From assembly GCF_000211815.1 (NCBI RefSeq), contig NZ_GL890973.1, positions 39,777 through 103,776 of the forward strand: DNA of 64,000 bases. Reading direction: 5' to 3'. Position 1 is the stretch's first letter. Every line of letters starts with the position of its first letter. Shown here in pieces: positions 1 through 64,000 of this stretch. The notes beneath the pieces were generated by a model. That model had not been told where the DNA came from. It searched no databases and worked only from the letters and a program-made list of their open reading frames with translations. A program made the translations under genes and the position numbers. Source of the DNA: Moorena producens 3L. Its GTDB lineage: Bacteria; Cyanobacteriota; Cyanobacteriia; Cyanobacteriales; Coleofasciculaceae.

Positions 1-267
1 ATTCCAGAGTTTTAGTTCATTATAAGCACAGCCACTAGTATCCAAACTATCCAATTTAACATTACCGTAGCTCTCTAGGAGTGCTTCCTGATATTTCCTT
101 AACTCAACATCTGGGGTAATTTCTGGTTTAGTGTTTTCTGCGATCGCTTCCAAGGTTTGGGAATTTCGGATAGGCCGTAACTGCTCTGATTCCCGAATAA
201 TATTTTTTACTTTCTTATTGTTCTTTTTTTTTCCTTTCTTGAGATAGCTTTTACCAATATAGTACAT
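1..267 (-). CDS. Partial CDS (N-terminal about 89 aa) of a probable STAND/NACHT-type signalling NTPase; it continues beyond the window start
   Basis: Translating the reverse complement from ATG at 265-267 gives MYYIGKSYLKKGKKKNNKKVKNIIRESEQLRPIRNSQTLEAIAENTKPEITPDVELRKYQEALLESYGNVKLDSLDTSG... It is open to the window edge. The RxYxEALxxxYGxVxL motif resembles N-termini of cyanobacterial NACHT/WD40 proteins. Confidence 0.35.
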   Translation of the reverse strand, partial: MYYIGKSYLKKGKKKNNKKVKNIIRESEQLRPIRNSQTLEAIAENTKPEITPDVELRKYQEALLESYGNVKLDSLDTSGCAYNELKLWN

Positions 268-490
268 AGTGCCAATCAAATCCTTCCGGTAATTCTAATA
301 AGTCAAGCTCAATCTAAGTCTTCGCTAATATATCGGTATCTATTCCTTAACAGCCATACTTGAACGCACTGCCCAGGATAGCTTTAATGGATTTATGTTT
401 AATATACTGCTTGAGAGGTTTACTATACTGTTTTAATTCTTGCTTAGATAAATCAGCATCTTCCAATTCTTCTTCCACTAAAGCCATAAA

Positions 491-682
491 TTATTTTAAT
501 GCTTTACCCAAGAGTTTTTTCTGGATATTTTGATCCGATAGTCCGGTATACTCTTTGATGGATACTTTGAATAAGTCTTTGGTGTAGTCTTCTAGAGCTT
601 CTTTGGCCAACGGACCAATCACCTCTTTGGCGAGATAGCCACCAGCACTAGAAATTCCCCAAACTGCTAACCAATCTAGCAT
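491..682 (-). CDS. Small hypothetical protein (63 aa) upstream of, and co-directional with, the partial STAND-like gene
   Basis: ORF from the supplied track; no recognisable domain. Confidence 0.3.
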   Translation of the reverse strand: MLDWLAVWGISSAGGYLAKEVIGPLAKEALEDYTKDLFKVSIKEYTGLSDQNIQKKLLGKALK

Positions 683-740
683 GATATTGGTAGTTGTTTT
701 TTGGTTTATCTATAATTATAAAGTAAAAGGAGTAGGGAGC

Positions 741-787
741 GGTGCGACCCGTGGCGAATTTAATAATTAGATGCGGAAAGCGCACCG
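741..787. repeat. Nested palindromic element (GGTGCGACCCGTGGCGAATTTAAT...GCGCACC), copy 1 of a family with at least 6 copies
   Basis: Near-identical sequence at 35041-35085 and related copies at 39103-39232, 50994-51039, 54920-55025 and 60591-60639. Confidence 0.7.
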
Positions 788-918
788 AGGGAGTCGGGAG
801 CAGGAAAGTCCAATATAGCGTTTATGGGATGTATGAGGTACGCTTCTCAAGCTCAAAGTCCCTCTTTTATAAGGGAAACGGGGGTACGCTTTGGGAACAG
901 GGAACAGGGAGCACAGCT

Positions 919-949
919 GATGGCTGACAGCTGACAGCTGACAGCTGAG
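919..949. repeat. Heptamer tandem repeat (GCTGACA)x4
   Basis: Direct reading of the sequence. Confidence 0.8.
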
Positions 950-1013
950 GGCTAAATGCTTACCGGCAGTTGCTAAGATCAAACTCATCAGTCGGAAAAA
1001 TTGAGGTCATCTC

Positions 1014-1892
1014 ATGTCACTTGCCAAACCCTCATTTAAAAAAGTTATTCTCCCTCATCCGGCTAAAGAAACCCTGCCCACCATGTATGATTTACCCAGT
1101 GAAGATCCCGAGGAGCCGGGTTTGCCTGACGAATTTCATCTTTGGCAACCACAACTGTGTAGTGAAACATTTCGCCCTCCCAATTATGACAGCGAAAGGG
1201 TGTTTGTGGCCAGTGACTTAAATTTATATTATGACCCCAACCATACCGCTTGGTACAAACGACCGGATTGGTTTGCGGTAGTAGGGATTTCCCGATTCTA
1301 CCAGGGACGAGAGCTCAGAATGAGTTATGTGATCTGGCAAGAAGAAGTCAGACCAATTGTGGCGATAGAGTTTCTCTCTGCCAGCACCAGAGATCAAGAC
1401 CTTGGTTACAGTGAACGAACGGGAGAACCACCAACGAAATGGGAAGTGTACGAGCAGATTTTAGCAATTCCCTACTATATCACCTTTGAGCGAGTCACCA
1501 ACGAATTAAAAATCTTTCACTTAGATGGCGGCAGCTATCAACCCCAAACAATAGATAATTCCCAATTTTGGATCCCTGAGTTGCAATTGGGTTTAGGGCT
1601 ATGGCTTGGGGAATATCGGGGATTGAATCGGTTGTGGCTACGTTGGTATGATCAAGATGGAAATTGGATTGCCACTAACGCAGAACGAACCGAACAAGAA
1701 CGGCAACGAGCCGAACAAGAACGGCAACGAGCCGAACAAGAATACCAACGAGCTGAACAGGAACACCAACGAGCTGAACAGGAACACCAACGAGCTGAAC
1801 AAGAACGTCAACAGAAGGAACTGGCTCAACAACGAGCTCAACAACTAGCAGAACGGTTACGACAGATGGGTATTAATCCCGATGAAATTTAA
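1014..1892 (+). CDS. Uma2-family (DUF820) putative restriction-endonuclease-like protein with a C-terminal Q/E/R-rich coiled-coil tail encoded by 21-bp tandem repeats
   Basis: Family-typical motifs (YDLPSEDPEEPGLPDEFH, VVGISRFY...IAIEFLS) are shared with the paralogs at 57473-58225 and 62450-63061. The tail reads RAEQERQRAEQERQRAEQEYQRAEQEHQ. Confidence 0.8.
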   Translation: MSLAKPSFKKVILPHPAKETLPTMYDLPSEDPEEPGLPDEFHLWQPQLCSETFRPPNYDSERVFVASDLNLYYDPNHTAWYKRPDWFAVVGISRFYQGRELRMSYVIWQEEVRPIVAIEFLSASTRDQDLGYSERTGEPPTKWEVYEQILAIPYYITFERVTNELKIFHLDGGSYQPQTIDNSQFWIPELQLGLGLWLGEYRGLNRLWLRWYDQDGNWIATNAERTEQERQRAEQERQRAEQEYQRAEQEHQRAEQEHQRAEQERQQKELAQQRAQQLAERLRQMGINPDEI

Positions 1893-1981
1893 CCCCTGTC
1901 TGAGTTTTTCTGTAAGCTATCAGCTATCAGCGTGTCGCGTATCAGCTATCAGCTAAAGGCTGACCACTGACGGCTGACCGG

Positions 1982-2836
1982 TCAAGGATTATTGGGGATG
2001 TGATCGATTTGGGCATAGCCACTGAAAACTAGCTTTTTACCCTGGGTCTCTAGACGATTGATGCGCATAGTAACACCATCAAGGTTGAAGCGGTCTAGAT
2101 CCACCATATTGTTCAAGATCTCATCCAGGGCTACTGTCAAAGTTTGAGATATTTCTTGTAACGACTCTGGTATTTCATTAGCTTGAAACTGGGAGTCTTT
2201 AAACAAAATCCGCCGTCGCCGCTCTACTCCGATGGTAGATGTCATACTAATCGGTACTATGCCGTAATTCGGTAGATCAGCCTTAGCAAATAACCGTAGA
2301 CCATTGTTCGGTTGCAGCTGCACTTGCACCTCAGTAAAGGAAACCGGAGCACCACCAGATAGTGCGGTTAAGGCTGGTGTAGAAAGGTTTTCCAGCCGCT
2401 TTCTTACTAGTTGTGCTTTAAAGGATTGGTTGATGTCAGCTTCAGTAAGAATAACTTGAGCGATCGCTTGAGTAGGTTGTTTCAGAGAAATCTTACCCTG
2501 AAGCACTGAGCTGAAATCCAGAGAGACAGCATCGGTTTCAAAGGACATCTCCTCTGTCCGGAATTCCCGACGAATCACTAAACCACGACCACTCATTTTG
2601 AAACTATCGATGCTACCTTGTAGCAACTTGCTAGAGGGATAGCAGCGCACAGACACATCTACCGATTCGCTTGTGGTAAACAGGTGGCGAATGGTCTTGC
2701 TGGCAACAGTATTGAGCAGCTGTTCACCCCAGTCAGTGCCAGAATTATTTGTACCGGTGAAGCCACCTAACATAACCATCTTGCATCCTGCGAGAGTTAC
2801 TTCTACATTTGTAACAAAATGTGAAGAACTCAGCAA
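1982..2836 (-). CDS. DUF2993/LmeA-like protein (putative lipid-binding)
   Basis: 284-aa ORF; overall resemblance to cyanobacterial DUF2993 proteins. Domain assignment made from memory. Confidence 0.45.
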   Translation of the reverse strand: MLSSSHFVTNVEVTLAGCKMVMLGGFTGTNNSGTDWGEQLLNTVASKTIRHLFTTSESVDVSVRCYPSSKLLQGSIDSFKMSGRGLVIRREFRTEEMSFETDAVSLDFSSVLQGKISLKQPTQAIAQVILTEADINQSFKAQLVRKRLENLSTPALTALSGGAPVSFTEVQVQLQPNNGLRLFAKADLPNYGIVPISMTSTIGVERRRRILFKDSQFQANEIPESLQEISQTLTVALDEILNNMVDLDRFNLDGVTMRINRLETQGKKLVFSGYAQIDHIPNNP

Positions 2837-3640
2837 TCGATCCTAGGGATTAAGGTTATTTGGTTATTCCCCATTGACATCCAGTGTAGCGTAAGTTAAT
2901 CGGTTGTTCACCTTTAGTGTCCAGTGCAGGGTAGGTTATTTGGTTGGTTATCGGTTAATCAGCTGTAGTATATCAAATGTAGTATCTCAAACTGGTTAGC
3001 TCCAGAGGTCTCGGTTGTAGGGCTTTAGTTGTAGACCTAAAGGGGTCAAAAGCCAGTCTCAACCTTTATAGCATTTGTCATAGTTATCAAGTACATTCAA
3101 TTTTCTTATCCAATCTTGATGGACTCGCTCATGGAGGGGAAGCCATCATGAAGGCGCTGGCTCCCCAATGGCTGGGCTGCTCCCTACTCTCTACTCCCTG
3201 CTCCCTATTCCCTAACAACCAGAGCCTAAGTACCTGACCCAATTGAGAACTACTTTATAATCCTTCACCTAATTGTTTACTTTCGTAAAATGTAGCTTAA
3301 TATAATTAAGGCTTTATAATACTTGTAAAAGTTAGTCAAGAACAAAAATTAACCTAAAGTTGCGGTCTGTAACGTAATTAATGGGATTTTTGGGATGAGT
3401 ATCACCGATTCTCATTTACCGATTACCCCTTACTAAACTCAGTTACAGCAAAGACTCCAGGTCAATACAGCAACCAGAGCTTTTTTTGTTCTCCTACTTT
3501 GTAAGCACCCCGCTCGCCCATAGACGAGGCAATAACACCAATAGTTAATCCCACATCTCCGCCAGCGGGTAGGACCAACGGGCTAATCTTGCCCGAATAG
3601 CTAAAAAACTCGGTTAAAAACTTCTAGGTATACGATTATT

Positions 3641-4066
3641 ATGAGCGATAGCACTGTGAGCGATAGCACTGTGAGCGATAGCACTGCAATCAATGAAAAC
3701 ACTACCGCAGTTCAGCTAGCAGAAGCTCCAGCACAGGAAACCTCTGCCCTGGATACACTTCCCCCTTTACCTGGAAACCGTCCCATTGCTCCTAGTGAGC
3801 TTCATATTAGTGAAACACACAGCATAATGGGACATCGACCAATTGATGCCAGTAATCTCCAGGTATTAGAAACGATGTCTGTAATGGGAGAGCGCCCCAT
3901 CACTTCTAGCAACATTGAGGTACTCGGTATCATGAAGGTGTCTGGGGAGAGACCAATTGCTGCTAGTAGTCTTCATCTTGACGAAATAGAGTACATCATG
4001 GGCAAGCGTCCCATCGCCCCAAATGATATTGATGCTGATCCACAGCTGATGGGTTATTTAGATTAA
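3641..4066 (+). CDS. Repeat protein with five roughly 19-aa GxRPI(A/D)xSxL repeats and an N-terminal (SDSTV)x3 motif
   Basis: Periodicity visible in the translation: MGHRPIDASNLQVLET / MGERPITSSNIEVLGI / SGERPIAASSLHLDEI / MGKRPIAPNDIDADPQ. The 5' end carries a 15-bp tandem repeat. Confidence 0.5.
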   Translation: MSDSTVSDSTVSDSTAINENTTAVQLAEAPAQETSALDTLPPLPGNRPIAPSELHISETHSIMGHRPIDASNLQVLETMSVMGERPITSSNIEVLGIMKVSGERPIAASSLHLDEIEYIMGKRPIAPNDIDADPQLMGYLD

Positions 4067-4201
4067 ATTCAATCACCTGTTGATTTAGCGTCCGCTCCCA
4101 CAACTGTTTTTTCCACGAACCACCCCTGTTTCAAAACAGGGGAATTTTGTGATTAGCTATTACTCAAGCCATTAGTAATTAGTAACGTAAGCCATAGATT
4201 A

Positions 4202-4252
4202 ACCTTAAACCTTAAACCTTAAACCTTAAACCTTAAACCTTCAACCTTCAAC
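4202..4252. repeat. Heptamer tandem repeat (CCTTAAA)x5 followed by (CCTTCAA)x2
   Basis: Direct reading of the sequence. Confidence 0.8.
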
Positions 4253-5574
4253 ATATCAAGGTGTTCTAAAAAATACTGACGATATAAATTACAACAGAGT
4301 GTGACTTGATTTCTCTGAACACTCACCAAACCCATACTCTGTAACTTATAGATACTGATTGGATCTAGTTCAACTCCCCTATCTGCTATAACCACCTGTT
4401 TAAGAGTAGTAGCTAAATCAGGATTTGCCCTGAGTACACTCAAGTGTTGCCGCAAATAGTCACTATAAATTCCCGTAGCAGTAGCTGCTTCAGCGAGTAA
4501 TTGTTCTAGGCTAATGTTATGATAAGCCAAATGATAGAGAGCAAGCTGCACTAATCCCGGATGTCCTCCCACCATAGCCATCAGTTTCTCAGCAGCTTCA
4601 CTATTTGACCAATGTAATCTATAAAGCTGCGCTAACTGCTGGATTTGCTGTTTGTTAAACTCGGGTAACTTAATCGGTAATCCCACATTAAACGGAGATT
4701 GGGAAGTTTCCAGAGCAACATAAATTTCTGTCGAGTAAACCACAATCACCCGCAGCTTTCGCCACACCGGTAGTTGTTTAGCTTCCTCATGCCAAGAGCG
4801 CAATAAGGGCAAAAAATCTTTAGCAGTTTGGGCATGCTCAAACAGGTGATGAACTTGATCCATTGCCAAAACGAGGGGATGGTGTATTTTTTCTAGGATA
4901 TGTTCTTGTAAGTAACTCATACAGCTGACCTTACTGCCTAGGTCTTTATCCCAATAGTCATCCAGTTGGTGGGGAAGCTGGAGTTGGTAACTGACGTTAA
5001 CACATAACCAGCGCAATAGCCGGTCTAAATTACTTAAAATGGCGGTTTCGGCTTGGTCAAAATTGAGGTATACTCTGTGATATTGTTTTTCTCTTGCCTG
5101 GTCTAATATTCGCAGCAGCAAAGAGGTTTTTCCTGTCTCTTTTGGTCCTGTAATCCGGAGCAAACTCCCAGGTTGCTGGATGGCTTGATAGCAAAGCTCT
5201 TCAATAGGAGGACGCTTTATATAAAGCTGAGATGGTAGGGGAAGTGCTCCACTGGGAAATTCAGCAATTTGACGTAGGCATTGACGGCGGTAATATTGCT
5301 CAATTATCTCTTGATAGTAGGGAGTAATCGGGGTTGTCTCCAGGGTGTTCCGGAAATTGGTCTTGGTGATCGCTTTGCCAAAAATATCTCCCAGTAATCG
5401 CCACAACTTATAGGCAGTCTTTCTGAGGTATTCAGGACCATAGTGTGCTTCGATCGCCATATCGGTATAGGTTTTTCCTTCCCAGGCTTGGTGCAGTATC
5501 CATTCCTGAAGTGGAGTCAACTTGATTTTCTCAACACTTTTGAGGATGTCAAGTACCTGATCAATAGTCATCAC
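4219..5574 (-). CDS. HTH-containing AAA-like domain protein (pfam14516-type STAND-like NTPase)
   Basis: N-terminal sigma-70 region 4/LuxR-like HTH (LTPLQEWILHQAWEGKTYTDMAIEAHYGPEYLRKTAYKLWRLL). P-loop-like GPKETGKTSLLLRIL. Length and C-terminal region typical of cyanobacterial AAA-like domain proteins. Confidence 0.6.
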   Translation of the reverse strand: MMTIDQVLDILKSVEKIKLTPLQEWILHQAWEGKTYTDMAIEAHYGPEYLRKTAYKLWRLLGDIFGKAITKTNFRNTLETTPITPYYQEIIEQYYRRQCLRQIAEFPSGALPLPSQLYIKRPPIEELCYQAIQQPGSLLRITGPKETGKTSLLLRILDQAREKQYHRVYLNFDQAETAILSNLDRLLRWLCVNVSYQLQLPHQLDDYWDKDLGSKVSCMSYLQEHILEKIHHPLVLAMDQVHHLFEHAQTAKDFLPLLRSWHEEAKQLPVWRKLRVIVVYSTEIYVALETSQSPFNVGLPIKLPEFNKQQIQQLAQLYRLHWSNSEAAEKLMAMVGGHPGLVQLALYHLAYHNISLEQLLAEAATATGIYSDYLRQHLSVLRANPDLATTLKQVVIADRGVELDPISIYKLQSMGLVSVQRNQVTLCCNLYRQYFLEHLDMLKVEGLRFKV

Positions 5575-6228
5575 TAACAGTTCCCCAATATCTCAAACGA
5601 CACTTTAGCGCTTTCTAACAAGGCAGACAATTAATTTAGGTTGATTCAGTGATTAAACTGGCTACACTTGCTAATTGACAAATACATACTATTATGTATA
5701 GTGCTGACATGCCTATCAAATGGTTGTCTTGGGATAGTTGACAAATAACTTATTTAAGGGGAATAATTCGGTTTTAGGTATATTCTAAGGGATTCGGGGT
5801 TAATTGAGTGGGTTAATCCGATAAATTTCCAGCAGACTGGGTCAATAGTGTAGCCAAATTTTAAAAGCAATTGGCTACATTTTTGTGTTGACGGTAGAGG
5901 ATACTATCGCCACAATGCTATATGTTGCTCCAACAAATAGAGCTTGTCTGCTAAATCCATAGGTTGAGATAAGTCGGTTGCTATAAATAAAGGAAATATG
6001 TAGATTTTTTGTGGTTTACTGTTGATGTATTACTCTTAGTAATAAATGCTCAATGAATAATATTTTAGCGACTAATAGTTTATCTTTAATTACAGCTACA
6101 GCCACTGATTTACTTCAATAAATTAATAAGCAGGCAACCTTTTGGTGTGACTATCAAAACTATATAATAATTAATTGCCGCCAGGCATTAATTTAACTAA
6201 TTCAATATGATTTTGCAGATAATTTGGC

Positions 6229-8145
6229 ATGACAAACCCATTAATAATTATTTGTATTGATAATGATCCATCAGTTCTCAATAGCCTAAAAACATCTCTA
6301 GGTAAGACTCTCGGCAAAGAACATCTGATTGAAAATTTTGAAGGGAGTAAAGGGGTTGTCAAGTTAGTCGAAGAGTTGCGCCATGATGAGTCTGAAGTTG
6401 CTTTAGTTTTGGCTGGTGCTGTTATCCCTGATCTAAAAGGGGATGACTTATTAAACATAGCTTATTTTTTCTCTAACCAAACTATCAAAATTATGCTGAC
6501 GGATGATCTGGATTTGGAAGGGACAGCCAAGGCAATTCGGTATGCAAAGTTATATCGTTACCTAGGCAAGCCTTGTCCATCTGAAGACCTTAAATTGACA
6601 GTCATAGAAGCCATACATAGTTATCTTCTTGAGGAAACATTGAAGGCACAAAATCGCCAACTTCAGGAACTCAATCAGCACTTGGAAAAAATAATCTGTG
6701 ATCAAGCAGCACAGATTTCAGAATATACTACAGCACCAGAACAAGCTAATCAAGAGTGGCAGCACCTGAGTTCTATAAACCGTCAGCAAGCTGTCCTAGT
6801 TGACGAACTGCTAGAGAAGCAGTATCAATTGACCCAGTTCCTAGAAAGGATGCCTGTGGGTGTGGCTGTGTTTAATGATAAGGGGATACTAGAATTCCTC
6901 AATTATAAGGCGCGGCAGTTATTCGGAAAGGGAGTCGTGCCATTAACTACAGTTGAGCAAATGCCAGAGGTTTATCAACTTTATGTTGCCGGAACCAATC
7001 AGCTATACTTTGCTGAAAAATTAGTTGCTGTAAAGGCCTTAAAAGGTGAAAACTCCACCCTCGATGATATTGAAATCCACCAAGAAGACAAAATTCTCCC
7101 TATAGAAAGTTGGGGAACACCTATCTTTAATGAATTGGGTAACATTGCCTATGCTATCGTTGCCTTTCATGATATCACCCAACGCAAAAAAGCAGAAGCA
7201 GAACACCTACGCTTGATGCAGGAATTCTCGCAAGTTAATCAAGCTTATGAAAGCTTTGTTCCCCATCAGTTTCTCCAGTTATTGAACAAACCAAGCATTG
7301 TCGATGTTCAATTAGGGGATCATGTTCAGCAAGAGATGTCGGTGCTATTTTCCGATATTCGCTCCTTTAGCACCCTCTCGGAAAGTATGACACCTGAGGA
7401 AAATTTTGAATTTATCAATACCTATCTTTCTCGTATGGAATCTGTCATCACTGAAAATCATGGCTTTATTGATAAATACATGGGGGATGGGATTATGGCT
7501 CTGTTTAACGAAAGTGCTAATCATGCGGTCAACGCCGGAATTGCTATGCTCACATCCCTAGCTGACTATAATCAATCTCGGCGAAGCTCAGGACACCCAG
7601 CCATCACCGTTGGCATTGGCATCAATACTGGTTCCTTGATGTTAGGAACAGTGGGAGGAAAAAATCGGATGGATAGCACTGTCATCAGCGATGGGGTTAA
7701 TTTAGCGTCTCGTTTAGAAGAATTAACGAAACCTTATGGGGTGCCATTATTAATCACTCACCATACTTATTGGAAGTTAGATAATCCCTTAGCTTATGCC
7801 ATTCGCTTGATTGATCGGGTACCAGTGAAGGGCAAATCCGAAATGGTGACAGTTTATGAAATCTTTGATGCCGATGAACCGCAATTGCGAGAGGGCAAGT
7901 TAATTACTCGCAGCAAATTTGAACAAGCCTTGGTGCTTTATAATCTGCGTTATTTCTCCAAGGCATCAGTTCTGTTTCAGGAATGTCTACGCTTGAATCC
8001 AGGAGATAGTGTAGCACAAATTTATCTTGGACAATGTCAACTTCATACTCGCCTCTCTGGAGTGACTAAAATCAAGCAACCATTAAAATCTAGTTTACAA
8101 AATTTTGATTATGATGTAATATACAAACCTAACAACAAACTGTAG
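6229..8145 (+). CDS. Multidomain signalling protein: receiver-like domain, PAS, class III adenylate/guanylate cyclase (CHD) and C-terminal TPR
   Basis: CHD motifs FSDIRSFSTLSE...YMGDGIMALF...GINTGSLMLGTVGG. PAS-like segment MPVGVAVFNDKGILEFLN. The N-terminal receiver fold may lack the canonical phospho-Asp context. TPR-like C-terminus. Confidence 0.8.
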   Translation: MTNPLIIICIDNDPSVLNSLKTSLGKTLGKEHLIENFEGSKGVVKLVEELRHDESEVALVLAGAVIPDLKGDDLLNIAYFFSNQTIKIMLTDDLDLEGTAKAIRYAKLYRYLGKPCPSEDLKLTVIEAIHSYLLEETLKAQNRQLQELNQHLEKIICDQAAQISEYTTAPEQANQEWQHLSSINRQQAVLVDELLEKQYQLTQFLERMPVGVAVFNDKGILEFLNYKARQLFGKGVVPLTTVEQMPEVYQLYVAGTNQLYFAEKLVAVKALKGENSTLDDIEIHQEDKILPIESWGTPIFNELGNIAYAIVAFHDITQRKKAEAEHLRLMQEFSQVNQAYESFVPHQFLQLLNKPSIVDVQLGDHVQQEMSVLFSDIRSFSTLSESMTPEENFEFINTYLSRMESVITENHGFIDKYMGDGIMALFNESANHAVNAGIAMLTSLADYNQSRRSSGHPAITVGIGINTGSLMLGTVGGKNRMDSTVISDGVNLASRLEELTKPYGVPLLITHHTYWKLDNPLAYAIRLIDRVPVKGKSEMVTVYEIFDADEPQLREGKLITRSKFEQALVLYNLRYFSKASVLFQECLRLNPGDSVAQIYLGQCQLHTRLSGVTKIKQPLKSSLQNFDYDVIYKPNNKL

Positions 8146-8282
8146 TCTTCGAGTCTGGGCTTCACTTTGATTAAATCCAGATCAGGTAAGGCTTTTAGGT
8201 AAGCGCGATTGACCAAAGGTCACGCTACGCGAACGCTCTTTTTGTGACAAATGCGGCTAATACCGCAATCAATTCCATCAGA

Positions 8283-8314
8283 ATCCCACGCTAAAAACGT
8301 AGTGTTAGCGTGGG
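8283..8314. terminator. Hairpin between convergent genes (cyclase gene and prfA); candidate bidirectional terminator
   Basis: CCCACGCTAA-aaacgtagtg-TTAGCGTGGG perfect 10-bp stem between the stop codons at 8145 and 8334. Confidence 0.4.
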
Positions 8315-8333
8315 AGAGTCACCTAACTTGGTA

Positions 8334-9446
8334 TCAATTTAAAGATTGACCGTTGGATGTTGAAGATGCCAATTTTTCCAATTGCTCCTGCTGGTCTTGG
8401 CTAATGCAAGCTTGAATCAATCCCTCCAAGTCCCCCTCCAGCAAAGGAGCGAGGGAATAATTTTGACCCAGTCGGTGATCGGTAACCCGATTATCTTTGT
8501 AGTTGTAGGTACGGATTTTCTCAGAACGAGCCCCTGTACCAACTTGGGCACGCCTCATCGAGGTCACCGCTTCTTGCTGTTCCTGTAACTTGATCTCGTA
8601 CAGCTTAGCCCGGAGAATTTGCATAGCTCGCTCTCGGTTTTGCAGCTGAGATCGTTCTTCTGTACAGAAAATGCGAATTCCTGTAGGCTTGTGGTATAAA
8701 TCAACTGCCGTTTCCACTTTGTTTACGTTCTGACCACCAGCACCACCCGAACGGGCTGTAGAAATTTCGATCTCCTTGGGGTCAATCTCCACATCCACCT
8801 CATCAACTTCCGGCATCACGGCTACCGTTGCTGTTGAGGTGTGAACTCTACCGCCAGCCTCAGTTACAGGTACTCGTTGGACTCGATGAACCCCAGCTTC
8901 AAACTTCAGCTTGCTGTAAACTTGCTCTCCCTGAATTTCTAATATCGCCTCTTTGAAGCCTCCCATATCCGCCAGAGACTCACTCAATAACTTTACTCGC
9001 CAGTTTTGACTTTCGGAATAGCGTGAGTACATCCGTACCAAGTCCCCTGCCCAGATACTTGCTTCATCGCCACCAGTTCCTGCCCGAATCTCCAGCATGA
9101 TATTCTTTTCATCATTTGGGTCTTTGGGCAAGAGTAATATTTTAAGTTCTCTTTCCAGATGCTCTACCTTGGTCTGGAGTTCCTCAACTTCCAGAGCTGC
9201 CATTTCTTGCATTTCTGGCTCACCAGTGGATTCTTTGAGGATTTGCCTTGCTCCTGCCAAATCCTCTTGGGTTTTCTTCCAGTTGTCGTAAGTAGCAACA
9301 ACTTCTTCTAAGGAGGCACGAGCTTTTGCCACTCGTTGCAACTCATTGGGGTCAGTGGCGATATCTGGATCAGCCAGACGCCTTGTTAATTCATGGTAGG
9401 TTTGCTCGACAGAGTTTAGTTTTTCCAGCAGGTAGGTTTCAGCCAT
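8334..9446 (-). CDS. prfA: Peptide chain release factor 1
   Basis: GGQ motif ([16 protein letters not shown]), RF1-type PVT tripeptide region, 370 aa. Confidence 0.95.
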
Positions 9447-9666
9447 GGTTTATGCGATCGCTCTCTTGAAATAGCCTAAGAAGTTAGGAAGGATGAAGTA
9501 TAAATTTATGAATTATGAAGTGGGAACTATTAAGTGGGAAGTTTAAGTCCTAACTGTTTATCAAGTTTTTAGTCAACCTTAAGTTAGCCATCGCTAAACC
9601 CATTTCATGGTTCATTCCTCCTGGTTCATCTTTTATCCTTCATCCTTCACCCTTGAACTTCAGGAG

Positions 9667-9915
9667 CTATTTCTTTGTCTCATCAGAGCTAGCTGTATTG
9701 TCTGCAGCATCCAGCATCCCATATTTCCGCATAAAGCGTTCAACTCGCCCTTCCGTATCAATAATTTTCTGGGTTCCTGTGTAGAAGGGATGATTACCAG
9801 ACCAAACATCGACGTGAAGTTCTGGCTGAGTTGAGCCAACGGTCATAACAACTTCCCCGTTGCAATAGACTTTAGCTTCTGGGTACCACTCTGGGTGAAT
9901 ATCTGGTTTTGGCAT
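9667..9915 (-). CDS. rpmE: 50S ribosomal protein L31
   Basis: MPKPDIHPEWYPEAKVYCNGE...FMRKYG is classic L31. Confidence 0.95.
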   Translation of the reverse strand: MPKPDIHPEWYPEAKVYCNGEVVMTVGSTQPELHVDVWSGNHPFYTGTQKIIDTEGRVERFMRKYGMLDAADNTASSDETKK

Positions 9916-10251
9916 AGTTCCTCCTTTGATTTCTATTTTACTATATATTTAGCTAATTTTTCATTCCTATTTGTTAAATTATGGTAATGATATGCGCTAA
10001 GCACACCCTACTTGAGGTGCTATCAGCCCCTTAGCAGTCAGCTTTTCAATCCTGTCAAACTTAGGGATGTTGCTTAATGTTGCCCAGACATTAGCTATTG
10101 TGGACAACCCTTAATCAGCTAATTTATTAGCTTATTTATTATTGCTTTTAGCTAAAAGTTTATTCGGAATGGCTGATAGCTGATAGCTAAGGTCTGAATG
10201 CTTACAAATTTTTAATTACCATGTTGAATTTTAAATTAGCCAGCTGATAAT

Positions 10252-10665
10252 TTATCGCTTCGAGTATTGGGGGGCTTTCCGAGCTTTTTTCAAGCCATAT
10301 TTCTTACGCTCTTTTGACCGTGGGTCACGAGTCAAGTAGCCTTCTATTTTAAGAGGTTGGCGGTTTTCTGGGTCTAGTTCGCACAAGGCTCTAGCCACCC
10401 CTAGACGCACAGCATCAGATTGTCCCGTTAAGCCACCACCGTGGGCATTGACTAGGATATCGTACTCATTTTCCAAACCTAAAGTTTCCAAAGGTGCTTT
10501 CAGGCTGGCTAGGTACATGGGGTTAAAGTTAAAGTAAGCGTCCCCTGGACGTTTATTAACAATCAACTGACCGCTACCGGGAACCAAACGCACTCTAGCA
10601 ACTGATGACTTACGACGACCAGTTCCCCAGTAAACAGCGCGACCTGCTTGTTCTTCTGCTTGCAT
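10252..10665 (-). CDS. rpsI: 30S ribosomal protein S9
   Basis: [20 protein letters not shown]-terminal ...YSKR. Confidence 0.95.
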
Positions 10666-10670
10666 TAGTT

Positions 10671-11132
10671 TTAGCCTCCTGGAATTGTTTTAATAGTTAG
10701 TTCTTGGGGTTGTTGTGCTTCATGGGGATGGGTCTGACCAGTGTAAACTTTCAGCTTCTTGAAAAGTTGGCGACCCAGAGAGTTTTTAGGTAGCATACCC
10801 TTGACAGCTTTCTCGATAATTCTTTCGGGTATACGTGCTTGCAATTCGGCAAAGGTTTCTGTCTTCATACCGCCAGGACGACCGGAATGGCGGCGGTATA
10901 GTTTTTGGTCTCGTTTTCTGCCAGTTACCATAACTTTTTCGGCATTGACAACAATCACGAAGTCACCAGTATCCATGTGGGGAGTGTAAGTAGGTTTGTT
11001 CTTCCCCCGCAGAATAATGGCTATTTCACTGGCTAGTCGTCCTAGACGCTGGTTGGTGGCGTCTACAACGTACCACTTTTTTTCAATTGAGTCTTTAGTT
11101 GGTATGTGGGTTTTTTCCATCGGTTCAATCAA
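10671..11132 (-). CDS. rplM: 50S ribosomal protein L13
   Basis: [21 protein letters not shown] motif. Confidence 0.95.
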
Positions 11133-11334
11133 TATCAGGTTTACGGTTGGGTTGAAAGGTTGTCTCTTGTAGCTTGGCCTTAAGGCCCACGCTACACAGG
11201 TTGTTCTAGCCCAAGGAGCCCTTGTCGGTTAGTAGGTTGACAGATTAAATTGAATGTTACTTATCTCTAGAAGTAGCCTTCAGGCTTGTTACCTGTCACC
11301 TTCACCCCCTCTTCAATCTTGTTACGTGTAGTCT

Positions 11335-12171
11335 TCAACCCGTCAATTGAGGTAATATAAATTTGGGTTGGGTATCATACCATATTTCTGGGAGAAAGGG
11401 GCATTCTGGGTAGCCAACCCTTAGCAAGCACAAGCCTTTGGCTGGAGAAGCGTGTTTCACCTTGTCCCGCTGTTGGTTAACCCAGATGTCAGTAAACTGT
11501 TCTGGGGTTAGCTTCCCTATTCCCACTTGTACTAGCATTCCTACCAACAGACGCACCATACCATATAGAAATCCGTTAGCTTGAATTTCTATATGAATAA
11601 ATGGTCCATTGCGGTAACATTCGGCTGCTTGCACATTTACCCAGGAATGCGATCGCCCCGAGTTGCTTCGGTGAAAGGCTGCCAAGTGATGCTTACCCAG
11701 CAGTGGTTTTAAGGCTGCCTGGATCAGGGATTCATCAAGGGGAGCTTGATAATAGTGCCAACAAAAGGGTTGTACAAACAAGTTAGGGCAGGCGTCGGTA
11801 TAGATTGTGTATCGATAACGACGCCAGATGGCACTAAACCGAGCATGCCAGTCTTGTGAAACTAATGCTGATGCTCGGACTAAGATATCCTCTGGCAGTC
11901 TACTATTGAGTATCGCTGCCCAGCGATGGGCTGGTATGGGACCTGTGGCATTAAAATGAGCGACTTGGGCAGCAGCGTGAACCCCTGTATCAGTACGACC
12001 AGCACCATATAGGGTTATGGCTCGCTGTTGCACGCTGGACAGAACTGTTTCGATTTCTGACTGAACACTGCGATGCTGGGGTTGTCGCTGCCAGCCATAA
12101 AAGTTATTACCCAGGTATTGAATAACCAGGGCAATTCGCTGGATAGCTTTAGCATCGTTGTCAGACATCAT
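11335..12171 (-). CDS. truA: tRNA pseudouridine(38-40) synthase TruA
   Basis: GAGRTDTGVHA catalytic-Asp motif; conserved position after rplQ in cyanobacteria. Confidence 0.9.
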   Translation of the reverse strand: MMSDNDAKAIQRIALVIQYLGNNFYGWQRQPQHRSVQSEIETVLSSVQQRAITLYGAGRTDTGVHAAAQVAHFNATGPIPAHRWAAILNSRLPEDILVRASALVSQDWHARFSAIWRRYRYTIYTDACPNLFVQPFCWHYYQAPLDESLIQAALKPLLGKHHLAAFHRSNSGRSHSWVNVQAAECYRNGPFIHIEIQANGFLYGMVRLLVGMLVQVGIGKLTPEQFTDIWVNQQRDKVKHASPAKGLCLLRVGYPECPFLPEIWYDTQPKFILPQLTG

Positions 12172-12229
12172 GGATTAAGGATTAACAATTGACATTTTTA
12201 ATGGTTAATTGCTTTAATGGTTAATTGCC

Positions 12230-12580
12230 TCAGACTAGTTCAATAATAGATATTTCAGCATTATCACCACGACGCCGCACCGTGCGCAGAATTCGGGTAT
12301 ATCCGCCGTTGCGATCGCCATATCGCGCTTTAACCTCAGCAAATAGGGAGTGAACTAACTTTTTGTCGTAGAGATAGGCAATTGCCCTACGTCGGGATGC
12401 CAAGGAGCCATCCTTGGCCAGGGTAATCATTCGCTCCACCTCCGAACGAATGGCTTTTGCCCGAGCTTTAGTGGTAGTGATTCGACCATGACGCAGTAAT
12501 TCAGTGGTCAGGGATCTCATCAGAGCCCGACGTTGATCTGCTGGCTTGCCCAGTTTTGGCACACGACGCCCGTGACGCAT
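12230..12580 (-). CDS. rplQ: 50S ribosomal protein L17
   Basis: [24 protein letters not shown]... Confidence 0.95.
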
Positions 12581-12682
12581 TTTTTAGCTTCCTCCTTTTT
12601 TTTGAACAAGATTTGCCTTTATTCCTAGGGTTTGGACTAGCTAATTGCTAATTGTCCAGTCCCTTAAGTTTAATTGTTGTGG

Positions 12683-13627
12683 TTAAGTCTTAGCGGATTT
12701 TTCGTGGGGCAGTGTAATTCCTAGACGTCGTTGCAGAGCTTCAATCACTTCTTCAGCCGACTTTTGACCAAAGTTTTTGATTTCTAGGAGGTCTTCCTGA
12801 CTATAATCGAGCAAATCGGATACAGAGTTGATCTGTGCTCGTTTCAGGCAGTTGTAAGCCCGAACCGAGAGTTGTAATTCTTCGATTGGGATTTGGCTGG
12901 TCGGATCGTCATCATCACCATAGTCATCTTTAATAGATTCGAGATTAATATCCTTGAGAGGATTGAACAGATCCACCAGGGTCCCAGCCGCTTGAGATAA
13001 AGCTTCTTGGGGAGTTATACTACCATTGGTCCAGACCTCTAAAGTTAAGCGATCCTTTTCCAGAGCACCATCAATGCGAGTATTTTCAACGCTGTAATTT
13101 ACTTTAGTCACCGGCATGAAAACAGAGTCAATCTGGAGGAAATCTACCGCTGTTGATTCATCATGCCCCCGTTCCACAGAGCGATATCCTGTACCCTTTT
13201 CGATGCGGAACTCCATTTCAAGCTTAGCCCCTTCTGCTAAAGTAGCAACATACTGACCTGGAGCAATAATTTCCACCTCCGAGGGCAAATCAAACTGAGC
13301 AGCTCTCACAGTGGATGGCCCAGTAATCATCACTCGACCTATCTGAGGTTGAGAGGTGTAGCTTTTGAGGACAACTTCCTTCATATTCAGCATAATTTCC
13401 AGGACATCCTCTCTGACTCCCTCAATTGTGGCAAACTCATTGTTTACGCCAGCAATCCTGACAGCCGTCACTGCTGCTCCTTCTAGGTTGGACAGCAAAA
13501 CTCGTCTGAGGGCGTTGCCAACCGTTGTGCCTTGACCACGTTCGAGAGGCTCTAGGACAAATCTGCTATACTGACTTTGGTTCTTCAGTGTTTTGGATTC
13601 TACACACTCAATCTGAAACTGCGCCAC
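12683..13627 (-). CDS. rpoA: DNA-directed RNA polymerase subunit alpha
   Basis: 314 aa; N-terminal FVLEPLERGQGTTVGNALRRVLLS; gene-order context. Confidence 0.95.
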   Translation of the reverse strand: MAQFQIECVESKTLKNQSQYSRFVLEPLERGQGTTVGNALRRVLLSNLEGAAVTAVRIAGVNNEFATIEGVREDVLEIMLNMKEVVLKSYTSQPQIGRVMITGPSTVRAAQFDLPSEVEIIAPGQYVATLAEGAKLEMEFRIEKGTGYRSVERGHDESTAVDFLQIDSVFMPVTKVNYSVENTRIDGALEKDRLTLEVWTNGSITPQEALSQAAGTLVDLFNPLKDINLESIKDDYGDDDDPTSQIPIEELQLSVRAYNCLKRAQINSVSDLLDYSQEDLLEIKNFGQKSAEEVIEALQRRLGITLPHEKSAKT

Positions 13628-13770
13628 AGAGTGACCTCCCTCTATTCATAAGACCCCTTTAACCGAATACAGGTTGAAGGGATAGTAAGCCAAAGGGTAA
13701 GGAGTTCCTTATGAACCTCCTCCTTTCAAGCTACTTTCCTTTCAACCTAACGGTCGCAAAAAATATACTC

Positions 13771-14163
13771 TTATACTCGACGCCGTTTGGGTGGACGGCA
13801 GCCGTTATGAGGAATTGGAGTTACATCCCTGATTAGGGTGATTTCCAGTCCGGCTCCTTGCAGGGCCCGAATAGCGGTTTCTCGACCTGCTCCTGGTCCA
13901 CTCACCATCACTTCCACCTGACGCATACCTTGGTCTATGGCTCGTCGGGCAGCACTGTCAGCAGCGGTCTGAGCAGCGAAGGGAGTTCCTTTTTTTGCCC
14001 CCTTAAATCCACTAGAGCCAGCTGAAGCCCAAGAGACTACATCCCCTTTGGTGTCAGAAATGGTGACGATAGTATTATTGAACGTAGACTGGATGTATGC
14101 TATTCCATTGGGTACATTGCGTTTCTGCTTTTTTGTACCACCTTTTTTTGTTGGTCGCGCCAT
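13771..14163 (-). CDS. rpsK: 30S ribosomal protein S11
   Basis: [18 protein letters not shown]...; context. Confidence 0.95.
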
Positions 14164-14349
14164 GTCACTTGACTTTACTCTATCGGTGATTGATTATCTT
14201 GGGGTTGAGTAACTTGAACAATTTTGTCCAAAGTCTTTTGTCCAAAGTCCTTTGTCCAAAGTGACTAACAGAAGGTCTCCTGGCAGTTACTTTTGACGAA
14301 TGACCAATGACCACAAAGCTGTGGTGGATAGTTGAGCTGACTAGAGCTA

Positions 14350-14733
14350 TTACTTCTTAGCCGGTGCTTTTTTCTTTCCAGCGATAGTCACTCGTCTACC
14401 GCGACGGGTACGGGCATTAGTGCGGGTTCGCTGTCCTCTCACGGGCAGTCCCATGCGATGACGACGTCCGCGATAGGTACCAATATCTACTAGGCGCTTG
14501 ATGTTCATTGACTGCCAGCGCCTTAAATCCCCTTCCACCTGATAATTTTTTTCGACAGCTGCTCTGAGGGCAGCCACCTCAGCATCGGTCAAATCCTTAA
14601 CCCTCGTATCTGGGTTAACTCCTGTTGCTGCTAAAATGTCTTTAGACCGCGACAGACCGATTCCATAAATGTAGGTCAGACCTATTTCTACACGTTTATC
14701 GCGAGGTAGGTCTACACTGGCAATCCGAGCCAC
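14350..14733 (-). CDS. rpsM: 30S ribosomal protein S13
   Basis: [26 protein letters not shown]. Confidence 0.95.
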
Positions 14734-14804
14734 GCTTGGTTCTCCCTTGACTGAAGTTTTGTGCTACAAATTAAATGTATGGATTAAGTGTATGGATTTG
14801 AGGT

Positions 14805-14918
14805 TTATCCCTGACGCTGTTTGTGTTTGGGATTCGGGCAAATCACCATAACTCGACCGTGGCGTCGAATCACGCGGCACTTTTCACACATTTTTCGGAC
14901 AGATGGTCTAACTTTCAT
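14805..14918 (-). CDS. rpmJ: 50S ribosomal protein L36 (37 aa; not in the supplied ORF track)
   Basis: Manual translation of the reverse strand gives [37 protein letters not shown]. It lies between infA and rpsM as expected. Confidence 0.9.
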
Positions 14919-15019
14919 GCCTTTTTTTCTGGACAGAATGCAGTTGGTTATTATATCTTTTTTTTGGTTGACTTGTCAAATTTAACTTATTTTTCATAAA
15001 ACAGAATCCGCTGCTAGTT

Positions 15020-15244
15020 TTACTTCTTACGCAGACGGTAGGTGATCCTGCCTTTGGTTAAATCGTAGGGGGTTAGTTCAACTTTGACCCGGTCTCCGGG
15101 CAGAATTTTGATGTAATTCCGACGGATTTTACCGGAAATATGAGCTAGGACATTAAAGCCATTGTCCAAGTCAACGCGAAACATGGCATTCGGCAGGGAT
15201 TCAGTCACCGTGCCTTCCATTTCAATTAAGTCTTGTTTAGCCAA
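15020..15244 (-). CDS. infA: Translation initiation factor IF-1
   Basis: [29 protein letters not shown]... Confidence 0.95.
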
Positions 15245-15574
15245 AGTGTTTTAACCTCAATACAACTATCCCCCTATGTTCTAAATTTTGATTATTTAAT
15301 TCAGGGAGTCTTAACATATTTTATCAAATCCTAAATTATACCAACTAAACTAGTTTAAAACCAACTTTGGAGTAGCGCGGTCAGGGAAGCATTTTTCCCG
15401 TGGCCTAGCTCAAGGCATAGGTTACACCGGTCGAACCATTAGAATAACCATTAGTCTAAATTAGTCTAAGTATTAGGCTAGTGGTAAGGTATTCGCTACA
15501 ATAGGGTCAGATGATGGCTTCCATGCCCCACGCAGGGGGTTTCCGCCCTTACGCATGGGCTTACCCTAAAATCA

Positions 15575-16138
15575 TTACGCTAGAACCTGTTTAATCGATT
15601 CGGTGACTTGCTCTAAGGAGAGATCACCATTAATAGATTTTAAAGCTGAGTGTTCTCGGTAAAATTCCACCAAAGGAGCTGTTTGATGGTTATAGACCTC
15701 AAGACGTGTGCGGATAGTTTCCTCATTATCATCTGTACGTCCCTCCTTACGACCCCTTTCCAATAGTCTGTCGATCAAAACCTGATCTGGCACTTCTAGG
15801 TTGATGGCACCATCCAAAGTTTGGTCAAGCTCCTGCAACAGGTCATTCAAGAAATGGGCTTGGCTGACGTTACGGGGAAAACCGTCTAAAATCCAACCAT
15901 TTTGAGCATCGGGTTGATTTAGGCGATCGCGGATCAGATCTATGAGCAACTCGTCAGGCACCAATTCTCCTTTATCCATATAGGACTGAGCTTTTTGACC
16001 CAGGAGGGTTTGAGCACTTACAGCCCCTCGCAAAATTTCCCCGGTGGAAATGTGAGGAATCCCTAGTTGTTCAGCCACAATTTTGGCTTGAGTTCCTTTA
16101 CCTGCTCCTGGAGGTCCTAAAAAGATTAATCTCTTCAT
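15575..16138 (-). CDS. adk: Adenylate kinase
   Basis: P-loop [11 protein letters not shown]; 187 aa. Confidence 0.95.
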
Positions 16139-16262
16139 GTGTCATGTGTCATGGGTAATGTGTCAGTTGGTTTTTGTCCTAGGCAATGAACAACAACCAA
16201 CTGACCCGAAAATTTGAGGCTCATCCACCTAAAAAAGCTGCTGCGCCCATTGCCCAATCGCT

Positions 16263-17603
16263 TTATTGCTTGACCATACCTTCGTAACGCTGGGAAATCA
16301 CGTAGGTTTGAATTTGCTTGGCTGTGTCAATGGCAACCCCCACCAAAATCAGCAACGATGTGGCACCTAATCCCCTAAATGTGGTTACACCAGTGGCGCT
16401 TTCGACTGCAGTTGGTACTACAGCTACCAGTCCTAGGAAAATTGCTCCTAATAAGGTCAGTCGGTTCAAAACTCTCTCTATATATTCACTCGTAGCCCTT
16501 CCTGGTCGAATACCAGGGATACTCGCCCCCATTTTCTTCAAATTCTGGGACATATCTACTGGGTTTATAATCAGTGAGGCGTAGAAGTAGCTAAAGAACA
16601 AAATCAAGACTAAATAGACAGCAACATAGACCCAAGGAGTTTGACCATTGGGGTTGAGATAATTGGCAATCTGGATTAGGACTTGATTGATTGAGCCTAA
16701 CAATCCATTGCTATTATCGCCACTAGTTATCCCAGCTAGGGATGTGGGTAGGATTAAGACGGCTGAGGCAAAGATAATTGGCATCACGCCACCTTGGTTT
16801 AACCTTAGGGGCAAATAATTTTTCCGCTCCCGGTAAAGGCGCTTACCAACTTGACGTCTGGCAGTAATAATCGGAATTCGTCGGCTGCCTTCTTGCACAA
16901 AGACAATACCAACAATCATGACTAGGAAAACTAACAGCAGCACAATTACCTTACCCACCGTTTCTCGACCCCCGGTCTGAGCCAGTTCAATGGTTTGACC
17001 CAAGGTGCGGGGCAAAACAGCAACAATATTGACAAAAATCAATAGTGAAGCTCCGTTGCCAATACCTCGTTCGGTAATTAACTCTGATAGCCACATCACA
17101 AACATAGAGCCAGCCGTGAGGGCAAGTACAGTTTCAAACACAAAGAATGCGCCTGGTTCAACAGCAAACCGCTGTGCCCACAACGATAAGCCAATACTTT
17201 GAATCACAGACCAGCCTAGGGCAACATAACGGGTAATCTGACCGATTTTTCGACGCCCTGCTTCACCTTCATTTTTCTGCAAATTTTCTAAAGCAGGAAT
17301 TGCTGCCGTTAGCAGTTGTAGGATAATCGAAGCATTAATATAAGGCAAAATTCCCAAGGCAAAAATCCCTAGGGCGGAAAAACCACCACCAGAGAAAAAG
17401 TCCAAAAGACCTACAAACGGGCTATTCTGGAGTTCTGCTGAAAATCTGGCTCGATCAATTCCTGGTACAGGAAGAAAGACACCCAAGCGGGCTAAAATTA
17501 ACAAACCAACGGTGACAAGCAGCCGACCTCTAAGGCCAGCCGCTTGAGCCATTTGCATAAACGTCTCTTGAGCAGTTGGGGCTTTGTCTCGACTGACAGT
17601 CAT
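16263..17603 (-). CDS. secY: Preprotein translocase subunit SecY
   Basis: 446 aa, multi-TM, conserved position between rplO and adk. Confidence 0.95.
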   Translation of the reverse strand: MTVSRDKAPTAQETFMQMAQAAGLRGRLLVTVGLLILARLGVFLPVPGIDRARFSAELQNSPFVGLLDFFSGGGFSALGIFALGILPYINASIILQLLTAAIPALENLQKNEGEAGRRKIGQITRYVALGWSVIQSIGLSLWAQRFAVEPGAFFVFETVLALTAGSMFVMWLSELITERGIGNGASLLIFVNIVAVLPRTLGQTIELAQTGGRETVGKVIVLLLVFLVMIVGIVFVQEGSRRIPIITARRQVGKRLYRERKNYLPLRLNQGGVMPIIFASAVLILPTSLAGITSGDNSNGLLGSINQVLIQIANYLNPNGQTPWVYVAVYLVLILFFSYFYASLIINPVDMSQNLKKMGASIPGIRPGRATSEYIERVLNRLTLLGAIFLGLVAVVPTAVESATGVTTFRGLGATSLLILVGVAIDTAKQIQTYVISQRYEGMVKQ

Positions 17604-17647
17604 TTAAGGTACCTCTTGAAGATACAGGAGCATAAGGGCTAAAGGGG

Positions 17648-18097
17648 TTACTTAGCTATAACTTCCCAGCTGCCACCAGCCGCCTCGATTTTTTGGCGGG
17701 CACCACTTGTAAAGGCAGCAGCTTTTATATTGAGTGGCACATTCAGCTCCCCATCACCGAGTAGTTTCAATGGACCATCATTGGTGGTGACCACACCTGT
17801 CTCCAACAATGATTCCAAAGTTACCTCAGTATTGGCGGGAAGTGAGGCCAACTTACCTACGTTGATTGTAGTGTAATGTTTGGGGTTAATGACCGTAAAG
17901 TGTTTTAACTTGGGGATACGGCGATATAAGGGCATCTGACCCCCTTCAAAACCAGGTCTTGTCCCTCGACCTGAACGGGATTTTTGACCACGCATTCCAA
18001 AACCGCAGCTAGCCCCTTGACCAGCGGCAATGCCACGACCTACACGGCGTCGGCGCTTTTTGGAGCCTTTTTTTGGGACTGCATCATTGATTCTCAT
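17648..18097 (-). CDS. rplO: 50S ribosomal protein L15
   Basis: Gly/Arg-rich N-terminus; context. Confidence 0.95.
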
Positions 18098-18204
18098 CGA
18101 TCGTTTTTTGTAAGGGTGAAAATGTTTTTTTTAAGATTGACGGCTGACGCTAAACCGTCAACCTTGAGCATATTACTTTTATTTCTAGCTACCTGGTTTT
18201 TAAT

Positions 18205-18726
18205 TTATGCATAGATTTGTTCAAGGGGAATGTCTCGTTCTTGAGCCACCTCTGAAAATGTGCGTAGGGAATCAAGAGAGTTGATTGCTGCTCTAGCATT
18301 ATTGAGGGGGTTATTGGAACCAAGCTGTTTAGCTAAGACATTTTTAACTCCAGCTAACTCAAGTACTGTGCGCACAGCACCCCCAGCAATTACCCCAGTT
18401 CCGGGAGCAGCAGGTCGCATGATTACTTTGGCTCCCACCGCCCTACCTCTAGATGGGTGAGGAATGGAATTAGTTTTGGTTAAGGGTACATCAATCAGTT
18501 GCTTTTTGGCATCAGCAACTCCTTTACGGACAGCACCAATTACATCACTGGCTTTGCCTACACCAACCCCCACTTGACCTTTTTCATTACCTACAACTAC
18601 GATGGCCCGGAAGCTCAACTTTTTGCCCCCTTTGACCACCTTACTAACGCGGCGGATTTGGATAACCCGCTCTTGCCAATTACTTTCTTTTTCTTTAGAG
18701 CGGTTGTTTTTTCTACGATTTGCCAT
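18205..18726 (-). CDS. rpsE: 30S ribosomal protein S5
   Basis: [21 protein letters not shown]... Confidence 0.95.
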
Positions 18727-18840
18727 AGTTCGCTAGAAATTAAATCATGATAGTAAGTATTCAAAGATTAGCTAATTTATAGTTGCTAATTTTTAACTGT
18801 TAATTTCAATTTTCAGTTGTTAATTGTCAATTAGCATTTA

Positions 18841-19203
18841 CTAAAAATCTAGCCCTGCTTCACGAGCAGCTTCTGCTAAAGCTTTGACACGACCATGATA
18901 TAGGTAGCCCCCACGGTCAAAGACCACTTTCTTGAGACCTTTTTCTAGTGCTCGCTGGGCCACCAACTGACCCACTTTAGCTGAGGCTTCACAAGTGGCT
19001 CCAGATTTGAGTTCAGATCTCAGAGCTGGTTCTAACGTTGAAGCTGCCACTATGGTATGTTGCTGATTGTCATCGATAACTTGCACATAAATGTGCTCAT
19101 TAGAGCGAAATACAGCTAATCTTGGGCGTTCAGCAGTACCACTGACTTTCCGGCGTACCCGCCTATGTCTGTGTCGTATAGATTCTTTTCGAGTAAGTTT
19201 CAT
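18841..19203 (-). CDS. rplR: 50S ribosomal protein L18
   Basis: [20 protein letters not shown]... Confidence 0.95.
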
Positions 19204-19206
19204 AGT

Positions 19207-19746
19207 TTACTTCTTACCTGCTTTACCAGCTTTACGTCTGACTATTTCACCGGCATATCGAATGCCTTTACCTTTATAGACTTCTGGGGGTCGAACTGCA
19301 CGAATTTTTGCAGCTGTGTTGCCTACAACTTCTTTGTTGATGCCACTGACAATCACGTTGGTGTTGTTTTCAACTTTGACTTGAATCCCCTCAGGAGGAA
19401 CGATCTCCACTGGCTTGCTGTAACCAACGTTTAAAATCAGATTACGACCCTGCACTTGAGCTCGATAACCGACTCCCTGAATGTCCAAACGTTTTTCAAA
19501 CCCTTTGGAGACTCCCTCAATCATGTTGGCAACCAAAGTGCGAGACAAACCATGACTTTCACGGGCGGTTCGGGTTTCTTCGCGCCGGGAAACCTGTACA
19601 GTTTCACCAACTTGCTCAGCTTTAATTGTATCTGGCAAAACCCAATCCAGTTCACCTTTGGAACCTTTGACCTTCACCTGTTGACCGTCTATTGTTACAG
19701 TAACTTTACTGGGAATTGGTATAGGGCGCTTGCCAATACGTGACAT
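19207..19746 (-). CDS. rplF: 50S ribosomal protein L6
   Basis: [22 protein letters not shown]... Confidence 0.95.
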
Positions 19747-19769
19747 AAAATTATCCTCCTAACTAAAGA

Positions 19770-19812
19770 AGTATGAAATATAAAGTATGAAGTATGAAGT
19801 ATGAAGTATGTC
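19770..19812. repeat. Heptamer tandem repeat (AGTATGA)n between rplF and rpsH
   Basis: Direct reading of the sequence. Confidence 0.8.
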
Positions 19813-20008
19813 ATGAATTGGTTAATCAGCTAATCCGATCAATCCTAGGTTGGCCCAAGGACCGTTTGGCATATACTGAGCTGATTATTGCTCGAACTGA
19901 TGCTCTAATCTACAGGGGCTTCCAGCTGATAGCTGGCAAGCCTAGATTTTTAAGTAGCGAGTCAGCTGACGGCTCTTAGTAGATCCTTCATCCTTCATGC
20001 TTCATCCT

Positions 20009-20410
20009 TTACCATACGTAACACAGAACTTCACCACCAATTCCCCGACGCCTTGCTTCCCTGTCGGTCATGATGCCATTAGAAGTAGAGATAATAGCAA
20101 TCCCAATCCCTCCCAAGACTCTTGGCAGTTCTTTACGGTTGGAGTAAACTCGCAATCCAGGTTTACTCACCCGCTTCAGGGCTCTGATAATTGGTTTGCG
20201 ATTGTTGCCCTTGTATTTTAGGGAAACAACTAAGTATTTTTTGACCCCTTCGCCTGCTTCCTCAAAATCAGTAATAAAGCCTTCTTCTTTGAGTACTTGG
20301 GCAATCGCCCGGGTCATTTTAGTTGATTGTACATTTGTTGTTTGATGCCGAACCAAGCAGGCATTTCTAATGCGGGTCAGCATATCTGCAATTGTGTCGT
20401 TTGCCGGCAT
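20009..20410 (-). CDS. rpsH: 30S ribosomal protein S8
   Basis: [13 protein letters not shown]... Confidence 0.95.
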
Positions 20411-20433
20411 TGTTCCTTCCTATGATTACAGGC

Positions 20434-20979
20434 TTATTTATCCCGGAAAGGCATTCCCATCTCTTTGAGTAAGGCGCGACCTTCTTCGTCAGTGTTGGCA
20501 GTGGTGACTATGGTAATATCCATACCACGAATCTGATCGATGCTGTCGTAGTCTACTTCTGGAAAAATGAGTTGCTCTCGCACCCCAAGAGTGTAGTTAC
20601 CACGACCGTCAAAGCTTCTAGGGCTAAGACCCCGAAAGTCCCGAATTCTTGGTAGGGCTAAGTTAATTAGCCGCTCTAGAAAGGAGTACATACGCTCTGA
20701 ACGGAGGGTAACCGTGACACCAACAGGCATCCCGGCACGGATTTTAAAACCCGCGATCGCTTGTTTTGCTCGTGTGACCACCGGTTTTTGACCGGTGATT
20801 ATGGCAATTTCGTTTACCGATGATTCCAGAGCCTTGGCATTTTGAGATGCCTCTCCTAATCCTCGGTTAAGACTAACTTTGACTAATTTCGGTACTTGAT
20901 GAATGTTTTTGTAACCGAATTGCTCTTTTAATTTGGGGACTATTGTTTCCTGGTATAGGATTTTTAACCCTTTTGTCAT
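20434..20979 (-). CDS. rplE: 50S ribosomal protein L5
   Basis: 181 aa; conserved L5 motifs; context. Confidence 0.95.
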
Positions 20980-21075
20980 AGTTTTTTTCCTTTGATTTCC
21001 CTGGGCTTGGTCAGGGCAATTGTCATTAGTTATTAGTCATTGGTCATTGACCATTAGCCATTAGTAACTGAATAA

Positions 21076-21437
21076 TTAGTCAATAATCTCACCAGTTTTT
21101 TTGAGCATCCGCACCTTCCGACCATCGTCGGTAAAGGTATAGCAGATGCGGCTAGCAATTTTTCTTTATTCGAGTAAAGCATAACGTTGGAGCTATGGAT
21201 TGGAGCTTCAAACGTAGCAATTTGACCTTTCTCACCTTCTTGTTGAGGCTTGACATGCTTAGTTTTGACGTTAACTCCTTTGACTACTACCTTGCTAATT
21301 TTGGGTAGCGTCCGCAAAATTTCTCCAATTTTGCCTTTATCTCGACCGGCAATCACTTGTACCGTGTCGCCCTTTTTAACGTGCATTTTGTAGCGTAATG
21401 GGGTATCAGTTTGTGCCTTCTGGTGTTTAATTGGCAT
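21076..21437 (-). CDS. rplX: 50S ribosomal protein L24 with an apparent 1-nt deletion frameshift in a T5/A5 homopolymer (21159-21163)
   Basis: ORF frame: ...[13 protein letters not shown] then nonsense to 21054. Shifting by -1 after the A5 run gives the canonical L24 C-terminus [27 protein letters not shown], with its stop at 21076-21078. Confidence 0.85.
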
Positions 21438-21805
21438 CAGAGTACCTCCGGAGCAAGGGATATAATTTTTGTGAAGTTTTTCTCTCGCAGTTCCCGCGCT
21501 ACAGGGCCAAAAACGCGGGTCCCTCTGGGATTGCCATCTGGGTTTATGATTACTGCTGCGTTGTCATCAAAGCGAATACTCATACCGCTTTCCCGACGTA
21601 GCCCCTTGCGGGTGCGCACAATCACAGCCCTAACTACATCTGACTTTTTGACGCCCATATTTGGAATGGCATCTTTGACCACACCAATAATTACATCACC
21701 CACACCGCCGTAGCGCCGATTTCCTGCACCAATAACGCGGATGCACATTATTTTTCTGGCTCCACTGTTGTCAGCAACGTTTAGGTAGCTCTCTTGTTGA
21801 ATCAT
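21437..21805 (-). CDS. rplN: 50S ribosomal protein L14
   Basis: [24 protein letters not shown]... Confidence 0.95.
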
Positions 21806-21956
21806 CAGTGTTCCTCCTCTAATAGAGTAATGAGTTATGAGTTAAACGAGTTATTAGTTAAACATTGCTAAGTTTCCAATTCCGAAAGGATTTTCTTCCG
21901 AGATCTCACGCACATTGGTAGGTCGTGGAAAACCCACATCGACTAGGGTTAACTCG

Positions 21957-22205
21957 CTATTTTGAGGAACTACTGACGATTTCAGCAACCATCCAGCGTT
22001 TGGTACGACTCAGTGGTCGTGTTTCTCTAATCCGAACGCGATCGCCTTCTTTACATTTATTTTCCTCATCATGAGCTTTGTATCGCTTGGTACGCACAAC
22101 AATTTTGCCGTACTTTGGGTGGGGAGACCTATTTTCAATAGCCACCACCACAGTTTTGTTCATTTTGTCGCTGACCACCAGGCCAACTCTCTCTTTTGCT
22201 GCCAT
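21957..22205 (-). CDS. rpsQ: 30S ribosomal protein S17
   Basis: 82 aa; context. Confidence 0.95.
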
Positions 22206-22213
22206 ACTATTCC

Positions 22214-22498
22214 TTATGCTTCTGATTCTGATTGTGGGGTATCACTTTGTTCTGATTGTGGGGTATCACTTTGTGAGGTATCTGTTGATTCTTTCTGTTT
22301 AGCGAGTTGGCGTTCTCGTTCTACTGTCATTAGCTGAGCGATTCGGTGCTTAAGATGCTTAAACTGGTGAGGTTTTTCTAAGCGTTTGGTTGCCTTTTGC
22401 AGGCGCAAGTCAAACAACTGACGCTTAGCTGCTAAGATTTCCTGCTCTAGTTCGGCATCGCTCAGGCTTCTAGCATCTTCTATCTTGGGCAGAGCCAT
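22214..22498 (-). CDS. rpmC: 50S ribosomal protein L29 with an unusual acidic/Ser-rich C-terminal extension generated by an in-frame 24-bp tandem duplication
   Basis: The L29 core ([45 protein letters not shown]) is followed by ...[24 protein letters not shown]. The unit tctgattgtggggtatcactttgt is duplicated exactly at 22227-22250 and 22251-22274. Confidence 0.9.
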
Positions 22499-22501
22499 AG
22501 C

Positions 22502-22921
22502 TTATACCTGTTCCCCTTCACGAGAAATGAACTTCAATTTAATGGGAAATTTGTTCGCAGCCAGACGCATGGCTTCCCGAGCCACCTCTTCGCTTACCCC
22601 AGCGATTTCATAGATAATCCGACCGGGTTTAACTACTGCTACCCAAAACTCTGGGGAACCTTTTCCAGAACCCATACGAGTTTCTGCTGGACGCATGGTG
22701 ACTGGTTTATCTGGGAAAATTCGAATCCAGATTTTGCCACCACGACGAACGTAGCGCGTCATTGCCCGACGACCTGCTTCGATTTGGCGGGAGGTAATCC
22801 AAGCTGGTTCTGTGGCTTGCAGGGCATAATCACCAAAGTTAATGGTACTGCCACGAGTGGCCATACCCTTCATTCGTCCCCGGTGCTGTTTGCGATATTT
22901 TGTTCTTTTTGGACTTAACAT
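22502..22921 (-). CDS. rplP: 50S ribosomal protein L16 (start trimmed to the internal Met [12 protein letters not shown])
   Basis: Canonical L16 N-terminus begins at the ATG at 22919-22921; the 15 upstream codons of the track ORF are probably not translated. Confidence 0.9.
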
Positions 22922-23006
22922 AATTTGTTCTTTGTTAATTGAAAATCGAAAATTGAAAACTGACAATTAACAAGCAAGCAATTTTCAAAATACTAGTGAG
23001 TCATTA

Positions 23007-23732
23007 CTAGTCATTTGAGCGGTCTTCAAACTGCTGGCGGCGTTTTGGCTGACGGCGACGAGGTTGAGCTGTGTTAGGGGTAGGCTTTTCTTCTTGACCG
23101 GGAATCACTTCCCCTTTGAACACCCAAACTTTAATGCCCAAAATTCCATAAATGGTTTGGGCCGTTTTGTAGGAATAGTCAATATTTGCCCGGAGGGTAT
23201 GGAGGGGCACTCGTCCTTCACGAGTCCACTCGGTTCGGGCAATTTCAGCTCCATTTAACCGACCACCTACCTGAACTTTAATCCCTTGGACATCAGCCCG
23301 CTGAGCCCGCTGAATTGCTTGACGAACCACTCGTCTGAAGGAAACTCGGCGCTCTAGCTGTTGGGCAATGTACTCGGCAATTAGGGTAGCATCTGCATCC
23401 ACCCGTGATACTTCCACGACATTGATACGAATCTGACGATTGTTGCCCAGGGATTTTTGCAGACCGACACGCAAAGACTCAATACCACTGCCACCACGAC
23501 CAACAACTACTCCAGGTCGAGCTGTATGAATTTCTAAATCAATCTGGTCAGCTTTGCGCTCAATCCGGATGTCGGAAATTCCAGCATTATTGAGGTTTTT
23601 GTCAACATATTGTCTGATTTGATAATCTTCCTGCAACAGAAGCGGATAACGCTTTGAGTCGGCAAACCAGCGAGAGCGATGCTCTTGCGTGATACCTAGC
23701 CGAAAACCAATTGGATGTATTTTCTGTCCCAC
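23007..23732 (-). CDS. rpsC: 30S ribosomal protein S3
   Basis: [22 protein letters not shown]... Confidence 0.95.
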
Positions 23733-23808
23733 TGTTCTTTTCTTTCCCTATTATCTAGCCATAGCGCTATTAGTGTTCACCCTTGGTAATGCTCAATCAA
23801 CTCACTAA

Positions 23809-24168
23809 CTAATCATCTACTTCTGGAGAAACAGCCACCGTGATATGGCAGGTTGGCTTGCGAATCTGATAAGCACGACCTTGAGCTCTTGGTCGATACC
23901 GCTTCAAGCTTGGTCCCATATCCGCAAAAGCTTTAGTGATGTATAAGCTAGCTGGGTCAATCCCTGCATTGTGTTCAGCATTGGCAACAGCGGAGCGTAG
24001 TACTTTCAAGACTGGTTGACAAGCCCGGTAGGGCATAAATTCCAGAATGATCAGAGCTTCCCGATAGGAACGCCCCCGAATTTGGTCAAGTACTCGCCTC
24101 ACTTTACTTGGAGACATCCGAATGTAGCGTGCGATCGCTTTAGTTTCTGCTGTAGTGTCTATCGCCAT
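23809..24168 (-). CDS. rplV: 50S ribosomal protein L22
   Basis: 119 aa; context. Confidence 0.95.
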
Positions 24169-24218
24169 CGTTCCATCATTTGCTTTCTTTATAGCTACTA
24201 ACTACTGAACTAATCACT

Positions 24219-24494
24219 TTAACGACGGGCCTTACCATCCTTAACATGTCCCCGAAATGTTCGAGTCGGGGCAAATTCGCCCAGCTTATGACCTACCATC
24301 TGCTCATTGATAAAAACTGGTACATGTGTCCGCCCGTTATGAACGGCAATGGTGTGACCAACCATCTGCGGCACAATGGTCGAGGCTCTTGACCAGGTTT
24401 TAATCACCTGTTTTTCACCTTTAGCATTCAAGGTTTCAATCTTAGTCAGAAGACTATCGGCTATAAAAGGACCTTTTTTTAATGAACGACCCAT
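24219..24494 (-). CDS. rpsS: 30S ribosomal protein S19
   Basis: [16 protein letters not shown]... Confidence 0.95.
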
Positions 24495-24605
24495 AATTCA
24501 ACGCTCGTTAGTTTTTAGTTGTTAGTTGGTAGTTAATAGTTGCTAGTTGGTAGTGATTAGTTGCTATTTACAACGTTTAACCTGCTAACTTTAACGTTCA
24601 ACTCC

Positions 24606-25469
24606 TTAAGAATCGCGACCACCGCGCCCTCGCTTAGAGGATTTCCGCCTACGCCGGACAATTAAAGAACTACTTTGCTTTTTGGCCTTACGAGTTTTGG
24701 CTCCCAAGGCTGGTTTCCCCCAGGGGGTCACTGGACCGCTTCTACCAATAGGAGCTCTACCCTCACCACCGCCATGGGGGTGATCTACCGGGTTCATTAC
24801 ACTGCCCCTTACTTGGGGACGACGGCCTCTATGTCGATTGCGACCAGCTTTACCTAAACTCAAGTTTCTGGCTTCAACATTACCGACCTGTCCAATAGTG
24901 GCGTAGCATTCTTTACGCAACATCCTGACTTCACTAGACGGCAGCTTTAGGGTGACATAGTCACCTTCTTTAGCTTGCACTTGAGCAGTTGCTCCGGCTG
25001 CACGGACAATCTGTGCTCCTCGCCCTGGGATCAGTTCAACGTTATGCACGTTGGTGCCTAAGGGAATATCCTTTAGGGGCAAGGCATTGCCTATTTCGAT
25101 GGGAGAGTCAGGCCCAGATATAATGGATGACCCCACTTCCAAACCCACAGGATGCAGGATATATCGCTTTTCACCATCTTGATAGTAGAGAAGCGCAATC
25201 CTAGCATTCCGATTGGGGTCATACTCAATTGCTGCCACTTTTGCTGGAATATTGTGCTTATCCCGGCGGAAGTCAATTACCCTGTATAGACGCTTATGTC
25301 CGCCACCGCGATGGCGACAGGTAATGACACCGCGATTATTGCGACCTTTTTTACGATGCTTAGACTTGGTTAGGGATTTTTCTGGCTCAGTCCGAGTAAT
25401 CTCAGCGAAGTCTGAGACAGTACCCTGACGAGTGCCTGGGGTGTATGGTCTATAGCTACGGATGCCCAT
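24606..25469 (-). CDS. rplB: 50S ribosomal protein L2
   Basis: 287 aa, Gly/Arg-rich C-terminus, conserved HPHGGGEG. Confidence 0.95.
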
Positions 25470-25591
25470 AACAAGTATTTTTTACTTAGTTTGTCTTGAC
25501 TAGTTTGTCTTGACTAGTTTGTCTTAACAATTGACAATCTACCAATTGGCAATTAACCAATTAAAAATTAACAATTAGCAATTAGCCAGTT

Positions 25592-25897
25592 TTATACGTC
25601 TGGGAATAGAGTAATCGAATCTCCTGGAGCTAGGGTGACAATCGCCCGTTTGTACTGGGTTTTGTAACCTACAAATCTTCCCACTCGACGCTTTTTACGT
25701 GGCGGACGTAGGGTATTTACTGCCACCACTTTCACTTCAAAAAGACTTTCAATCGCGGCTCTAATTTGTGGCTTTGTCGCTTTGATAATCACATCAAAGA
25801 CATACTTGTTCTGCTCCATCAGTAGGGTCGCCTTTTCAGTCACAATTGGGCGAATCACCAAATCAGCCAGGTCACGGGGGTTATACTCAGTCATTGT
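25592..25897 (-). CDS. rplW: 50S ribosomal protein L23 (start trimmed to [12 protein letters not shown])
   Basis: Context and family similarity; the upstream 7 codons of the track ORF overlap the rplD 3' end. Confidence 0.9.
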
Positions 25898-26519
25898 AAA
25901 CCTCCTGAATTTTAGCAAGAGCCGTGTTAGTGGTCACGATTTTATCAGCGGCTAGGATATCATAGGTATTCAAGTTGGTGGCATAAATCAACTTGACAGT
26001 TGCTAGGTTACGGACTGACAAATAAACCTTTTCTTCTGGCTGAGCTAGGATTAGGAGAACTTTTGACTCAGGCTCAATTCCCCAACGACCAATTGCTGCC
26101 ACCAAATCCTTGGTCTTGGGTCGTGGTAGTTGCTCAGTAAATTCCTCTACCACAATCAAATCCTCTGCTCGACTCATAAACGCTGTTCTCAGAGCCAAGC
26201 GACGCTCTTTGCGGTTCATTTTCTGGCTATAGTCTCTGGGTTTCGGACCAAAGATTACACCACCACCACGCCATAGGGGTGAACGATTAGAACCAGCACG
26301 AGCACGACCGGTTCCCTTTTGTCGCCAAGGTTTGCGTCCTCCACCTCTAACTTCGGAACGAGTTTTTGTACAAGCATTGCCTTGACGAGCATTGGCCATT
26401 TGTCTCACCAGTGACCGGTGAACAATGTGGGCAGCGTTTTCTTCTTTGGCAACTCGCATCTGGAGTGTTGCCTGCCCTACTTCTTCCCCTTGCCAGTTTC
26501 GCACTGAACAATCTACCAT
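25887..26519 (-). CDS. rplD: 50S ribosomal protein L4 (start trimmed to [13 protein letters not shown])
   Basis: Canonical cyanobacterial L4 N-terminus at the ATG at 26517-26519. Confidence 0.9.
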
Positions 26520-26666
26520 TTGTTCTCTCCTTCTTAGCGAGCAAGCGTTTAGCAATTAGCTGTTAGCTTTTAAGCACTTAGGGGGTGCTAGTAGTAAAAA
26601 TAAACAGTTACATATACATCAGGCTTACACCTAACGATGAGGGAGCTAATTGCTTTTTCGTTCTGA

Positions 26667-27323
26667 CTAACGTCCGACTTTATTAGTGGGTGCAATGCTC
26701 AAGAGTGTCCCTGGTTTACCGGGAACTGCACCTTTAATCGCTAGCAAATTGCGCTCTTGATCTATCTTGACTACTTCAAGTTTGCGAATTGTCACCTTGG
26801 TACCGCCGTAACGACCAGCCATTTTCTTACCTGGATAGGTACGACCAGGGGTTGTCCCTGCTCCAGTGGAACCTGGAAGGCGGTGGTTTTTGGAACCATG
26901 AGCCATCGGTCCTCGCCTGAAGTTGTGACGTTTCTGATAACCCGCGAAGCCACGACCAATGCTTTTACCGCTGACATCGACAATTTGACCAATACTGAAC
27001 ATATCGGTATTGACTGGCTGACCCAGTTCAAAATTACTGGTATCATCCACGCGGTACTCACGTAGGTGGCGTAAGGGTGGGGCGCTGGACTTAGCCAAGT
27101 GTCCTATTTCAGGCTTATTAATTGCCTTAGGCTTGACTTGGTCATAACCAATTTGAATGGCATTGTAGCCATCTGTCTGGTTGGTTTTTATTTGGGTCAC
27201 AGTGCATGGCCCAGCTTTGACGACGGTTACAGGAATCGCTCTTCCTTCTTCATCGAACACTTGGGTCATACCGAGTTTGGTACCGAGGATACCGACAGAC
27301 ACGGGTTTCTCCTTTCTAGACAT
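26667..27323 (-). CDS. rplC: 50S ribosomal protein L3 (start trimmed to [21 protein letters not shown])
   Basis: Canonical L3 N-terminus at the ATG at 27321-27323; the track ORF's 38 upstream codons are probably leader sequence. Confidence 0.9.
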
Positions 27324-27443
27324 TGCAGCAGTATGGCAGTAGGGATATTCACGAACCTGAATTCCCTTTGTGCCACAAACCTGTTCACTATTTATAGTGG
27401 ATAAACCTCTCCTCAAAAAAATAAGCAGAGAGCCCACTTTTAT

Positions 27444-27469
27444 CTAGCTCGGCATGACGGTCGAGCTAG
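27444..27469 (-). promoter_or_regulatory. Perfect 8-bp-stem hairpin in the leader upstream of rplC; candidate regulatory/attenuator structure of the r-protein operon
   Basis: CTAGCTCG-gcatgacggt-CGAGCTAG about 120 nt upstream of the rplC start codon. Confidence 0.25.
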
Positions 27470-27943
27470 ATTCTCGTTCAATTGCGTTGACTGGTCAGAA
27501 AAGGCTATTCAACTTGCCTGACTTCGCTGGGACTTAAGTTGTTAATAACTCAGTATCCCTTGATCCACGAAATTGTAAGCAATTATTGACCTAAAGCAGA
27601 CCCAAGAACTGATGGGACTTGTTTATACCTAACTGTCTTTGATCTACTTTAGCCCTGATGCCAAACAAACGCCTGGTATGCTGTCTATATTGTCTTGCCT
27701 CGAACCTACTTCTCAGCCCACAGCACACCCAGATCATCAGTTGCTGAGGAAGCAACTGTCATAATGTCACTATTATATAGTATATAGTATTTTGCTAAGG
27801 GTGTCTAGTTAGTTTGAGAATTAGTTTGAGAAAAATTTGCTTGCTGTATGGATTTATGTGAAATCGGGGGATTCGGAGCTCGAAGGATGCGTTCGCGTAG
27901 CGTAGCCCTTCGGGCTAATCGCATAGTCTTGAAACCAAATTAT

Positions 27944-30145
27944 TCAGTCCTCATCCCATTCCCCAGACAACAACACACAATCCCCCACCTGCAATACTCC
28001 AGCTTCATCCACCGGATTATATAGTTTCCCTTGTCTACGCAACGCCTGAACCATCACATTGTATTGATGCTGGAGATCAATTGGCTTCATACCGACCAAA
28101 CTTGAATTCTCTACCAAAGTTACCCAATGCTTAGATCCCTCACTAAGGAAACTGCGACTTTCGATCCAGTCTCTAAACGCTGCTAATTCTTCCGGTTCCC
28201 CAACAACTAGCAATCGATCCCCTGAACGCAACGTCATCTTACCTTGTGGGTAGTGGACGATATCATTACCTTGTTGAATTGTCAAAACTGTTACCCCAGT
28301 CACGTTACGGATATCTGCTGCTGCCAGAGTTACCCAATCTAGACGGGAAGTTTGACTCAAGGTCACCCACTCACTGTGGAGTTCTTCAGCAACATCAGTG
28401 ATGTCTTGCTGCTTTGAATAGGTAGCTTGTTCAGGTCGTACACTCAAATAGCGGTCTTGGTGAATCCGATTGATCACAGACTGAATCATACCTTGGGATT
28501 CTCCCAGTGCTACTAGCACATGGGCTCCCATTTCCAATGCTGCCTCAAATTCTGGTTGCACTACTTCCCGCGCCCCTAACTGGGTGAGTAGGTCAATTTC
28601 GCTATTTTTGTGAGAACGAGCCACAATATCCAGTCCTGGGGCAAACTTGAGGGCACGTTTGAGCAACAAGCGGGTACTGCCAGGATCGGGTAGGGCAATG
28701 GCTAGGGCTTTAGCTTTTTCTAGATGGGCTTTTTCTAACACCAGTTCCGAGTGAGCATCCCCAAACATATAAGGAATTTTTTCATGTCTTAATCGTTGAA
28801 TAGCAGCTTCGCTATTTTCAATCACTAGTACCTCATGCCCTTGATTGCGCAGGATGTTGACCAGTACTCGCCCCACTCGTCCATAGCCAGCCACTACCAC
28901 ATGATTACAAATCGTTTCTGGAATTGACAAAGCTTTAGTGCCCCGAAACTGACGCAGGTAGTTTTTCAGAAACGGCAGATTTACCAGGTGGTCTGCTATT
29001 CGGGGAGACCATCTCAGCGACATTGGTGTCAGGACTAGGGTAATTGCTGTGGTTCCCACCAGGAGTAGATACTGATCCCTAGTGATAAATCCTAACTCAA
29101 AGCCAACCACCGCTAATACAAAGGAAAATTCTCCAATTTGATTGAGACCAAAACTAGCAATAAAAGCAGTTTTAAAGGAATAGCCAAATTTCAGCACAAT
29201 CGGTAGGATAATGGCTGCTTTTCCACCCATTACTAACATCACTAAACCGATAATTATGCCGAAGTTATCGAGCAGCACTTCTGGCTCAATGAGCATTCCT
29301 ATGGATGCAAAAAATAGACATACAAACGTGTCTTTAAGGGGAATTATTTTGGCAACTGCTTGGTCAGCATAATCAATTTCAGCCATCATTAATCCTGCCA
29401 CAAATGCTCCCATTTCAACGGATAGACCAAGTCCAGCAGTAATCAAAGCAATCCCTAAACACAGGGCAATTACTGTGATCAGAAATAGCTCACTGTTTTC
29501 AGTGCGGGCAATATATTTAATGAGATGGGGAACTATCCAGCGACCCGCTGCTAGAGCAGCAGCTAGAAACACCAACGCTTTGAGTAAAGCAACAACTAAA
29601 GCTGAGCCAATATCTGAGGGCTGCTGAAGGGCGGGGATGACGGCTAACATCAGACCTAAACTAAGGTCTTGAGCAATCAAAATTGCTAGCATCACTTGAC
29701 CATGAAGGGTATTGGTTTCTCCTCTCTCCATCAGGGTTTTAAGAACTACTGAGGTGGAGGAGAGGGATATGATGAATCCGAGCATTATTCCCGGAGTTAA
29801 TCCATCAACCCAACCAAGTCCATTGGCTAAAACTGCAACTAGGGTAATAGTGAGACTAATTTGCAGTAAACTCCCTTTCAGGACAATATCTTTAAATCGT
29901 TTAAGCTGGGATAGAGAAAATTCTACCCCATAGGTGAATAACAAAAAAACAATCCCAATTTCAGCTAGGGATTTGACTTGTTCTAATTCGCCTACGAGTT
30001 TAAGACCAAACGGACCAACCAATAAACCACTGGCTAAATAGCCTAAAAGTACAGGTTGACGTAGCCGATTGGCAAGGTAGCCTCCCAGAGCAGAAGCCCC
30101 TAGAACTGTGGTTAGATCCAGAATTAAATTGTGTCCTGAGGCCAT
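27944..30145 (-). CDS. CPA2-family (KefB/KefC-like) monovalent cation:proton antiporter with TrkA-N (RCK) and C-terminal TrkA-C domains
   Basis: 12-13 TM N-terminal region, Rossmann GYGRVGRVLVNIL motif, 733 aa. Confidence 0.85.
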   Translation of the reverse strand: MASGHNLILDLTTVLGASALGGYLANRLRQPVLLGYLASGLLVGPFGLKLVGELEQVKSLAEIGIVFLLFTYGVEFSLSQLKRFKDIVLKGSLLQISLTITLVAVLANGLGWVDGLTPGIMLGFIISLSSTSVVLKTLMERGETNTLHGQVMLAILIAQDLSLGLMLAVIPALQQPSDIGSALVVALLKALVFLAAALAAGRWIVPHLIKYIARTENSELFLITVIALCLGIALITAGLGLSVEMGAFVAGLMMAEIDYADQAVAKIIPLKDTFVCLFFASIGMLIEPEVLLDNFGIIIGLVMLVMGGKAAIILPIVLKFGYSFKTAFIASFGLNQIGEFSFVLAVVGFELGFITRDQYLLLVGTTAITLVLTPMSLRWSPRIADHLVNLPFLKNYLRQFRGTKALSIPETICNHVVVAGYGRVGRVLVNILRNQGHEVLVIENSEAAIQRLRHEKIPYMFGDAHSELVLEKAHLEKAKALAIALPDPGSTRLLLKRALKFAPGLDIVARSHKNSEIDLLTQLGAREVVQPEFEAALEMGAHVLVALGESQGMIQSVINRIHQDRYLSVRPEQATYSKQQDITDVAEELHSEWVTLSQTSRLDWVTLAAADIRNVTGVTVLTIQQGNDIVHYPQGKMTLRSGDRLLVVGEPEELAAFRDWIESRSFLSEGSKHWVTLVENSSLVGMKPIDLQHQYNVMVQALRRQGKLYNPVDEAGVLQVGDCVLLSGEWDED

Positions 30146-30342
30146 GATTAGGAATGGGTAATCGGTTATTGGTCACAGGCTTCATACCTGGGGGTTTTCC
30201 CTTGTGCCCTGATTTTTGGGTAACCTACTTCACCTGAACTAAGCAACTTGGGCATCAAGGAGTTGGTAAGGAAGGCTCAAAGTACTCTACCCACCTGATA
30301 ATTTTTTCAGTTATCTTATGACGGTAGAGATTTCCAAGAACT

Positions 30343-30564
30343 ATGGCTTTAGAACAGTGTAACGTTTGTGGGTCTTTAACCAGCACCAACGATGAAATTT
30401 GCCTCAGTTGTGGTTATCCAGCTAAAGGTCGGCCAAAGTTAGTTTTTTTCAAGTGGACTGCTATCGGTGTTGCTGTAGTATTTGCTCTGTTTCTCGTACT
30501 AGGGGTAATTAACAAAGTTGAGCAACACCTCAACTCTCAACCTTCGACACAGATAGACCGGTAA
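30343..30564 (+). CDS. Small zinc-ribbon protein with a C-terminal TM helix
   Basis: CNVCGS...CLSCGY cysteine pairs followed by the hydrophobic stretch AIGVAVVFALFLVLGVI. Confidence 0.45.
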   Translation: MALEQCNVCGSLTSTNDEICLSCGYPAKGRPKLVFFKWTAIGVAVVFALFLVLGVINKVEQHLNSQPSTQIDR

Positions 30565-30624
30565 GATAGACCGATAAGATAGGGTTGGGTTATCAGTCTA
30601 TCTGTGTATAAGGGAAGCCGTGCC

Positions 30625-30675
30625 AGCGCGCAGCAGACACAGGGCGCAGCAGACACAGCGCGCAGCAGATACACA
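30625..30675. repeat. 15-mer tandem repeat (GCGCAGCAGACACAG)x3 downstream of the MVP gene
   Basis: Direct reading of the sequence. Confidence 0.8.
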
Positions 30676-30680
30676 TGTAC

Positions 30681-40464: not shown

Positions 40465-40809
40465 ATGAAAGTCCAAGTTTCAGTCGTGTTTAGCAATCCC
40501 GTGGATTTCGTTAATTTTTCTCATCAGGCACTGCCTCGATTTTGCGTCGATCTGCCTTTTAAACCTCGCGCTATCCCAGTTGAAGAACTGTTGCCCAACG
40601 TCCCTATGATTGATAGCAATTCAGACGATTGGACAACAGACCTGCCCTTCGAGCAAATAGAATACAAGGAAGAAGGAGCAGAGGAATATGCCAAAATGGT
40701 AGTAGTAGTGGAAATCCCACAGGATGATATGCCCTTGTTTGAAGATGTAGTTAAGTCGTTTGGGGGAAAGATTATGCCATCAGAGGGGTTGGATGTAATG
40801 GACATGTAG
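40465..40809 (+). CDS. Hypothetical acidic protein (114 aa)
   Basis: ORF track; no recognisable domain. Confidence 0.4.
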   Translation: MKVQVSVVFSNPVDFVNFSHQALPRFCVDLPFKPRAIPVEELLPNVPMIDSNSDDWTTDLPFEQIEYKEEGAEEYAKMVVVVEIPQDDMPLFEDVVKSFGGKIMPSEGLDVMDM

Positions 40810-40951
40810 TGGACATGTAGTTTACACCCCATATCTTACCCATAACCTGGCTTGTAGATCATAGAAATTCCTTGTTAATCTTGATCGAAAATTCAAGACT
40901 ATCACAAAATATGTTTGAAGGAAAAATAGTCTGGAATACACAAGGAATGAA

Positions 40952-42145
40952 ATGACCTCTAAGCAGGATAAACCTGAGGTGGCTAAAATCCTCGAACCAT
41001 TCAAACTCGCATTGGCTGAGCATCTGAGTAACCCTGATGTTGTCTTAGACGAGGTACTGGCATGGACTGGCTCTCAGCCTTTTTTGACCCAGAAGCTTTG
41101 TCAAGTTATCCTTGACTCTAAATCTCCCATCCCTGTTGGTGAGGAAGCTCTCAAAGTCGAAGAACTAGTCAAAACTCACTTCGTTGAAAATTGGGAAACT
41201 CAGGAAGCCGCTGAACTTCTGCAAGATATTCGTAGTTTCTTGCTCGAAGAACAATTCCTGCGGCTATATCAGAAAATTTTGCAGGGAGTCATGATGGCAA
41301 ATGACAGTTGGGAACAAAAAGTGTTGCTCAACTCCGGTGTGGTGATTAACCAGGGGGGAAATTTAAAAGTTTCTAACCGTATTTATGAGGTTGTTTTTAA
41401 TCACAGCTGGGTAGCTCAAGAGTTAGCACAGTTGACCAGTACAGACTATTGGTTGGCATCTGAGCTGACGACAGATGCTACTGATCAAGCCATCGCCATT
41501 GCTTTTCCTAACCTACCAATCACCCCAGTTACTCAAGACCAAGATCTCACAACTGACCAGCCTAAACACTCAGAGCTGACAACTGATGAACCCAAACACC
41601 CAGATCTAACAACTGACGAGCCCAACCAATCAACTGTAGTACCTTTAGAGCCAGACCAAGCCACAACCTTGGCTACCTCATCAGCTAGCAGAATCCCATC
41701 ACCCATTAGTTTTTGGGGTGGCTTGATCGCCTTGTTTCTAGTCATTACCTTTGGTGTATTTCAGTGTACTAGTGCTAGAAGAGCAGACGATCAACTAAAA
41801 AACCTTGCTTCTGAGGACATATGCAGACGCCAATTTACTACCAGAAAAGAACAAATAGAGCAACTTAGAAAGATAAAGAGTCAAAATAGTGCTTTTCCCA
41901 AGCTATGTCAGTCAATGTTAGATCAATTGCAGTTTTCCTATGCTATAGAAGAGCTCGCTAGTCAAGGTGAATTCAAGCAAGCTACTATAAATCTTTGTAA
42001 AGTATCAGAGCGTTACTACCAGTTTAAACAAAAATCTCTTCCACGTTTTTTCCGTCGATGGGATAGGAATAATGAGAATTATGCTAATTGGTTGAGAAAC
42101 TATCTAATAAAATTAGATTGTCCAGCTGCTAAATATTTGGGGTAA
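40952..42145 (+). CDS. Hypothetical membrane-anchored protein whose N-terminal roughly 180 aa resemble the C-terminal non-ATPase region of AAA-like (pfam14516) proteins, followed by DLTTDEPKH repeats, one TM helix and a C-terminal domain
   Basis: Compare KVLLNSGVVINQGGNLKVSNRIYEVVFNHSWVAQELAQL with LKQVVIADRGVELDPISIYKLQSMGLVSVQRNQVTLCCNLYRQYFLEHL in the 4219-5574 protein. Repeats DLTTDQPKHSELTTDEPKHPDLTTDEPNQ. TM stretch GGLIALFLVITFGVF. Confidence 0.5.
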   Translation: MTSKQDKPEVAKILEPFKLALAEHLSNPDVVLDEVLAWTGSQPFLTQKLCQVILDSKSPIPVGEEALKVEELVKTHFVENWETQEAAELLQDIRSFLLEEQFLRLYQKILQGVMMANDSWEQKVLLNSGVVINQGGNLKVSNRIYEVVFNHSWVAQELAQLTSTDYWLASELTTDATDQAIAIAFPNLPITPVTQDQDLTTDQPKHSELTTDEPKHPDLTTDEPNQSTVVPLEPDQATTLATSSASRIPSPISFWGGLIALFLVITFGVFQCTSARRADDQLKNLASEDICRRQFTTRKEQIEQLRKIKSQNSAFPKLCQSMLDQLQFSYAIEELASQGEFKQATINLCKVSERYYQFKQKSLPRFFRRWDRNNENYANWLRNYLIKLDCPAAKYLG

Positions 42146-42372
42146 TCAATTGTTAAATTGTTAAATTGTTAAATTAAATTGTTAAATCAGTAGTTGTGGC
42201 AACAGGGAACAGGGAATAGGAAATTCATGCATGGATTTTTAGCAAACAGTTAACTAAATAACTAATTAATTTAACTAATTAATCTAACTTAATAGACTGG
42301 TTTTAGTCAATAAAAATTTATTTTATTGCCTACTTTTAAAGACTTAGCTATTTACTGATAAGCCAGATTCTT

Positions 42373-43947
42373 CTAAGGATTATAAAAAACTCCATCGCTA
42401 CCACTGATTTCTTCTTCCAAAGATACCCTAATTCCTCGACGAGCAATTTCAAAAATAGTTAAGATAAATTCTCCCAATTGAAAATATTGGGTTTGACGTA
42501 ATTGTTTCCTATGGCGTTGTTTGCCGCTAATCCGCTCATTGATATGGCTTGCATAATATAAAATTAGGCTAACTAATAGCCAACCTAATAAACTCAATAG
42601 AGCTGTTACAATGATAATAATCAGCCAGCCTAAGAACTGACACAACACTTGTAATAATGGATCGTCATATACATCAAGTTCCGAGTACAACAGAGAACTA
42701 TTGCTACTAAAGATTCCTAAGGCAATCGTTCCCCAAAATCCACAGAAAAGGTGAACAGGAATCGAACCTACGGGGTCGTCAATTTTCCAAACTTGTAGAA
42801 AATATTCGCCTAAAAGGACAAAAATACCGCTGATAGAGCCAATTATAAATGCACTTTTGATATCTACAAAAGCAGCTGAGGCTGTAATTCCCACCAACCC
42901 ACCTAAAATGCCATTGATAATTGAGGCTAGACTGGGTTTTCCCAGGATAATTGGACTAAAAAATACGCTGGATATTCCACCAGCTGCTGCTGCCATCATG
43001 GTAGTTGTGATGGTATTAGCTACATAATCGAGATCCTTTGCTGAGCCACCATTAAAACCAAACCAGCCCAGCCAAAGAATTAAGCAGCCTAAGGTGGCTA
43101 AACCCAGATTATCGGCAGAGAACTTTTCAGTTTCGAGACCTTCATATCTATCTGTTCTTAAATTGTAGCCAAAACGACCTTGTCGTGGCTTTAGTAGCCA
43201 AGCCCCTACCAAGCCAGCCATACCACCAACACTATGGACTACAGTTGAACCCGCAAAATCATGAAATTTTAGCGCCTTGGCTAGCCAACCATAGTGTCCC
43301 CAAACCCAGTGACCGGTTACGGGATAGATAAAACCAACCAGGAAAAAACTAAATAGGAGAAATGCCCAGAATTTTACCCGTTCAGCAACAGCTCCTGAAA
43401 CAATAGTGGCTGCAGTTCCAGCAAAGACTAACTGAAATAAAAATAGAGCCGCAAAGGAGCGATTAGACCAATCTTGATTGAGACAATTAAATCCTGATTC
43501 TGGAAAACCAAGATTTCCAAATTGGGGAAAGGGAAGATTAAAAAACAACCCCTTTTGACCCACTAAACTTAAACTATTATTTTCTCCTGGAACACAACTG
43601 TAAGTGATGCCATCACCAAACATTAAGCCAAAGCCAACTAGCCAAAAGGCTAAGGCTGATATACAGAAAACTATCAAATTTTTAGCCAAGACATTAGTCG
43701 CATTTCTCCGTCTACATAACCCGGCTTCTAACATGGCAAAGCCAGCATTCATAAAAAAGACTAGAAAAGATGAAACTAACAACCAGATAGTAGACAGGTT
43801 AGTGAAATTATTCGTGTTACTATCTTGTGCTACTGCTACACCAAGCCATCCCAGCAGGATGGTAATAGCCAAAGATAGGCAGAAGTACCAACGGCTCGGT
43901 ACCCGGATGATTTGGTGTTTTAATCTCTTGTACTTATGTCGAGACAT
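42373..43947 (-). CDS. amt: Ammonium transporter (Amt family), start trimmed to MSRHKYKRL...
   Basis: 11-TM Amt signature regions. The upstream 20 codons of the track ORF overlap the tnpB remnant and are probably not translated. Confidence 0.85.
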   Translation of the reverse strand: MSRHKYKRLKHQIIRVPSRWYFCLSLAITILLGWLGVAVAQDSNTNNFTNLSTIWLLVSSFLVFFMNAGFAMLEAGLCRRRNATNVLAKNLIVFCISALAFWLVGFGLMFGDGITYSCVPGENNSLSLVGQKGLFFNLPFPQFGNLGFPESGFNCLNQDWSNRSFAALFLFQLVFAGTAATIVSGAVAERVKFWAFLLFSFFLVGFIYPVTGHWVWGHYGWLAKALKFHDFAGSTVVHSVGGMAGLVGAWLLKPRQGRFGYNLRTDRYEGLETEKFSADNLGLATLGCLILWLGWFGFNGGSAKDLDYVANTITTTMMAAAAGGISSVFFSPIILGKPSLASIINGILGGLVGITASAAFVDIKSAFIIGSISGIFVLLGEYFLQVWKIDDPVGSIPVHLFCGFWGTIALGIFSSNSSLLYSELDVYDDPLLQVLCQFLGWLIIIIVTALLSLLGWLLVSLILYYASHINERISGKQRHRKQLRQTQYFQLGEFILTIFEIARRGIRVSLEEEISGSDGVFYNP

Positions 43948-43960
43948 CAAAGCAAGCTTT

Positions 43961-45300
43961 CTAGTTTTTTGACACTCCCCGGTCGCGCATACGCGGGGAT
44001 TCTTCATTCAACGAGCCAGCTTGCTGAACCTGGCCGGAACCAAGAACAGTAGAGGCCGATTCTCCTGAAGCGTTTAGATATTTTAAGATCCAGGTTCCGG
44101 TGTGCCCCACCGTACCCAAGGCTTTCTTAAGGATGTTTATTGCGGCGTTGTGGTCTCTATCTAACTGACAACCACACTTGCACGTATGAGTCCTAGTTGA
44201 TAGGGACTTTTTAACTTCTTCGCCACAATTGGAACAGTTTTGGCTGGTATATGCAGGATTTACTGCAACTGTTACCTTTCCGAACTTGGTGCCAAAGTGC
44301 TCCATCCATTTCCTAAACTGATACCAACCTGCATCATTAATAGACTTAGCGAGGCAGTGATTTTTTACTAGGTTCTTGGCTCTTAAGTCGACCTAGGCGA
44401 CCAGATCGTTAGAACAGATTACGCAGCGCGCCGGAGACGAAACCTTAGAATAAAGAAGCCTTAATAACAAAGATTTAACCCTTTTATGCATAGCCGACTA
44501 ACCATAAAGGCTTCTTTATTCTTACGGTAACTTCGTTCCCAGTCTCTTGGCGTTCTCTTCACGTTGCCTACTTATCTTAAGGTGCTGTCTGCCTAGTCTA
44601 TTAACTGCTTTATTTCGATTGGATGAGCCTTTCTTCTTGCGAGAAACTCGACGCTGGTAGAACTTAAGGCGTTTTTCTCCCGTTCTGTAAAAGCAGGGAT
44701 TTGGTTCAGTTTTTCCAGCGGAATCAGTGTAAAAATATTTTAGTCCAACATCCAAGCCGATAGCTGTCCCACTTGGCTCTAGTTCCTCTTTGATATCAAC
44801 TGAAACACAAAACTGGACATAATAACCATCAGCCCGGCGAACTATACGGACTCGCTTTATTTCCTTTTTATCCAAGCGCCACAAGTCCCATCTACCTTTA
44901 AGCTTAAGCTTCCCAATACCCTTTTTATCACTAAAGGTGATTGACTTCTTGTCAGGGGATAACTTCCATCCAGACTGTTTATACTCCACTGAGCGGCAGT
45001 TTTTCTGGAACTTAGGAAAACCTTTCTTTCCAGGTACTTTTTTCTTGCAGTTATCAAAGAATCGAACAATTGATGACCATGCTCTTTCAGCACTAGACTG
45101 ACGAGCAGTAGAGTTTAATTCATTAGCAAAAGGAAAGTTTTTAGCAAGGACTGCACTGTACTTATTAAGGTCAAATTTGTTGACCCCTTTATTTTCCATC
45201 CAATACCTGAGGCAGCTATTACGGATGAACTGGACTGTCCGGATAGCCTCGTTGATCCCAGAGTATTGATGTTTTTTTCCTTTCGCCTTGAACTCTAAAA
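43961..45300 (-). pseudogene. tnpB: Disrupted IS200/IS605-family tnpB (OrfB): N-terminal part in one frame (44522-45300), C-terminal zinc-finger part in another (43961-44305); the middle is replaced or interrupted by a roughly 105-bp hairpin element
   Basis: C-terminal piece VAVNPAYTSQNCSNCGEEV...HTCKCGCQLDRDHNAAINIL is typical TnpB. The N-terminal piece starts MIILEFKAKGKKHQY. The two pieces are in different frames, separated by 216 nt containing hairpin element A. Confidence 0.75.
44431..44535. repeat. Hairpin (MITE-like) element A: CCGGAGACGAAACCTTAGAAT-AAAGAAGCCTTA-loop-TAAAGGCTTCTTT-ATTCTTACGGTAACTTCG
   Basis: Perfect 16-bp inverted repeat around a roughly 45-nt loop; related copies at 45318-45420, 49838-49946, 49969-50008 (half) and 50179-50283. 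Confidence 0.75.
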
Positions 45301-45317
45301 TGATCATCAGCTTCTTA

Positions 45318-45420
45318 AAGTTACCGTAAGAATAGGGTCGCCTTATAACAACAGTTTTAACCCTTTTTCCATAGCCGACAAACCATAAAGGCGACCCTAT
45401 TCTAAGGTTTCGTCTGGGAC
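45318..45420. repeat. Hairpin element B (same family as A, outer arms inverted), adjacent to the 5' end of the tnpB remnant
   Basis: AAGTTACCGTAAGAATAGGGTCGCCTTA-loop-TAAAGGCGACCCTATTCTAAGGTTTCGTCTGG. Confidence 0.75.
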
Positions 45421-45577
45421 CTAAACTGTTCACTCCCTTATTTTACAACATCCAGACTAAAATTCCGGATTTTCCTGAAATATTTTTCTAGGCGCGTCAA
45501 GCCGCTGTGAGCCTTCATCCCCGGTCATTAGACACGGGGTTTTCGGCTTTGGGGGATTTTTATAAAAGGACAGAGAT

Positions 45578-47635
45578 TTACGCGAATCTGTTCACAGCAG
45601 AAGCTGAGCCATCTTCTAGCTTTGAGTTAAAAGGAAGCTGAGCCTCTGAGTTCGCTAGTTCTTGAAAATGAATAACTTCTTTACGGGGATCAGCATGACT
45701 GACTTTGACGTGTAAGCGATCGCCTAATTGAACCGAACGCTGGAAACGCATGGGCAATTCTAGACCTAACTCTTCTAGGAGAATGTTGCCCTTATTCTCG
45801 TTTTCTCGCCACCAACTGAGTACTAATACTTGCCAAACCTGATTCGGGTTACGCCGCAAATATTCCAATCCCCAATATTTGTTGGTATCACGTTCTACTT
45901 CACTAGCATCCTTAGCTGTTCTGGTTACACTCTGCATCGTTTCGAGCAAATCTTCAGCTTCAAAGGGTAGGGGGTCACCCCGTAGATGAGCTTTCAGCTG
46001 GAAATGAGTCATTAAGTCAGTGTAGCGGCGGATCGGAGAGGTTACCTGGGTGTAAGTTTCCAAAGCCAAACTAGCGTGGCGTGTTGGGGTAATGCTCATT
46101 TCGCTTCTAGGCATACACCGACGCATGGCACAGAACCGCACTGGACCGGCTGGCAATAGCAGCAGTTCTTCTTGGGATGGAAGTTCTGGCTGGGGTTGTC
46201 CTCGGAATGGTAGTGGAATTTGGTGCGCTTGACCATAGCGTCCAGCCACTTCACCTGCCAGAATCATCATTTCTGCCACCATTTGCCGTGATGGTGAATC
46301 TTCTAACACCTCAATGGTAATTTGGTCATCATTTCCCACCTTGATTACCGACTCTGGCATATGGATGCTAATCGCCCCCTGAGACTTGCGCCACTTTTGC
46401 CGACGCACAGCCAAGTTAGCGATCGCAAACAGTTCTGTTTCTGCCTGTACCCCTAACTGCAACATTTCATCTACATCTTCATAAGTCAGGCGATAGGTGG
46501 GTTTAATCAGGCTGGGGTGAATCTGATAGTCATAGATGGCACCATCTTGATCCAAGATCACGCCAAAACTGAGTGCGCCACAGACTTGACCTTGAACCAA
46601 ACTCATTGGACCAGTTGCCAGTTCCGATGGGAACATGGGAATCATGCCCGTGGGTAGATATATGGTGGTACTACGCCGTCGTGCTTCTAGGTCAAGATTA
46701 TCCCCTGGCATTACCAAGCGGGTTGGGTCAGCGATGTGAATCCACAGACGCTGAGTGCCATCCTCTAGATCTTCTATACTCAAACCATCATCTATTTCTT
46801 GGGTACTTTCATCATCTATGGTGTAGAGTTTCAGATGAGTTAAATCCAAGCGATCTGAATCTGGGTCAGTAGGAGGATTTGCCAGGTATTGCTGGGTCAA
46901 TTCGAGTACCTCACGACGAAATTGAGTTGGGATTTTATGACGCAGCAAGTACTTCTGGTGAGGACGCCACAAACCCAAATTTATCAATAAATCGAAGGCA
47001 TTTTCTGGGTTTTGAGGGCGTTTTAGTGCTTCCAGAGTTTCCTGAACTGCACGAGATGGTTTATCTGGTTCACTAACGAACCGTTCTAGAGCATCAAAGC
47101 GAGTGCGATCGCTATCAACCCACTCTACTTGCTCACCCCCTAACTTTTGCTGTACTCGCTTCAAAAATTCTTCTTGTTCCTGGTGCTTTGATTGAGCCGC
47201 TGCCAGTTGATGCTTGATTTCAGCCACCATGCTAGCGGAGCGGGGTTCATAGGTTTGTGCTTTTTGTTTAAAATAGATTTTGTCTTCAAACAGAATACAG
47301 TGTGCCGCATAGCACTGGGGTGGACTTTGCTCAGAAAATAATAACTGTGCCATGTCAGCACAGGTAACCGCCTCTCCTTCTTCCACCAGTAATTCCCAAG
47401 CTAATTCTAAGCTATCTGGGTCTAGATAGGGTTGTACTCGAGCAATAAACTCTGGTATTTGTGATGGCTCATAAGTAGAATCTGCCACTGTGTAGGTGAC
47501 TTGTCGAGGATGGAGCTTGTGCAGTTTCCCCCGTTGATCCAAAGCAATCAAGTGGTTCTTGCCCTCTGGACGATCGACAACAGCGAGATGGCGTTCTCCT
47601 TGTAAGCGAAATTCGATTAGTGTTCCCTTTTCCAC
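45578..47635 (-). CDS. rnb: RNB-domain 3'-5' exoribonuclease (RNase II/RNase R family)
   Basis: 685 aa; RNB catalytic motifs (IDDESTQEIDDGLS), N-terminal cold-shock-like region, C-terminal S1-like region. Confidence 0.85.
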   Translation of the reverse strand: MEKGTLIEFRLQGERHLAVVDRPEGKNHLIALDQRGKLHKLHPRQVTYTVADSTYEPSQIPEFIARVQPYLDPDSLELAWELLVEEGEAVTCADMAQLLFSEQSPPQCYAAHCILFEDKIYFKQKAQTYEPRSASMVAEIKHQLAAAQSKHQEQEEFLKRVQQKLGGEQVEWVDSDRTRFDALERFVSEPDKPSRAVQETLEALKRPQNPENAFDLLINLGLWRPHQKYLLRHKIPTQFRREVLELTQQYLANPPTDPDSDRLDLTHLKLYTIDDESTQEIDDGLSIEDLEDGTQRLWIHIADPTRLVMPGDNLDLEARRRSTTIYLPTGMIPMFPSELATGPMSLVQGQVCGALSFGVILDQDGAIYDYQIHPSLIKPTYRLTYEDVDEMLQLGVQAETELFAIANLAVRRQKWRKSQGAISIHMPESVIKVGNDDQITIEVLEDSPSRQMVAEMMILAGEVAGRYGQAHQIPLPFRGQPQPELPSQEELLLLPAGPVRFCAMRRCMPRSEMSITPTRHASLALETYTQVTSPIRRYTDLMTHFQLKAHLRGDPLPFEAEDLLETMQSVTRTAKDASEVERDTNKYWGLEYLRRNPNQVWQVLVLSWWRENENKGNILLEELGLELPMRFQRSVQLGDRLHVKVSHADPRKEVIHFQELANSEAQLPFNSKLEDGSASAVNRFA

Positions 47636-47727
47636 CAGTTCTGATAACCCGGGTAGCGTTTACCAAATCCACCTCCCCCCAGTCTATCCTGTGTTGTTGA
47701 GATACCCAACTCGGCAGACGGGGTCAA

Positions 47728-47758
47728 GTCTAAAGTCTGAAGTCTGAAGTCTGAAGTT
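47728..47758. repeat. Heptamer tandem repeat (GTCTGAA)n
   Basis: Direct reading of the sequence. Confidence 0.8.
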
Positions 47759-47825
47759 GTCAGTGGTCAGTGTAACTCCTGGTTGGGTCGCAAGTTTTTA
47801 GTTAACCATGTCTTGATGCAGAGCG

Positions 47826-47880
47826 CGAGTGGGGGAATTCCCCGTGAGGCCACTGCATCGCGCGCCTCAGCCATCGATCA
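47826..47880. repeat. Palindromic element GATGCAGAGCGCG-GGGGG-CCCC-CTGCATC; a second copy lies at 58565-58612
   Basis: Two copies share the GATGCAG...GGGGG-spacer-CCCCC...CTGCATC architecture. Confidence 0.55.
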
Positions 47881-47978
47881 CCCCATTTCATCCTTCATAC
47901 TTCATCCTTCATCCTTCTTATTTGATATTTGATTCTTCACACGGGAAATATCCCAGAGGAAGACCGTGATTGTTCACC

Positions 47979-48194
47979 TTAACCTTCTTTATTAATATAG
48001 GGTAGCAAAGCCAAGAACCTTGCTCGCTTAATGGCTGTGGTTAGCTTTCGTTGTTGTTGAGTCGTTAGATTAGTAATGCGGCGGGGTAGGATTTTTCCCC
48101 GTTCAGTGATAAACTTGCGCAGCAACTCAACATCTTTATAGTCGATCGGTTCATCGGGTTTGATCGGAGAGAGACGTTTACGAAAGTAAGTCAT
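47979..48194 (-). CDS. rpsR: 30S ribosomal protein S18
   Basis: [32 protein letters not shown]. Confidence 0.95.
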
Positions 48195-48271
48195 GATTGG
48201 TTGTGATTGGTGATTGGTTATTTAGGTTACTGGTTACTGATTATAGTCATTTGTTCTTTGGTAAGTATTCA

Positions 48272-48350
48272 GCTATCAGCTATCAGCTATCAGCTATCAG
48301 TTATCAGTTATCAGCTTATGGGCTATCAGTTATCAGCTTATGAGCTATTA
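48272..48350. repeat. Heptamer tandem repeat (CAGCTAT/CAGTTAT)n
   Basis: Direct reading of the sequence. Confidence 0.8.
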
Positions 48351-48647
48351 GCACGCTACTTAAGCTGCTTAGGTTTCTTTTATTCTGACGGCACCTGAAG
48401 TAGAGTGAGCCATTCGCGTAGCGTGACTCAAAGGCCAATGTTCACGGCTGACCACTGAATGCTTACAATAAAACAGGTAAGCATTGGTTTAAGCTGAGTT
48501 ACTTGAGCTGACCGCTGATAGCTGACCGCTGAACGCGCACGCGTGTGCGTAGCACATAAGCTGAATACTTGTTCTTTGTTGCTTGTTCTTTGTCAATAGT
48601 CCATTTTCAATTAACAAATTCAATTCACAAATGACCAAGGACCAAAT

Positions 48648-48842
48648 CTATTTGATTTCTTTGTGAATCATGTGCTTGTTGCAATGGGTGCAAAATTTCT
48701 TCAGTTCCAGACGTGATGATGTGTTACGGCGATTCTTCCTAGTGGTATAGCGGGAAACACCAGCCGAGCGCTTATTGGAGTAACTGCGACATTCAGTACA
48801 TTCTAGAGTAATAACGATTCGGACACCTTTCTTACTTGCCAT
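48648..48842 (-). CDS. rpmG: 50S ribosomal protein L33
   Basis: [21 protein letters not shown]...; Cys4 zinc ribbon. Confidence 0.9.
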
Positions 48843-49350
48843 AGTTTTTTTTCTAAGAACTCAAATATTACAATTAAACACAATTTACTATTATCTCATG
48901 GGATGCCCCAGTCTATCAAGTAGATGCAAAATTGCTCAAGTCTCGGGAAAAACCTCACGCCTTGTTGGCACCATCATCGTGCAGGGCAATCTGGTCACTG
49001 ACAAGGGCAGCCCACAGTAGTATCCTTGAAATGCGATTAGCTAGACCAATCAAGCCAATCATCATCGCGCTTTAGTGCAGCGAAGCCAACCATGCTCTCC
49101 AGTTTAGTTAGAGTCAGTAACCGGTGCAAGGGTAACGAATCTAACCTCAAGAATCAAGATAACCGAAAGCCCACTACCCTAAACTCTGAGCCGGATTGGT
49201 GTATAATAGCACGACTCCCGTAACTAGCCAGACCAACTCGAAGATCAGCATCTGCAACATATAAAAGCCAAGAGTATTTTTGATCAGGAGTGAGCTGACC
49301 AGCCATACTCCTACAAAATCGATATCGAAAGCAGCAGCCCGCCACTCTAT

Positions 49351-49449
49351 TGCTATAGCAGTCGCCAGGGCAGTTAGGACATGACAAAAGTCTCACACCC
49401 TTTGTAAGCGCAAGAGTTTGACTTCTGACAAATGACTTCTGCTATACCT
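49351..49449. repeat. Direct repeat E1 (TGCTATAGCAGTCGCCAGGGCAGTTAGGACATGACAAAAGTCTCA...GACTTCTG...CTATAC); the partner E2 lies at 50629-50735
   Basis: Roughly 85% identity between the two copies; they bracket the hairpin elements C/D and an ISAs1-like remnant. Confidence 0.65.
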
Positions 49450-49837
49450 TAGGGAAAGCGGGGATGAAATGGTTTTCTAGTGACATACTCCCGACGCTGA
49501 CAAGCACGGTACAGCGCGGGCTTCATTAAACTAAGCCAGTGAGTCACCTCTGACTCGTCTTCAAAAACGTACGTGATACTTTCGCATCATACGGCTCATC
49601 ATTACAGTACAATCCTTGACATTGGCTCCTCTAGAACGGATTTTCATCTAACTCTTTTGAGTTGGTTTTGCTTCCGTGTTTGGCATCATGGCAATGTAGG
49701 TGTAATAATTCGAGATTTTTGTCTGAATTATTTCCATCCAGTGCGCGTGGTATTATATGGTGCTTTTCCAACAAATCTCCATCTCTGTTCGCGAAGCGTC
49801 GGCTACGCCGAAGGTAAGACCACTGCGGAGTGCATTT

Positions 49838-49946
49838 CCGGAAACGAAACCTAAGATAGGGTCGCCTTACTACAAAAGCGCCGTTACCTTTTACCCATAA
49901 CCTACCAACGTTTGAAGTTACCCTATCTTAGGGTAACTTCAAACCC
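49838..49946. repeat. Hairpin element C (same family as A/B)
   Basis: CCGGAAACGAAACCTAAGATAGGGTCGCCTTA...GTTACCCTATCTTAGGGTAACTTCAAACCC. Confidence 0.7.
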
Positions 49947-49968
49947 TTCTTGCCGTTTCAAAAGCCTT

Positions 49969-50008
49969 CCCGGAGACGAAACCTTAGAGAGGGTCGCCTT
50001 ATTAAGCC
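49969..50008. repeat. Half-copy (left arm only) of the hairpin element
   Basis: CCGGAGACGAAACCTTAGAGAGGGTCGCCTTATT is identical to the left arm of element D at 50179-50210. Confidence 0.65.
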
Positions 50009-50178
50009 CACCTACTTACGTCGTGTTTTATTGTATATTAATTACGAAGAGTATTCGATGTGCCTTGCGCGCATTCTTGAATGTACAACCAGCTTCTGGA
50101 GAAACCATTGGCTTAGACGGCAAAGTCCTTAAAGGTTCAGATCAGATTGAAAACGATAATCCCAATTCCGACTCCCAA

Positions 50179-50283
50179 GGAGACGAAACCTTAGAGAGGG
50201 TCGCCTTATTTCATATAACTTAAAACTATTACCCATAACCTGTTCCTATAAAGGCGACCCTCTCTTACGGTAACTTCAAACCC
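50179..50283. repeat. Hairpin element D (full copy)
   Basis: GGAGACGAAACCTTAGAGAGGGTCGCCTTA-loop-TAAAGGCGACCCTCTCTTACGGTAACTTCAAACCC. Confidence 0.75.
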
Positions 50284-50290
50284 AGCAATT

Positions 50291-50560
50291 ATGTTGGTCA
50301 GTTCTTACATTGTTGAGCGGGGCTTGATTTTAGAACCCTTTGAAGTTGATGCCAAAACCAACGAAATTAAAGCTTTACCAGAGTTGCTCAAGAAACTGGC
50401 TCTAAAAGGAGTTGTCAATGCCAATGATGCTATTAATACCCAAAAAAAACTTGTGAATTTATCGTCAACAGTGGCAAGGATTATATAGCTGCTTTAAAAG
50501 GTAACCAACCAAGTCTATTTCAAGATGTTAAAACAAATTTTAGACCGGAATGGCTCTTCC
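50291..50560 (+). pseudogene. ISAs1-family transposase remnant (internal fragment, frameshifted)
   Basis: Translation EVDAKTNEIKALPELLKKLALKGVVNANDAINTQKK... and, in the next frame, YIAALKGNQPSLFQDVKTNF match the ISAs1 transposase core (DxKxNEI..LL..L..G...T.DA..TQ...A..I...G.DY.LA.K.NQ). Confidence 0.5.
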
Positions 50561-50628
50561 GGCAATATGGTGTAAAATGTAGCTAGTAATACTAAATGCT
50601 GTTAACCGACGGATGGACTTTCATCTAG

Positions 50629-50735
50629 ATATAGCAGTCGCCAGGGTAATTAGGACATGACAAAAGTCTCAAACTACAGTATGGCAAGAGTTTAACTTCT
50701 GACTTCTGACTTCTGACTTCTGACTTCTGCTATAC
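50629..50735. repeat. Direct repeat E2 plus (TGACTTC)x5 heptamers
   Basis: See E1. Confidence 0.65.
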
Positions 50736-50993
50736 TTTGTTAAATTTACCGAATGTAACCGTGTTCACTTCTTATAAAAAAGAATAATTTATAATATTGA
50801 ATTTGGATTTATTAAATGAAGTAATTAACTGTCCTAAGTGTCAAATTTATACGAATGACATTAATCAAAATCGACCAATTTTAGTGCGAGATTTATCCAT
50901 ATAGCGCTTTTTAGCCTCATCAGGTACACATATTTTTTTCCCTCTTCCCTCTTCCCTCTTCCCTGCTCCCTGCTTCCTGCTCCCTAAAACCTT

Positions 50994-51039
50994 AGGTGCG
51001 CTTTCCGTTGGCGAATTAAATTCGCCACGGGTCGCACCT
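50994..51039. repeat. Nested palindromic element, copy 4 (AGGTGCGCTTTCCGT-TGGCGAATTAAATTCGCCA-CGGGTCGCACCT)
   Basis: The inner 19-bp segment is a perfect palindrome; the outer GGTGCG/CGCACC arms also pair. Confidence 0.75.
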
Positions 51040-51094
51040 CAAAAACTTGTACCTTACTAGATTAAAAACCGCTATATGTGGGCAAGGAGTATAC

Positions 51095-51660
51095 TTACAA
51101 GTGCCTCGTCGTCAATTTTATTGTTGTCACTGTCAAAACTACTCAACTGAACCTTTAAGCTTTATATAAATGGGTCGTAATTATACAAAAATGGATGAAT
51201 AATATATCTATAATAAAGTTCAAGAATTAACAGTGGCACAAGTAAGCAAAAATGAACAATTAAGTCAAGAAAAAGTCGAAAAAATTTTTAAAATAATCCA
51301 TAAGCAAAAAAAAATACTGGGTAACTCCACAACGGTTAAATATAGATGAATTTAGTCGAGCAAAAGGAAAAATAAAATTTGTTACCGTTGTTTGTGATAT
51401 TGATAACAGTTATTTATTATAAGTAATTGACTCTCATAAGAGTGAAGAAATTATAGAAGTACTCAAGGAGCAACCTATTGCAATCAGGGGAAAAATCAAA
51501 GAAGTCAGTGTAGATATGTGGGGTGGATTTCAGAAAGTTGTCAAGGAAGTTTTTCCGTTCGCGTAGCGTGCGCGTAGCGCAAATGCTAATCTGGGAATAG
51601 ATAGATTTCATGTCATAAAATTAGTTAACAAATCTCTGAACAAAATTCGCCTAGAGTTAG
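51095..51660 (+). pseudogene. ISL3-family transposase remnant (N-terminal zinc-finger through the DRFH region; multiple stops and frameshifts, interrupted by a CGCGTAGCG-type mini-repeat and a heptamer array)
   Basis: RRQFYCCHCQNYSTEP zinc-finger motif; DEFSRAKGKIKFVTVVCDIDNSYLL; VSVDMWGGFQKVVKEVFP; NLGIDRFHVIKLVNKSLNKIRLE. All are hallmarks of ISL3 transposases but lie in different frames. Confidence 0.6.
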
Positions 51661-51790
51661 AGGGAATGGGGAATGGGGAATGGGGAATGGGGAATGGGGA
51701 ATGGGTAATGGGGAATGGGGAATGGGGAATGGGGAATGGGGAATGGGTGATGGGTAATGGGTAATGGGTAATGGGTAATAGGTAATAGGT
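51661..51790. repeat. Heptamer tandem repeat (GGGAATG/GGTAATG)n, about 18 copies
   Basis: Direct reading of the sequence. Confidence 0.85.
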
Positions 51791-52028
51791 AATAGGGGGA
51801 GCATGTCACTAATGCCTAATATTTGTACATTATCTATAGCCCCCTCATGGGTAAAAGCCAAGCTGATCTGGTAAATAGTTCATCTGTTCTGCAACTAAGA
51901 CCGGCTCAATAACATGATTTTTGTTGTTTTGTCAAGTAGTTCATTTGTTAGGCTTATTTGACCTGCTCCCCATCAAGACAGCGTGCCCGTAGCGCATTAG
52001 CTGACCGCTGAATGCTTACAAATCAACA

Positions 52029-52100
52029 AGCGGGTGATCGGACTCGAACCGACGACGTTCAGCTTGGGAAGCTGACATTCTACCACTGAATTACACCCGC
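52029..52100 (-). tRNA. tRNA-Gly (anticodon CCC)
   Basis: Reverse strand: GCGGGTGTAATTCAGTGGTAGAATGTCAGCTTCCCAAGCTGAACGTCGTCGGTTCGAGTCCGATCACCCGCT. 7-bp acceptor stem, anticodon stem TCAGC/GCTGA with loop TTCCCAA, T-loop GTTCGAGTC. Confidence 0.9.
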
Positions 52101-52504
52101 AAACCTTTAACTATTATTTAACTATTATTGGTATTATAGCAGTTCTTAATTGGGTCAGGTACTTCACCCGATTGAGCATTGCTAGATCAAGTGCGCAAGA
52201 ATACCCATCATAAAGAAGATTGATAGGGAGATGGGGCAGATTTTTATTAAGGTTAATTACCCGGACAGGATCTGATCGGGGCCTTCAGCTTGGCTTTTTG
52301 GTAAGCTGTAGACAAAGATTAGCCTTCCCCATTGCTGCTAGTATAGCGCCCAAGGATCACTTAGTAATGCTTTGAGGTGTTAACCCTAAGCGAGCTATAC
52401 AAAAGGTTAAACTACCAAAAATTTAAATCTACCAAACTAGTAAAACTAAGCCAGTGTCATGGGAATACTGGACTTTGTCTTAGCATTTAAGTCAATCAAA
52501 AATC

Positions 52505-53380
52505 ATGTTTAACACCACTGAAATTCTAATTAACGCCTTTGTTATAAGACTCCGGGAAGGCTACCGCCGAACTTACGGGGGACTCAACCCTGACAACGAA
52601 GATATAATTGCTTGGGCTGGCAGCATGGCAATGGAAAATATTGCCAACAGTGATGCCCTCTATCACAATGTGGAACACTCCATCCTAGTTACCCTCGTCG
52701 GACAAGAGATTTTGCGAGGCAAACATATCCGTGAAGGTGGTGTAACTCCTGATGATTGGTTACACTTTATCATTTCTTTGGCATGTCATGATATTGGCTA
52801 TGTTAAAGGAGTATGTCGCCAAGACCGAGAAAATGAACGACTCTACGCTACTGGTCAACATGGGGAGATGGTTCATTTACCCCAAGGCTCTACCGATGCT
52901 GCTCTGACGCCTTATCATGTCGATCGGGCAAAATTATTTATTGATGAGCGCTTTGGTGGTCACAACCTGATTGATGCCGAGTTTATCAAGCGCAACATTG
53001 AACTGACTCGTTTCCCTGTGCCGAAGCAAGGGGATCATCAAGATACAGGTAACTATCCTGGATTAATTCGCGCCTCTGACTTGATTGGTCAACTGAGTGA
53101 CCCACGCTATCTCAAAAAAACTAGTGCTTTGTTCTATGAGTTTGAAGAAACTGGATTTAACAAAACCATTGGGTACCTCCATCCTGGAGATCTGCGGCAA
53201 GGCTACTCTAAGTTTTACTGGAATGGGGTATACCCTTATATTCAGGATGCCTTGCGTTACCTATCCTTAACTCAGGAAGGTCAACAAATTACGGCTAATC
53301 TCTTCTCCAATGTCTTTGTGGTCGAACACTCACACAATCACAATGGACTGGGGAAAATGACACAAAAGGTTAATGTATAA
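52505..53380 (+). CDS. HD-domain metal-dependent phosphohydrolase-like protein
   Basis: His...HD-like motif context (YHNVEHSILVT...LACHDIGY); 291 aa. Confidence 0.5.
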   Translation: MFNTTEILINAFVIRLREGYRRTYGGLNPDNEDIIAWAGSMAMENIANSDALYHNVEHSILVTLVGQEILRGKHIREGGVTPDDWLHFIISLACHDIGYVKGVCRQDRENERLYATGQHGEMVHLPQGSTDAALTPYHVDRAKLFIDERFGGHNLIDAEFIKRNIELTRFPVPKQGDHQDTGNYPGLIRASDLIGQLSDPRYLKKTSALFYEFEETGFNKTIGYLHPGDLRQGYSKFYWNGVYPYIQDALRYLSLTQEGQQITANLFSNVFVVEHSHNHNGLGKMTQKVNV

Positions 53381-53535
53381 TCAGAAATTATGAACGGTGT
53401 TGAGTGAAGGGTGTTGAGTGAAGGGTGATTGGATCAGATTTCGATACCATCTTTGTATGGGTGAAACATAGCTAATGCAAGATACGCCCATACAAAGTAA
53501 ACACGAGGTGCTTTTCGCGCTTTCGGAATAATCCT

Positions 53536-54606
53536 ATGAACTGGTGGCAAAAACTTACCAAGAACCCTCTCGCCCGTTTTGGGGCATTGCTATTATTGAC
53601 TTTTTATCTAATTGTCATTGCAGCAGATGTTGTTGCTCCCTATGATCCTTATGTGTCTCAGCCAGATGGTTCCCTGCTACCACCTACCAAGATCTACTGG
53701 CGTAACCAGCAAACCAAAGAGTTTATTGGTCCCCATGTATATCCCACAACCCAAGGACCAACGGATTTAGAGACAGGCGATCGCAAACTGATTGTAGACT
53801 GGCAAAAGCCGTCGCCAGTGGGTCTATTTGTTCCAGGTCGGGAGTATAAGTTGTTTGGAGCGATTCCCTTCAACCGTCACCTGTTTGGTACGGTGGGTGA
53901 GGGGAAGATTAATCTATTAGGTACCGATGAGCAAGCTCGTGATCAGTTTAGTCGCTTGGTGTATGGGGGTCGGATTAGTCTTAGTATTGGTCTAGTCGGA
54001 ATTGCGATCTCCTTTCCCCTTGGTCTAATCATTGGGGGAATTTCCGGCTATTTCGGCGGCTGGGTAGATGGGATCATCATGCGTCTGGTAGAAGTTTTGA
54101 TGACTATTCCTGGTATTTACCTACTCGTCGCCTTAGCGGCTGTGCTACCACCTGGTCTAACTAGTGCGCAACGGTTTTTATTAATTGTTCTGATTACCTC
54201 GTTTATTAGCTGGTCTGGCTTAGCACGAGTGATCCGAGGACAGGTGTTATCGATTAAGGAGCGGGAATTTGTCCAAGCTGCCAAAACTATGGGGGCGAAT
54301 CCCTTCTATATCATTGTACGCCACGTTCTGCCCCAGACAGCTTCCTATGTGATTATATCAGCAACCTTGGCAGTTCCTGGTTTCATTGTGGCCGAGTCGG
54401 TGCTGAGTTTGATTGGATTGGGAATTCAGCAACCGGATCCGTCCTGGGGAAATTTGTTGTCTTTGGCAACCAATGCCTCAATCATCGTGCTACAGCCTTG
54501 GTTGATTTGGCCGCCAGCACTGCTGATTATTCTGACGGTGTTGGCGTTTAATTTACTTGGGGATGGTTTGCGGGATGCTCTCGATCCCAGAAGTTTACAG
54601 CGCTAG
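53536..54606 (+). CDS. ABC transporter permease, OppC/DppC-like (peptide/nickel family)
   Basis: N-terminal OppC_N-like region, 6 TM helices, and the EAA-like loop region (GLARVIRGQVLSIKEREFVQAAKTMG). Confidence 0.85.
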   Translation: MNWWQKLTKNPLARFGALLLLTFYLIVIAADVVAPYDPYVSQPDGSLLPPTKIYWRNQQTKEFIGPHVYPTTQGPTDLETGDRKLIVDWQKPSPVGLFVPGREYKLFGAIPFNRHLFGTVGEGKINLLGTDEQARDQFSRLVYGGRISLSIGLVGIAISFPLGLIIGGISGYFGGWVDGIIMRLVEVLMTIPGIYLLVALAAVLPPGLTSAQRFLLIVLITSFISWSGLARVIRGQVLSIKEREFVQAAKTMGANPFYIIVRHVLPQTASYVIISATLAVPGFIVAESVLSLIGLGIQQPDPSWGNLLSLATNASIIVLQPWLIWPPALLIILTVLAFNLLGDGLRDALDPRSLQR

Positions 54607-54919
54607 CTATTGAAATACTCAAGGGGGAAGGATCGGTCGAGTCTGGAAAAAGCCTTTTTTTCTCGGTTCAATCATCAACCTTGCTCCCCTTGAACTATAG
54701 CCCTCACCACAATAGTCCGAAGGATTCAGTTTTAACAAAACATCTCAGGGAACAATAATATTAGAAATGGAATGTTTTGTGGCTGTGTTTACCCATTATC
54801 AAATACTTACTGGCTCAGACAATAATATATAAAATACAAACCCAATCCAGAGCAAAGAAGAAGAGCACGGCAATTATAGCGTTGATCACAGTTATGAGGT
54901 ACAGTATTCTTTGAAGCTG

Positions 54920-55025
54920 ATTCCCTGTTAGGTGCGCTTTCCGCATCTAATGATTAAATTCGCTCAAGGTGCGCGCCTCCTAGGCCGGGGAACCCGGCCT
55001 AGGGTCGCACCTTCGGGTCGCACCT
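54920..55025. repeat. Nested palindromic element, copy 5 (composite)
   Basis: TAGGTGCGCTTTCCGCATCTAATGATTAAATTCGCTCAAGGTGCGCGCC...GGGTCGCACCTTCGGGTCGCACCT. Confidence 0.6.
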
Positions 55026-55029
55026 GAAG

Positions 55030-55185
55030 ATGCAGCGCATCCCTATTACCTATTACCTATTACCTATTACCTATTACCTATTACCTATTACCTATTACCT
55101 ATTACCTATTACCTATTACCTATTACCTATTACCTATTACCTATTACCTATTACCTATTACCTATTACCTATTACCTATTACCTA
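55030..55185. repeat. Heptamer tandem repeat (CCTATTA)n, about 21 copies, followed by the palindrome TACCTCATAGCTATGAG
   Basis: Direct reading of the sequence. Confidence 0.9.
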
Positions 55186-55446
55186 AAATCCCGAAATTTT
55201 GTACCTCATAGCTATGAGAAGTGCTATAAATAATAGTAATACTGGCTAGTTGCTGTTAGGATTTTGCGCTCCAATTAATTTTAACAGAGTACTAGTTTTG
55301 GCGACGATAAAGACTTTAAAAAAGACCTAGTTTTGATAAAAAAAATATTTTTTGTTTCTTTATAAGAATCGACAATTCCTTGTCTGTTTCTTTACAGTCC
55401 ATGTGGCAAGACAGTACCAGTTAGAAGAGACATAGGGACTGCGGAC

Positions 55447-57252
55447 ATGAAAGCATTATCACTGGAAAGTGTTACGGCAGCATCTAATCTACCCAAGGAG
55501 TCACCTCCTCAGGAGTATCGGAGTGAGTACCCCTTCCGGACACTACTTTATCTCTACCGCCAAGACCTAGGTAAAATCGGACTGTCGATGGCGGTGTATG
55601 TGATCAAACACAGTCCGGAATGGATCAGACCATTGGTGATTGCTAATGTAATTGATATTATTGCCAACCCAAGCACTCACCCACTGTCGGAGTTATGGAT
55701 TAATGGGGCTATCTTAGGGATTTCTATACTGCAAAATATCCCCACCCATTACTTACACATCCGGTTTATGAGTCTGGCGACTCGCAACATGGAGTCGAAT
55801 CTGCGCTCACTCATCACCCAGCAGCTGCAACTGCTTTCGATTGGGTTCTACAAAAATAACAGCAAGGGAGCACTACAAACTAAACTCTTGCGGGATGTGG
55901 AACAAATTCAAGGGTTGGCAACAACCCTGTTCCAGTTTGTCCCTGCGGCTATGCTAACTATCTTAGTAGCAATTGTCGCTACTGCTATTCGTGCTCCTTG
56001 GTTCTTGCTGTTCTTCCTGGGAACTGTTCCAGCAGCTGTGATTCTGATTTCGGTACTCAGACGACCGATTCGCGATCGCAATTCTGCTTTCCGGCAACAA
56101 CTAGAAGAAATGGCAGCTAGCTTAATCGAGATGATTCAGCTAATCCCAGTCACACGAGCTCATGGTGCTCAACAGACTGAGATGGAACGGATTGATGGCA
56201 AGTTAGTGACGGTCAAACAGGCAGCGGTGCGACTGGACTCGATTAACGCCATCACTGATTCCTCTTCTTGGGTAACCCTACGGTTATTCAGTCTGGTTTG
56301 CTTGATCACCTCAGCCTGGTTAGTCTATACCAAGCAATGGTCAATCACAGTGGGGGATGTGGTGTTACTGACCGGCTATTTTGATTCCCTGACTAACTCG
56401 ATAGTGCAAATTTTAGCTGTATTGCCACAGATTGGCAAAGGTTTTGAATCCATTCGCTCAGTGGGTGAAATTCTCGAGTGTCCTGACCTAGAGCGCAATC
56501 CTGGTAAGATAGCTCTGCAACAGCTGCGTGGTGAATTCACCTTTGAGTCCGTTAGTTATCAGTATCCCGATACGGAACAGTTTGCCATTCAAGACTTTTG
56601 TCTACAGGTCAATCCTGGCGAAACCATTGCCATCGTCGGACCATCCGGAGCCGGAAAATCGACCTTATTAAGTCTGATTATTGGTTTCATGGCTCCCACG
56701 ACCGGAAGAGTTTTACTAGATGGTACGGATATGAGTAGCCTAGACCTACAGACCTATCGGAAATTCCTCTCAGTGGTTTCCCAGGAGACTATCTTATTTG
56801 AAGGTACGGTGCGAGAGAATATTGTGTACGGCAGTCAACAATTGGATGAAGAGCAGTTAATCAAGGCGATTCAGGATGCCAATGCCTTAGAATTTATTCA
56901 GGAATTGCCCTCGGGACTTGATACTCTAATTGGGGAAAATGGGGCAAAACTTTCTGGTGGTCAACGGCAACGACTAGCTATTGCTCGTGCTTTAATTCGT
57001 AATCCACGGGTGTTAGTTCTCGATGAAGCAACATCGTCTCTAGATACTGCTTCGGAAGCTTTGATTCAGGACGCTTTGGAACACTTGATGGAAAACCGCA
57101 CAACGTTTGTAGTAGCTCATCGCCTGTCAACGATTCGGAAGGCTGACCGGATTGTAGTTATGGAACGAGGGCATATTGTAGAAGTTGGCAATCACCCTCA
57201 ACTGCTGCAGAAAGAAGGAACCTATACACAATTACATTCATTACAAATATAG
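55447..57252 (+). CDS. ABC transporter, fused transmembrane domain plus ATP-binding domain (type I exporter, MsbA-like)
   Basis: 6-TM region, Walker A GPSGAGKST, signature LSGGQRQRLAIARAL, Walker B LVLDEATSSLD. Confidence 0.85.
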   Translation: MKALSLESVTAASNLPKESPPQEYRSEYPFRTLLYLYRQDLGKIGLSMAVYVIKHSPEWIRPLVIANVIDIIANPSTHPLSELWINGAILGISILQNIPTHYLHIRFMSLATRNMESNLRSLITQQLQLLSIGFYKNNSKGALQTKLLRDVEQIQGLATTLFQFVPAAMLTILVAIVATAIRAPWFLLFFLGTVPAAVILISVLRRPIRDRNSAFRQQLEEMAASLIEMIQLIPVTRAHGAQQTEMERIDGKLVTVKQAAVRLDSINAITDSSSWVTLRLFSLVCLITSAWLVYTKQWSITVGDVVLLTGYFDSLTNSIVQILAVLPQIGKGFESIRSVGEILECPDLERNPGKIALQQLRGEFTFESVSYQYPDTEQFAIQDFCLQVNPGETIAIVGPSGAGKSTLLSLIIGFMAPTTGRVLLDGTDMSSLDLQTYRKFLSVVSQETILFEGTVRENIVYGSQQLDEEQLIKAIQDANALEFIQELPSGLDTLIGENGAKLSGGQRQRLAIARALIRNPRVLVLDEATSSLDTASEALIQDALEHLMENRTTFVVAHRLSTIRKADRIVVMERGHIVEVGNHPQLLQKEGTYTQLHSLQI

Positions 57253-57267
57253 CAGTTATGGCGCTAC

Positions 57268-57312
57268 GCGCAAGTCAGAAGTCAGAAGTCAGAAGTCAGA
57301 AGTCAGAAGTCA
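57268..57312. repeat. Heptamer tandem repeat (AGTCAGA)n
   Basis: Direct reading of the sequence. Confidence 0.8.
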
Positions 57313-57472
57313 GCTATGACTAAGTTTCGGAGTTTAGGAATGTCCTGACCTTCATGTGTAATGCTATATCAATGGGGTGAGGTATAGAATTATGGGTTTT
57401 AGGGAGTAGGGAGTAGGGAGTAGGGAACAGGATAAAAATTATGTGTACCTCATAGCTATGAGAAATGCTATA

Positions 57473-58225
57473 TCACTGAGGGAAATCACCGAACTGTTCT
57501 CGATAACGAGCTAACAATGACTCCATTTGAGCTAATTGCTCCTGAGCTTGTTGCTTTTGCTGACATTCTTGTTCGGCTCGTTGCTTTTCGAGTTCGGCTG
57601 CTTCAGTAGGGGCAGGAACTAGTTGTCCTTCTGGAGTAAACCAACGTAATTTTGAGTCATAAATTCCCAAATATAGTGCCAACTGTTGACTCCACAACCA
57701 ACCTTCTTGATTAGGCTCAAGTTCGAGATAACAACCATCTACCAAGTGGAAGCCCTTTAATTCCAGGGTGTTGGGGTCAAACCAGAAATAGTCGGGAGTA
57801 CGGAATGTATCCTGGTAGATTTGCTTCTTTAATCCTCGGTCCGTATCTGCTGTGGTAGGGGAAATAATTTCTACAATCACATTCGGATACTTCCCCTCTT
57901 CTTGCCACACTACCCAACTGTTCCGAGGTTTGCGCTCAGTTCCCAGCACCACAAAAAAGTCAGGCCCACGAAATTCTTCAGACTTACGTTGTCGAGGACT
58001 GTAATAAATAGTCAGATTTCCCGAGACATAGAAATCATCACGCTCATCCCACAACCACTCTAGGCATTGGATGAGTAGGGTCATTTGTAGTCGATGTAGA
58101 TCAGTTTCCAAAGGTGGTTCGTCACTGAATAAATCCCTAGGGGGAAATATAACATCTTCCGGTACAGTTGTTGCCTTTTCTGTTGGCGTTTCTGTTGCCG
58201 TTTTTAATTCTTGAGTCAAAGACAT
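57473..58225 (-). CDS. Uma2-family (DUF820) endonuclease-like protein with a Q/E-rich coiled-coil C-terminus
   Basis: Paralog of 1014-1892 (shared motifs DFFVVLG, NVIVEIISP, C-terminal ...QRAEQECQQKQQAQEQ). Confidence 0.8.
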   Translation of the reverse strand: MSLTQELKTATETPTEKATTVPEDVIFPPRDLFSDEPPLETDLHRLQMTLLIQCLEWLWDERDDFYVSGNLTIYYSPRQRKSEEFRGPDFFVVLGTERKPRNSWVVWQEEGKYPNVIVEIISPTTADTDRGLKKQIYQDTFRTPDYFWFDPNTLELKGFHLVDGCYLELEPNQEGWLWSQQLALYLGIYDSKLRWFTPEGQLVPAPTEAAELEKQRAEQECQQKQQAQEQLAQMESLLARYREQFGDFPQ

Positions 58226-58640
58226 GGCGGCTAGGGTACAATAAGTAGGTAGTACTTATTAGTCTATAGCCATTTAATTTTTTTGTGCACCATTTTTATA
58301 ATTAACTGATCTGCCAATCGCTAGATCTAGTCAAGTAATATCTGAACAAATTGGAAAAATTATCAATCTCTGATCGCAACCATTCAGATAATAAATGTTC
58401 ACAGCGTTTTTCATAACTATCAGGTACACCTGTTTCCTTTGCTATAGCTGATAGCTGATAGCTGATAATTTAGCATTCACTTTTTTTTATACTAAAATTA
58501 CCCCCGGAAAAAAAATTTATAAAAACCCTTGACAATTATAAATATAATCATTACAATAATCATTGTAAGCGATGCAGCGCGGTCTTGGGGGTTTCCCCCA
58601 TGAGCGACTGCATCAAGACAACGAAATTTAGTTTTTAGCC

Positions 58641-58850
58641 ATGTCTACAGAATTTATTCCGAATCACAACAATAATCCCAAGAAACAACGTATTAAGTAC
58701 ATTAAGGGCTCTCCTGAAGCAGTAACCAAAACTATTTACGGCCTTTGCGCACTCGGGTATGGGTCGGTTTCCGACTGGAGCCCTTTGCAACCGACGGGCA
58801 TTCCGGGGCAAGTAATTAGTTTTGCAACCAAGTATCAAACTTGGCGTTAA
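58641..58850 (+). CDS. Small hypothetical protein (69 aa), flanked by palindromes and followed by a rho-independent terminator
   Basis: ORF track; GC-rich palindromes at 58565-58612 and 58861-58885; terminator at 58945-58984. The antisense ORF 58635-58838 is considered the spurious one of the pair. Confidence 0.35.
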   Translation: MSTEFIPNHNNNPKKQRIKYIKGSPEAVTKTIYGLCALGYGSVSDWSPLQPTGIPGQVISFATKYQTWR

Positions 58851-58944
58851 TAGGTTAAATTTATGGGGGGGTTTCCCCCCCGGTCTGGTCCGGTAGGATC
58901 ACATCCGGATTGATTCGGAAACTGATAGACAAGACAATTGCGTT

Positions 58945-58984
58945 TACAGTATTGAAATAGCCGTGGATAGTATTTCTACGGCTA
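58945..58984 (+). terminator. Rho-independent terminator (stem AAATAGCCGT/ACGGCTATTT plus T-run)
   Basis: Perfect 10-bp stem followed by TTTTTTTTT. Confidence 0.5.
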
Positions 58985-58995
58985 TTTTTTTTTGT

Positions 58996-59205
58996 AAGCT
59001 ATCAGCTTAAGCGCTACGCGCACGCTACGCGAACAGCTATCAGCTATCAGCTATCAGCTTAAGCGCTACGCGCACGCTACGCGAACAGCTATCAGCTATC
59101 AGCTATCAGCTTAAGCGCTACGCGCACGCTACGCGAACAGCTATCAGCTATCAGCTATCAGCTTAAGCGCTACGCGCACGCTACGCGAACAGCTATCAGC
59201 TATCA
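58996..59205. repeat. 52-bp tandem direct repeat, about 4 copies (CTTAAGCGCTACGCGCACGCTACGCGAACAG plus (CTATCAG)x3)
   Basis: Direct reading; units are identical with no unique spacers. Confidence 0.85.
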
Positions 59206-59302
59206 GCTTATGATTGGGGCTACACCTATGGTGGGCAGTGCCTAGTAACGGGCTTTGTCAGCTGATTTGTATCAAGCACTGCCCACCCTACATGAACTAA
59301 AA

Positions 59303-59575
59303 TCAATTAAATTGATCGTAATGACCACCTATTGCAAAAATATAAACATAGTTATCATCAAATTTGTAAATAAGGCGATCTTTTTGAGAAATTATTCTTG
59401 ACCACAACCCCGATAAATTATGTTTTAACGGTTCAGGTTTTCCCATTCCTTTACCGGGATCGTCTCTCAGCATTTCTTTGATGATTTTACAAAGGGTTTG
59501 ATGGAGTTTTTTGTCTTTTTTACGAAGTTCTTCGTAATTTTCCCAAGTTTTGCCCTCAAATACTAAGGATATCAT
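59303..59575 (-). CDS. yoeB: YoeB/Txe-family toxin (type II TA system)
   Basis: 90 aa; motifs ...KPEPLKHNLSGLWSRIISQKDRLIYKFDDNYVYIFAIGGHY. Confidence 0.85.
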   Translation of the reverse strand: MISLVFEGKTWENYEELRKKDKKLHQTLCKIIKEMLRDDPGKGMGKPEPLKHNLSGLWSRIISQKDRLIYKFDDNYVYIFAIGGHYDQFN

Positions 59576-59828
59576 CTAGTTCTTCCTGATTGGGAGAGTA
59601 GCCTTTATTTTGGGTATGGGTAGCTTGAGAATGGTTAATCTGTTCCATTAAATGGCTATTTTGTAATACATACAAGGTTTCTTGTTGTTGTTCCAAATCT
59701 TCGGCACTAATAATAATAAAGTATCCCTGATTGGGATCGGTTATTTTGAGGGTAGTATGGTGATTGATGACTTGTTTAATAAAGTCTTGGATGTTAGTTT
59801 TAAATTGCTTGATAGGGATAGAGTTCAC
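59556..59828 (-). CDS. yefM: YefM/Phd-family antitoxin (GTG start at 59826-59828 preceded by GAGGAAAAAATC; the track ORF has an extra 11 codons)
   Basis: VNSIPIKQFKTNIQDFIKQVINHHTTLKITDPNQGYFIIISAEDLEQQQETLYVLQNS is typical YefM. A 20-nt overlap with yoeB is typical TA coupling. Confidence 0.75.
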   Translation of the reverse strand: MNSIPIKQFKTNIQDFIKQVINHHTTLKITDPNQGYFIIISAEDLEQQQETLYVLQNSHLMEQINHSQATHTQNKGYSPNQEELDDILSI

Positions 59829-60590
59829 GATTTTTTCCTCATTTATACTTAAGTATAGCAAGTTAATATAGCGGTTTTAAATTAGGTGAGGTAAAAGTTT
59901 GTTGGTGTTAGGGAGCAGGGAGCAGGGAGCAGGGAGCAGTAAAGCCAGAAGAGGGAAGAGAGAAAAAATTATCTGTACCTGATTAGGTAACAAAGCGCTA
60001 TATTTGCTTGAGTTAGTTGTATGCATTCATCTCAAGTCGGGTTGAATACTCATAATAAAAGTTGATCGAAGGCAAAGGGCAGAAGGCAGCTTTGCTGAAG
60101 TAAAAGAATAAGGTTTCAAGGGAATGGTGCGATGGGCTACGCGCAGCCAAAGGCGATTGATCTTAGGTCAAGCTTCGCGATGAAGCGTTCGTAAAGCGTG
60201 GCCCAAAGGCCTCAGCTTCCGCTAAATGCGATCGCTTTTAGGGGTTCCAAAGGAGCATCGCAACGGTGACACGGCAGCAAGGTTGTGAGTAGAGCCTATG
60301 TGCCCACTATGATGTAAACCTAAGAGTTTTTTTCTTATCAAATAAAATTATGATTTTTTTCTCTTATCAAATAAAATTTTGGCTCTTTTTACTCTCTTGC
60401 TTTTTGCGTCTTGCTTCCATCACTTTTACTACAACCAGTGTATTGACATTCTAGATACAAACACTATAGTAGTTTATAGGAATAAGCTAGGCAGCATTTA
60501 CCTTAAAATAAAATGATTTGTGATAATTTTTGTTTCCTAATTCCAATTGCCTTTCCTATATATATCGTTTTTCATAACTATGAGGTACAT

Positions 60591-60639
60591 AGGTGCGCTT
60601 TCCGTTGGTGACTTAAATTTACCAACAGAAAGCGCACCT
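60591..60639. repeat. Nested palindromic element, copy 6 (AGGTGCGCTTTC-CGTTGGTGACTTAAATTTACCAACAG-AAAGCGCACCT), immediately upstream of the ORF at 60648
   Basis: Perfect 11-bp outer arms. Confidence 0.75.
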
Positions 60640-60647
60640 TTACAAAT

Positions 60648-61097
60648 ATGAAATGCATCCCACTATTAACGGTTGACATGACCACAAATAAAAAAACGAT
60701 AAACCCACAAAAACCCAGTAGGAAAACTCAAGGTGTAACACAATTATCAACTAGACCAAAAACAAGGTCTGGGAAGGTTATTAATGAACTGCTTATCAAC
60801 ATTTGGGAGCCCTTGGATCAGCTTGGAAAAGCTTTAATAGGTGACCTCTGGCGAGATGTCTATTTAACAATTCAGGATGCCATTGGTCTTGGGATCCTAT
60901 ACGTTATTTTCGGCTGGATATTTCATTGGATAACTAAAGAAAATTTTACAAGCTTTGATCAATGTTGGAATACCTGGAGCGTTTGGGAAGTAAACCGCTA
61001 CTTCTGCCTTGTTGTTGTTTTGTTAGCTTTTAGCTCCTGTATTACCTTATGTGGTCGAATCCTCAAACGCTTATTAAAAGATATGATTAATCTATGA
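60648..61097 (+). CDS. Hypothetical membrane protein (149 aa, 2 predicted TM helices), AT-rich
   Basis: ORF track; hydrophobic stretches LGILYVIFGWIFHWI and FCLVVVLLAFSSCITLCG; no recognisable domain. Confidence 0.45.
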   Translation: MKCIPLLTVDMTTNKKTINPQKPSRKTQGVTQLSTRPKTRSGKVINELLINIWEPLDQLGKALIGDLWRDVYLTIQDAIGLGILYVIFGWIFHWITKENFTSFDQCWNTWSVWEVNRYFCLVVVLLAFSSCITLCGRILKRLLKDMINL

Positions 61098-61113
61098 CGC
61101 TATAACTAAGTTA

Positions 61114-62256
61114 GTGAATATGTCTACAGTTAAACGCGAAGAAATTAGTCTCTACCAAGAAGCCAAAGCTAGTTTAAGTTCCCTGTTTTGGCAAACAGCC
61201 CAAGTCTTTACTAGTTTACTAGTAATATTCTTGTTCGCTGGTGGCAAACCTCCCGGTTGGTTAGTCACCACCAGCTTTGTCGTCGGTACTGTATTTGTTT
61301 TTTGGAGAGAAAACAAGCGAACTAAGGATGGATCAAGTGAACATAAACAAATAAATAATAACGAGCATAAACCAAACAAATCTATGGTTCCCACTTATAA
61401 GAGTTACAAGCAAAGGAAAGCTAATCAAGTTCTGAGACGATCAATTGCAGAGAAAGAAACTACTATAGATGACCAGAGTGATGCCAAGTTTAACGCTAGT
61501 GCTAACTACTTCGAAAAAGCTGATTATGTTAGTAGTGAACAAAGCTATGCTAAGCAAACTAATATGGATAGAGACTCGAAAATACAGAAATGGCAAAACT
61601 ATTTTAATTTTGCATTAATTATAATCATTTTTACGGCACCACTATTTACTTTTGGAATCAAAGAATTGGGGAAAAAAAATTATAAAATATATAAAAATAA
61701 TCAAGGAATGATTGCTGAAATAAATAGTAAACCTCTTGTTTATTCTTCTCCAGTAATTTCACAAATTCCGACAGATGATAACCCTGAAAAAACTCAAAAA
61801 TTATCTAAATCAGTTGAACCCCAACTAGTTGAACCTATAGAAGTTGAAAATAAAGGTATTATATATAATTTTAAAAATTGCCAAAAATCCTTAAATGTAA
61901 ATTCAAGTACTCAATCCATAAGTTGTGCTATATTAATTACAAGCACTAAAGAAAATGTTCAGTTGCGTTTATATTCCAATCGCACTTCTTCTCAAAGAAG
62001 TAGACTATTGGATCAAGGTAAAGAATATGTAGCCACAAAAGTTGAATTTGGTACATACAGTAGTAATCGCATAGGTTATGTAAAAAATAGCTTGATTAAG
62101 GATGTACCGATAGAAGCCATTATTGATTTTGATGGAGTTCCACTAGAATTAAACCAGATAGATATCCTGCAATTTACATCCTATTTAGAGAGTTCTTATT
62201 ACAAAGGTAAACTCAATACTGAATTACGTAATTTGCCGGTTATTCCGGAAAAATAG
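61114..62256 (+). CDS. Hypothetical membrane protein (380 aa; N-terminal TM hairpin, Lys/Asn-rich low-complexity region, third TM helix, roughly 170-aa C-terminal domain), AT-rich
   Basis: ORF track; begins 17 nt after the previous ORF (operon-like); no recognisable domain. Confidence 0.5.
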   Translation: MNMSTVKREEISLYQEAKASLSSLFWQTAQVFTSLLVIFLFAGGKPPGWLVTTSFVVGTVFVFWRENKRTKDGSSEHKQINNNEHKPNKSMVPTYKSYKQRKANQVLRRSIAEKETTIDDQSDAKFNASANYFEKADYVSSEQSYAKQTNMDRDSKIQKWQNYFNFALIIIIFTAPLFTFGIKELGKKNYKIYKNNQGMIAEINSKPLVYSSPVISQIPTDDNPEKTQKLSKSVEPQLVEPIEVENKGIIYNFKNCQKSLNVNSSTQSISCAILITSTKENVQLRLYSNRTSSQRSRLLDQGKEYVATKVEFGTYSSNRIGYVKNSLIKDVPIEAIIDFDGVPLELNQIDILQFTSYLESSYYKGKLNTELRNLPVIPEK

Positions 62257-62449
62257 AAATTATCTAATTTACAAATAGGTTATAGCGGTTTTTAATTAGG
62301 TGAGGTACAAATTTTAGGGTTTTAGGGAACAGTGGCGTAGGGTGCGTGATAAGACGGGCTCCCCTTGATTTTCCCCCTGTTGACATCGGTTGAGATAGCC
62401 CGGCCCGTAACGCACCACCGGGTCAAACTAGAGATCCTTCCCCCTTGCC

Positions 62450-63061
62450 TCAGCGCAACCCTATAAATAATTTGTCTGTAGATATCTTAAGATTAGTAAA
62501 AAGCGAAGATTTGAGACAATCCCCTCTACGGAACATTACTTTCTGATATTGATCATTTACCAAACAGCAGACCGTTACCGTCGGTTGTTTCGGGCTACCA
62601 ATAAAATATTTTCCGCCAATACCGAGATAATCGACAATCCAGTATTCTGGAATGCCCAAAGCTTCGTAATCTTCATACTTACGAGCATAATCATTCTGCC
62701 AGTTTGTACTAACGACTTCAACCACAAGTTTTACAGTAGTACCCAGAGTTATAACTGGTTCCCTTGCCCAAAGTGGTTCGTTGACCAATTCTCCCTCATC
62801 AAGGACAACAAGATCTGGTCTGAAAGCGTTGAAGGTTCCCAAGGGCTGAATTAAACAGCGGTGTGGGATAAAATAAGGTACATCTAAACGATCTATTTCT
62901 ACGTTAAGCTTTCGGCTAATCAACGCCACGACTTGCTCGTGGGGGCCAGTTGGTTCCATCTCAATTAGCTCTCCATCAATGAGTTCGTACCGTTGATCGT
63001 CTCCATACTGAGCAATAAATTCTTCTGGACTGATACCGGTTGTGGTTGCTGATAAAATCAT
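62450..63061 (-). CDS. Uma2-family (DUF820) endonuclease-like protein
   Basis: Family motifs (RYELIDGELIEMEPTGPHEQVVALI, FRPDLVVL, VVEVVS); 203 aa. Confidence 0.8.
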   Translation of the reverse strand: MILSATTTGISPEEFIAQYGDDQRYELIDGELIEMEPTGPHEQVVALISRKLNVEIDRLDVPYFIPHRCLIQPLGTFNAFRPDLVVLDEGELVNEPLWAREPVITLGTTVKLVVEVVSTNWQNDYARKYEDYEALGIPEYWIVDYLGIGGKYFIGSPKQPTVTVCCLVNDQYQKVMFRRGDCLKSSLFTNLKISTDKLFIGLR

Positions 63062-63308
63062 AGAGCGGTCTCCTACTAAAACCTTACTGTTATCAACACC
63101 TAACTAAAATGTAAGCTATCAGCTTATGCGCTACTTGAGGTGCTTTTGAATAAAACAGGTAAGCATTGCTTTAATCTGAGTTAAGCCACAGCATCGTTCG
63201 CACAGCGTGGCCGTTCGCGTAGCGTGGCCAAAAGGCCAAAAGGCCAAGGCCAAAGCCTGTGCCACGGCTGACAGCTGAACACTGACAGCATGAACATTTG
63301 GATTGATG

Positions 63309-63556
63309 CCCAACTGCCTCCAACATTAGCAACAAGCCCTTGGGTGGTGCGTTACGGGACGGGCTATTTCAATACTAGCGCTAGGTTTTAACATGAGGGC
63401 AAGCCCGCCCCTAACTCACCCTACGCACGACGCACGACTGCCTCCAACATTAGCAGCGAGCCCTTGGGTGGTGCGTTACGGGACGGGCTATTTCAACACT
63501 AGCGCTAGGTTTTAACATGAGGGCAAGCCCGCCCCTAACTCACCCTACGCACTATC
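63309..63556. repeat. 124-bp tandem direct repeat x2, with an inverted partial copy at 62330-62425 on the other side of the Uma2 gene
   Basis: The two units are nearly identical (CTGCCTCCAACATTAGCA(A/G)C(A/G)AGCCCTTGGGTGGTGCGTTACGGGACGGGCTATTTCAA...GGGCAAGCCCGCCCCTAACTCACCCTACGCAC). The reverse complement matches GTAGGGTGCGTG...ATAGCCCGGCCCGTAACGCACCACC at 62340-62420. Confidence 0.8.
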
Positions 63557-63598
63557 ACCTACTATTTATAAGTGTTCAACGGAACATGATCTGAGCAA

Positions 63599-63946
63599 TT
63601 AACTTAACTGAGCGACTACCTGATTTGCCAATAAGGTTTCATTGGTAAGTAAATCATCTACAGTAACTCTCAAGTAACGTTCACCATCAACTTGAAACTG
63701 GAGTTTAATGCGATCGCTTCCGGGATTGCCCAGGGGTGTTAATTTAGCCACACTTCTTGCCCCATCCCTATCATTGAGGGGTTGCACAGCGTTTTCGCCC
63801 TGGCCTAACTGACGAGTAATTAAGCGATCGCCTTCAAAATAAATCTCTGTGCCACCAGTTTGGGAGCCTAACTCTCCTAAAATTAGCTCTATACTCGGTT
63901 GATTCTCTACCGATGCTCCTAAGAATAGTTCTACTGGCTCACTCAT
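63599..63946 (-). CDS. Hypothetical protein (115 aa)
   Basis: ORF track; no recognisable domain. Confidence 0.4.
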   Translation of the reverse strand: MSEPVELFLGASVENQPSIELILGELGSQTGGTEIYFEGDRLITRQLGQGENAVQPLNDRDGARSVAKLTPLGNPGSDRIKLQFQVDGERYLRVTVDDLLTNETLLANQVVAQLS

Positions 63947-64000
63947 GGGGTAAGGCTGTCCTTCTCTAATGATTGAGTGCCAGTTGTGACGCTTTAACCG

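What the first reader, a model, noticed from the sequence alone, without database searches (positions are those of the whole stretch)
59865..62312. AT-rich two-gene membrane-protein cassette flanked by direct repeats next to a YefM/YoeB module
The ORFs at 60648-61097 and 61114-62256 are visibly more AT-rich than the surroundings (long A/T runs; Lys/Asn/Ile-rich products). They are tightly spaced (a 16-nt gap) and encode TM-containing proteins with no recognisable domains. The region is bracketed by the direct repeat TATAGCGGTTTT(A)AATTAGGTGAGGTA at 59865-59892 and 62282-62310, has a nested-palindrome element at its 5' edge, and lies immediately beside a type II toxin-antitoxin pair and two Uma2 endonuclease genes. 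That context is typical of horizontally acquired defence or accessory islets. The cassette could be an uncharacterised membrane-acting phage-defence or abortive-infection-like system.
Basis: inference. Interest (0 to 1): 0.55.

Follow-up and report, generated by a model that had tools for sequence, protein, structure and literature searches.

The report
Cyanobacterial two-gene membrane module, chimeric copy
The two AT-rich genes are one reshuffled copy of an unannotated gene pair found across cyanobacteria: a small membrane protein followed by a protein with a constant two-helix membrane anchor and an exchangeable tail, while the repeats on either side are ordinary scattered mini-transposon copies that do not mark its borders.

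Summary
Both ORFs, their tight spacing, low GC (ORF2 32.5%, lowest of 32 long ORFs), the direct repeat (52 nt, 85%), YefM/YoeB and two Uma2 genes are all present.

The interpretation needs revision.
- The repeats are copies of a dispersed ~135-nt MITE-like element. The left copy is absent from the syntenic Moorena bouillonii locus, which still carries both genes, so the repeats do not delimit a cassette.
- ORF1 (gene A) and the first ~107 residues of ORF2 (module B, a 2-TM hairpin) form a conserved, tightly linked pair. It occurs in Moorena, Microcystis, Planktothrix, Microcoleus and Nostocaceae. B followed A in every locus with 3' sequence, except one where an IS lies between them.
- Downstream of the hairpin, B is highly variable: mostly pentapeptide repeats, also NACHT, REC-GGDEF-EAL, PAS, LuxR-HTH, CyanoTRADDas_TM, or nothing.
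- In this window the tail is a chimera. It joins a 41-residue pentapeptide-protein remnant to a Moorena-specific single-pass membrane protein with an Ig-like beta-sandwich.

No known defence, phage or Pfam family matches A or the B hairpin. The layout resembles the "constant membrane component plus hypervariable partner" conflict systems of Kaur et al. Function is inferred, not shown.

The parts
59866..59999 (.). Left 'direct repeat'. It is a complete 134-nt MITE-like element with outer inverted repeats TATAGCG/CGCTATA, inner inverted repeats GAGGTACA-like/TGTACCT, and an (AGGGAGC)n heptamer core. It is inserted just upstream of yefM.
   Evidence: It is absent from the otherwise collinear M. 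bouillonii locus, which provides the empty site GTTA|ATATTT. Related copies occur in L004, L006 (two copies) and L007. The inverted arms are listed as I24.
62281..62466 (.). Right 'direct repeat'. It is a second copy of the same element family. The first 52 nt align with the left copy, and the rest is interrupted by part of another repeat (inverted copy of the 124-nt unit at 63305-63552).
   Evidence: (D4, I1, I2). This copy is present in both M. producens and M. bouillonii. The 3' end of the element (~62466) is my reading of the sequence, not a computed boundary.
60443..60470 (+). Promoter-like site TTGACA-16-TATAGT (11 of 12 matches), about 200 nt upstream of ORF1.
   Evidence: This is a consensus match only, and no transcript data are available.
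60591..60639 (+). Strong hairpin (12 bp + 8 bp stem) between the promoter-like site and ORF1. It is a copy of a small palindromic repeat.
   Evidence: dG -33.4 kcal/mol, z = -9.1. A related copy at 50994-51039 is nested inside another MITE-like copy. It is conserved in M. bouillonii but absent upstream of the other Moorena A-B copies.
60678..61097 (+). Gene A (ORF1), 139 aa, with an alternative start at 60648. It has a basic, disordered N-terminus, an amphipathic helix and two TM helices (about 60879-60935 and 60999-61055). A ~21-residue loop between the TM helices carries a conserved Cys.
   Evidence: Homologues occur in 37 metagenome loci and in named cyanobacteria. dN/dS against M. bouillonii is 0.32.
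61120..61441 (+). Constant module B: the first 107 codons of ORF2. It begins MSTVKREEISLYQEAKA and forms a 2-TM hairpin with a GGxPPG turn (TM1 61183-61239, TM2 about 61255-61305), followed by the basic stretch WRENKRTKD.
   Evidence: The same module (81-86% nt identity together with gene A) heads a NACHT protein, a pentapeptide protein and a 144-aa protein in other Moorena loci. An HMM of the module finds it directly 3' of gene A in the loci.
61442..61562 (+). Remnant of a pentapeptide-repeat protein, 41 codons (SIAEKETT...YAKQTN), retained in frame inside ORF2.
   Evidence: It shows 75% nt and 51% aa identity to the 3' part of the 698-aa pentapeptide gene of L006. The preceding residues QVLRR correspond to the start of the pentapeptide body in L007 and L002.
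61564..61845 (+). Body of the Moorena paralogue family, first part. It comprises a third TM helix (61603-61659), a coiled coil shortened by about 35 residues, and a Pro/Ser-rich linker.
   Evidence: dN/dS is 1.35 for this segment.
61846..62256 (+). C-terminal Ig-like beta-sandwich domain (136 aa, two invariant Cys) plus the stop codon. It is probably extracytoplasmic.
59303..59861 (-). Context: the yoeB (59303-59575) and yefM (59556-59861) toxin-antitoxin pair.
   Evidence: Pfam YoeB_toxin 80.6 bits and PhdYeFM_antitox 42.5 bits. The pair is absent from the syntenic locus L002.
62450..63061 (-). Context: Uma2-family gene. A second one lies at 57473-58225 (-).
   Evidence: Pfam Uma2 111 bits. 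PADLOC PDC-S03 E = 3e-84.
50900..51076 (.). Third, diverged copy of the MITE-like element, in opposite orientation, with a copy of the hairpin element nested at 50994-51039.

Best explanation
**What it is.** ORF1 and ORF2 are one copy of a previously unannotated two-gene membrane module found across cyanobacteria.
- Gene A (ORF1) is a small protein with two TM helices.
- Gene B starts with a constant ~72-residue 2-TM hairpin.
- The two genes are always adjacent and co-oriented. They overlap by up to ~50 nt (typically ~20) or are separated by up to ~20 nt.
- Everything after the hairpin in B is exchangeable.

**The copy in this window.** The exchangeable part is a chimera, most simply explained by two in-frame deletions in an ancestral arrangement A / B::pentapeptide protein / beta-sandwich membrane protein. 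It keeps a 41-residue pentapeptide-protein remnant and the body of a Moorena-specific single-pass membrane protein. That body consists of a TM helix, a shortened coiled coil, a linker and an Ig-like beta-sandwich. The chimera predates the split of M. producens and M. bouillonii. The flanking direct repeats and the hairpin are dispersed small repeats (MITE-like) and play no part in it.

**How it probably works (inferred).** A and the B hairpin assemble into a four-helix membrane unit. This unit is the constant partner of a rapidly varying domain. The layout parallels the 'constant membrane component plus hypervariable component' conflict systems described for multicellular bacteria. The membrane unit would act as the membrane-proximal sensor or as the membrane-perturbing output. 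The variable tail would provide recognition or oligomerisation. In this copy the tail places a beta-sandwich outside the membrane.
For: **Shown**
- *Pairing.* Gene B with the hairpin follows gene A in every locus where 3' sequence exists: directly in the 37 metagenome loci and in L005-L008 and L012-L016, and after an IS insertion in L001. The exceptions, L033, L045 and L050, end at the contig edge.
- *Constant versus variable parts.* A block of about 800 bp (window ~60640-61441) is 81-86% identical to three other Moorena loci whose flanks and B tails are unrelated. The tails there are NACHT 744 aa, pentapeptide 815 aa and a 144-aa stump.
- *Tail repertoire in 39 B proteins.* Pentapeptide repeats 18; REC-GGDEF-EAL, PAS, GerE-HTH, NACHT and CyanoTRADDas_TM one each; several coiled coils; and stand-alone hairpins of 78-81 aa.
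- *Chimera.* The junctions lie at 61441/61442 and 61562/61564, and both are shared with M. bouillonii. The syntenic locus L002 carries a pentapeptide gene plus an ordinary paralogue, with no A, no hairpin, no yefM/yoeB and no Uma2.
- *Selection.* dN/dS is 0.32 for A and 0.36 for the beta-sandwich.
- *Taxa.* Microcystis, Planktothrix/Aerosakkonema, Nostocaceae, Microcoleus and Moorena. The HIP1 octamer is enriched in nearly all loci.
- *Repeats.*.

**Basis for the inferred mechanism**
- The organisation parallels the EACC1 two-gene system and the cyanobacterial TRADD-N proteins (PMC7159879 sections 33-35; PMC8195603 section 9).
- One B protein carries the TRADD-N-associated 2-TM domain PF20712 at 54 bits.
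Against: - No experiment or direct computation shows that A and B interact.
- A and B show no detectable homology to each other, to any solved structure or to any curated family.
- Tails such as REC-GGDEF-EAL, PAS and LuxR-HTH are ordinary signalling domains. They fit a signalling or anchoring role as well as a conflict role.
- Neighbourhoods are mostly housekeeping genes. Only Uma2 (9 of 149 neighbours) and pentapeptide genes (7 of 149) recur, and both families are abundant in cyanobacteria in general (my own knowledge).
- Microcystis, which is colonial and unicellular, carries the pair. The link to multicellularity is therefore loose.
- This particular copy may be decaying. It is a deletion chimera, it has lost about 35 coiled-coil residues, its linker has dN/dS 1.35, and in M. 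bouillonii an IS4-type element truncates A and separates it from B.
Confidence: 0.6

Rival explanations
1. The region is a horizontally acquired two-gene defence or abortive-infection islet. The direct repeats are the scars of its insertion, and it acts on the membrane to stop phage.
For: - Low GC.
- Adjacency to YefM/YoeB and to Uma2, which matches PADLOC PDC-S03.
- The locus content varies between Moorena genomes.
- One distant copy of the pair lies in a phage- or satellite-like element carrying primase, small terminase, prohead protease and integrase genes (L012-L014).
Against: - The left repeat is a separate 134-nt insertion that M. bouillonii lacks, yet that genome still has both genes.
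- The repeat family is dispersed.
- The conserved unit cuts through ORF2.
- The AT-rich part is shared with chromosomal paralogues at other loci that are also AT-rich.
- There are no PADLOC, PHROG, phage-genome, plasmid or viral-contig matches.
Confidence: 0.12
2. A-B is a membrane tether or signal-transduction module rather than a conflict system. The A/B four-helix unit anchors cytoplasmic signalling or scaffold domains (pentapeptide beta-helices, GGDEF-EAL, PAS, HTH) to the plasma or thylakoid membrane. It may relay a membrane-state signal to them.
For: - B tails include REC-GGDEF-EAL, PAS_3 and GerE HTH.
- Charge distribution predicts that both ends of the hairpin, and therefore the tails, face the cytoplasm.
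- Neighbouring genes are mostly housekeeping.
- The pair is chromosomal and widespread, including in Microcystis, where it was seen on 304 contigs.
Against: - Tails differ between close relatives and even in repeat number: 401, 421, 431 and 446 aa in near-identical contigs L038-L042 and L052.
- Within one genus the module heads NACHT, pentapeptide and beta-sandwich bodies at different loci.
- Some copies have no tail at all (78-81 aa).
- One tail is the TRADD-N-associated 2-TM domain.
- These features are more typical of diversifying conflict systems than of stable signalling pathways.
Confidence: 0.25
3. This copy is a non-functional relic. ORF2 is an accidental in-frame fusion left by deletions in a variable locus, and it is kept open only by chance.
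For: - Its origin is chimeric, with two deletion junctions.
- A further ~35-residue deletion is present in the coiled coil.
- dN/dS is 1.35 in the TM3-linker segment and 0.62 in the hairpin module.
- An IS4-type insertion truncates gene A in M. bouillonii.
Against: - All three deletions are in frame.
- Both ORFs are intact in this genome, and ORF2 is intact in both species.
- dN/dS is 0.32 for ORF1 and 0.36 for the beta-sandwich.
- The predicted topology of the fusion (three TM helices, C-terminus outside) places the beta-sandwich on the same side as in the parental family.
- A promoter-like site precedes the pair.
Confidence: 0.2
4. The pair is a holin/antiholin-like lysis cassette left by a prophage. 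It would consist of two small membrane proteins, one with a 2-TM hairpin and a charged C-terminal tail.
For: - Stand-alone B proteins are 78-81 aa with two TM helices and a basic tail.
- The L012-L014 copy lies among phage-like genes.
Against: - There are no PHROG matches.
- There are no matches in viral contigs or in 50,697 phage genomes.
- No endolysin family recurred among the neighbours surveyed (summary shows only the 25 commonest families).
- Most B proteins carry large cytoplasmic domains.
- The loci are chromosomal and scattered.
Confidence: 0.03

Closest known systems
[quoted passage not shown]
   Same: - A 5' gene encodes a small, strongly conserved membrane protein.
- A 3' gene has a constant N-terminal part and a C-terminal region that varies widely between close relatives. 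That region sometimes includes TM helices followed by extracellular domains.
- The function is predicted, not tested.
   Different: - EACC1 has a single TM helix with a glycine patch, whereas gene A has two TM helices and no sequence match to it.
- The constant part of the EACC1 partner is a caspase, whereas here it is a 2-TM hairpin with no peptidase.
- EACC1 is mainly actinobacterial, whereas this pair is cyanobacterial.
Cyanobacterial TRADD-N proteins and their associated 2-TM domain (Kaur et al. 2020/2021; Pfam PF20712 CyanoTRADDas_TM)
   Same: - A constant module is joined to a variable C-terminal set that includes pentapeptide repeats, STAND NTPase, PAS and HTH. The B family shows the same set.
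- One B protein (L037) ends in PF20712.
   Different: - There is no TRADD-N domain here.
- The constant module is membrane-embedded and has a separately encoded partner.
- The B hairpin shows no detectable similarity to PF20712.
SLATT-type 2-TM effector domains and phage class II holins
   Same: A small two-helix membrane hairpin followed by a charged segment. It could perturb membranes when oligomerised.
   Different: - There is no Pfam SLATT match.
- There is no PHROG match.
- There is no nucleotide-signalling or lysis gene context.
- It always comes with gene A.
Cyanobacterial MITEs and heptamer repeats (STRR-type). I recall Nezha-type MITEs from memory and did not test that here.
   Same: The flanking repeats are about 135 nt, have terminal inverted repeats and an empty site in a sister species, and occur as dispersed copies. 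They carry a heptamer-repeat core.
   Different: The family was not matched to a named MITE or IS. The target-site duplication is ambiguous (TA or ATAT).
DUF4352/MPT63-like Ig-fold lipoprotein domains (B. subtilis YjhA 3cfu, YcdA 4r4g)
   Different: Similarity is at the level of the general fold only. Pfam matches of remote relatives (DUF5643, DUF5067) are below the curated cut-offs.

Membership tests
Mobile cassette or island delimited by direct repeats (att-like) | The repeats are created by, or used for, insertion of the segment between them, so presence of the segment goes with presence of both repeats. | tested here: not met
   M. bouillonii has the segment but lacks the left repeat. The repeats belong to a dispersed family.
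MITE-like non-autonomous element (the flanking repeats themselves) | Short length, terminal inverted repeats, multiple dispersed copies, and an empty site in a relative. | tested here: met
   The element is 134 nt with TATAGCG/CGCTATA ends. The empty site is in L001. There are at least 7 copies across the window and Moorena loci. The target-site duplication is ambiguous, and no cognate transposase was identified.
Known anti-phage defence systems (PADLOC-DB 2.0) | Sequence match of the proteins to a defence-system model. | tested here: not met
   ORF1 and ORF2 have no match at E <= 1. Only the neighbouring Uma2 genes match, to the candidate family PDC-S03.
EACC1 two-gene system | The 3' protein has an N-terminal caspase (or cNMP cyclase) as its constant part. 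| tested here: not met
   Pfam shows no Peptidase_C14 or other enzymatic domain in any of the 39 B proteins.
EACC1 two-gene system | A small conserved TM protein is encoded 5' of a gene with a constant N-terminus and a hypervariable C-terminus. | tested here: met
   This is an organisational likeness only.
Bacterial TRADD-N systems | Presence of a TRADD-N (RRM-fold) domain. | tested here: not met
   No Pfam match was found. The constant region consists of two TM helices.
SLATT 2-TM effectors | Match to the SLATT family profiles. | tested here: not met
   No Pfam match at E <= 0.1 for ORF2, or at 1e-4 for the 39 B proteins. A profile-profile search against Pfam was not available.
Phage holin/antiholin pair | Phage or prophage lysis-cassette context, and similarity to phage protein families. 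| tested here: not met
   Searches gave no matches. Only L012-L014 lie in a phage-like region.
Type II toxin-antitoxin YefM/YoeB (neighbour, not the finding) | Adjacent, overlapping genes for a Phd/YefM antitoxin and a YoeB toxin. | tested here: met
   PF02604 scores 42.5 bits and PF06769 scores 80.6 bits. The genes overlap by 20 nt.
Recently imported DNA (compositional island) | Atypical composition together with absence from close relatives. | tested here: inconclusive
   The composition is atypical. However, the genes are syntenic in M. bouillonii, and the paralogues elsewhere in Moorena genomes share the low GC. A third Moorena genome has different content at the locus (L002).
DUF4352/MPT63-like Ig-fold domain (ORF2 C-terminus) | Beta-sandwich fold with significant structural or profile similarity. 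| tested here: inconclusive

The most novel reading that the evidence does not exclude
Gene A plus the 2-TM hairpin of gene B is the constant, membrane-embedded core of a new cyanobacteria-wide conflict system, acting in immunity, abortive infection or self/non-self recognition. The exchangeable tail (pentapeptide beta-helix, NACHT, PAS, beta-sandwich and others) senses an invader or a neighbour. It then drives the four-helix A/B unit to open or disturb the membrane. The tails are shuffled between loci, and with the TRADD-N network, by recombination. This window captures one such reshuffling event.
Probability: 0.3. Interest if true: 0.75.

Novelty: new variant of a known kind. Interest (0 to 1): 0.58.

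Why it matters
If the A/B pair is a functional unit, it adds an unannotated membrane module to the set of 'constant core plus hypervariable partner' systems so far predicted mainly for multicellular bacteria. It is present in bloom-forming (Microcystis), mat-forming (Microcoleus) and natural-product-rich (Moorena) cyanobacteria.

It would give a context to many membrane-anchored cyanobacterial pentapeptide-repeat proteins, a large class whose function is mostly unknown (my own knowledge). It would also provide a simple two-gene target for phage-challenge or membrane-integrity experiments.

For genome annotation, the result shows that ORF2 here is a three-part chimera. It also shows that MITE-like repeats can mimic cassette borders.

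Tried and rejected
- **Curated libraries.** Pfam, NCBIfam, PADLOC and PHROGs scans of ORF1 and ORF2 found nothing meaningful.
- **Rfam and tRNA.** The only hits in the window are a group II intron fragment and tRNA-Gly, both far from the finding.
- **Solved structures by sequence.** Profile searches for A, the B hairpin and the beta-sandwich gave no significant match.
- **A versus B.** hhalign found no homology, so they are not a paralogous pair.
- **B hairpin versus CyanoTRADDas_TM.** Comparison with the CyanoTRADDas_TM segment of L037 showed no similarity.
- **Viral and plasmid sources.** A viral-contig scan with the A profile, and tblastn of one A homologue (L012) against phage genomes and plasmids, gave no matches.
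- **ORF1 structure.** The Moorena-only alignment gave a modest model (core pLDDT about 72), which I judged not worth a fold search.
- **Word-indexed protein search.** It missed obvious relatives, such as the NACHT and pentapeptide fusions and even the query itself when run with the hairpin profile. Hit counts from it are therefore lower bounds.
- **Hairpin at 60591-60639 as a terminator.** Rejected. It has no T-tract and belongs to a repeated palindromic element.
- **Direct repeats as attachment sites.** Rejected.
- **Literature.** Searches found the organisational analogues but no description of this pair.


Full report
**Source and observation**

The window comes from a Moorena genome, a marine filamentous cyanobacterium. 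Both ORFs have 100% identical database entries named Moorena / Moorena producens.

- ORFs lie at 60648-61097 and 61114-62256.
- A direct repeat extends to 52 nt at 85% identity, at 59867-59918 and 62281-62332. Its 27-nt core occurs twice in the window against none expected.
- A YoeB/YefM pair and two Uma2 genes score above the Pfam thresholds.

Homologues place the likely starts at 60678 (139 aa) and 61120 (378 aa).

ORF2 has the lowest GC of the 32 ORFs of at least 150 aa in the window: 32.5% with GC3 24%, against a mean of 44.8% (sd 3.5). ORF1 is 37.1%.

**The direct repeats do not delimit the genes**

The M. bouillonii genome (L001) is collinear with the window, running from the ABC-transporter gene through Uma2, a small ORF, yoeB-yefM, ORF1, ORF2, the second Uma2 and beyond. 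It lacks window 59866-59999 precisely. The junction there reads GTTA|ATATTT.

That 134-nt segment carries outer inverted ends TATAGCG/CGCTATA and inner inverted repeats around an (AGGGAGC)n core. Related copies lie in unrelated Moorena loci (L004, L006 twice, L007) and, diverged and inverted, at window 50900-51076.

The right-hand repeat is another copy. It is present in both species and is interrupted by part of a different repeat.

The strong hairpin at 60591-60639 (dG -33.4 kcal/mol, z = -9.1) also has a related copy, nested inside the MITE-like element at 50994-51039. Both features are therefore dispersed small repeats of this genome. The left repeat arrived after the genes were already in place.

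**The conserved unit is ORF1 plus the first ~107 codons of ORF2**

ORF1 homologues in other Moorena assemblies are each followed, 10-22 nt downstream, by a gene whose product begins with the same ~72-107 residues as ORF2: MSxVKREEISLYEEAKAGLSSLFWQ...WRENKRTKD, a 2-TM hairpin with a GGxPPG turn. The product then continues differently in each case:
- a 744-aa NACHT protein (L005);
- an 815-aa pentapeptide-repeat membrane protein (L007, L008);
- a 144-aa stump (L006).

At the DNA level the shared block is window ~60640-61441, at 81-86% identity. The flanks are unrelated.

**The pair is widespread in cyanobacteria**

A profile of ORF1 relatives retrieved 37 metagenome loci. HMMs of gene A and of the hairpin module show that a hairpin-bearing gene B follows A immediately in every locus where 3' sequence is available; M. 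bouillonii L001, where an IS separates the two genes, is the one exception. The two genes overlap by up to ~50 nt (typically ~20) or are separated by up to ~20 nt. The three loci without B end at the contig edge.

Named members come from Microcystis (seen on 304 contigs), Planktothrix/Aerosakkonema, Nostocaceae and Microcoleus, and all are annotated 'hypothetical protein'. The cyanobacterial HIP1 octamer (my own knowledge) is strongly enriched in nearly all loci.

**What follows the hairpin varies**

Of 39 B proteins, 18 have pentapeptide repeats. Single examples carry REC-GGDEF-EAL, PAS, a GerE/LuxR HTH, NACHT, and the Pfam domain CyanoTRADDas_TM (PF20712; 54 bits, full length; L037). Others have coiled coils or no recognisable domain. 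Some consist of the hairpin alone, at 78-81 aa.

Near-identical contigs differ in pentapeptide repeat number, giving B proteins of 401, 421, 431 and 446 aa.

**ORF2 in this window is a three-part chimera**

- Residues 1-107 are the hairpin module. They end in QVLRR, which corresponds to the first residues of the pentapeptide body in L007 and L002.
- Residues 108-148 match the C-terminal linker region of a pentapeptide protein (L006; 75% nt, 51% aa).
- Residues 149-378 are the body of a Moorena-only family of single-pass membrane proteins, with 17 database hits. It comprises a TM helix, a coiled coil, a Pro-rich linker and a conserved 136-residue domain with two invariant Cys.

The window copy lacks about 35 coiled-coil residues. 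Its C-terminal domain is almost identical to that of a paralogue, P0005, which points to exchange between loci.

A third Moorena genome (L002) has different content at the same position, between the same flanking genes. It carries a 543-aa pentapeptide gene followed by an ordinary 340-aa paralogue, with no gene A, no hairpin, no yefM/yoeB and no Uma2.

The simplest history is an arrangement A / B::pentapeptide / paralogue that was reduced by two in-frame deletions. Both junctions are shared with M. bouillonii, so this happened before the two species split.

In M. bouillonii an IS4-type element (DDE_Tnp_1) now truncates gene A and separates it from B.

**Structure and topology**

- The ORF2 model is confident only for the C-terminal domain, where block-mean pLDDT is mostly 73-87, with a dip to 51-57 around residues 311-330. 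That domain is an all-beta sandwich.
- An exhaustive profile search found 214 remote relatives of the domain. Some are fused to CsgG/FlgO-like lipoprotein parts, trypsin-like or caspase peptidases, or pentapeptide repeats.
- ORF1 is modelled as a disordered basic N-terminus, an amphipathic helix and two TM helices.
- Hydropathy and charge distribution suggest that both A and the B hairpin have their ends in the cytoplasm. The third TM helix of ORF2 would then place the beta-sandwich outside. This topology is inferred.

**Selection and expression signals**

Against M. bouillonii, dN/dS is 0.32 for ORF1, 0.62 for the hairpin module (few changes), 0.36 for the beta-sandwich and 1.35 for the TM3-linker segment.

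A near-consensus promoter-like site, TTGACA-16-TATAGT, lies at 60443-60470. No terminator-like site was found in the region.

**Comparison with known systems**

Neither A nor the hairpin matches Pfam, NCBIfam, PADLOC, PHROGs or any PDB sequence. A and B are not homologous to each other. The A profile (viral contigs) and one A homologue (phage genomes, plasmids) found nothing in those collections.

Among 149 neighbouring proteins, only Uma2 (9, equal to PADLOC PDC-S03) and pentapeptide proteins (7) recur. The rest are a mix dominated by housekeeping functions. One distant copy (L012-L014) sits in a phage- or satellite-like element.

The closest published analogues are organisational.
- The cyanobacterial TRADD-N proteins have variable parts that include pentapeptide repeats, STAND NTPases, PAS and HTH domains (PMC7159879 and PMC8195603).

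The B tails overlap this repertoire, and one tail is the TRADD-N-associated 2-TM domain. However, the defining caspase and TRADD-N domains are absent. This is therefore not a member of either system.

**Conclusion**

- The repeat-bounded, horizontally acquired cassette reading is not supported.
- What is present is a chimeric copy of an undescribed, cyanobacteria-wide A/B membrane gene pair with an exchangeable tail.
- I favour a role as the constant membrane component of a diversifying conflict-type system, at roughly one chance in three.
- A membrane tether or signalling role is nearly as likely. There is also a real possibility that this particular copy is decaying.
- All mechanistic steps are inferred. 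The decisive tests are listed separately.

Noticed in passing
L012 1-10246 (also L013, L014): A distant copy of the A/B pair, followed by a pentapeptide gene, sits among PriCT_2/AAA_25 primase-like, small terminase (Terminase_2), Peptidase_S78 prohead protease, HTH and integrase genes. This looks like a small integrated phage-satellite-like element in a HIP1-rich (cyanobacterial) contig.
   Followed up: partly
L038-L042 and L052 (gene B, e.g. L038 858-2123): Near-identical metagenome contigs differ only in the number of pentapeptide repeats in gene B, giving products of 401, 421, 431 and 446 aa. This suggests rapid repeat-number variation within a population.
   Followed up: no
L007 7600-7890; L020 5950-6189; L028; L030 4250-4501: Several B proteins and other pentapeptide proteins end in a shared ~80-residue segment (..AAAEIQ[QR]LLxQLxQTNP..G..A[IF][KE]E....P) that has no Pfam match.
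   Followed up: no
L001 3999-5888: In M. bouillonii an IS4-type element (DDE_Tnp_1 transposase, 412 aa) is inserted at the 3' end of gene A. The 16 bp corresponding to window 61007-61022 appear on both sides of it, as a possible target duplication.
   Followed up: partly
window 58945-59256: A 52-nt unit is repeated about five times in tandem. It is built from AGCTATC heptamers plus a GC-rich segment, and related pieces occur at 58441-58467 (inverted) and 63110-63134.
   Followed up: no
window 63305-63552 and 62389-62419: A 124-nt unit is duplicated in tandem (95% identity). A 31-nt inverted partial copy lies inside the right-hand MITE-like element.
   Followed up: no
window 58641-58850: A small ORF of 69 aa has no Pfam match but is conserved at about 93% nt identity in the syntenic locus of another Moorena genome (L002). 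The region is also collinear with L001. The sequence CGTTTTTCATAACTATNAGGTACA occurs both ~210 nt upstream of it (58405-58428) and just upstream of the hairpin before ORF1 (60566-60589).
   Followed up: no
window 59852-59881 (- strand): The promoter-like site for yefM uses a -35-like hexamer that lies inside the inserted MITE-like element. The insertion may therefore have changed expression of the toxin-antitoxin pair relative to M. bouillonii.
   Followed up: no
window 49525-49599 (-) and 52029-52100 (-): Rfam finds a group II intron catalytic-domain match (46.9 bits) and tRNA-Gly(CCC). No long ORF lies between about 47.6 and 52.5 kb, apart from the MITE-like copy at 50900-51076.
   Followed up: no
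window 55030-55233: The 67-aa ORF made of PITYYLL repeats is the translation of a heptamer tandem repeat and is probably not a gene.
   Followed up: no
L003 5827-6786 and L004 5827-6792: Stand-alone paralogues of the ORF2 body occupy a second conserved locus. It lies between a 95-aa ORF that looks DUF433-like and a 161-aa ORF that looks like a TM2-domain protein (both by eye, from sequence motifs; no family scan was run). That locus has no A/B module.
   Followed up: partly
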